A stretch of DNA of 36,996 bases. Origin: a virus (lineage: Duplodnaviria; Caudoviricetes). Positions 1 to 36,996 of this stretch are shown one piece after another (positions within the stretch are counted from its first letter, which is position 1; each line of letters opens with the position of its first letter). Under the pieces are notes generated by a model that searched no databases, had not been told where the DNA came from, and saw only the letters and a list, made by a program, of their open reading frames with translations. The stretch lies in the IMG/VR virus record IMGVR_UViG_3300017747_003884, positions 1-36,996 of that record. One strand, given 5' to 3'. Position numbers and translations under genes: made by a program.

Positions 1-75
1 AACAAGTTCCAGACGCAGATTCGGCGGATCATTGACGACGCGATCTAGCCAGGCCGGGGGGCTTGGGACGATGCG

Positions 76-510
76 ATGGCGACGACGATAACGCAATCCG
101 TGCTGGCGCGGTTCGCTGCGGCGGCGATTAGCGAATTCTCTACCTCGGGCGGGTTGTGGCTGGAAGAGGCGCCAGAGGGTTCGCCGCTGCCGCTGGCGGG
201 CTTTACGCATGGGGGGGAGCGGCCCGAATACACGACCGAAGAGGCTTACACCGATGCCGGATCGATCGATTTCGACATCTACGCCGTGACAGTCGCCGAG
301 ACGGAGCGCCTGGCCAAATTGGTCCTCAATCTATTCGATGCCTGCGTCAAGAATCCAAGACTTCTCGACTTCACGGGTGGTTATGTGATTAGCTGGGAGA
401 GAACGAACTATCGCATCGGGGTCGAAGGCTTTCGTCGGGAAGACAACAAGCAAATTGGCCATGCAACATTCAGTTACAGCTACGTCACCCAGAAGAGTTT
501 GCCGACATAA
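76..510 (+). CDS. Putative tail completion/terminator protein
   Basis: 144 aa, just upstream of the tail tube gene; 'IDFDIYAVTVAETERLAKLV' pattern typical of tail terminators. Confidence 0.65.
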   Translation: MATTITQSVLARFAAAAISEFSTSGGLWLEEAPEGSPLPLAGFTHGGERPEYTTEEAYTDAGSIDFDIYAVTVAETERLAKLVLNLFDACVKNPRLLDFTGGYVISWERTNYRIGVEGFRREDNKQIGHATFSYSYVTQKSLPT

Positions 511-557
511 CAAAAACATGATCTCAGCGCAGCCGGGGGGCTACGTGGAGAGTCATT

Positions 558-983
558 ATGGCAACAGTCTCAGTTACCGCGGCGAATGTTACGCTGGCTG
601 GCACGTCGCCCAACGGCTTGCGTTCCGGCAAACTCGCCGAAACGGTCACCGGCGGCCAAGTCGTCATCCAAAAATCCTCCGACAGCCTGTGGTATAAAGC
701 CGACGCCAACGGCGGCACGGCAGAATATGCCGGTTCCGTCGCTATCGGCATCGCCATGGGCGGCGGAACGGCCGGCGTCTGGATCTCAATTCTTACCAGC
801 GGCTCCTACACGGTCGGCGGCACTTTGGTCGCTGGGAAAACCTACTACCTCAGCGAAACCGCGGGCGGCATCGAGGACGTTTCGCCGCCGACAACGGGAA
901 GTTACGCCACGACTCTGGGCCTTGCCACAACGACCGCACTTTTGACGCTTTCCCCCAACGTGACCGGCATCGCCGTCGCCTAA
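558..983 (+). CDS. Small virion structural/decoration protein (Gly/Thr/Ala-rich, beta-rich)
   Basis: GGAG RBS; composition and position in the structural operon. Confidence 0.55.
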   Translation: MATVSVTAANVTLAGTSPNGLRSGKLAETVTGGQVVIQKSSDSLWYKADANGGTAEYAGSVAIGIAMGGGTAGVWISILTSGSYTVGGTLVAGKTYYLSETAGGIEDVSPPTTGSYATTLGLATTTALLTLSPNVTGIAVA

Positions 984-997
984 CAGGAGACTGATCC

Positions 998-1405
998 ATG
1001 GCATTCATTGCCTACTCCGCGAAAAACTGCAAGGTCCGATTCGGCGCGAACACAATTACCGTGCGCGGTTGGAACGTCGATCCCAAAGTGGACCGCCAAG
1101 ATTCCAGCAACAGCGAAGGCGGCGGTTACAAGCACGGCGAGTTTTGCCTTGCTGAGTGTAACGTCTCTATCGACCTGCACGATAACGGGCTCGGCAACCT
1201 GTACGACCTCAGCATCAAGCCCGGTGTTCGTTTTGCCAACGTGCTTCTGTACCTGAACGACACGGCGGGGCCGAAGTGGAACTTCGCCTACTTTGACGTT
1301 TTGACTGTGCCGATGAAGGCGAACGTCACAGACCTCATGGGGCTGACGATCACAGGCGTCGCCTACGGATCGTGGACCTACCCGACCGGCAACGCCACAA
1401 GCTGA
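998..1405 (+). CDS. Major tail tube protein (siphovirus type)
   Basis: AGGAG RBS; 135 aa beta-rich; directly precedes the chaperone-TMP block. Confidence 0.7.
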   Translation: MAFIAYSAKNCKVRFGANTITVRGWNVDPKVDRQDSSNSEGGGYKHGEFCLAECNVSIDLHDNGLGNLYDLSIKPGVRFANVLLYLNDTAGPKWNFAYFDVLTVPMKANVTDLMGLTITGVAYGSWTYPTGNATS

Positions 1406-1413
1406 GGAGCGAT

Positions 1414-1884
1414 ATGTCGGAGCTTGCACAAGCATTGGCGGTCGAAGACACGATTGAGCACGAAGGCGTCGTCTATCGTGTCGGCCCGATCACGCTCGAA
1501 GTGATGGCCGGGGTTGAGGATTGGCTTGAACGCGACACCATCGAAGAACTCAACAAGTTGTTCCCGAACAACTTCAATGCCGTCGTACAGGCCATGACGA
1601 CATCGATTGCGTCGGGGGTGTTCAAGTTCACGTCGATCCCAACGCAAATGCGAATCGGCGAACTCGACGGGCGCCAAAAGTTCTGGTTCCTCCGCATTCG
1701 CCAGAATCACCCCAATGTCGATGAGCAGACCATCCGCGATGCCGTCGAAAACCAATGGGTGGCGTGCATCCGAATCGCCCAAAAAGAGGCTGCGGCACGG
1801 GCGGCCCTCGACCCAAACGCCGAAACCCCCGCGCCGAACGTGGCGACGGGGGAAGCGAAGATGGCATGTCCTGGCGAACCTTGA
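1414..1884 (+). CDS. Tail assembly chaperone G
   Basis: GAGGAG RBS, ATG 1414; between tube and TMP; contains an in-frame slippery heptamer C CCA AAC. Confidence 0.75.
   Translation: MSELAQALAVEDTIEHEGVVYRVGPITLEVMAGVEDWLERDTIEELNKLFPNNFNAVVQAMTTSIASGVFKFTSIPTQMRIGELDGRQKFWFLRIRQNHPNVDEQTIRDAVENQWVACIRIAQKEAAARAALDPNAETPAPNVATGEAKMACPGEP
1812..1818 (+). other. -1 programmed frameshift site (CCCAAAC)
   Basis: X XXY YYZ in the G frame (GAC CCA AAC); the -1 frame is open to 2231. Confidence 0.75.
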
Positions 1885-2231
1885 TCGCGAAGATCATCGA
1901 CCAGACAGGATGGACGTTTGACACGGTTCGCAAATTGACCTGGTTGCAAGTTTGTGACATCGTTTTTCATCCGCGCGACAAGCACGGCAACATTGCATTC
2001 GGCGGCAATTCGGCGGGCTACACGGAAGAGGATGCGTTCCGCGACCGCTGGCGAGCGTGGGGGCTTCGCGAATGGATGATCGATCAGAAATGGCGTGAGT
2101 TCCTTGAAGTCGAAGGGGCGTATCGCCAGACGCTTGAGAATCAGTTTCCGCGGCTTAGCGACGACGAAATCAACCGTCGCGTTACTGCTAAGTGGCAGGA
2201 TGTCATTCGCAAGCGAAAATGGGGCCGGTAA
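1812..2231 (+). CDS. Tail assembly chaperone GT extension (T domain; possible own ATG at 1866)
   Basis: -1 frame ORF 'GWTFDTVRKLTWLQV', typical of T domains; stop overlaps the TMP ATG. Confidence 0.7.
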   Translation, partial: PKRRNPRAERGDGGSEDGMSWRTLIAKIIDQTGWTFDTVRKLTWLQVCDIVFHPRDKHGNIAFGGNSAGYTEEDAFRDRWRAWGLREWMIDQKWREFLEVEGAYRQTLENQFPRLSDDEINRRVTAKWQDVIRKRKWGR

Positions 2232-3325
2232 TGGCAGGCGCAAAACTCGCTGAACTGTTTATCGACATCTCCCTCCGCGGCGGCGCCAAAGTGGAATTGA
2301 TGGCGTTGCGCGATCAAATCGACGCCGCCGACAAATCTCTTACGAACAGCGCGACGCTCTACAAGTTGCAGACACAGGGCAAGATCGACAACATGAAGGA
2401 ACTGGCGGCGCGGCAAGCAAGCTTTGCACAGTTCGATACCGCAACTTACAAGTCGAAGGAATACGCTGACGTTGCCTCTGAGCAGGCCCAGGCGGATCGG
2501 CTCCAAAAGCAGGCACAAGAAGCTAAGAGTTATGCCCACTTGACCGCGGAGTATGACAAGTTCGGGGTGGCGCAAGGCAAGATCGCCAACATGAAGGAGT
2601 CGGCGACGAACGAGGCCGCTATCGCGACGCTTGACAGCAAGACGTACAAATCCAAGGAATACGCCGACTACGCCGCCCAGCAGGCCCAAACTGACCGTTT
2701 ACAAAAGCAAGCCCAGGAAGCGAAGAACTACGCGCACCTCACCGCAGAGTATGGGAAGTTTGGCGCAGCGGTCATTAACGCGAAACAGAAGTTCGCGGCT
2801 ATGTTGCCGTGGCCGCTAAATCAGATCGCGAACTCAGCAACCTTGCCCATGGCGGCTTTGGCAGCGACGGGCGCCATGATCCACGCTGGCAAGGCTTCCA
2901 GCCCGGAAGCAGCATCGACGATGGACAAGAGCACGCAACTTTTCTCCATGGCCGTGGGCGATACGTTCGTCCCGGTCACGATGAAGGCCGCGGGCGTCAT
3001 GCAATCGCTCGCGAACGCCGTCAACAAGGTCAACCAGAGCGGGTTCTGGCAGTGGGGCGACGATTCCGCGCTCGGCAAGGGCATCAGCAATGTCATGGAT
3101 TACATCAATCCGTTTCGCTGGTTTGGCAATGAAACGGAACTCTCTCTCCCGAACTCTCAAGGTCGTTTCGGTTCTGTCGATTCCGGTTGGCGAGATCTCA
3201 TGCAGGCCAGTTCGACGGGCGGGCCGCTTGAAACGCGGATCATGCAGCAGCAACTTGAAGCGTTGCAAAAGCTGATTGAAAACACGACCCCGAGAGATCA
3301 GCCTCGGCCGGGGAATAATCGATAA
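2231..3325 (+). CDS. Tape measure protein (short, 364 aa)
   Basis: N-term 'KLAELFIDISLRG', Ala/Gln/Lys-rich helical, follows the G/GT chaperones. Confidence 0.7.
   Translation: MAGAKLAELFIDISLRGGAKVELMALRDQIDAADKSLTNSATLYKLQTQGKIDNMKELAARQASFAQFDTATYKSKEYADVASEQAQADRLQKQAQEAKSYAHLTAEYDKFGVAQGKIANMKESATNEAAIATLDSKTYKSKEYADYAAQQAQTDRLQKQAQEAKNYAHLTAEYGKFGAAVINAKQKFAAMLPWPLNQIANSATLPMAALAATGAMIHAGKASSPEAASTMDKSTQLFSMAVGDTFVPVTMKAAGVMQSLANAVNKVNQSGFWQWGDDSALGKGISNVMDYINPFRWFGNETELSLPNSQGRFGSVDSGWRDLMQASSTGGPLETRIMQQQLEALQKLIENTTPRDQPRPGNNR
2375..2765 (+). repeat. 198-bp (66-aa) tandem duplication inside the TMP
   Basis: QGKIDNMKE...TYKSKEYAD...DRLQKQAQEAK.YAHLTAEY.KFG occurs twice, 198 bp apart. 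Confidence 0.9.
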
Positions 3326-4479
3326 TGGCGATTTTCAAAACACCTAAAGGCGAACTCACTTACACCGAATGTTTCGAGGAAGGATCGCCGCACGTCCATG
3401 GGGAAATCGACCGCAGCTATGGAACGCGGTATCTGTTCGTCCCGTGGACGCAAGCGGAAAATTTCCATGTGTGCGCGTTGGGATGGCCAGAACTCGGCAC
3501 GTCGGCCGATGGCGGGGCAGGCTACGCAACGATTCGGCGCCAGACGCCGTGGGCGTTCCCGCTGCTGAACACGTTCAATTCCACGAACTCAGCATCACGC
3601 CGCAACATGTACTGCTCGCGGTCAAGTTTTATTGGCCGGTTCAAGCCCGAGGGCGAGTTGCCTGTCGTGATGTTCGATGGCGATCCCAACGGGAACGGCA
3701 CGCCATACGCTGCACGATACAAGACAGCCAAATTCACGCTGCACTACGACACGCCGCTTTATGACATCATGAGCGATGCGGAATTCGCCAACGTCTCAGC
3801 GGACTTGGACGAATCAACCTGGAAGCGGTACGTCACGCGAATGCCGCGCCCGCAAGCCGAAACATTCTCCATTGATGCGGGCGTTGGCGCGTTCTATTAC
3901 GCCGGCATTGCCAACAGCGGAAAGGGGCTGCCGATCGCGCAAACCATCAAGAAAATCTTGATGAGCACGAATCTCGCGGTGACGTGGCATCAGATCCCGG
4001 AGAACGCCGTCCCGTTCAGCCTCTACAGTTTGACCGATCCGACATCAACGAGCAATCCGGCCATCGATAAATGCATCGGCTGCGTCAACGACCGCACCTT
4101 CAACGGATATCCTCAAGGAACGCTGCTAATGCAGGCGGTGGAAATCCGGCCGATCAAGTCGATTTTGAATGCCCGGCTCTACGACATCACGTACATGTTC
4201 AAGTATTTTCGACCGCAACTCGCCCCTTATCGTTACCCAGAATTCCCGGCCGATTTGAACGTGACTGTGGGCAACAATCACGTTTACTTGCCGAAACACA
4301 GAATCCCCGCCGCGTTACAGTCGGTCCACGAGGCGGGCTGGTATGAAGCTCTTTCAGATAAAGCGATCTGCATCGCTGCACCGAAGACGAATTTCGGGAC
4401 GAAGACCGCTGGCAAAAACATTTACGATTTCGCCAACTTTGCGAACCTGTTTCGGCCATCAAACTACGTAGGTGGATGA
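3325..4479 (+). CDS. Putative tail tip/hub protein
   Basis: 384 aa, translationally coupled to the TMP; position only. Confidence 0.55.
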   Translation: MAIFKTPKGELTYTECFEEGSPHVHGEIDRSYGTRYLFVPWTQAENFHVCALGWPELGTSADGGAGYATIRRQTPWAFPLLNTFNSTNSASRRNMYCSRSSFIGRFKPEGELPVVMFDGDPNGNGTPYAARYKTAKFTLHYDTPLYDIMSDAEFANVSADLDESTWKRYVTRMPRPQAETFSIDAGVGAFYYAGIANSGKGLPIAQTIKKILMSTNLAVTWHQIPENAVPFSLYSLTDPTSTSNPAIDKCIGCVNDRTFNGYPQGTLLMQAVEIRPIKSILNARLYDITYMFKYFRPQLAPYRYPEFPADLNVTVGNNHVYLPKHRIPAALQSVHEAGWYEALSDKAICIAAPKTNFGTKTAGKNIYDFANFANLFRPSNYVGG

Positions 4480-5801
4480 TGTCGTTTCCGCGATCCGCAC
4501 CATTCTCGGATTTTGGAGGGCGCGAAGGCGACGCGACTTCGGCAGCGTTCTTGCGCCACGTCGAGCGCGAGTTGTACGCTGTTGGCCAAACGTCTGCCGA
4601 GCCGCCGTTCGAGACGGTTACCGGGCCATGGGGGACGCAAATATCCCTCAACCGGGCGACGCTTGACTTGCGGCGTTTCCAACTGACCGAAGACCTGTCC
4701 GCGGGCAGTTCGGCAGAGGCGATTGTCCTTTACTATTCCGCCGAGAACGAAACGTGGGACGTGCCGGGGGAGACGTTCACGGTCTACGACTTCCTCAGCA
4801 GTTCCCGCGCCGGCGTCAAGATGCGGACGGGCGACAAGGGGCTAGCCAAATTCCATCCCGATTCGGCGTTGTGGGAACTGGTGGCGTCATCGCCGGGAAC
4901 CGGGTTTGACTCCGACTTCTTGCCAGCCAAGCTTACCGCTCGGACGATTCCATCAGCGACGTACATATACGAATGGGCAGAGCAGGAATTCCTGACCAAC
5001 GGGGCGAACGGTACCACCAAGTCTGGCGGGCGCAGCGGCACGGCGTCGGCATGGCCGGCGTATGAACTCAATAACCAATCTGTCGCGGTCGGAACCTACG
5101 TCTGGATGCGTCGCGGCTTCGAGGGAGATGCGGCCATCGTCAGCGTTACGCAGACCGCGGTTGGCAACAGCCTGGGAACTGCATCCGCGTGGTCTTTCTA
5201 CATCCGATACGCGACGGGCGGCACGTTCACGCTCACGCTTAACCGCGGCACGACATCAGCACTGGCCTACAACGCGAGCGGGGCGACGATCAAGACGGCA
5301 TTAGAGACGGCCAGCGGGCTTACGCTGTCATCGTTCAGCGGGGCGGGGACGCTTGCCAGCCCGTATACGTTCTCGGTCGCTGGGGGCGACTACGGGGTGT
5401 TTTTCTTGGCGGCGAATGCAAGTGGGTTGAAGGATGGCGGGGATTTTCGGTTTACCGCTTCGGACGGAAGTGTGATCGGCGCGTTTGGCTGGATCCCTAC
5501 AGACGTAGGGGACAGCGGCACCCCGTACCCCATTCTCGATAGTTGGGAATGTCACGTCGTGCTCAACACTGGCAACGTAACGCTTACGCTTCCCCCTTCG
5601 CCAGCATCTACTTATAAGGGCTTGCGATTGCGAGTAATCGGCGTTGATTTGAACGGCTATACGATCACCGTTGACGCATACCCTTCCGGTGGCTCGCCAC
5701 AAACCATCAACGGGGCCAATCCGTACACCATCTCGACAGATTGGGTCATGCACGAATTCGTTTACATTTCCGATATCTATGGATGGGCGGCGTTCTCGTA
5801 G
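4476..5801 (+). CDS. Putative tail tip/fibre protein
   Basis: 441 aa Gly/Ser/Thr-rich; C-terminal 'VTLTLPP...ITVDA...QTING' module common in phage tail proteins. Confidence 0.6.
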   Translation: MMSFPRSAPFSDFGGREGDATSAAFLRHVERELYAVGQTSAEPPFETVTGPWGTQISLNRATLDLRRFQLTEDLSAGSSAEAIVLYYSAENETWDVPGETFTVYDFLSSSRAGVKMRTGDKGLAKFHPDSALWELVASSPGTGFDSDFLPAKLTARTIPSATYIYEWAEQEFLTNGANGTTKSGGRSGTASAWPAYELNNQSVAVGTYVWMRRGFEGDAAIVSVTQTAVGNSLGTASAWSFYIRYATGGTFTLTLNRGTTSALAYNASGATIKTALETASGLTLSSFSGAGTLASPYTFSVAGGDYGVFFLAANASGLKDGGDFRFTASDGSVIGAFGWIPTDVGDSGTPYPILDSWECHVVLNTGNVTLTLPPSPASTYKGLRLRVIGVDLNGYTITVDAYPSGGSPQTINGANPYTISTDWVMHEFVYISDIYGWAAFS

Positions 5802-5808
5802 TTTTCCA

Positions 5809-6132
5809 CTACCTCTTAGAGATAACCATCAGCAGCATCGCCCACAAACAGAACACGAACAGCCCCACGAAGACCGCCAAATACGCCGCTGGCATGACTT
5901 TTTTGAATTGAACCGCATAAATGCCAAGCCCAAGCCCAGCGACGCCAAGAAACAACCCAGGGCAGGCGCATGCGTCGAAAAGCATCCGGGGCAGGCCGAT
6001 TGATGTCAGAAATGAAAGGCCCGATACGGCAATGAGTCCCAGGGCGATGAAGTCGAGGCGTTTGTAAATCACGGGGCACCGCGGGTTTGCGACATCGGTT
6101 TTCAAGTGCCAATCGTACTCCCGCCGCTCCAT
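5809..6132 (-). CDS. Small multi-pass membrane protein (moron-like, opposite strand)
   Basis: 107 aa with about 3 hydrophobic segments; AGGA upstream; convergent on the tail gene. Confidence 0.6.
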   Translation of the reverse strand: MERREYDWHLKTDVANPRCPVIYKRLDFIALGLIAVSGLSFLTSIGLPRMLFDACACPGLFLGVAGLGLGIYAVQFKKVMPAAYLAVFVGLFVFCLWAMLLMVISKR

Positions 6133-6239
6133 CGCGGCAATTCAATTCCTGCGCAACGCTCCTCAAGACGCTGAACGCCGGGACGGGGCCGTAACTCTGC
6201 TTTGCAATAATTGATGCGTCGTGTAAACTTGCGAGATCG

Positions 6240-6280
6240 AAAAAGAAACGGACCACGGGTGTCAAACCGGGTCCGTTTCT
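6240..6280 (-). terminator. Intrinsic terminator-like hairpin
   Basis: 11-bp inverted repeat AGAAACGGACC (6244-6254)/GGTCCGTTTCT (6270-6280) followed by a T-run on the - strand. Confidence 0.65.
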
Positions 6281-6382
6281 GAAAAGCAAAACATCAGCGA
6301 GCATCTTACCGCGAAGCACGGAAGAGTTCAATGCTTGCACACTTTTCAGAAATCATTTCTTTTTCGATGTGACCAACAGAGT

Positions 6383-6737
6383 CCATCGAACCGATGGCCC
6401 AAATTGTCCGCAGCAATGCGGAGCGGTTTTGCCCCCTTGAACTCACCGCAGCCCAAAGGCTCAGGGGTGAATGAGAACGCGCCGGGTTAAAAGCTCCCCG
6501 GCTTGTCTGGACGGGATTCCACGGATGAATCTCGGTGTGCGGCTGAAATCCTGGCAACGCGCTGGTGATAGATCCAGCATCGGGCATGCGCCCAGGTCGT
6601 TTCCCGGTTAAACCGGGCCTCACAGCACTAAGGCCACGCACCGCCCAGAGACAGGCGTTTAATCGATTCGGGAATACCGGGAAGCAATACCCTTCATCCA
6701 TACGGTGAGGCCAAGGGAATGCCCCGCTGTCGGCATT
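6383..6737 (+). ncRNA. Candidate large structured ncRNA, family unassigned
   Basis: Numerous hairpins, a GCAA tetraloop, long-range helices with G-U pairs favouring the + strand, no credible ORF. Confidence 0.6.
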
Positions 6738-6766
6738 GAAAGAATTCGCCCTATTCCCAACCCCCT

Positions 6767-6795
6767 TTGACCTAATTTCGCCACCCGGCTATCAT
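6767..6795 (+). promoter_or_regulatory. Sigma70-type promoter
   Basis: TTGACC-N17-TATCAT upstream of the 6842 gene. Confidence 0.7.
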
Positions 6796-6841
6796 CAACC
6801 CATCGTCGCCAACCTCCGGGGGGAGGAACGGGGCGTGATTC

Positions 6842-7933
6842 TTGCCAGCGTACAGCGGTCTTCTCTGGTCAAACGCGGGCCTCGGCGTCCTCTCCCGCCA
6901 GTCGTGCGCCGCCGTTGTCGGCGAAGCCTGCACCTTCGACTTCACGCATTACAGCGGCACGGTCGATGTGACCGGCTGGACCCTAAAAGCCACCCTCTCC
7001 TCATATCCCGCCGAAGGACTCGTCAAGTCGTGGACCGATTCCAGTTTCAGCAACAAGACCAGCAGCGGCGCCTTTCGGCTGACCACAGCGGCGACCGATA
7101 CCGAACTGCTCGCATCCCGCGCCTGGGTCTTGGAAGTTCGCCGCGTCAATAGCTCGGCGGAAACGGTCCTCACTCGCATTTACTGGACGTTGTCCGACTC
7201 CGCATCGTTCGATTCCATTCCGGTCAGCAATGCGACGCTCCAAGACCTTGCGCACGGCGGCACCGAGGCGAACTTGTCGGCAGCGGGGCCGGGTGCGGTC
7301 ATCCAATCCAGCACGGGCGGGGCGATGTCGGTTGTCTCTTACGCGACGTTTGCCGGGCTGATTTCGGGCACGTATCAACCCTTCGACGCCGACCTGGCCG
7401 CCATCTCTGCCCTCAGCGGCACGGACACGCTCTACTACCGCTCGGGCGCCAATACCTGGTCCGCGGTCACGTTTAGCGGATGCACGTTCTCGGGCGGGGC
7501 GCTGACGGTTTCGGCGCCTGCAAGCGGAAGCATCACGTCCGCGATGTTGCGAGACTCGGCGGCACATTCGGTTATCGGGCGAAGCGCAAACTCTGTCGGG
7601 GCGCCTGCCGACATCGTTGCTCCCCCTGGCGTCGTAAGTATGCTTGTCTGCCAAAACGGCAACATTGTCGGGTTTACCTCCCCTCCGTATGTGGAGGGAA
7701 ATTCCGTTCTCGGTGCGTACCCTTATTTCAACAACCAAACAAGCACCCTCGTATGGCAGCCGTGCCTCTTCATCTACGCACTCGCCAACGGCACCATTGA
7801 GCCGGACGACTCCCTGCTCGACATCAGCAAGGCCGTGATGTGGCTCGACCCGACCGAGGGCGCGGCAAAGATCAAATTCAAAGCCTACGACGACGCCGGC
7901 AACCTCGTCCGTGCGTCGATCAACCTTACCTAA
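6842..7933 (+). CDS. Tail fibre/baseplate-associated structural protein (start uncertain, TTG)
   Basis: N-terminal Ig-like/BppU-like pattern 'VDVTGWTLKATL'; fibre-like 'YQPFDADLAAIS' and 'SITSAML' motifs. Confidence 0.6.
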   Translation: MPAYSGLLWSNAGLGVLSRQSCAAVVGEACTFDFTHYSGTVDVTGWTLKATLSSYPAEGLVKSWTDSSFSNKTSSGAFRLTTAATDTELLASRAWVLEVRRVNSSAETVLTRIYWTLSDSASFDSIPVSNATLQDLAHGGTEANLSAAGPGAVIQSSTGGAMSVVSYATFAGLISGTYQPFDADLAAISALSGTDTLYYRSGANTWSAVTFSGCTFSGGALTVSAPASGSITSAMLRDSAAHSVIGRSANSVGAPADIVAPPGVVSMLVCQNGNIVGFTSPPYVEGNSVLGAYPYFNNQTSTLVWQPCLFIYALANGTIEPDDSLLDISKAVMWLDPTEGAAKIKFKAYDDAGNLVRASINLT

Positions 7934-7949
7934 CCCAAGGATCTGCACC

Positions 7950-8486
7950 ATGACCACTCACGTTTTCCGCCGCAAGTACGGCCGTGCCAGCAACGCCTTG
8001 CCGACGAAGGCGTACACCGTCGCCATCCCTTTGGAAAAAGCGGATGGCAGCGGCTTCGCGACTGCTGCCGACTACACGCCCGAGAGCGGCGATGTCGTCG
8101 TTCGGACATGTCACGCCTCGGCCTATGTGTACGGCGCCTCGCCGATTGCGGCCCTGCCCGTTGCGGTCCCGATGGGCAACGTGGCTCTGTGGGAATTTTC
8201 CTTTTCCGAGTCCGAAATGACCGGCAAGCGGATCGATGTCATCGTCTCGGATGCTGGCCCGGCCAAGGCGATCAAAGACGCCCACATCGTAATCGAGACG
8301 TTCGGTAACGCGATGGCGATGAGCACGCTTGACGACGCGGACGGGCATTGGATTCCAACCGGCGATGTGTGGTTCCAAGACATCAACATCGCCGGTTTTA
8401 AGCTGTGGCCGTCCACGAGCGGCAACGTGCCGGAAGTTAACGCGGACATCAACATGTTCGGCGTGATCAACGACCTGTCGTCGTGA
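7950..8486 (+). CDS. Hypothetical structural protein
   Basis: AAGGA RBS, ATG 7950, beta-rich. Confidence 0.55.
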   Translation: MTTHVFRRKYGRASNALPTKAYTVAIPLEKADGSGFATAADYTPESGDVVVRTCHASAYVYGASPIAALPVAVPMGNVALWEFSFSESEMTGKRIDVIVSDAGPAKAIKDAHIVIETFGNAMAMSTLDDADGHWIPTGDVWFQDINIAGFKLWPSTSGNVPEVNADINMFGVINDLSS

Positions 8487-8506
8487 TAACTGGCGACATT
8501 TTAACC

Positions 8507-8536
8507 ATTGACCTGTCAATATTTGACCGATAGGGT
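8507..8536 (+). promoter_or_regulatory. Promoter with overlapping palindromic operator
   Basis: TTGACC(8508)-N17-TAGGGT; palindrome ATTGAC-CT-GTCAAT at 8507-8520. Confidence 0.55.
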
Positions 8537-8553
8537 ATCGGAAAGGAATCACG

Positions 8554-8880
8554 ATGTTCGGCGAATTCGATTGGCTTGCGGCGGCTGACCGAGTGGGGTT
8601 TTCCCCGGTTGCGTATGCGGGCCTCGCGTTCGCGCTGTGGGCCACGATCAAATGGATTGCGGCCAATCTCGTGATGCCGGTGCGCGACCGGGCTTTCAGG
8701 TTTTTGGACAAACTTGAAAGCAACGTGGACAGCATGAGCGATAATCTCGATCAGCAGACAACGACGCTGAAAGAGATCCACGGCACGCAGATCGATGTTC
8801 AGCGGTCGATGAAAATGATTGCGGATCAAGGATGTGGGATTCGCGTGCGGAATGGCGTCGATCACGGGGAGCGGGGATGA
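8554..8880 (+). CDS. Holin-like protein (one TM plus coiled coil)
   Basis: AAGGA RBS; TM 'VAYAGLAFALWATIKWI' then a heptad-rich tail; lysis position. Confidence 0.5.
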   Translation: MFGEFDWLAAADRVGFSPVAYAGLAFALWATIKWIAANLVMPVRDRAFRFLDKLESNVDSMSDNLDQQTTTLKEIHGTQIDVQRSMKMIADQGCGIRVRNGVDHGERG

Positions 8881-9698
8881 ACCGAATCAAAGCCTACGCC
8901 TGGCCCTCTGTTGTCGCCGCCGCTCTGGCGGTTTCGCTGGGCCTCAGTGCGTGGAACACAATCCGCCCCGCCCCGTCGCCAACTCCCCCCGCTCCCATTC
9001 CCGCTCCGCTCGTCGAACCGACCGACGATAACCCGCTGATTGTCCCCGCTGAAATCACGCTCCCCGATCGCGGAATGATCCGGCTGCCGCTCAAGACTTT
9101 GGGCACGGTTCGCATTGTGCTCTATCCTGGCACGGACAAGGTTTTGCAGGTTGAGCAGTTCGGCGTTGACGTGATGTTGGCGCGGCGGTCGCAGGTTGCT
9201 GAGGATGTCAGCCTGGGATTGCAGGTCGAGCATAAGGGTAAGGTTTCGCCGGTCGTTTGGGTGTTGGTGCGGCTGAATCTCGCGCCGCTGCCGCCGCCGA
9301 CGCCTGAACCGGAACCGGCGCCCAAACCGAAGCCTGAGCCGACCCCGGTCCCAATCAAAGCCGATGGGCTTCGCGTCCTGATCATCTACGAAAGTTCCGA
9401 CTCTCAAGACGCCAAAAGCGTAATTTTCAGCACGAAGGTTCGCCAATTCCTCAATGAAAAGTGCGTCAAGGACGGAAAGCAACCGGAATGGCGGCAGTAT
9501 GATCAGGATCTCAAGCCGGAAGACCTCGCGGACGAATCAACCATCTGGCGAGAGGCGATGACCCGCACCAGGCCGAGGCTTGGCCCAGGCGAGCAATGGC
9601 TTATCGTCAGCAACGGCAAGGCCGGATTTGAGGGGAAGATGCCCACGAAAGACCCCGATGAACTGATCGCGTTCATTTCCAAGTTCGAGGGCCGGTAA
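8877..9698 (+). CDS. Membrane-anchored/secreted protein with Pro-rich linkers and a C-terminal alpha/beta domain
   Basis: N-terminal hydrophobic helix, PAPSPTPP and PEPEPAPKPKPEP linkers; coupled to the protease gene. Confidence 0.65.
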   Translation: MNRIKAYAWPSVVAAALAVSLGLSAWNTIRPAPSPTPPAPIPAPLVEPTDDNPLIVPAEITLPDRGMIRLPLKTLGTVRIVLYPGTDKVLQVEQFGVDVMLARRSQVAEDVSLGLQVEHKGKVSPVVWVLVRLNLAPLPPPTPEPEPAPKPKPEPTPVPIKADGLRVLIIYESSDSQDAKSVIFSTKVRQFLNEKCVKDGKQPEWRQYDQDLKPEDLADESTIWREAMTRTRPRLGPGEQWLIVSNGKAGFEGKMPTKDPDELIAFISKFEGR

Positions 9699-10543
9699 TG
9701 CTTTCGCCAAACGATATTGTCATTGACGACAGCAACGCGAATCTGTTCGTGCGGCCGAACTCCGGGCTCATTCAGCGAGATTTCTCCGCGCAGCCGCTCG
9801 GATGCATGGCGAACGTGCCAGCGATGTCGAGATCAACCTACGACCGGGCAACATGGCCCGAACGCATTCGCGATGCCGAAGCGAGCAAAACGCGGCTCAG
9901 CGACATTGCCGAGATCGGAAACTACGGCCAGCCGATTCCCCCCATGTGGCAAGACGGCTACGGATTCTGTTGGAATCATTCCTTCGTGGCCGGTGTGCAA
10001 CTCGCGTTCGCGATCAGCAACCTACCCTACGTTCGCCTGTCAGCCTTTGCTGGCGCCTGCCTCATCAAGGGATATCGCAACGTCGGCGGCATGAGCATCG
10101 ACGCGGCGCAGTTCGCGGCTGAAAATGGCGTGGCGTCTGCCGAGTTTTGGCCCCAACCCGAATACGAGTGGACCCAAGCGCAAATCAACGCTTGCGTTAA
10201 TCGCAAGTGGGACACACCAGCGATGCGAGCGAACGCCAAGAAACGGGCTTTGCTCGAATACGAAGACGTTCCGCACACGCTCGATCACATGTTCACAAAC
10301 CTCTTTGATCGGCGGCCAACCACAGGCGAATTCTCGTGGTGGGGGCATTCGGTCCTGCAGCTCGACCCGGTCGAAGTCGATCCGTCGAAGGATCTCATGG
10401 ACCCGCGGCGGTGGGGCGTGCGAATCCTGAACTCGCACGGGCCGAATAGCGGCACCAACGGGCGCCTTGTACTGGTCGGCGCCAAAGGTTTGGCCGATTG
10501 GGGCGGGGTGGCGATCAAGAATGTTCGCCCATCATCCAACTAA
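9698..10543 (+). CDS. Papain-like cysteine peptidase (C1 family-like)
   Basis: Q-D-G-Y-G-F-C-W, WWGHSV and ILNSHG give Gln/Cys/His/Asn in catalytic order. Confidence 0.8.
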   Translation: MLSPNDIVIDDSNANLFVRPNSGLIQRDFSAQPLGCMANVPAMSRSTYDRATWPERIRDAEASKTRLSDIAEIGNYGQPIPPMWQDGYGFCWNHSFVAGVQLAFAISNLPYVRLSAFAGACLIKGYRNVGGMSIDAAQFAAENGVASAEFWPQPEYEWTQAQINACVNRKWDTPAMRANAKKRALLEYEDVPHTLDHMFTNLFDRRPTTGEFSWWGHSVLQLDPVEVDPSKDLMDPRRWGVRILNSHGPNSGTNGRLVLVGAKGLADWGGVAIKNVRPSSN

Positions 10544-10554
10544 AGGAGTGACCG

Positions 10555-10866
10555 ATGATTGCATTGCTTTTCGCGGTGTTTCTGGGCGTGCCGCCGTATC
10601 CGGCGCCACCGACAGTATCGCCCCCGGTTCTGAAATCGGAAACTGCTTGCAAGTGCGGCGACTCGTGCCCCTGCAAATCGAAAGCCGCCACCCCGAAAGG
10701 CACCGGAACCCCCGTCACGTTCACCGACGGCACGCCAGGTCTGCGGCACGCCGACGGCTCCTACAGCGTGTTGCAAAACGTCGGGGCTTCCGCGCAAACG
10801 CCGACGAATGGCGGCGGCTGCTACATCAACGCGAACGGGCAGAAGGTTTGCCCGCTGAAACGGTAA
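10555..10866 (+). CDS. Secreted Cys-rich small protein
   Basis: AAGGAG RBS; signal-like N-term; CKCGDSCPC and C-terminal CY...CP. Confidence 0.65.
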   Translation: MIALLFAVFLGVPPYPAPPTVSPPVLKSETACKCGDSCPCKSKAATPKGTGTPVTFTDGTPGLRHADGSYSVLQNVGASAQTPTNGGGCYINANGQKVCPLKR

Positions 10867-10902
10867 GCGATCGACTCATTTTACCTAAAGGGATTTAATT
10901 TT

Positions 10903-11025
10903 ATGTCTCGCGAAATCACGACACACAAGGTCAACGGCTGCAACGAAAAGCTCCGCGTATGGGCGAGTGACGAGCCGGGGAATGGCGGCGCCCACCATGT
11001 CTATACCATTGACCCAAAACTTTAA
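10903..11025 (+). pseudogene. Truncated Tad1-like anti-defence sponge fragment (40 aa)
   Basis: MSREITTHKVNGCNEKLRVWASDEPGNGGAHHVYTIDPKL* resembles the Tad1 N-terminus (EGPGGAYHEYVI-type motif). Confidence 0.6.
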
Positions 11026-11055
11026 GTCACCAACTACTTTCCAAAGGAAACTACT

Positions 11056-11403
11056 ATGCCCGGTCCATTCTCCCCCAACCTCGCCCAACTCGATTGGAAC
11101 AAAATCTCCGGTCACATCACCGGCATCGTCGCCGAAGTCGCCCGCACGACGCCCTCGCCGCTTGACGACATCGCCGTGGGCTATCTCGCCCAGACGGTAA
11201 CCGAATGGCTCAAGGTTCGTGTCCAGCAGTCCCAGGCGCACGAAGAGACTCCGCACATGGTTTTCGCTGCGGTCAGCGATCAAGCCGATGAAGCGTTCTT
11301 CGCCGAAGCTCTCGCGCGGAAGGGAAAAATCCTCTCGCCGGAATTGCTGTCGCTGCTGGTGACGGTTGGCAAGTTCGTCCTGCCGTTGCTGCTGGCGTTG
11401 TAA
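11056..11403 (+). CDS. Hypothetical protein with C-terminal hydrophobic helix
   Basis: AAGGA RBS; 115 aa. Confidence 0.65.
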   Translation: MPGPFSPNLAQLDWNKISGHITGIVAEVARTTPSPLDDIAVGYLAQTVTEWLKVRVQQSQAHEETPHMVFAAVSDQADEAFFAEALARKGKILSPELLSLLVTVGKFVLPLLLAL

Positions 11404-11563
11404 ACCATTGCCGCGGTCCTGGGGCAAGATCCGTTTGGAACTTCGCGGCGGATCTTCTCGGTTCGATTCCGGGCGCGGCACATTTACGGAAGCAAGACGC
11501 CCCCGAAGCCGTGGTGCGGCTGGCATGACGCCGGCGGGGGCTTTGTACTCTGAGGCACTTGAA

Positions 11564-11950
11564 ATGAATATCCGCTATACAGCTCTACTAATCGTCGCCA
11601 TCGCCTTTGGCGTGGCCCGTTTTATCATCCCCGTCGAAGGGGCGATCAACAAGGCCGACATTTACAAGGATCTCGCCCACCTATTCGTTGGCGGGTGCTT
11701 TGTTTTTGCTTTTGGCATGATTGGTCTGTATAGAGCTGGCAGGCATTTAACCCGCTGGCTCCCAAACCCGTCACTGATCAAAGATGAACAAATCAAAACA
11801 AATATTTACTACGAATATGGCATGATCGATGCCGCAAAAATCGTTCGGGATTCTGGCGTGTGGGTCAAAGAATTTCCCTGGCAACCTTGGGCCATCGCCA
11901 TTGGCCTAACCGCTCTTGAGGTTGTCGCGTTTCTTGTAAGGCAAAAGTGA
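11564..11950 (+). CDS. Membrane protein (about 3 TM)
   Basis: GAGG RBS, ATG 11564; hydrophobic segments; lower GC. Confidence 0.6.
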   Translation: MNIRYTALLIVAIAFGVARFIIPVEGAINKADIYKDLAHLFVGGCFVFAFGMIGLYRAGRHLTRWLPNPSLIKDEQIKTNIYYEYGMIDAAKIVRDSGVWVKEFPWQPWAIAIGLTALEVVAFLVRQK

Positions 11951-12012
11951 GGTCTTAAGCGGAGGCTTTTAATTTCATGTATCGCGACTTTACGCCACAC
12001 AGGCTGCCGCCA

Positions 12013-12132
12013 ATGAGTTTGCGCGAGATGCTGATAACCGCAGCGTGCGTTGTGATTGGCCTTTTACTGCTTTGCGTCATCAGATTGATCGTTGTCGCAT
12101 TGCATGGCGGCGATTCTGATGATGACGATTAA
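12013..12132 (+). CDS. 39-aa single-TM peptide with acidic tail
   Basis: MSLREMLITAACVVIGLLLLCVIRLIVVALHGGDSDDDD*; below the ORF-track cutoff. Confidence 0.5.
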   Translation: MSLREMLITAACVVIGLLLLCVIRLIVVALHGGDSDDDD

Positions 12133-12145
12133 GGTTGAGGGTGCG

Positions 12146-12247
12146 ATGGCCCAGCGACAACCATACGGACGCCTGACCGCAACCGATTGGATTCTGATCG
12201 GCGTGCTGGCGTGCGTCATCGTTGGTTTTGTGGCGGTTGCGTTATGA
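12146..12247 (+). CDS. 33-aa single-TM peptide
   Basis: GAGG RBS; ATGA overlap with the next gene. Confidence 0.55.
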   Translation: MAQRQPYGRLTATDWILIGVLACVIVGFVAVAL

Positions 12248-12480
12248 AAGAAATCACCTACCCTCGCGACCTTCCCCCGCGATATCGGGAACTCTACGAA
12301 GAGCGTGTCGCGATCATGATGGCCGGCAACCGCTTCACCGAAGCCGACTTGCCGAAAGCGGAGCGATGGGCGTTGATAGACACACAGCGAACCATGGCAC
12401 GCGACGAAGACGCCGCACTTCGAGGGCAATCGCATGGAAGCGTTCCGCCATCTACTGGACGACATTTGCGCGATCGTTGA
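12244..12480 (+). CDS. Phage hypothetical protein
   Basis: ATGA coupling; 'YEERVAIM...AE' motif recurrent in phage proteins. Confidence 0.55.
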   Translation: MKEITYPRDLPPRYRELYEERVAIMMAGNRFTEADLPKAERWALIDTQRTMARDEDAALRGQSHGSVPPSTGRHLRDR

Positions 12481-12643
12481 CGACGGCGGCTCGCCCGAAT
12501 CGATCAAGCTCCGCATCGGCTGCATGCTTGACCTGGCAGAGCGTGAGGCTGTCGCGGAGATCCGCCGGGGCGAACTGCGACCGCCGGCGAGTGGTTGCAG
12601 GACGTGTGGGGCGTCTCAACGTGTCACGGAGGATTTGCGATGA
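12434..12643 (+). CDS. Hypothetical protein
   Basis: GAGG upstream; ATGA overlap with the next gene. Confidence 0.45.
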   Translation: MEAFRHLLDDICAIVDDGGSPESIKLRIGCMLDLAEREAVAEIRRGELRPPASGCRTCGASQRVTEDLR

Positions 12644-13869
12644 GGCGATTTTGGTCCGATGACGATAGAGCCGAAATCAACCGGCTTCGCTCCGAGGGGG
12701 CAAGCTGGCACGATATCGGCATGCAATTCCGAGTCTCGGCGAACACGGCGCGGAGCGTGGCGTACCGATCGCGGGACAGCTATTCGCCCTCGCCCGCGGC
12801 ACCCACCAAAGAATTCGACCCCGTCGCGGACCACAAACGCAAGCAGGACGAGCGGGCCAAGCAGCAGCAGATTATCGAAGCCGTTCGTGAGCAATCCTTT
12901 CGCGACTTCCTGACCGAACTCGTCAACGAAAGCGTTGCTCCGATTCCGCGCCAGCAGCGGCCGATTCGCCCCGCCAAGTCACGCGCGGCCCACGAGCGGT
13001 TCCCGCTGCTCACGTTCAACGATTGGCATTTTGAAGAGCGGGTCAATTCGGCCGGCGTGCTGGGTCTCAACGCTTACGACATCGAAATCGCCTGCCGTCG
13101 CGTCTGGCGCGTTGTGCAGGCGGCGATTGACTGGAAACGGGACATGGAAGCCGGTGGGCGCTATGCGGTCCCTGGAATCACTGTTGGGCTGCTGGGCGAT
13201 TTGCTCACCGGCACGCTTCACGGGCTCGAACGCCACTCAGACGCTCCGAACATCGTTCGCGCTTCGCTGGCCTGCGGCGATTTGGTCGCCATGGCCATTG
13301 CGGATTTGGCGGCGGAATTCGGCTCGGTCGAAGTCGTCGGCATCGTCGGCAACCACGGGCGGCTGCCCGATGACCGCAAGGTTCCGACGAAAGACCCGAC
13401 CCGCAGTTGGGATTTCCTCGCCTACCAAGTCGCGCGGCGGCGCCTGAGCAATGACGCCAACATCGTTTGGCACCTGCCCGACAGCTACGGCGTCTTGTTT
13501 GAGGTTGGCGGGCATCAGTGCTATGCATCGCACGGCAACTTCATCCCCAACAATCTCGGCGTCGTTGGCTACGGTGTGCGGCGGTTCACAACGGCCTTGA
13601 GCTCCAACCTGAACGCGGCGGGCAAGAAACTTCGCTACTGCTTCTTCGGGCACTGGCACCAATCATCATCGGCGGAATTCGCGGGCCTGCAAACATTCAT
13701 CTGCCCGTCTCTGATCGGAACGCAGGAATATTCGTTCCTGTCGGGCGGGTCGGTGAATCGTCCTGCGCAGAAGATTTTCGTGTTCGACCGCGACCTGGGG
13801 TATGTCTCCGAAGAGACGATCTACGGCGATGGGCCGGGCTACGATGGCGCGTACAAGTTGGCAATCTAA
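12640..13869 (+). CDS. Calcineurin-like metallophosphoesterase with N-terminal HTH
   Basis: DWH, GDLL, GNHG, HG and GHWH motifs; N-term 'WSDDD...GASWHDIGMQFRVSANTAR' HTH. Confidence 0.85.
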   Translation: MRRFWSDDDRAEINRLRSEGASWHDIGMQFRVSANTARSVAYRSRDSYSPSPAAPTKEFDPVADHKRKQDERAKQQQIIEAVREQSFRDFLTELVNESVAPIPRQQRPIRPAKSRAAHERFPLLTFNDWHFEERVNSAGVLGLNAYDIEIACRRVWRVVQAAIDWKRDMEAGGRYAVPGITVGLLGDLLTGTLHGLERHSDAPNIVRASLACGDLVAMAIADLAAEFGSVEVVGIVGNHGRLPDDRKVPTKDPTRSWDFLAYQVARRRLSNDANIVWHLPDSYGVLFEVGGHQCYASHGNFIPNNLGVVGYGVRRFTTALSSNLNAAGKKLRYCFFGHWHQSSSAEFAGLQTFICPSLIGTQEYSFLSGGSVNRPAQKIFVFDRDLGYVSEETIYGDGPGYDGAYKLAI

Positions 13870-13879
13870 GGGGAAGTCC

Positions 13880-14167
13880 ATGGACTGGCACTACAAACTC
13901 GACCCTGGCGGAGCGGTGACGATCCGGCATCTTGATCGTCCCACCGAAACCCTGACCATTCCCGCCGAAGTGATCCCGTGGCTGCATCTGAACCTATCTA
14001 CGCACCCGTCCGTTATTGCCACGTCTGCCGGCGCGAAGCAAACTCGCGCGACGTGCGATGCGAGCGGTGCCAAGCCCGATGGGTTCGCCGACGTTCGCCT
14101 TTGTCACCCGGCGGCGTCCAGTCGGTACTGCCTCGATCCGATCGCCATCGCGAACGCTGACCATTGA
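13880..14167 (+). CDS. Hypothetical protein
   Basis: GGGGA RBS, ATG 13880; fills the operon gap. Confidence 0.45.
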   Translation: MDWHYKLDPGGAVTIRHLDRPTETLTIPAEVIPWLHLNLSTHPSVIATSAGAKQTRATCDASGAKPDGFADVRLCHPAASSRYCLDPIAIANADH

Positions 14168-14175
14168 GGACCGCC

Positions 14176-14625
14176 ATGGAATTCCCCGATGTCCGCCAAC
14201 GGCGTGATTGTGATTGCTCTGCGGCATGCGCCAAGGCCGTGGAGGAACGCTACGGCGTCGTCAAGCCGCTCGCGCACTACGCGAACGGCCTTTCCGTCGA
14301 GCGGGCTTCCGGCTGCGATCCTCGCACGATTGAGCGATTCTTTCGCAAGGCCGGCTACCTTGTCACGTCGGGCGAAATGACCCTGGAAGACATGCGGTAT
14401 CACACGGTGCGCCGGCGGCCCATTATCGCCCCGGTGACCGCGAACGGGCTGGGGCACTACATCGTTGTCTATCGCGTCTCGGATCGGCTGCGAACGGTTT
14501 ACCTGCAAGATCCTTGGGACGGTCCGCGCAAGATGCATGCGGAAGAGTTTGAGACGGCATGGGTCGATTGCGACGAGGATTCGACGTATCGGCAATGGGG
14601 GATTGCGATCTCGGTGGGTGGGTAG
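14176..14625 (+). CDS. Stand-alone C39-like cysteine peptidase
   Basis: VRQ...DCSAAC, GHYIVV and LQDPWDG motifs; GAGGA RBS. Confidence 0.8.
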   Translation: MEFPDVRQRRDCDCSAACAKAVEERYGVVKPLAHYANGLSVERASGCDPRTIERFFRKAGYLVTSGEMTLEDMRYHTVRRRPIIAPVTANGLGHYIVVYRVSDRLRTVYLQDPWDGPRKMHAEEFETAWVDCDEDSTYRQWGIAISVGG

Positions 14626-14671
14626 TAAGAAAAACGCCCCGATATTTCTTTCACGCCGGGCGAGGAGTGAC

Positions 14672-15007
14672 ATGGAAGACAACATCCAGCATCTCGTTAC
14701 GATCTCGTCGCTGACGCTGCTGTTCGTGTTCGGCCTCGTCTGCGTCGTCATCTGGGCGCTGCTCAAGTTGCGAAACATTCAGATCGGCGGCGAGATGCAC
14801 GAAATCCCGTCGTGCTGGACGCGGACGCCATCCGGCGCGGGGATCTACATCGTCGTGGCCGTGGGCGATTCGCAACCGTCAGCCGCGGAGCTTGTGGACG
14901 ACGGAGAGGGGCGGCTTTCCTGGCACATCGCAGGGCGATATTGCTCGTCGGATCAGGATGAGATTCGGCTCTTTCTGGGGCCGCTAATCGCAACGCCACC
15001 GGAGTAA
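14672..15007 (+). CDS. Hypothetical protein with N-terminal TM
   Basis: GAGGAG RBS, ATG 14672. Confidence 0.55.
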   Translation: MEDNIQHLVTISSLTLLFVFGLVCVVIWALLKLRNIQIGGEMHEIPSCWTRTPSGAGIYIVVAVGDSQPSAAELVDDGEGRLSWHIAGRYCSSDQDEIRLFLGPLIATPPE

Positions 15008-15065
15008 GTTTTACCTCCAAACATTGAAACATGGAGGTATTCCGTCTCGTCACAAAGGGGGAGTC

Positions 15066-15617
15066 ATGGAGGCTGCCTTTCTATCCCTGCTGTTCACAAT
15101 TCTCCCGCCTGACGCGGCGGATGCTTACGTCGAAATCCTCGTCATGACCAACCACCCTTTGCCGGAGACATTCCCGCCCGGCACGGGGCATGCAGTCGAA
15201 AGGTTTTGGAAAAAGCATGAGTTGTGGGGTTTCCCAGTCGATTCCGAAAACTGGAACGATGCGCGGATCGCATGCGAAATTCGCTGGTGCAGGTACACGA
15301 TAGACACCCACCCCGAACTCCCGATGCTGGCCGAATTGCGGCACGTCCCAAGCGGCGAGACAGCGACCGCGGCCCTGGCGGTGTGCTACGGGCGCCTCGC
15401 CGAACTTTGCGCCATGCGCGAGTATGCGGTGGAGCCAGACGCGATTGACGCCGAGATTCGCCGCATCGAGGGGATCGCTGCGTACTGGCGAGATGTCCGC
15501 GTGGCCCGTGACGCGACATGTTCGATCCTCTGCCGGCGTGAAGCGATTCAGCACGCGCGGCAACTTGTAGGCGATGCGGCGTGGTTCAGCGGGGCGCCGG
15601 TTCCGATTTGCCCTTAG
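15066..15617 (+). CDS. Hypothetical protein
   Basis: GGGGAG RBS, ATG 15066; last gene of the + arm. Confidence 0.6.
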   Translation: MEAAFLSLLFTILPPDAADAYVEILVMTNHPLPETFPPGTGHAVERFWKKHELWGFPVDSENWNDARIACEIRWCRYTIDTHPELPMLAELRHVPSGETATAALAVCYGRLAELCAMREYAVEPDAIDAEIRRIEGIAAYWRDVRVARDATCSILCRREAIQHARQLVGDAAWFSGAPVPICP

Positions 15618-15930
15618 CTGCTGGCTTTATCGCCGCTCGGCAAGCCACTTTCATGCGCGTCGCCGCACGGTACGCACTCCCTGACGCTTCCGAAATCCGC
15701 TCGGCCTCGCGCAGAAACGCCCGCAATCTTCGCTTCGCGCGGGCCGCCAGTTTCATCGCGGCGGTGGCCTTACTCTCAAGTTCCACCACGCGGTCGGACA
15801 TCAATTTCATCGACCCAGCGCAATGGACCCCGCCCCTGCGGCTGTGAATCGGCAAACGGAGCGGGCCATCGGCGGGCCTTGCGCGATCAACCTCTTGCAG
15901 GCACCAGGGGCACAGCATGATGGTTTTCAT
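15586..15930 (-). CDS. Hypothetical Zn-binding protein
   Basis: CPWC...H...C; coupled to the upstream nuclease gene. Confidence 0.5.
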   Translation of the reverse strand: MKTIMLCPWCLQEVDRARPADGPLRLPIHSRRGGVHCAGSMKLMSDRVVELESKATAAMKLAARAKRRLRAFLREAERISEASGSAYRAATRMKVACRAAIKPAAKGKSEPAPR

Positions 15931-16319
15931 AAGAGAACCTCCCGTAAGGTTGCGAAAATCGACCCGTCCTTCACGTCAGCCGGGACACAGTTAAAGACCT
16001 GCCAGCCAAGCACGGTCGCGCGATTCCGTTTCTGTTGATCCTTGATGAAGCCCTTGCCCCTTGTGTGGCGGCCTTGGGTGTAGGCGCCTCCGTCAATTTC
16101 GAGAGCAACCATCGGCTTAGAATTCGGCCAAGCAAAATCAAATTTCCAACCCCGCTCGCAAAACCGATATTCCGGCACGGGCTCGGGCAAGCCGTGGGCC
16201 TTGCACAGCGCGATGAACAGCGAGGGGTTAGGCTTCGGCGCCTTCACTCGTGGCTTGCCGGGGGCTTTGGGTGGGGGGCCAAAAAGACGCTCATACTCGG
16301 CGTTAGAAAGTCGCGTCAC
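15927..16319 (-). CDS. PD-(D/E)XK endonuclease (Vsr/DUF559-like)
   Basis: PEYRF...FDFAWP...ALEIDGG...D..K.N.A...GW.V. Confidence 0.8.
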   Translation of the reverse strand: MTRLSNAEYERLFGPPPKAPGKPRVKAPKPNPSLFIALCKAHGLPEPVPEYRFCERGWKFDFAWPNSKPMVALEIDGGAYTQGRHTRGKGFIKDQQKRNRATVLGWQVFNCVPADVKDGSIFATLREVLL

Positions 16320-16594
16320 ATCAAATCCTCCAACTCGCGGAACTCGGCGACCGTTTCCGCCAGTTCCAACGCCTCGGCAAGACGGCGAAAAGCTCTCGAT
16401 TCAGGCCGCTCCCATGCGCCGCCATCAACGCGAAACCATACCGTCGATCTTGCGACTGCTTGCCCGCCAACGCCGGGCGGATTCCCACAACCGCTCATCG
16501 CAATCTCGACGACGCCATCAGGAAAGTTTTTTGTTATTCTCGTCGTCATCTGCCGAACGTCGGCTGCCAGTCCCTTCAATTCGTCGCTGCTCAT
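16316..16594 (-). CDS. Hypothetical protein
   Basis: GAGGAGG RBS, ATG 16594. Confidence 0.55.
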   Translation of the reverse strand: MSSDELKGLAADVRQMTTRITKNFPDGVVEIAMSGCGNPPGVGGQAVARSTVWFRVDGGAWERPESRAFRRLAEALELAETVAEFRELEDLM

Positions 16595-16605
16595 ACGCTT
16601 CCTCC

Positions 16606-17112
16606 TCAGTAAGCCGCCACCAACGCACTGTATTTCACATACAGCGGATGCCGCGGATGCCCGCCCTTCGTCGTTCCAAGGCACGCCAAGCTGATCCCAG
16701 CGTCCTTAGCCATTTTGACAACATCCGCCGCACGTCCCCGATACGTCCCGTGGCATCCCCACGCGGCAATGATCGCGCCACACTCCCTAAACGCTCGCTG
16801 AATGTTTTCATCGTTACCTTCGGGGGCGCCAGGATGGCTCACAGGGCTTTCATGCGACAGCATTACTCCCGGATCTGTTGCCCGCAGCGCGAACAGGTTG
16901 ACGACGACGAATCCGCCGTATCCCATTCGGCTCGTGCGGCGCTGGACTCGCTCAATGGTCGGGTCATTCTTCTCGGCGGTCGCCGTTGAAGGGTTCAGCA
17001 TGATCCAGCCAAGGAGCGGGCAGTCGTTGTCCCAGGTCCGTTTGAGCCAGTATCGATAAGCGTTGTCGCTTGAAAATGCGACTTCGCTTGAGCATCCAAG
17101 TAGATCAGCCAT
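16606..17112 (-). CDS. DUF1643 family protein
   Basis: YRY.L.R.W...MLNPSTA...DPT...VNLFALRATDP...AWG...G.TK.G.PRHPLY. Confidence 0.9.
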   Translation of the reverse strand: MADLLGCSSEVAFSSDNAYRYWLKRTWDNDCPLLGWIMLNPSTATAEKNDPTIERVQRRTSRMGYGGFVVVNLFALRATDPGVMLSHESPVSHPGAPEGNDENIQRAFRECGAIIAAWGCHGTYRGRAADVVKMAKDAGISLACLGTTKGGHPRHPLYVKYSALVAAY

Positions 17113-17416
17113 ACGCTTCCTCCTCCCTGTTAATTCGTTCAATCTCTTCATCCAGCGGCGGATTCTCCGCAGCCCACTTCCGAAACCCACTCCCCATTGA
17201 TTCGTGCGTCTCCGCATGATCGCTCTGCCAGCCGCGGGCGACGACCCAGCGGCCTTCGTGACGGTCGCGGCAGAGCGTGCAGGCGATGACTCCCGACGAC
17301 ATCTTGCCGTTGTCTTTCTTGATGTGGATCTTGGCGCAGTTGCCGTCATGGTGGCAGAGGCGGCAGTTGCGCCACTCGGTATGCGTCAGTTGGGGGTAAC
17401 GGAAGTTTGTGCGCAT
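17105..17416 (-). CDS. Hypothetical Cys/His-rich protein
   Basis: Two CxxC pairs; AGGAG RBS. Confidence 0.55.
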   Translation of the reverse strand: MRTNFRYPQLTHTEWRNCRLCHHDGNCAKIHIKKDNGKMSSGVIACTLCRDRHEGRWVVARGWQSDHAETHESMGSGFRKWAAENPPLDEEIERINREEEAYG

Positions 17417-17418
17417 CG

Positions 17419-17619
17419 TCACTCCTGCTCTTGAGTCTTCCCAGATCCACCACAAAGGTTGCATTTGAGCAGGCTGTCACCAGCGATGAGAATGCCCGTG
17501 CCGTGGCAGGCTTGGCACTTACGGCGGCGTGCGGCTTCGCGTGCCTCGGCGGACGCTTTGAGCATGCCAGCAACAACGTCTATGCGTGCAAACAGCTGTT
17601 CCCAAGTCTCAGCCATCAC
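17419..17619 (-). CDS. Small DnaJ-type CxxCxGxG zinc-finger protein
   Basis: CQACHGTG and CNLCGGSG. Confidence 0.65.
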   Translation of the reverse strand: MMAETWEQLFARIDVVAGMLKASAEAREAARRRKCQACHGTGILIAGDSLLKCNLCGGSGKTQEQE

Positions 17620-17760
17620 TCACGCCCTCCCTTGTGCGTCGGTCAGGCATAGGCACGCCGCGATGTCGAGCAGGATTTCGTCGTCTGTGCTTTCGCGGAA
17701 CGGCTCACGCGGCTTGTTCTCGCGGGCGCATCTCGGGCATTTGCAAAAATCGATACGCAT
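17620..17760 (-). CDS. 46-aa hypothetical protein
   Basis: MRIDFCKCPRC...; start coupled to the upstream stop. Confidence 0.4.
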   Translation of the reverse strand: MRIDFCKCPRCARENKPREPFRESTDDEILLDIAACLCLTDAQGRA

Positions 17761-18053
17761 TACTTACCCCAATAAAGAAACGCCCGCCGTCCATAACACG
17801 ACAGCCGCAGATAGGTGATCGTCAACGTGTATCGCGACGATGAGGCGCTCACGCGGAACTTGCGAAACGGCAGCCCCTTGATCGTCAACGCGGCAGACCC
17901 AAAGTCGACCGTCGCCCCCGAATACCCCGACACCTGCGCACGCTTGCCGCGGGCCGACAGGTCGACATAGATGGCGACGCAGTCCTTGGACTGGTACGCG
18001 ACCTTGACGCTGGACACTTCGCGGTTTGGGTCGCTCAGGTCGCATGAGAGCAT
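17760..18053 (-). CDS. Hypothetical protein
   Basis: TGATG-coupled start at 18053. Confidence 0.55.
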   Translation of the reverse strand: MLSCDLSDPNREVSSVKVAYQSKDCVAIYVDLSARGKRAQVSGYSGATVDFGSAALTIKGLPFRKFRVSASSSRYTLTITYLRLSCYGRRAFLYWGK

Positions 18054-18283
18054 CAGGCGCCGCCTTTCGTTTCCGGCATCACACGGACCTCGACCATTTC
18101 GAGACCCCGAATCTTTCGGGGCAAATCTTTCAAAGCAAGCACGTTGCCGTTCATCAACAGGCCTCGCACTCCGTCGATGGCTTGCTTTTCGATTTGCTCC
18201 CATGACGTGTCGCTGCCCCAAACTGAGCCAGCCTCAACGTCCATCGTGACACGAACAACCGCTCGTAAACGCTTCTCAGGCAT
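18053..18283 (-). CDS. Hypothetical protein
   Basis: TGATG-coupled start; ends TKGGA*. Confidence 0.6.
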   Translation of the reverse strand: MPEKRLRAVVRVTMDVEAGSVWGSDTSWEQIEKQAIDGVRGLLMNGNVLALKDLPRKIRGLEMVEVRVMPETKGGA

Positions 18284-19278
18284 CACGCACCGCCTTTCGG
18301 AGTCTCGCGAACCTGTAGATCCTTGGCCCATTCGGCCATGTCGCCGCCGTGGGAGTCTCGCGGGAAGATATGCGAGTGGTTGTTGTCGCCGCTGAAATAA
18401 CTCTTGCCGAGTTGCTTAACAAACACCGGCACGTTCGTCGCCTTGCACTGCCGCACGATGTTGCGAATCCATTCGACGTTGCACGGCCTGGCTCCGGGGC
18501 CGCTCTCGCCGCCGATGATGACCCAGTTTGGCTTGCCGTACTTCTCCCAGATCGGAATCGCGTCGATTGGTCCCAGCAGCGGTTCGGCCGACCAGAAGCG
18601 AATTGCGGCGGGAACGCTCATGAGATGTTTGTGCCGGAGTTCGGCCTGCTCTTGGTTCTCGACGGACGTGCCGAGCCAGACATTGGGGCGAATGCCGCCA
18701 GGACAACCGACTTCGTCACACGATGCGCGTTTGTGGTCGCAATCGTGATCGCGAAACTTCGGCATCATCTTCGCGATGTTCTCCGGCCGCTTCGTGAGCA
18801 GGAGCCAGTCGAGGTTCGGCGTGGCGTCAATCAGGCGGAAGAGGCGGGTGCGAACGTCGTCCATGGTGAGCCGATCATCAGGACCGCGACTCGCCCGAAA
18901 GTCTTTGCCAAGGTAAATCTCATCCTTGCCAGAAGCTCGCATCGTCCCCGTCCAATCCTCGAACACGTCGGCCAGCGACGCGCAGAAGATGCGGGGGCGT
19001 TCCGGCGGTGGAGGCGGGTTGTACGGGGCTCCTTGATGCCCCGAAAGCCACACATCCATTGCTGCCTTGGCTGCTTTGTCCCACTTCAACGGCAACTTCC
19101 AAGCGTCCTCGGCCGCCACGACCCGCGTGCCGTTCGGCCCCCAAACACCAAGCGTCTTCGGGTTGCGCTTGCTGAGCGTGTCAGCGTAGCAGCTGGCGCA
19201 GCCGGGGTTCACCTTCTGGCATCCTCGCCATGGGTTGAACGTGTGAGTCGTCCATTGGATCTTTGTGTTCTCAGCCAT
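18283..19278 (-). CDS. DUF5131 / phage gp37Gp68 family (radical-SAM-like)
   Basis: TKIQWT..TFNPW.GC.KV.PGC..CYA; LLLTKRPEN; NVWLGTSVENQ; SAEPLLG; WVIIGGESG. Confidence 0.9.
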   Translation of the reverse strand: MAENTKIQWTTHTFNPWRGCQKVNPGCASCYADTLSKRNPKTLGVWGPNGTRVVAAEDAWKLPLKWDKAAKAAMDVWLSGHQGAPYNPPPPPERPRIFCASLADVFEDWTGTMRASGKDEIYLGKDFRASRGPDDRLTMDDVRTRLFRLIDATPNLDWLLLTKRPENIAKMMPKFRDHDCDHKRASCDEVGCPGGIRPNVWLGTSVENQEQAELRHKHLMSVPAAIRFWSAEPLLGPIDAIPIWEKYGKPNWVIIGGESGPGARPCNVEWIRNIVRQCKATNVPVFVKQLGKSYFSGDNNHSHIFPRDSHGGDMAEWAKDLQVRETPKGGA

Positions 19279-19350
19279 TGACGGACTTCCTTTCTTCGAT
19301 GAGTTCACGTTCGCGTGCTTCTAAGTCTTCGTCATAGATCACAATGAACA

Positions 19351-19563
19351 TCACGCACCGCCTTTCGTAGCCTCAACGAAATCGGCCGCTTCACAGAATC
19401 GCACATACAGTTCGATTTGCGCAGTGGTCGTGTCGTCGATCGCGTCCCAAATTTCGGATAACTCCGGCTTGCTCGTGAACCATTCGCTGAACGCGACGAA
19501 ATCGCAGTACGCGCCGTGTTTTGGCTCCAGTTCCCCAGATCGTTTCGCCCATGGTCTGCTCAT
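19351..19563 (-). CDS. Hypothetical protein
   Basis: AAGGA RBS; ends TKGGA*. Confidence 0.55.
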   Translation of the reverse strand: MSRPWAKRSGELEPKHGAYCDFVAFSEWFTSKPELSEIWDAIDDTTTAQIELYVRFCEAADFVEATKGGA

Positions 19564-19617
19564 GTCGTTTTCCTTTCCATCGCTAATTTATTGCCGGGGC
19601 AAAGTACAAGTGAACGA

Positions 19618-20223
19618 TCAGGCAGGTTGTGTTTTTTTGACGAACCGGCCGTCATGCCCCTGAAACGATGGTACGGGGCGACACAGGATTGGAAGGTGTT
19701 TGTAAGTTTTACCGCGGACCAGTGACGCTATGGCGGCTTGGCTTGCGCCAAACTCATCCATGAGTTCCCTGGTTGTTGCTGATGTGCTGGCGTACTTCCG
19801 CCGAATCTCCATTACCTGCGTATCCGTGAACTTTGACGAGGGATTATTCTCGCCGAATTGTGCGGTTCCGTGCTTTCTCTTATCGGCATTGTTATTTTTT
19901 GCCGTGTCCCAACGAAGGTTGTCGGCCCGGTTGTTTTGCCTGTCGTTGTCGTTGTGGCATGCCTGCATGCCGTCTGGCCTCGGGCCGACAAAAGCGAACA
20001 AGACAAGCCGATGAACAAACCACATCTTCTGGTTCAATTTGGCAATTTTGTAGCCATTCGGCGTTAAGAATTGGGTCATGATGTGGCCGACGCCATTTTT
20101 CCGCTTCAGCGTCCTGACTCTTCCAAGACTTGATGCTTGGTATTTCGGGCACTCAGGTATATCCTTCCAGATTTCCACTGTGCCTTGATCGTGACTGAGC
20201 GAACCGCTATTTTGACTTGACAT
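19618..20223 (-). CDS. NUMOD4-HNH homing endonuclease
   Basis: EIWKDIP..YQASSLGRVR (NUMOD4); VHRLV...CHNDNDRQNN...NLRW (HNH); lower GC. Confidence 0.9.
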   Translation of the reverse strand: MSSQNSGSLSHDQGTVEIWKDIPECPKYQASSLGRVRTLKRKNGVGHIMTQFLTPNGYKIAKLNQKMWFVHRLVLFAFVGPRPDGMQACHNDNDRQNNRADNLRWDTAKNNNADKRKHGTAQFGENNPSSKFTDTQVMEIRRKYASTSATTRELMDEFGASQAAIASLVRGKTYKHLPILCRPVPSFQGHDGRFVKKTQPA

Positions 20224-20319
20224 GATTGGCCCTCCTTCGGCCTTTTGTGTAGAACCCGTCAGGCGTGGCAACGCTTGTTCGGGTTCGTTTATTATACAGA
20301 TCAAATCATTATTGCAATC

Positions 20320-20847
20320 TTAAAAACCAGGGAAAACACCCTGTACAACAAACTGCTTTCCGACGCTCGCAATTGACTGCACTTCGATGGCCTCAGTCTT
20401 GTGCCTCTGGGCGACCTCGTGAAAGCCGCCGATTTGGAAGTCATGCTTGCGAGCCTTGAGTTTCGGCCGCCCCAAGTCATCCCGCACAACCGCCCCGTCT
20501 TTGTCCAGCACAAGTTTCACATGGGTCAACTCATGGTCGTACAGCGCCATCTGTTCCGCCTCGCTCAGTTCGTCGATTCGGTCGCCGTCGATCTCGATAA
20601 TCACGTCGCCGAGCATGGTCGCCCGCTGTTTCAGATTCGTGATGCGAATCGCGGCCATTGCTTCGTAGCCGCCAACGGTAATCGCCGGGCCGCACACGTC
20701 GCCGTTCTTGTCGCGCGGGCCGCTGGACAGGATCGCTGTAATCAGCAGGCCGGCATGTTCGAGCGGTTGATGGTAGCGGTGCATGGCTTCGCGGATGGTC
20801 CCGTAGCGTTCGTCGGTTGGGTCGAGTTGCATGTGGGTTTTTGGCAT
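20320..20847 (-). CDS. Putative phage metallopeptidase
   Basis: ALYDHELTH (HExxH) and downstream 'HD...F.EVA.RH'. Confidence 0.75.
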   Translation of the reverse strand: MPKTHMQLDPTDERYGTIREAMHRYHQPLEHAGLLITAILSSGPRDKNGDVCGPAITVGGYEAMAAIRITNLKQRATMLGDVIIEIDGDRIDELSEAEQMALYDHELTHVKLVLDKDGAVVRDDLGRPKLKARKHDFQIGGFHEVAQRHKTEAIEVQSIASVGKQFVVQGVFPGF

Positions 20848-20853
20848 CGGGGG

Positions 20854-22146
20854 TTACTCCTGGTTGGGGGAAACGGAAAGAAAATCCATCACTGAGCGAA
20901 TAAAGACGGCGGCTACTTGGGGGACGATGGCGTTGCCATAGCCTTTGAGTCGGCCAGCGCGATTTCGGCCAGCCATCGCGAGTAGGCTTCGCGGTCGCCG
21001 GAGCATTCGCTTAACTTCTTTTGGACCGTATCCCATTCCTTCCAGAATGGTGCGTGTTGGTCCCATGTCGCGGGGAATCCCATGAGCCAGCGGGAAAACG
21101 CCGCGTCCAATACGCCGCGATTTTCCGTCGAGGCAGGGAATGATTTCGTAATCGCTCCAAGGTCGCAATACGCCATCGCTTGCATTTGCAAGTCCGACAG
21201 GCAAACTCCCATCGTCGACCCCTTCGCAATCGCCTTCCTTTTCCGCTCCAAAAACGCTTCCGGCGTTCCGTTCGCGGGTTCGCAAACCGGCGTCGCCCAG
21301 CCAGCCATCGGTTCGTTCTTCGACGGCCGCAGGCCCATCGCCGCTTCCACTTGCCGGCTGTAGTCGCAGTTCCCGGCGCCCGGCGTCTGAGCCATCGGCG
21401 TCGCCCAGCCTGTCAACTGTGCTGCGATCGCCAACCCGCCCTGCTTGCTCGCGGGGCCGCCGTTCGTCTTTCCCTTGCGGGACTCGTACCCACGCTGCCG
21501 GGCCGCTTCGTATTGCTCCAACGTCCTGCCGTCCTCTTGGGCCTTTGGCGACGGCCAGCCCGCCATGTCCAAAATCTCCGACGCCTGCTTCAATTTCGTG
21601 ATGTTGCTCCGATTGGAATGCCCAGGCGGAATCTTGCCCCCGGTCGTGTCGGAAGTTGTCGGCGACGGCCACCCAATACAGTCTTTGGCGGATGTGCGGC
21701 GCCCCTGCGCTGTGTGCTCCCAATACACACGACCCAACGGCGTAGCCCTCTCCTTCCAAGTCTCCTGATATTCGATCGAGCCACCCATGCTTTCTAATTG
21801 CGTTCGGCACTTGCTCGCCAAAAACGACGTTAGGGCGGCACTCTCGGATGAGCCGGAAGAACTCGGGCCAGAGATCGCGGGCGTCGGCTTCGCCTTTGTT
21901 TTTGCCGGCCACCGAGAACGGTTGGCATGGGGCCGATCCTGTCCAGACCGGCCACTCGTCGGGCCATCCGGCAAGGTGCAAGGCAAATTCCCATCCCGCA
22001 ACGCCGGCGAAGAAATGACATCGTCGAAAATCTCGAACATCGGTTGCAGCAACATCCGTGATACTCCGTGTGTCGATCCGTTGACCGGGGAACATGTTGG
22101 CGAGCCAGTCGGCGGCGTAGGGCTCGAATTCGTTGAAATAGATCAT
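20854..22146 (-). CDS. C5-cytosine DNA methyltransferase, alpha chain (motif IX absent)
   Basis: FFAGVAG, GSAPCQPFS, EQV, HIRQRLYWV and GYGNAIV motifs. Confidence 0.9.
   Translation of the reverse strand: MIYFNEFEPYAADWLANMFPGQRIDTRSITDVAATDVRDFRRCHFFAGVAGWEFALHLAGWPDEWPVWTGSAPCQPFSVAGKNKGEADARDLWPEFFRLIRECRPNVVFGEQVPNAIRKHGWLDRISGDLEGEGYAVGSCVLGAHSAGAPHIRQRLYWVAVADNFRHDRGQDSAWAFQSEQHHEIEAGVGDFGHGGLAVAKGPRGRQDVGAIRSGPAAWVRVPQGKDERRPREQAGRVGDRSTVDRLGDADGSDAGRRELRLQPASGSGDGPAAVEERTDGWLGDAGLRTRERNAGSVFGAEKEGDCEGVDDGSLPVGLANASDGVLRPWSDYEIIPCLDGKSRRIGRGVFPLAHGIPRDMGPTRTILEGMGYGPKEVKRMLRRPRSLLAMAGRNRAGRLKGYGNAIVPQVAAVFIRSVMDFLSVSPNQE
20913..22055 (-). CDS. Nested alternative-frame ORF: putative beta chain of the C5-MTase
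   Basis: 380-aa +1 frame ORF with four GW(P/A)(S/T)P repeats and motif IX-like 'FSRWLMGFPATW'. Confidence 0.7.
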   Translation of the reverse strand: MLLQPMFEIFDDVISSPALRDGNLPCTLPDGPTSGRSGQDRPHANRSRWPAKTKAKPTPAISGPSSSGSSESAALTSFLASKCRTQLESMGGSIEYQETWKERATPLGRVYWEHTAQGRRTSAKDCIGWPSPTTSDTTGGKIPPGHSNRSNITKLKQASEILDMAGWPSPKAQEDGRTLEQYEAARQRGYESRKGKTNGGPASKQGGLAIAAQLTGWATPMAQTPGAGNCDYSRQVEAAMGLRPSKNEPMAGWATPVCEPANGTPEAFLERKRKAIAKGSTMGVCLSDLQMQAMAYCDLGAITKSFPASTENRGVLDAAFSRWLMGFPATWDQHAPFWKEWDTVQKKLSECSGDREAYSRWLAEIALADSKAMATPSSPK

Positions 22147-22178
22147 GCTTCCTGCCCGGAAAGAAAATCCATCACTCG

Positions 22179-23663
22179 TTAAACAGCCTTCCTCGCCGCA
22201 GCGAGAAACAGCGACTCTTGTTCGTTGGTGTCAGCCTGCACTCGGCCCGCCTTGCGGATGACCGATTCGACCATGGGCATTTCAATCTCGGTCACTGGAA
22301 TATGCACGTTGAGCGGTCGCGTTGAGCCGATGCGGTTTGAACGCTTCACCGCTTGATAATAGGACTCGTAACTGTCGAGTAGACCGCTGAAAATCTGCCG
22401 CGTCGCGACTTGGAGATTAAGGCCGAACCCGAGCACCTTCGCTTTAGAGATCAGAACGCGGCGGCGGCCGGCTTTGAAATCGTCGATGAGTGTTTCGCGT
22501 TTCGCCAGGGGCGTTGATCCGTCGATGTTCGCCGCATCGGGGAATATCTTCGCCAGCCCGTCTTGCTCCTCATTGCGAATGCACCAGATGATTGTTGATT
22601 CATCCGGCCACGATTCCACAAGCGCCTTGATGAATCCCGGCTTTTGCGAACCGACGCCATCCAGCCCTTTGCCGATCGCCGAGAGTTTCGACCGCTTCAC
22701 GATGCCGCCAGCGTTCGTAACGAACAGTTCACCCGTCGCCGTGAAAACTGCGTCACGCTGTCCCTGCGTCATTTCCACGTCGTGAATGTGCGTGATGATC
22801 GGCGGAATCTTGCCGGCGTTGTCTTTCCAGCCGTAGGTTTCCGGGTTCGCCAGGAAGAACGACCAATGCGACAACGCCCGGTAAAACGGCTTGATTGCAT
22901 GCGGCTTCAAAACCCATCGCTCTTGCGTCTGGCCGCGGTTCACGAAGTACCTCGCCAAGAATGCGTTGATCGTCGGGAATGCGTCAAGGAATACGGCATG
23001 GTTCGCGTACTCGATGCGGTCATTCGGGGCCGGCGTTCCGGTGAGACACAGTTTCCAATCGAGACCGGCTCCGAGATCGAGGCAGACTTGCCCCCATTTG
23101 CCGTAATGGCTCTTAAGAATCGATGACTCGTCAAGGATGAGGCAGCCCAACGCCCCTTGCTTGAGATCGTCAGTCAGGGCGTCATAGTTCGTGATGCCCA
23201 GCCGGTTGCCGTCGCCCTTAAGCCACCCCGCGAGATCGGCCGCGGAAACCTGCTCGATATCAAGGCGCCCTTCGTAAAACTTGGCGGCTTCGGCGATGGT
23301 TTGGCGAACGACCATCAGCGGGCACACAATCAAGATTCGTTTGTGCATCGGCAAGACTTTCGCCGCGTGCCGCATGAACTCCAAGAGCATCAGCGTTTTG
23401 CCAAGTCCGCAATCCGCGAAGATCGCGAACTTGCGTTTCTGAATCGCCATCGCTGCGATATCTCGCTGATAATCGAATAGCCCCGGCCACGGCTTGTACG
23501 CGACATTCTTCACCGCTTGCGCCGCGGCCCCGTCGATCAGGTGCGCGTACTCGTCGGGGAATGACATCTCCCGCCCGGTGCATCTGAATGACGGCAGAGA
23601 CTTGACCGCCAGGAACTTCCGGTAATCGTCAATGCTCGACGGGTTGACAGCGACTCGCATCAC
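22179..23663 (-). CDS. SF2 (SNF2-like) helicase
   Basis: DCGLGKT, LILDESS, LTGTPAPND, GFGLNLQ and QAVKRSNRIG. Confidence 0.9.
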   Translation of the reverse strand: MMRVAVNPSSIDDYRKFLAVKSLPSFRCTGREMSFPDEYAHLIDGAAAQAVKNVAYKPWPGLFDYQRDIAAMAIQKRKFAIFADCGLGKTLMLLEFMRHAAKVLPMHKRILIVCPLMVVRQTIAEAAKFYEGRLDIEQVSAADLAGWLKGDGNRLGITNYDALTDDLKQGALGCLILDESSILKSHYGKWGQVCLDLGAGLDWKLCLTGTPAPNDRIEYANHAVFLDAFPTINAFLARYFVNRGQTQERWVLKPHAIKPFYRALSHWSFFLANPETYGWKDNAGKIPPIITHIHDVEMTQGQRDAVFTATGELFVTNAGGIVKRSKLSAIGKGLDGVGSQKPGFIKALVESWPDESTIIWCIRNEEQDGLAKIFPDAANIDGSTPLAKRETLIDDFKAGRRRVLISKAKVLGFGLNLQVATRQIFSGLLDSYESYYQAVKRSNRIGSTRPLNVHIPVTEIEMPMVESVIRKAGRVQADTNEQESLFLAAARKAV

Positions 23664-24547
23664 GACACCTCCGCAAAAAGGGCTTGTTCGGTTTCCGTGT
23701 GCAGCGTTCGAGCGTGTTCAAGGTTTTTGATCGCCGCATCATAGTATTCGCTTTTCAACTCAGTGCCGTAGAATCGGCGGCCGAGTTTCAAAGCCTCGTA
23801 TCCCTCGCTGCCGATGCCGGCGAACGGGGAAAAAACAATCTCGCCGGGGTTCGAGTACAGGCGGATGAGCCGATTGATGACTTGCAGTTGCAACGGGCAA
23901 ATGTGCTTTGTGTCGTCTTCGCCGCGGCCTTCCTTGACGTTGAGGGTGTCGGTCTCGCGAATGTCCGTCCAGCACGCTTCCGCCCAATCGATCCAGTTAT
24001 TTCGCGACACGTCACCCTTTGAGCGGATCGGGACCGCGTTATCGCCAGCAACGCGGAACTTGAGCAAGTAATCGGGCAAGCAGCCGCGGGACTTGGCGCG
24101 GTCAGATTCCAGCCCCGAAAACTGCAATTCCCGGCTGCGTGTGCGGATCGCTTGGGCTTGCGGGTTTTTGCGGATGCACCAATCGTACTCGAACACTAAC
24201 CCGGCACGCTCGCCGAGGCGGATGTTGAGTCCGCGGAAGTCGTACAGCCCCACTTCGCCGCTTCGCTTCATGCGGGGGATTTGCATGACGTGAACGACAA
24301 TCACACGGCCAGGCTTCACGACGCGGGCAAGCTGCCGGTAGAAGAACGACAAGTGCAACTTCGCTTCACCGCGAAGATCCTCACTGTTGCCGATATCCGC
24401 TTCCTGCGACGTGTACGCATAGAGCGACGGAAACGGCGGGGAGAACACCGAGAAATCAAAGCACGCTTCCGGCATCTCGGCCATGTGCGTGATGCAGTCG
24501 GTGTTCACCAGTTTGTAATCGCGTCCATCCAGCATTGAAAACTCCAT
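23660..24547 (-). CDS. N4/N6 amino DNA methyltransferase (beta class)
   Basis: FSPPF catalytic motif before the SPFAGIGSEG SAM motif; KHICPLQ. Confidence 0.9.
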   Translation of the reverse strand: MEFSMLDGRDYKLVNTDCITHMAEMPEACFDFSVFSPPFPSLYAYTSQEADIGNSEDLRGEAKLHLSFFYRQLARVVKPGRVIVVHVMQIPRMKRSGEVGLYDFRGLNIRLGERAGLVFEYDWCIRKNPQAQAIRTRSRELQFSGLESDRAKSRGCLPDYLLKFRVAGDNAVPIRSKGDVSRNNWIDWAEACWTDIRETDTLNVKEGRGEDDTKHICPLQLQVINRLIRLYSNPGEIVFSPFAGIGSEGYEALKLGRRFYGTELKSEYYDAAIKNLEHARTLHTETEQALFAEVS

Positions 24548-24607
24548 TACATCCCACTCAAAACATCGCTCGCCAGTTCGTTGACCACTTCGATCAGGGT
24601 TGCCGGG

Positions 24608-24826
24608 TTACGGAGCCAGTTTCCGAAACCTCAACGCGACCTGAACCGCTCGCGGAATCTCTTTCTGTCGCTCATGCCCTTCCCATTTCCGCAAGCATTC
24701 CAGGCAAGTCGCGTCCCAATAGATCCCGCAACCAACGCTGTGTGTCGGCACCTTGGCATCTTCGCCAAACTTCGCTTGCAGTTCGGACAGCATCCACGCG
24801 GCGGGATCGGCAGTTGTGATGTTCAT
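24608..24826 (-). CDS. Hypothetical protein
   Basis: ATGA-coupled to dnaB; Cys cluster. Confidence 0.5.
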   Translation of the reverse strand: MNITTADPAAWMLSELQAKFGEDAKVPTHSVGCGIYWDATCLECLRKWEGHERQKEIPRAVQVALRFRKLAP

Positions 24827-26139
24827 CGGAGATCAAACCTCGAAACATATTTGTGAAACATCAACTTCGCCGAACCCGTCGCCCCGTTGCGGTTTTTGCC
24901 GATCTCAACATCGATCTCGACCGTGTCTTTGTGTTTGTCGGGTTCATCGCATTGCAGCAACATGACCACGTCGGCGTCTTGCTCGACGGCGCCGGATTCC
25001 CGCAGATCGGAAACCTTGATTCGCCCGCCGACGCGATCCTCAGACTTCCGGTTGACCTGGGCCAACACGACAACCGGCACGCTCAGTTCGCGGGCCAGAA
25101 TCTTGATCCGTCGGGAAATCTTGGCGACCTGCTCCTGTCGCTGCGCACGCTCGTCGTCGGCACTGACGCTGATGAGTTGCATGTAGTCGATCACGACCAG
25201 TTTTAAGCCCTTGCTCATCTTTTCCCGCCGCGCCGCCGCCGCAATCTGCATAACCGTCTGATGCGGCGTGTCGTCGATCGACCAGGAAAACCCGTTCATG
25301 ACCGCCGCCGCGTTGTGGACTCGTTCCCGCTCGTGCAGGCTCAGCAGCCCGCGTTTGAGGCGCAGCCCGTCGATGCCCGACTCCATCGAAATGAACCGCT
25401 CGCCGATCTCAATCCGGCTCATTTCCATGGAACAAAACAAAACGTGCTCGCCTCGGGCCGCCACTCGCTTCGCGACGTTCATCACGAATGCCGTCTTGCC
25501 GCTGCCAGGCCGGGCCGCGATCACGATCATGGCGCCGTTTTCCATCGCGCCAAGGATGCTGTCAACCGGCTCAATCCCCATCGAGACTCCATCGTTGGCC
25601 ATCGTCCCCGTTGCCCGTTTCTCGATCCGCTCGGCGGCTTCGCGCGTCGCAACGCCCATGTGAACGACTTCGTTTCGGTGCTGCTTGTTCACGATCCCAA
25701 AAACAAGTTGCTCCGCTTTCTCGGCGGCGTCCATCGCTTCAATTCGCCGGTCATTGGCCGCAAGGCAAATCTCGCCGCCTGCATGGTAAAGCTCTCGGCG
25801 AATAGCGTGCCCGCGGATGATTTCGGCGTAATGCTCGACTGCCGCCGGGTTGCTGTAACTCGCGACCAAATCGACGTAGTAACTATAACCGCCGACTTCC
25901 TGCATCTGCCCCCGCGCAGCAAGCCAATCACACACGGTCAGCGGGTCCGCAACCTTGTTTTGGTTTAGGAACAGGTCGATGACCGCTTTCCAAATCGCCT
26001 TGTTGCCGGGGTTGTAGAACGCTTCCGCGGGAACCGTTGCCGCGACATCAAGAATCTTCGCGTTGTCGCCCAGCACAGAAGCGATCAAGGCGCGTTCGGC
26101 GTCGCCGTCGTAGGGCGGGGTCCATGGAGTTTCAGGCAT
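24823..26139 (-). CDS. dnaB: Replicative DNA helicase DnaB
   Basis: AARPGSGKT, SMEM, VIDYMQL, LAQVNR, DLRESGAVEQDADVV and KNRNG. Confidence 0.95.
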   Translation of the reverse strand: MPETPWTPPYDGDAERALIASVLGDNAKILDVAATVPAEAFYNPGNKAIWKAVIDLFLNQNKVADPLTVCDWLAARGQMQEVGGYSYYVDLVASYSNPAAVEHYAEIIRGHAIRRELYHAGGEICLAANDRRIEAMDAAEKAEQLVFGIVNKQHRNEVVHMGVATREAAERIEKRATGTMANDGVSMGIEPVDSILGAMENGAMIVIAARPGSGKTAFVMNVAKRVAARGEHVLFCSMEMSRIEIGERFISMESGIDGLRLKRGLLSLHERERVHNAAAVMNGFSWSIDDTPHQTVMQIAAAARREKMSKGLKLVVIDYMQLISVSADDERAQRQEQVAKISRRIKILARELSVPVVVLAQVNRKSEDRVGGRIKVSDLRESGAVEQDADVVMLLQCDEPDKHKDTVEIDVEIGKNRNGATGSAKLMFHKYVSRFDLR

Positions 26140-26956
26140 GGGTTGGCACCTGCAACTTTCGCGCGAGTCGTTCGGCGGTTTCGCGGAAGCGGTCCTCGGA
26201 GGATTCCGCAACTTCCGTTTTCGCCTTGGTCGCCTTCATCCGCTTGATGAATTCCCAAATTGGCTCGGTGCGATCTCGACTTTGGCTTTTGATCTCAACT
26301 TCAAGTTTCTGGTGGTCGTACCCAAGACGAACAAGTTCCTCGAACTGGTCGACTTGATCGTGTGAAGTTTTGGGACGGCGAAGGTAAAACAGCCAAGACC
26401 TCCAAAGCCATGAGGCTTTGTCTTCGTCTTCCTTTGGCAAAGGGGCTTCCTTCTTATCCTGTTCCTGTTCCTGTTCCTGTTCCTGATTAGCCTTAGTCTT
26501 TGCGGAAGGCTTACCGAAAGCCTTTCCGAAAGCCTTTCCAAACCCATCGCCTTGACCTTCCAGAAAGGCTTTCAGGTGTTTGTAGATTTTCGCCTTCAAT
26601 TCACACTCGGGAAGCAAGTCCCAATGCGAAGCCCACGACTTTACGACATTTGGAGACTCGGGCGGGTTGTGCTTGATCGCATTTGGCACAAAAATAAGGC
26701 GCCGCGACCAATCAACCTCAACAAGACCTTTAGCAAGTAACTCTTGGAATGCTGCCCGAAAACCCTTCAATGGCCATTCCAGGGCTTCCGAAAGCGCCAT
26801 CTCTCCCGTGCTGATTGCGCCGGGAATCGCGCTTGTGTGTGGCCCTGTGAGAAGGTAAAGCCACAAGTATTTTCCACATGGTGGCGGCGATGATAGCTCG
26901 CAGAACTTCTCATCGGCATACATTCGCAGGTGGACTTTGCGATAAATCGAAGCCAT
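26132..26956 (-). CDS. Phage replication initiator (replisome organizer-like)
   Basis: N-term wHTH 'YRKV...W/Y.D.KF..LS...LWLYLLTGPH'; QEQEQEQ linker; upstream of dnaB. Confidence 0.8.
   Translation of the reverse strand: MASIYRKVHLRMYADEKFCELSSPPPCGKYLWLYLLTGPHTSAIPGAISTGEMALSEALEWPLKGFRAAFQELLAKGLVEVDWSRRLIFVPNAIKHNPPESPNVVKSWASHWDLLPECELKAKIYKHLKAFLEGQGDGFGKAFGKAFGKPSAKTKANQEQEQEQEQDKKEAPLPKEDEDKASWLWRSWLFYLRRPKTSHDQVDQFEELVRLGYDHQKLEVEIKSQSRDRTEPIWEFIKRMKATKAKTEVAESSEDRFRETAERLARKLQVPTHA
26503..26573. repeat. Iteron-like 12-bp repeats; putative replication origin
   Basis: CGGAAGGCTTAC, CGAAAGCCTTTC x2, plus an inverted GAAAGGCTTTC inside the initiator gene. Confidence 0.6.
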
Positions 26957-26999
26957 CGGACACCTCATCCATTGAAATTGAACACGGCAGATCAATTGC

Positions 27000-27518
27000 C
27001 TACTGCGTCTTGAGCTTTGAAAGTATCGCTCTGGCTTCCTGGTGGGTTTTTGTGCCTTGCATTTGGGCCTTCAATTCTTGGCATCTCGCCCGCTCCGCAA
27101 TCTCCCGCTGCCGATCCTCAACAAGCCGCTGCCGTGTCGGGTCCAGCGTTCGATACTGGCCATTCAGGAACATCCGCTCTTCGTGCTCGCGAAGGCGCTG
27201 AACAACCAATTGATCCACCAAGGGGTAGATTAGATTCCAGATTCGGGTAAGTTCGGCGGGGTCGATGGCCGATAAGCCATGGGTGAATTCGTGGCAGGGC
27301 TTGCACAAGCCTTGAAGGTCTTCAAGGCGCTCACTGTACTTGCGCTGGTAGGTGAGATGATGGACGTGGTCGATGCGATGAATGCAGCACCGCTCGCAAA
27401 CCCCGCCAGCCCGTTCATGAACGGCCTTTTTCAGAACACCCCACTCGCGGGAGCACAAATACGCAGCGTACTTCTCGCGGTCGTCGGCAATCATTAACCA
27501 ATCAACCATGACATCCAA
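27000..27518 (-). CDS. HNH endonuclease-like protein
   Basis: Y..YL.S.EW...CERC...HVHHLTY...E...DL.GLCKPCH. Confidence 0.8.
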   Translation of the reverse strand: MDVMVDWLMIADDREKYAAYLCSREWGVLKKAVHERAGGVCERCCIHRIDHVHHLTYQRKYSERLEDLQGLCKPCHEFTHGLSAIDPAELTRIWNLIYPLVDQLVVQRLREHEERMFLNGQYRTLDPTRQRLVEDRQREIAERARCQELKAQMQGTKTHQEARAILSKLKTQ

Positions 27519-27825
27519 CCCTCATCCTAAAGCATCCACACCAACAACATGCCGGTAGATCGAAAGTAACTCTGTCTACTGCCGCAAGCCCGCTGGTCCT
27601 CACCAGTCGGGCTCACGGACAACACACTCGGCAATTGATTTAACGCATGGTACACCAACCTTTTCGTATGTTCGCCGCATTGGGCCACTTCGGACGGTTT
27701 CAACGCCGTTCGAGTGGTTCATTTGATGCCGCAAGCCCGGCGACTGGTCTCCCAGGCAGGGCTGCGGCTTCATCAAGGAAGCAATCAATATTCAGACTTA
27801 GGCCTGCCCGGACGCAGGCCCAAAG

Positions 27826-28149
27826 CTAACCGTACTCCGATGCGGACCTCTCAGGCCGCCGCCGGGAAGTTAGTGGCCGTTGTTGGGCCGGACAAAAAAC
27901 GCCGTCAATCGGAAGAGGTTCCGGCTTCGCGATCAACAGCAGGCAAAACTTGAGCATATCAGTTGTCTTGATTTCTCCCCCGGCAACCGTCCCCTCCAAC
28001 GCGAAGGGGATCAGCTCCGGGCGTTCACCGTTCTCGTTGAAGCCGATAGATGGTTGCGACCCCCAAATACGTGCTCACTTCCCAACCAGGATGAACGGCG
28101 TTTTTCGGTTACTCGAAAAACTGATCGAGAGCGTTGCGTTGATCTTCAT
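27826..28149 (-). pseudogene. 107-codon ORF with an in-frame TGA at codon 25
   Basis: GAGG RBS, ATG 28149; the frame continues 82 codons after TGA (28075-28077). Confidence 0.35.
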
Positions 28150-28274
28150 GGCGACCTCTGTGTATCCGCCCCGGCCCGGACCACCCGGACGCGGGGCTTC
28201 TGACGGTATCGCTTGGTCACTGAACCTTTTCCAGCGACCCCTTTGCTCCACAATCGCAACAACGGCTGACGTTG

Positions 28275-28961
28275 CTATTGGTTACTGACCAGTCGCATGA
28301 GAATTCCGGCTCCACCATCAAACCGAAGAAGAACCAAATCCCTGTTGACCGGGCAGCGTGCGAACTCGGTGCTTGGCAATTCCGCCTTGACCATCTCGAA
28401 GTAAGCCCGCCCAACCTCAACTTCGCTTGTTAAGGCAATGCGGCTGTGCTCCTTCGATTTTCCGGTCCCATTGCAAACGCCACACGGCTTACCATCACGG
28501 CCGCCGTAGTCGCATTCAAAACACCCTTCCCCATTGCAAGGCTTATGGTCCGTGACCGTCTGCATGTCGATTTTGTCGCCGAAGCACTTCCAGCAAAGCC
28601 CCTTGGGATTGCTTCCCGCGATGGCTCGCCACGGCTTCCAGTTGACTGCAATTGGAGAATCCCACGGAAGGTTGCAGGCGTTTGGCGTTCTCGCTTCCTC
28701 GCCAACCTTGTCCGTATCGTTGGCATCAACGCGAACGCAGATGGCGCGATCGGACGCGAACCGGAACAGTCGCCCGTCGCGGTCTTCCTGGGTGAAAGGC
28801 GCCAGCAAATCCCATTTCCGCAATGGGTAGTAGCAGTATTCAGGCTCACAGAACGCTTTCAGGTTGATCGTGTGCGGGCGAGTTTGCCGCAGCCACGTTG
28901 GAACAAGCAGGCTGGCGATTACGCCGCCCGCAGCCCCAATTGCTTGCCGTCGCGTGAGCAT
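28275..28961 (-). CDS. Protein with twin-Arg-like N-terminus and DnaJ-type Zn finger
   Basis: GAGGAGG RBS; MLTRRQAIG; CWKCFG, CNGEG, CFEC and CGVCNGTG. Confidence 0.7.
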   Translation of the reverse strand: MLTRRQAIGAAGGVIASLLVPTWLRQTRPHTINLKAFCEPEYCYYPLRKWDLLAPFTQEDRDGRLFRFASDRAICVRVDANDTDKVGEEARTPNACNLPWDSPIAVNWKPWRAIAGSNPKGLCWKCFGDKIDMQTVTDHKPCNGEGCFECDYGGRDGKPCGVCNGTGKSKEHSRIALTSEVEVGRAYFEMVKAELPSTEFARCPVNRDLVLLRFDGGAGILMRLVSNQ

Positions 28962-29026
28962 CTGACGCCTCCTCTTGTATCCGCCCCGGACGCCGACCAT
29001 CGGCAATCTCGGGGCATCTGACGGGA

Positions 29027-29093
29027 ATTGTAATGAACCATGGCACCATGGTTAAGAGTAAATCATTGACATTTCCGAAACACGGTGTACTAT
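29027..29093. promoter_or_regulatory. Divergent promoters with an 18-bp palindromic operator
   Basis: +: TTGACA-N16-TACTAT (29066-29093); -: TTAACC-N17-TACAAT (29055-29027); AACCATGG-CA-CCATGGTT at 29036-29053. Confidence 0.7.
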
Positions 29094-29122
29094 TTCCTTT
29101 GACGGGCAGCGACGAGGGTTTT

Positions 29123-29314
29123 ATGACTGCAACTATGGCAGAGCGAACCAGAATGATTATTGACACCGAGGAAGCCTTGCGGCTTGCGGTGAAGCTCCGC
29201 GCCATGAAAGACGGTTGCTCCACGTCCGAAGTCGTCAACAAGATCCTGCGGCAGGAACTCCGTGAAGAACTCGCCGACACGCACAAGTACATGCCGAAGA
29301 AACCGAAGTCCTAG
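29123..29314 (+). CDS. Ribbon-helix-helix transcriptional regulator (start 29123 or 29135)
   Basis: RTRMIIDTEEALRLAVKLRA...G.STSEVVNKIL; the only + gene in the early arm. Confidence 0.75.
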   Translation: MTATMAERTRMIIDTEEALRLAVKLRAMKDGCSTSEVVNKILRQELREELADTHKYMPKKPKS

Positions 29315-29319
29315 CCCCC

Positions 29320-29808
29320 TCACCCCTCCCCCGGCTTCCGAAACTGCACCCCCCGCGCAAACTCCGCTGCGACAGAAGCTTGTCGTGCTGCGACCTGGGC
29401 GGGGTCTTCGCCGTGCCAGGGGTTGAGAGTGGTGCCGGACCAGGGGGACCGCGGTCGCGACAGGGTGATGATTTGGCCCGCAGGCACCCAGTGCCACTCT
29501 CCATCGACATCGATCTTGTACGAGAATTTCGCGTCGTTTGCATCGACCGCGATCACTCGGACTTCCATCAGCACCCAGTCGCCGGCTTTGTATTTGAGGG
29601 GTGGCGGAGCTTCGCGGATTAGAATAAGGTCGTCTTGACGGACCCAGATCTCGCCCAAGCTGACCTGATACGGGTAGGCAAGCCACGTTCCGTAATCCAC
29701 TTGAAGGATCTTCGCTTCGCCCGAGGCGTGCGGGCTGTTCACCATCACCCGACCCCCAACCTTAAACTTCAACTCGCTCACGATGAACTCCTTTCCTGCC
29801 GGTTTCAC
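29320..29808 (-). CDS. Hypothetical protein with tandem 'KFKVG/KYKAGD' SH3-like modules (start uncertain)
   Basis: Two repeated small beta modules. Confidence 0.55.
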   Translation of the reverse strand: MKPAGKEFIVSELKFKVGGRVMVNSPHASGEAKILQVDYGTWLAYPYQVSLGEIWVRQDDLILIREAPPPLKYKAGDWVLMEVRVIAVDANDAKFSYKIDVDGEWHWVPAGQIITLSRPRSPWSGTTLNPWHGEDPAQVAARQASVAAEFARGVQFRKPGEG

Positions 29809-30085
29809 GATTGGCGCCCGCTTCGACTAGCTCGCACCTCCGCGGCCGCTGACTTGATGGAGGTATCGGCAACCCGTCCTGAATCTCTTCGTCCGTCGCC
29901 CCATCCGTTCGCCCGCGCAAGTAATCGAGAACCGCCCGCCGCAGGGTCGCCGCTTTGGGCTCGATCTCTTTCGCCGCCGCGACCGAGGTTACCGAATGCC
30001 GCTGGGCGGGAGGCTCGGGAGACAGTTGGTTTGTGGGGGTCGATGACCAGTCGGGGCGGAATTCGGGGAATAAAAGTTGGGTCAT
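29762..30085 (-). CDS. Winged-HTH DNA-binding protein
   Basis: TS.AAA...VLDYL...GATDEEI...RPRRCELVEAG. Confidence 0.65.
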   Translation of the reverse strand: MTQLLFPEFRPDWSSTPTNQLSPEPPAQRHSVTSVAAAKEIEPKAATLRRAVLDYLRGRTDGATDEEIQDGLPIPPSSQRPRRCELVEAGANRETGRKGVHRERVEV

Positions 30086-31194
30086 GGCGTCGCCTCCAAG
30101 CATTCATCAAACAGCGGCATTTCGTAATCCGGCATTTCCCGCAACTCATCGGCGGCTGTGTATCGGGTCGGATAAACGGAATCTTGCCAGCACTGGCGGA
30201 TAAACGCTTCGTCCTCTTCGCGGATCAGCGTGACGCCCGACCTGCACTGAATGTCCATCACCCAATCAAACAGTTTCTTGCGGGCATCCATTCGCAGAGC
30301 CCCGTAGTAGTTCCTGCCATCGGGCTTAACCTTGACGATCCGGTTGTGCGGCTTCCGGGCTTCGTGCCACACGGCGTACAACTCGTTGAGCGGGCTCCCG
30401 GCGCCATTTCGTTTGACCACGTTCTTCGGCGCGATCGCGGATTCTTCAATCGCCGGGCATCCTTGGCATCCGAACCGCGCGACCGCCTCGACTCGGACAT
30501 CGCCATCGAAATCCGGCTGGCCGTATTTGACATCGTAAATTTCGACAAGTTTTCTCGTGACCGCAAAAACGTCTTGCATCAGTTCGGCGTCTTCGCGGCC
30601 AATGGCACCGTTGAGCCAGTCGATAACCTGGCACGTTCGCCAATTGATGATCGGGCTGTATGTGCCGCCGTCAGCGTCTGGAATGCCACACTCGCCGCCC
30701 GCTTCGCATCCCGCCTTGAGCAGCTTCCCGTCTCGTTGTTGCGACTCGCCCCAGCGTAATCCGGTTAGCGTCACGCCCCTGGCATTCACGTCGCGCCAGC
30801 GCTGCATGGGGTCTTTTTTGGTGGAGCGGCTGCACCATCGGAAGTTCTTGATGCCGGGGTGGATCGGCGGCAGTCCGCGCCCAAGAATTTGGCAATAAAG
30901 CCGCTCGTTGACTTCGGGACGAACAACCGCAAATTCCCAACCGCAACCGCCGAGAACGTCAAGCAGTTCCCCCGAGATCGCTTGCAGGGAAGCGTCTTCT
31001 ACCATCGTGTCTGACTGCACCAATTTCGGATTCTTGGCCGTGACCCAACCAGACCGACGAAGCCATTCGATTAGCGTAATCATCGCTGATGAGTCTTTCC
31101 CGCCGCTGAACGCTCCGCACCAATCGCCAGACAAAACAGCGAGCAATTCGGCAGAGGGGAAATAGAACGGCTTCTGTGCGATGGCTGAGATCAC
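30082..31194 (-). CDS. PAPS reductase family / DndC-like protein
   Basis: FSGGKDS, SDT, RWCS..K.DP, GLRWGES.QR, PIINW and RFGCQGCP. Confidence 0.85.
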   Translation of the reverse strand: MISAIAQKPFYFPSAELLAVLSGDWCGAFSGGKDSSAMITLIEWLRRSGWVTAKNPKLVQSDTMVEDASLQAISGELLDVLGGCGWEFAVVRPEVNERLYCQILGRGLPPIHPGIKNFRWCSRSTKKDPMQRWRDVNARGVTLTGLRWGESQQRDGKLLKAGCEAGGECGIPDADGGTYSPIINWRTCQVIDWLNGAIGREDAELMQDVFAVTRKLVEIYDVKYGQPDFDGDVRVEAVARFGCQGCPAIEESAIAPKNVVKRNGAGSPLNELYAVWHEARKPHNRIVKVKPDGRNYYGALRMDARKKLFDWVMDIQCRSGVTLIREEDEAFIRQCWQDSVYPTRYTAADELREMPDYEMPLFDECLEATP

Positions 31195-31436
31195 TTTGCC
31201 ACCCCCTCATGCCGCTTCCGCGATTGCTCCCAGGCCCGCCGCTCCGCTTCCTCGTTCGTTTCACTGCACAGTGAAAACTCGGGGACCATCGTGACATGCA
31301 CGCCGATCTTCTTTTCGCAGTCGGGACAGTCGAAATCGAAATCGGTCATGTAGTCGTAATTCACATGAAGATGGTCAAGGTTAAGGATCTCGCAGCAACA
31401 ATGCGGACATCGCCCATCGTATCTCGTCGTCTTCAT
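31191..31436 (-). CDS. Zn-ribbon protein
   Basis: CPHC ... CPDC. Confidence 0.6.
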   Translation of the reverse strand: MKTTRYDGRCPHCCCEILNLDHLHVNYDYMTDFDFDCPDCEKKIGVHVTMVPEFSLCSETNEEAERRAWEQSRKRHEGVAK

Positions 31437-31693
31437 CGCGGCTCCTTCGTTGGGTTCGCGACTTCGGCGGCAATGGCCCGGTCGATCTCAGCAAGTTTCT
31501 TAGCCGCGGCCCTCTCAACAGCGGTTCGCAAGGCCCGCAAAGCCAATTCGCAGGTAGAGAAAAGGCCGTTCTTTCGCGAATTAACAACGCCATCCCTGTG
31601 AAAGTTGATCCGCCACCCTGACGATGTTTCTGGCTTCAAGTCGGCCAAAACCGTTTCCGTCAGTCGAAACGCGGCGCGCTCTTCGTCGCTCAT
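31433..31693 (-). CDS. Hypothetical protein
   Basis: GAGGA RBS, ATG 31693. Confidence 0.55.
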   Translation of the reverse strand: MSDEERAAFRLTETVLADLKPETSSGWRINFHRDGVVNSRKNGLFSTCELALRALRTAVERAAAKKLAEIDRAIAAEVANPTKEPR

Positions 31694-31745
31694 GATACTT
31701 TGTCCTCGCAAGAAATTGGTGGGGGAAAGTTCACCAAGTAACAAA

Positions 31746-31846
31746 GCAGCAGGCCACCGAGGGGGACATTGCCCGACATTCAGGGTTTACGCACTCCCTG
31801 TCGGATTCCCCGGCCATCGTGCGTTCCGAAGCCCGCGGCCTGCTGC
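31746..31846 (-). promoter_or_regulatory. Branched RNA structure/terminator downstream of ssb
   Basis: Perfect 10-bp closing stem GCAGCAGGCC/GGCCTGCTGC with an internal long hairpin; TTTGTT follows on the - strand. Confidence 0.5.
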
Positions 31847-31862
31847 AAAGAGCTAATGGACG

Positions 31863-32315
31863 CTAAAAGGGAATTTCTTCCTCACTCCTTGCCGGCGGCG
31901 GGTTGAACGCCCCTTCATCGTCATTCGGCGCCGTTGTCCGATCCGGCTGCACGCTCGGCCTCGCATCAACTCGCGGCTCCAAAAACTGAAAGTAATCCAC
32001 GACAACCTTCACCTGGCTCCGCTTCTGACCATCTTGCGATGTCCACTGGTCCAGTTGCAAGCGGCCTTCGATGAAGACCTGGGCGCCTTTGCGTAGCAAC
32101 TCGCACAAGTCCGCTTGTTTGCCGTGTTCGCCGCGGTTGAACGCTTCGACGTTCAGGAACACCGGGTCGTCTTCCCATTGGCCGGTTTGGGAGTTCTTCT
32201 TGCGGTTCGAGACGGCGAAGCCGAACTTCGTGACCTTGCCGCCGTTCGAGAAGGCTTTCACTTCGGGGTCGCGGGTCAGACGACCGATCAGCATGACCTT
32301 GTTGAGATTTGCCAC
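31863..32315 (-). CDS. ssb: Single-stranded DNA-binding protein
   Basis: NLNKVMLIGRLTRDPE; acidic EEEIPF C-terminus. Confidence 0.95.
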   Translation of the reverse strand: MANLNKVMLIGRLTRDPEVKAFSNGGKVTKFGFAVSNRKKNSQTGQWEDDPVFLNVEAFNRGEHGKQADLCELLRKGAQVFIEGRLQLDQWTSQDGQKRSQVKVVVDYFQFLEPRVDARPSVQPDRTTAPNDDEGAFNPPPARSEEEIPF

Positions 32316-32332
32316 GGTGGGCTCCTTGGGGG

Positions 32333-33412
32333 TTACTTCTTGGCCGGGGACAGTTCGCGATACTTAGCGTCCCACGTCACTTTCGTGGCGATCATGAACG
32401 CCTCACCGAGAGCCGCGCGATTCGTGCGGCAGGTTTTCCAAATGATGTCGAGTTCGGCGGTCGTCGTGGCGGCTTCGATGCCGTCTCGGATGTCGGCGGC
32501 CATGGTGTCAACAGAGACGGTTTCGGGTTCGTTGGGGATCTCGCCTTCGGCCAGCGTCTCGACGGGCGCCTTCGGCGGCTTCTCGTCCAGAATCTCGCGC
32601 TCGAGGTCCGTCTTTTCGGCCGGTGTCTTCGCCGCCTCGATCCCAAAGAACTCTTCGGCCTTGGCGAATCCGTCGGTCAGCGACTTGTAGATTTTCCGCA
32701 GTCCCACCAGCTCGACTTCGATGATCGAATCAACTTTGTGATTCAGCCGCTTTTCGATTTGGGCCTTCGTCACGCCCAGCGCCTCAAACTTGGCCAGCAT
32801 GTTCTTGACGCGATCCGCGATCGGTCCTTCGTTGTTGCCCTTCATGGTCTTCTCGCATTCGGCAACCGCCGCATCAACGATATCGCCAGGGATGACGGCC
32901 AGGATGCACGCACGAAGCCGACGGCTCCCCTGGTTGGCCACAAGTTCATAGATGTCCCGCGGATCGGTCAGCGGCTTTTTCCCCTGCTTCGTGTGCCGCT
33001 CGTGCTTGACCGTGAAAACCTTCACCTGCCGGAAATTCGTTTGAAGATCCCACGCGAACGCCATCACTTCGCTTTCTCCGTTGCGCTGGGCGAGTTCCTT
33101 GATTCCGGTGTCCATGTTGCCCCAATTCTGGGCCAACACTTCGGCCAGGCGGATCGATGGACCGCTGATGGTCTCGTTGCCGCGCGGATAAGCGTAAACC
33201 GCTTGCTCGGCGAGCCCCTTGCGTTTGCACGATTGCAGGATGCGGCGCTCTGCCTCGATCTCATCGCGGGGAAATTGCTGCGCCACGAACATCGCCGCTT
33301 GAACTTCTTGAGCCTCACGAGCGATCGCGCCCGAAGCCGCCGTCGAGTGTTTCGCCATCCCGTTGCCGTTACGCTCCGGGGTGGCAAGTTGCATTTCAGA
33401 ACTAATACTCAT
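32333..33412 (-). CDS. Single-strand annealing protein (RecT/ERF-like recombinase)
   Basis: A..FPRD, YAYPRG...GPSIRLAE.LA..WGN, RRLRACILAVIP; lies between the exonuclease and ssb. Confidence 0.75.
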   Translation of the reverse strand: MSISSEMQLATPERNGNGMAKHSTAASGAIAREAQEVQAAMFVAQQFPRDEIEAERRILQSCKRKGLAEQAVYAYPRGNETISGPSIRLAEVLAQNWGNMDTGIKELAQRNGESEVMAFAWDLQTNFRQVKVFTVKHERHTKQGKKPLTDPRDIYELVANQGSRRLRACILAVIPGDIVDAAVAECEKTMKGNNEGPIADRVKNMLAKFEALGVTKAQIEKRLNHKVDSIIEVELVGLRKIYKSLTDGFAKAEEFFGIEAAKTPAEKTDLEREILDEKPPKAPVETLAEGEIPNEPETVSVDTMAADIRDGIEAATTTAELDIIWKTCRTNRAALGEAFMIATKVTWDAKYRELSPAKK

Positions 33413-34245
33413 CAAACGATCTCCTTGAATGACCATGCAGGTAGAGTAAGGGGGACGATTCTTTGCCCAAAAGCGGGCCAGTCATCGGTTTCCAGGCAAT
33501 GCTTGAGCGTTGCGAGATTGGCGCGGTAAAGGTCGCGGCCACGGTCTTTCGACATCGAATCGAGTTCGTACACGGCGACAGCGTAGGGCGGTTCTTTCTC
33601 AACCGCGACAAAAAGAAAAGCCTTCACTTGGCAACCAGCCGCCGCCGCCAACCCGTCGCGATAGAACGAATCCTGAACGTGATAGCGAAAGGCATGGCAT
33701 GACCGCGCGAAAGCCTCTGGGGAAGCGTCAGTTGTCGTTTTCAGGTCCACGGAAATCCGCATCGAGTCAATCCAATGGTCGATGCGGGCCTTGCAATCCA
33801 GCCCGTCCTCGTCCTGCCAGTAGATCGAAACTTCCGACTTGCCCTGAGCCAGCAGCCGCGCCGCGATGGGATGCTTGTGGACGGCGTCACCCATCCGGCG
33901 GCATGTGTCCCATGTCTCCGGGTCGATGATTCGCTTGCCCGCATGCTCCGCAAGGAATTCGTCGCGGGCGGCTTTGTTCGCCTTCACGCGGCAGTCGCCA
34001 AAACTCTTGGCAACCACGACCTCGGCAAGCGTCTTCGCGGTTTCGAGCGTGTAGGCGTGGAACAGGGAACCGAATTCCATGGCCGGCGTCGTTTCGTGCG
34101 GTCCTTCCAGCCATGCCCGGTAATGGGCCGGGGAGCGGGCGATCTTGTCCAGACCGGACTTTGACGCCACGCCCAACGCAGGTTGGTGGTAGTCTTCGGC
34201 GGGAAGATCGTAGACGAGGCCAGAGCGTTCTGCGGTTGTAATCAT
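33412..34245 (-). CDS. RecE/exonuclease VIII-like (DUF3799) PD-(D/E)XK nuclease
   Basis: SPAHY, GSLFH, SEVSIYW, CKARID, DLKTT, YHVQ..FY and VEKEPPY. Confidence 0.9.
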   Translation of the reverse strand: MITTAERSGLVYDLPAEDYHQPALGVASKSGLDKIARSPAHYRAWLEGPHETTPAMEFGSLFHAYTLETAKTLAEVVVAKSFGDCRVKANKAARDEFLAEHAGKRIIDPETWDTCRRMGDAVHKHPIAARLLAQGKSEVSIYWQDEDGLDCKARIDHWIDSMRISVDLKTTTDASPEAFARSCHAFRYHVQDSFYRDGLAAAAGCQVKAFLFVAVEKEPPYAVAVYELDSMSKDRGRDLYRANLATLKHCLETDDWPAFGQRIVPLTLPAWSFKEIV

Positions 34246-34469
34246 TTCCCCCTCCGCTTCTTCGATTCCGCGATCATCGCTTCGGCCACGTTGTAGGACA
34301 TGGTTGCCAGGAACGCCATAAAGTCCGATACCGCCAAGCCTTCATCCATTAGCACCTTTTCCCGGTCGTTGTCGAGCAGGACGCCGTGGACCAATCCCTG
34401 CATCGCCAAACCAGCGAAGTAATCAAGCAGCGGCATAGGGTGCGGCTTCGGGAAGTGGGATTCATTCAT
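34242..34469 (-). CDS. Conserved phage hypothetical ('LLDYFAGLAMQG...AEAMIAE')
   Basis: Motif widespread in phage early genes; AAGGAG RBS. Confidence 0.7.
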   Translation of the reverse strand: MNESHFPKPHPMPLLDYFAGLAMQGLVHGVLLDNDREKVLMDEGLAVSDFMAFLATMSYNVAEAMIAESKKRRGK

Positions 34470-34501
34470 TCTCGCATCTCCTTCGCCCCGCCCCGCAGCC
34501 T

Positions 34502-34535
34502 AAAATAACCCCCGACCGGGAACGCCCCGGTCGGG
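34502..34535 (-). terminator. Terminator-like hairpin
   Basis: 10-bp stem CCCGACCGGG/CCCGGTCGGG (34511-34535) followed by TTATTTT on the - strand. Confidence 0.6.
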
Positions 34536-34584
34536 AGTGCTACGGGCACGCCGGATATCTAGGCCGACGTGCTTTCATCGAAAT

Positions 34585-34661
34585 CGGGGCCGCCAGGACT
34601 CGAACCTGGACATTCGGGCGCCATCACGGCGATGCCTCTCTGCCGATTGAGTTACAGCCCC
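34585..34661 (-). tRNA. tRNA-like element with a degenerate anticodon arm (pseudo-tRNA)
   Basis: Acceptor GGGGCTG/CGGCCCC, D-loop AATCGGCA, T arm CCAGG-TTCGAGT-CCTGG; no canonical anticodon loop; no encoded CCA. Confidence 0.7.
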
Positions 34662-34667
34662 AGAGGC

Positions 34668-35081
34668 TTAGTAGCAGAGGTCGGCTTCGCCACACTTTTG
34701 CTCGTCGTGATCTTCGGGCAAACCCTTGTCGAGCAGCCACAAGATGCGTTTGGCGGCGCCTTGCGGCGTGTCGTCTCTTTCTGACCACCGGCTGCAAAAA
34801 CACCATTCCCACTCGGCTTCAAACTCAATGTCATCAAGGCCAAACACTCGATCCGAATAGAAGGACCAGTCCTCCCCTGGGAGCTTTTCAATGCCGGCGT
34901 ACGGGCCGTGGCCGACAGCGCAACCAACCGCGCCGCAGTCGGTCGCCTCGGTATCCGGCTCCTTCATGTCACTGAAAGTACCCATAGTGAATTTGGCTTT
35001 GAGATTGCCAGCGACCAACAGGTAAGCCGCCAGCTTCCGCAAATTCGCCTCATGCTTATCACTCAAACCGATCACGTTCAT
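34668..35081 (-). CDS. Hypothetical protein ('CGAVGCAVGH' motif)
   Basis: 137 aa; ATGA coupling. Confidence 0.65.
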   Translation of the reverse strand: MNVIGLSDKHEANLRKLAAYLLVAGNLKAKFTMGTFSDMKEPDTEATDCGAVGCAVGHGPYAGIEKLPGEDWSFYSDRVFGLDDIEFEAEWEWCFCSRWSERDDTPQGAAKRILWLLDKGLPEDHDEQKCGEADLCY

Positions 35082-35262
35082 GCGTCATCCCCCTCCTCGA
35101 TACCGGCTATGATCTCCAGCGCCAGCCCAACCAACTCTTCAACGCCCCAGACCAGGGCCAGAAAGATTCCTTTCATCGCAAACCCTCCGTGAGTGATCCG
35201 TGCCCCCTGCCAGTCCAACCGGCGTGGCTCCGTCCGGGGGCGTGTTTCAGTTGGCCGCGTAG

Positions 35263-35601
35263 CTACTCGCCTCTTATCGTCGTTTTGTCCATCATCGCCA
35301 TGCCATCTTTGAGCCCGCGGGCATACCCCTTCTCTTCCTCGCGGCGAAGCAGTTGAGCGTGATCGGCCGCCTGGCTGGTCATCGCGCGAATCAGATCGGA
35401 GTCCTCTTGCCGGTACCGGGCCAGTTCAACCTGTGCGTTACGGAGAGCCGTTAGTAAACTCCCCTCGCCAGGAACCCGCATCATGCACACGGGGGTATCC
35501 GCTTCGGAGCGGCCAAAATGCTCGCCGGCCCATCTGGCTTGAGCCTTTGTAAATGTGGCTCCACAATGAAAACAACGCCATTCAACCTGCTCATCCTTCA
35601 T
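35263..35601 (-). CDS. Hypothetical Zn-binding plus coiled-coil protein
   Basis: WRCFHC...HFG...C; GGAGG RBS. Confidence 0.65.
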   Translation of the reverse strand: MKDEQVEWRCFHCGATFTKAQARWAGEHFGRSEADTPVCMMRVPGEGSLLTALRNAQVELARYRQEDSDLIRAMTSQAADHAQLLRREEEKGYARGLKDGMAMMDKTTIRGE

Positions 35602-35804
35602 CGAAAAACCCTCCCAGGAAGTCGCCGCGGATGCTGGCGGCGGATCTCGTCGCAAACCATGTCGGCTTCGTCGTCAGTCAACTCCGCGTCGTCGTCATCC
35701 CCGATACTGACGCCGTGAATTTCAATGTCGCCGTCCCAATAGTGCCGGTATTCGACGTAAGCGAATCCACGGGGCAGAGACACGGTAATAAATCTGGGCC
35801 ACAT
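35598..35804 (-). CDS. Hypothetical acidic protein
   Basis: GAGGAG RBS before MWPRF. Confidence 0.5.
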   Translation of the reverse strand: MWPRFITVSLPRGFAYVEYRHYWDGDIEIHGVSIGDDDDAELTDDEADMVCDEIRRQHPRRLPGRVFR

Positions 35805-35971
35805 GGCGGCTCCTCTGCGAAGGCAAGGATGTCGGTGATGTCGGGGCTTTGGCGAGTCGCGCCGGATTCGATCTTGCTCCACAGCCATTGGAAGATTCGG
35901 GCGTCGTGGATCGGGTGAAGCTCGGCGACCTCTTGGAGCAGTTCCGAGATCGGGATTTCGACGGTAATCAT
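35678..35971 (-). CDS. Hypothetical protein (3' part overlaps the next gene)
   Basis: GAGGA RBS before MITVEIP; ATGA coupling. Confidence 0.4.
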   Translation of the reverse strand: MITVEIPISELLQEVAELHPIHDARIFQWLWSKIESGATRQSPDITDILAFAEEPPCGPDLLPCLCPVDSLTSNTGTIGTATLKFTASVSGMTTTRS

Positions 35972-36309
35972 GATTGCTTCCTCGCCTGTAGTTCCAGATA
36001 CCACGCGATCTTCGCGGCTACTTGCTCGTGATCGTGGCAATGGTTCCCAAGGTGGTATTTCTTGTTGAAGACCAGCTTCGCCGAACTCGGCCACCACTCG
36101 GCGACCATCGATTCCGAAACCATTTTCCAATGATGGCCTTCATTGTGGACAGTCAGCGTGACGCCCAACTCGCAAAGAACCTCACGCAGCCATTGCTCGT
36201 TTTTCTCGGCCGAGACTTTTCGCCGCTCGTGTCGCTGCGATGGACTTTCTCCGGGCAGGTAGGGGACGATCTTGGACCGGCCCGCGCGATACTTGTCTCG
36301 TAACCCCAT
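35968..36309 (-). CDS. Hypothetical protein
   Basis: GAGGGG RBS; 'NEGHHW...EWWPSS' motif. Confidence 0.6.
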   Translation of the reverse strand: MGLRDKYRAGRSKIVPYLPGESPSQRHERRKVSAEKNEQWLREVLCELGVTLTVHNEGHHWKMVSESMVAEWWPSSAKLVFNKKYHLGNHCHDHEQVAAKIAWYLELQARKQS

Positions 36310-36326
36310 TGCTTGCCCCTCAGATG

Positions 36327-36593
36327 TCAAAGCCTTTGATCGGCTCCGTTGATAATGGCTTCGATCTCGGCATCCACGCGGATAGTCTTCGTTCGCTTCG
36401 CCCGAGGCTTGACCGCCATTCGTTCATCGAACTCCTGGCAGGCTTCGGGCGTGATCCGCCAGCAACTTCGACCGTTGGCCCCGACATCGACGGCTCCAAG
36501 CAGGCCACGGCGGATAAACTCGCGGATCTTCGCCGTGCTGACGCGATAGCGTTTCGCCGCTTCCCGCACAGAAATCGCTTGCTCAATTCGCAT
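36327..36593 (-). CDS. Excisionase-like HTH_17/MerR-type DNA-binding protein
   Basis: ISVREAAKRYRVSTAKIREFIRRGLLGA...WRI. Confidence 0.8.
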   Translation of the reverse strand: MRIEQAISVREAAKRYRVSTAKIREFIRRGLLGAVDVGANGRSCWRITPEACQEFDERMAVKPRAKRTKTIRVDAEIEAIINGADQRL

Positions 36594-36727
36594 GTCACCT
36601 GGGCTTCGGACACGTCATACCGCTCGGCGACTTCGGCGACAGTCAGAAACCGTGGCGCAGGCTTGATGCGACTGATCGCGGCGAGCAGCATTTCGGGGGT
36701 GATGGTTTCGTTGGTCATTGCCACACT

Positions 36728-36996
36728 TTAAGCGACTTCCTCAAATTGGCCGTCAACAGAGAGTCGATAAGCCGTGTTAGGCTTGATCCCCTCGGGGCCG
36801 CCAACCTTTGCGGCTTTCACTTGCGAAACACGGCCCTTGCCATCGTAAGCGGCGAGAACGATCCATCCATTAGGGCCGGCGCTGGCGGTACCGTCATTGC
36901 CGATGGCTGACGCAATCGACCATTCGCCAGATGCTTCGATCTTGGCGCCGTACCCGCTGCTGCCGATCTTGGCGCCGTCCCCGCTGCTGCCGATCT
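36728..36996 (-). CDS. C-terminus of a phage Gly/Ser repeat beta-helix protein (partial, runs off the window)
   Basis: 27-bp repeats encoding SGxGAKIGS; C-term 'VG..GIKPNTAYRL..G.F.EV'. Confidence 0.75.
   Translation of the reverse strand, partial: IGSSGDGAKIGSSGYGAKIEASGEWSIASAIGNDGTASAGPNGWIVLAAYDGKGRVSQVKAAKVGGPEGIKPNTAYRLSVDGQFEEVA

Follow-up and report, generated by a model that had tools for sequence, protein, structure and literature searches.

A discrete non-coding cassette beside phage tail genes, with a predicted long structured RNA and a predicted short antisense partner

The window analyzed here spans an entire linear phage contig (36,996 nt, roughly 56% of a complete genome), and within it positions 6193–6737 constitute a discrete, uncatalogued non-coding cassette. 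There is no Rfam match, no coding signal, and the block is 98% conserved between alleles, which together support the earlier proposal of an uncatalogued non-coding element here, although the element is larger than first called. We tentatively favor a reading in which the cassette makes two RNAs, a folded + strand non-coding RNA of ~505 nt and an antisense RNA of ~57 nt that sets its level, in a hok/Sok-like arrangement without the toxin peptide. Summed over all of the readings considered below, a real + strand non-coding RNA is probable. The preliminary description placed a ~355-nt structured RNA at 6383–6737; this segment is real as the 3′ two-thirds of the element, but its boundaries are too narrow, since the unit is 6193–6737 and a more strongly folded segment at 6236–6368 was missed. 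A length of about 505 nt is probable for the RNA, which has its own upstream promoter-like site and a predicted antisense partner.

The contig sequence is present in freshwater and lake sequencing runs. In an ORF scan the tail genes are on the + strand (with PHROG matches to a tail terminator and a major tail protein) and the replication genes are on the − strand. The two genes flanking the element, a tail gene of 441 aa ending at 5801 and a gene of 363 aa starting at 6842, are separated by 1,040 nt. The same slot contains a gene for a 107-aa hydrophobic protein, which has a single relative (86%), no Pfam or PHROG match, and Atlas look-alikes that are either unnamed or DUF proteins; it is unlinked to the cassette in the second allele described below, and this moron gene possibly acts in superinfection exclusion. 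The syntenic phage L122 lacks the cassette: just 185 nt separate its homologues of both flanking genes, and the sole ORF filling the gap (L122 12966–13118, + strand) codes for a 50-aa hydrophobic product. The position is thus a variable moron slot, and there are related phages that have no cassette at the equivalent slot. The preliminary description also proposed a fresh promoter downstream of the element, and one is indeed present at 6767–6795, scoring 10/12. We note by eye a 5-bp hairpin with a G4 loop (6813–6826) that sequesters what is likely the Shine-Dalgarno site of the gene at 6842.

The cassette is retained as a block in sequence run X2, which comes from lake sequence of another study and has 6193–6737 in two contigs with nine substitutions and one deleted base. 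The 98% identity compares with 92% in the neighboring genes, and the flanks have diverged, such that the match has loose ends on both sides, at 6193 and 6737. The nine changes in 545 nt differ from the 184 in 2292 bases seen in six listed X2 gene pieces over 8488–11481 (Fisher p = 2e-9), and from the 18 in 335 of the single X2 piece of the same depth (p = 0.004); this comparison is among the records listed (7/8), with the flanks known as 30-letter ends. The block edges are 9 nt upstream of the −35 element of the + strand promoter and at the last hairpin (6737). The high identity may reflect either selection or recent exchange, and from the sequence the edges fit the promoter and last hairpin either way. 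Six of the X2 changes are also in X3, in two low-depth 151-nt records, and a 93-aa gene call in a separate 2,100-nt JGI contig carries three matching residue changes. X1 is near-identical to the window and may be its sample of origin, and there are thus two alleles in total, that of the window and that of the X2, X3 and JGI type. The X1 contigs break at 6796–6827, and a 46-nt piece immediately left of the cassette (6149–6194) occurs alone in an X3 contig with other flanks.

Table 1. Features of the cassette and its immediate surroundings
Feature	Coordinates	Strand	Basis
Hydrophobic, probably membrane, protein gene (107 aa)	5809–6132	−	codon score like real genes
Conserved moron-like cassette	6193–6737 (545 nt)	none	block conservation in run X2, absence in L122
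Predicted sigma70-like promoter of long RNA (TTTGCA or TTGCAA, 17 or 16 nt, TAAACT)	6201–6229	+	8/12
5′ domain of long RNA	6236–6368	+	z −6.76; helices modelled
13-bp helix	6236–48/6356–68	+	fold model
Predicted ~57-nt antisense RNA (~15-nt U-rich single-stranded 5′ tail and terminator hairpin)	6238–6295	−	promoter and terminator
Intrinsic terminator (GC stem 6275–6249, then UUUCUUUU)	6240–6275	−	−14.3 kcal/mol
Hairpin	6249–6275	+	fold model
11-bp helix	6276–86/6342–52	+	fold model
Open internal loop, predicted toehold for antisense 5′ tail	6287–6296	+	unpaired probability
Stem with hairpin 6304–6325	6297–6304/6331–38	+	fold model
Predicted antisense promoter (TTGAAC, 17 nt, TAAGAT)	6303–6331	−	8/12; start about 6295/6296
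Predicted switch linker	6363–6397	+	alternative pairings, fold model
GNRA tetraloop hairpin, two G-U pairs	6401–6429	+	sequence, fold model
Multibranch core (284 nt), closed by 6434–39/6712–17 and 6442–48/6703–09	6434–6717	+	z −3.69
3′-terminal hairpin	6718–6737	+	fold model; X2 conservation stops at 6737
C-rich, G-poor unstructured tract, Rho-utilisation-site-like	6738–6817	+	34 C, 9 G in 80 nt

None of the reading frames in the region behaves as a gene. All eight candidate ORFs have codon scores of −0.05 to −0.37, compared with +0.03 to +0.43 for the 23 real genes on which the score was itself trained. Conserved coding of the antisense ORF 6306–6701 (131 aa), raised in the preliminary description as a finding that would count against an RNA, is not supported. 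Six of the nine changes in this frame are non-synonymous, versus three of 16 in gene 8832–9698 and five of 11 in gene 8554–8880 (listed changes), its codon score is −0.17, and it has no Shine-Dalgarno site. The sister allele is the lone relative of the 93/131-aa ORF among 1.84 billion proteins. A gene caller does call the 93-aa frame (6306–6587) in two contigs. On the + strand a 26-aa ORF (6394–6474) and a 46-aa ORF (6471–6611) overlap by ATGA; their codon scores are −0.05 and −0.27, Shine-Dalgarno sites are weak or absent, neither has a Pfam or Atlas match, and none of the + frames within the long RNA encodes a hydrophobic helix.

The 5′ domain is the best-folding of 185 contig windows of 133 nt (on a grid placed on the domain), and it contains three of the seven perfect inverted repeats of at least 11 bp within 200 nt in the whole contig. 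The complete segment 6236–6741 also folds better than its shuffles (z −4.63 on the + strand). Folding on the − strand is almost as strong (z −6.00, and −4.26 for 6236–6741). Two features of the helices bear on the strand assignment. First, the 13-bp and 11-bp helices reach upstream of the antisense start, such that a longer RNA is needed to form them. Second, the 13-bp helix begins at the predicted + strand start, while on the − strand it overruns the U-tract by 4 nt, which favors the + strand. The open internal loop has an unpaired probability of 0.6–1.0 at all five transcript lengths modelled. The linker downstream has two predicted states: 6363–69 pairs with the 5′ arm, and with 6384–90 (p 0.95) when 6236–6295 is blocked. 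The second pairing opens the hairpin 6383–88/6392–97, which is present as previously described and forms with p 0.68 when free. A duplicated 5-mer and its complements (at 6244–6248, 6276–6280, 6348–6352 and 6356–6360) permit branch migration, and in the model the junction may move between three-way and four-way forms. The domain was also considered as a MITE, but it is single copy with no target duplication evident by eye.

The segment first described, 6383–6737, folds moderately well, with z −2.62 on the + strand (1/100 shuffles as good) and −1.43 on the − strand; seven of 37 control 355-nt windows of the contig reach z ≤ −2.6 (better strand, 12 shuffles each). The core within it is stronger, and 0/200 shuffles fold as well. 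Its two closing helices, already drawn in the preliminary description, have pair probabilities of 1.00 and 0.99, and the GNRA hairpin, the helix 6481–86/6497–6502 and the GCTGG/CCAGC and AATGCC/GGCATT pairings are all present. Other inner helices fare less well. The 12-position helix 6533–44/6632–43 exists with 11 of 12 pairs and one C-A mismatch, the GGATGAA/TTCATCC pairing as drawn gives way to 6465–71/6693–99 (p 0.93), and the CCCGGT/ACCGGG hairpin loses to a 10-bp helix at 6599–6608/6676–85 (p 0.99). Forcing both of the long inner helices originally drawn costs 10 kcal/mol (−134.9 vs −145.1), and forcing the 12-position helix alone costs 3.5 kcal/mol. The closing helices thus stand, but several inner helices are mutually alternative and the single nested fold does not hold. 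The inner topology is ambiguous between 6533–44/6632–43 and 6599–6608/6676–85, which together would form a pseudoknot. The + orientation, argued earlier from G-U polarity, is probably correct, as the G-U pairs and the retained GNRA loop favor it. We note that the RNA 3′ end (6732–6740) has three alternative partners (6327–6335, 6414–6419 and 6718–6723), which is reminiscent of how hok mRNA pairs at its ends. Inspection by eye suggests that the long-range pairing would gain one pair from the X2 change at 6326 in combination with the 3′ flank of X2, and that 5-bp matches to the loop 6724–31 are candidate kissing loops.

The differences between the two alleles include no double compensatory changes. 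We relied on a symmetric test of pair compatibility, comparing the allele changes with 20000 random placements. Overall, eight of the nine changes are compatible, as are 2672/20000 random sets, which is weak. In the 5′ domain all five changes keep every pair (190/20000 random sets do so), with four at unpaired bases and one converting G-U to G-C. These changes cluster in the spacer of the antisense promoter, and promoter constraint could therefore mimic structural constraint. In 6383–6737 there are only four changes in 355 nt, of which three are compatible, and the result is null (16339/20000). One is the X2/X3 change at 6415, which converts the tetraloop from GCAA to GCGA and retains the GNRA pattern. 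The change at 6638 converts U-G to U-A in the 12-position helix, although this base is unpaired in the minimum free energy structure, and that at 6696 breaks one pair in either helix involving 6693–99. A one-directional mutation test (5′ domain 0/1000 on + and 27/1000 on −; overall 3/150 and 1/150) was set aside because it is biased, rewarding whichever allele is the more stable.

A relaxed promoter scan gave 45 entries contig-wide, and those within 5700–7000 are the downstream promoter at 6767–6795, the + strand site at 6201/6202–6229, the − strand site at 6331–6303, and one at 6140. Reading these as sigma70-type sites is an assumption about the host's sigma factor. The + strand site, at 8/12, is below the strict bar of 9/12, but its predicted start (6235/6236) falls where the 13-bp helix begins, a proximity seen in 26/2000 shuffles, and the site is unchanged in X2. 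The −10 of the antisense promoter is intact in X2, its spacer carries three changes and the final base of its −35 a fourth, and a promoter so placed arises by chance in 154/2000 shuffles (7.7%). The − strand terminator was missed by a bulge-free scan and is among 13 terminator-like entries contig-wide (two of which are the same site). The RNA predicted between these two elements folds at −22.9 kcal/mol with its 5′ tail free. The tail is complementary to 6281–6295, and within this target 6287–6295 is in an open loop at every modelled length. A role for the tail in blocking ribosome binding sites in trans was rejected, the best of 39 gene starts scoring −10.7 vs −22.5 in cis. A C-rich, G-poor unstructured tract is the expected make-up of a Rho site, and the C-G excess of the tract following the last hairpin is reached by 0.14% of 80-nt + strand windows (its own overlapping windows counted). 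The tract overlaps the promoter of the next gene and is not conserved in X2.

A simple scheme joins these observations. The cassette is conserved as one unit and has no coding signal; its + promoter would start the long RNA at ~6236, and Rho together with 3′ trimming would end it near the 6737 hairpin. The − promoter would make the short RNA, ending at its own terminator. The U-rich 5′ tail is predicted to seed on the open loop 6287–6296 and to unzip the 5′ domain, forming a ~57-bp duplex. Pairing of the first 60 bases in this way is predicted to re-pair the linker 6363–6397, with the core 6434–6717 keeping its fold; a modelled block of 6236–6295 leaves the core unchanged. By analogy with hok/Sok, RNase III would cut the duplex and the core would be the effector, in which case the antisense RNA would govern how much of the core accumulates or how it matures, and not its shape. 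As there is no toxin ORF and the core is predicted not to refold, the simplest model is one in which a non-coding effector is regulated in its amount or its maturation. The least supported part of the scheme is its job, which we infer from its location in a moron slot and by analogy to type I and type VIII systems: most likely this would be an RNA-only addiction or defence module, resembling a type VIII toxin-antitoxin, that retains the moron or prophage. A more specific form, in which a mobile protein-free module uses a Sok-like antisense RNA to gate a 284-nt, possibly pseudoknotted RNA acting as a toxin, defence effector or scaffold, is unlikely as it stands.

It is possible, if somewhat doubtful, that the ~505-nt RNA is instead a stand-alone orphan, a scaffold or self-assembling RNA like GOLLD, ROOL or manA, with the − promoter arising by chance and the terminator stopping − strand read-through from early genes. 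The folding, conservation and non-coding evidence apply equally, the shuffles show how often such an antisense promoter arises by chance, and RNAs of this type are known from phages and prophages, as described in the available part of PMC12286853. However, no GOLLD, ROOL, OLE, manA or other Rfam model matches, and the element is far from the contig's single tRNA (a tRNA-Arg(CCG) at 34584–34662 on the − strand). Such an orphan RNA also leaves unexplained why a terminator lies exactly over the first hairpin and why the open loop faces the tail.

A second alternative, that only the 5′ part functions (promoters, terminator and small RNA) and that the 355-nt part is moderately folding intergenic DNA recently co-exchanged with it, is distinctly unlikely. 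The control windows that match its z-score, the uninformative 3′ allele changes, the mutually exclusive inner helices and the failure to find a distant homologue are all consistent with it. What it does not accommodate is the z-score of the core, its two closing helices with p about 1, the stop in conservation at the last hairpin, the kept GNRA loop, and the paucity of changes in this part.

We regard as improbable a − strand transcript running from ~6740 to 6240 and ending at the terminator, serving either as an ncRNA or as mRNA for the 93/131-aa ORF (6306–6587/6701). The terminator is canonical on this strand, the − strand folding is good and the 93-aa frame has been called as a gene, but no − promoter was found to the right of 6737, where conservation stops, and 6193–6235, beyond the terminator, is unchanged. 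The excess of non-synonymous changes, the negative codon score, the lack of a Shine-Dalgarno site and the single protein relative argue against the mRNA.

Less probable again is a type I toxin-antitoxin system whose peptide is unusual, in which the antisense RNA would gate the 26-aa ORF and, through the ATGA overlap, the 46-aa ORF, as in mok/hok. The AUG at 6394 is indeed inside the hairpin that the predicted switch opens, but binding would free this AUG, which is the opposite of an antitoxin, and the ORFs have neither the hydrophobic helix, the codon scores nor the database matches to recommend them. A ColE1-like primer RNA with an antisense inhibitor, serving a secondary replication origin, would share the long structured ncRNA with a short convergent antisense over its 5′ end, but is highly improbable given that there is no RNAI match, the DNA after 6737 (the expected origin site) is not conserved, the phage has genes for DnaB and a loader-like protein, and no refolding of the core is predicted upon binding.

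Searches for known families and homologues support the uncatalogued status of the element. There is no match in the window at gathering level in Rfam 15, and sub-scans at E 10 gave chance matches or none, including two chance matches for 6225–6385, where no known antitoxin RNA model matches. Consistent with the preliminary description, there is no hallmark of a tRNA, tmRNA, RNase P or intron, with no model or ARAGORN match in the element. Several specific candidates were rejected: 6S RNA (no model match), GOLLD (RF02032; no match, with controls giving signals in 5/14 genomes, none over the cut-off), and ROOL (RF03087; no match at E 10, a single-family search also being empty but with silent controls). 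OLE and manA also have no Rfam model match. Group I introns (RF00028) gave no match (controls positive in 8/14), and the allele change at 6696 disrupts a P7-like pairing noted by eye at 6464–70/6694–99. Group II and ORF-less IIC introns (RF00029) gave no match (controls positive in 10/14), and the GNRA hairpin has no AGC triad; HEARO or omega RNA (RF02033) gave no match, with no IscB or TnpB among the nearby ORFs scanned. No reverse transcriptase (of retron, DRT or DGR type) is among the 54 ORFs scanned in this partial contig.

No homologue was found beyond the alleles described above. In IMG/VR, exact searches with a 15-mer (120 loci from 38/64 parts) and a 16-mer (119 loci from 54/64 parts) gave no locus that extended, and a two-loop gapped pattern gave ten loci, none fitting model R3. 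A 22-mer search of JGI metagenomes returned the window's own contig alone. Blastn against 50,697 phages found nothing beyond two 23-nt chance matches, and against 72,556 plasmids no homologue; five related phages searched as whole records with blastn and models R2 and R3 gave 14-nt chance matches alone. The g004–g005 gap of Cellulophaga phage phi14:2 gave 3.7 bits at best with R3 and nothing with R2, these single-sequence models being insensitive. Neighbor proteins used as queries in GTDB gave no locus, and the RNA searches thus covered phage, plasmid and metagenome sequence. A full-text literature search found no paper on the element. The candidates of Fremin 2023 are 29–151 nt long in the available part of the paper (PMC10690425); six motif strings are absent from the portion of its supplements searched, and a sub-domain may be among the candidates.

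Sok is a 64-nt RNA that combines a stem-loop with a 5′ tail, which is single-stranded and seeds on a loop, and RNase III scavenges the duplex (PMC1635323, available part). Plasmid R1's hok/Sok system resembles the arrangement predicted for the cassette in having a short cis-antisense RNA with a tail and terminator stem-loop (64 nt there, ~57 predicted here), a target loop close to the 5′ end of a long RNA whose ends are paired and which measures several hundred bases, and a 3′ hairpin as a road-block to trimming. The cassette differs in having no transmembrane toxin ORF or mok and no sequence or Rfam similarity, and in that its toehold is predicted to be open in the full-length RNA, most of which is multibranch core. 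SdsR is the shorter RNA of the SdsR/RyeA pair. In this type VIII system the mRNA-targeting sRNA SdsR is the toxin, according to the available parts of PMC8610362 and PMC10767807. As predicted for the cassette, two RNAs are on opposite strands at one locus with no protein toxin; unlike SdsR, the short RNA predicted here finds no good target in trans at any of 39 gene starts, and there is no Rfam match. The type VIII definition would fit the cassette on paper only.

ColE1 RNA II is about 555 nt and RNA I about 108 nt. The predicted long RNA of the cassette is of similar size to RNA II and would have a convergent antisense over its 5′ end, but the cassette has no RNAI match or conserved downstream origin, its antisense RNA is shorter with one hairpin, and its core has no predicted long-range refolding. 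GOLLD, ROOL and OLE (PMC12286853) and the manA cages (bioRxiv 10.64898/2026.07.01.735769) are, in the available parts of these sources, large, multibranch, protein-free phage RNAs of unknown function, and share these properties with the long RNA predicted here. GOLLD and ROOL are also alike in size and setting. The cassette differs in having no model match and in not being beside tRNAs, and no antisense partner is mentioned in those parts.

Other regions of the contig also have features of interest. A second strongly folded, gene-poor region is at 27520–27900, in the gap 27519–28274 beside an HNH gene (27000–27518), with z −4.29 on the − strand and, for 27500–27854, z −5.95 on the + strand (12 shuffles). 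Two related hairpins near 27581 and 27729 share an 11-nt motif, and Rfam gives a sub-threshold BcKCsr2 match alone (17 bits). This region is a candidate for a second ncRNA or a regulatory leader. The segment 500–855 has z −4.04 on the + strand over the start of gene 558–983, and there is a − strand terminator-like site at 518. A PAPS-reductase-like gene (30082–31194), a DUF5131 gene (18283–19308) and DNA methyltransferase/helicase genes (20854–24547) suggest a DNA-modification module.

Orphan phage RNAs of the GOLLD and ROOL types have structures but no known function. If the long RNA described here carries its own antisense off-switch, then its excess must cost the cell, and the antisense promoter would be a built-in handle for probing that cost. 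The cassette is 545 bp, is protein-free and has sigma70-like promoters, and could be cloned whole into a laboratory strain. If the RNA-only effector is correct, it would represent a toxin-antitoxin or anti-phage system built around a large structured RNA as effector and distinct from SdsR/RyeA and CreTA.
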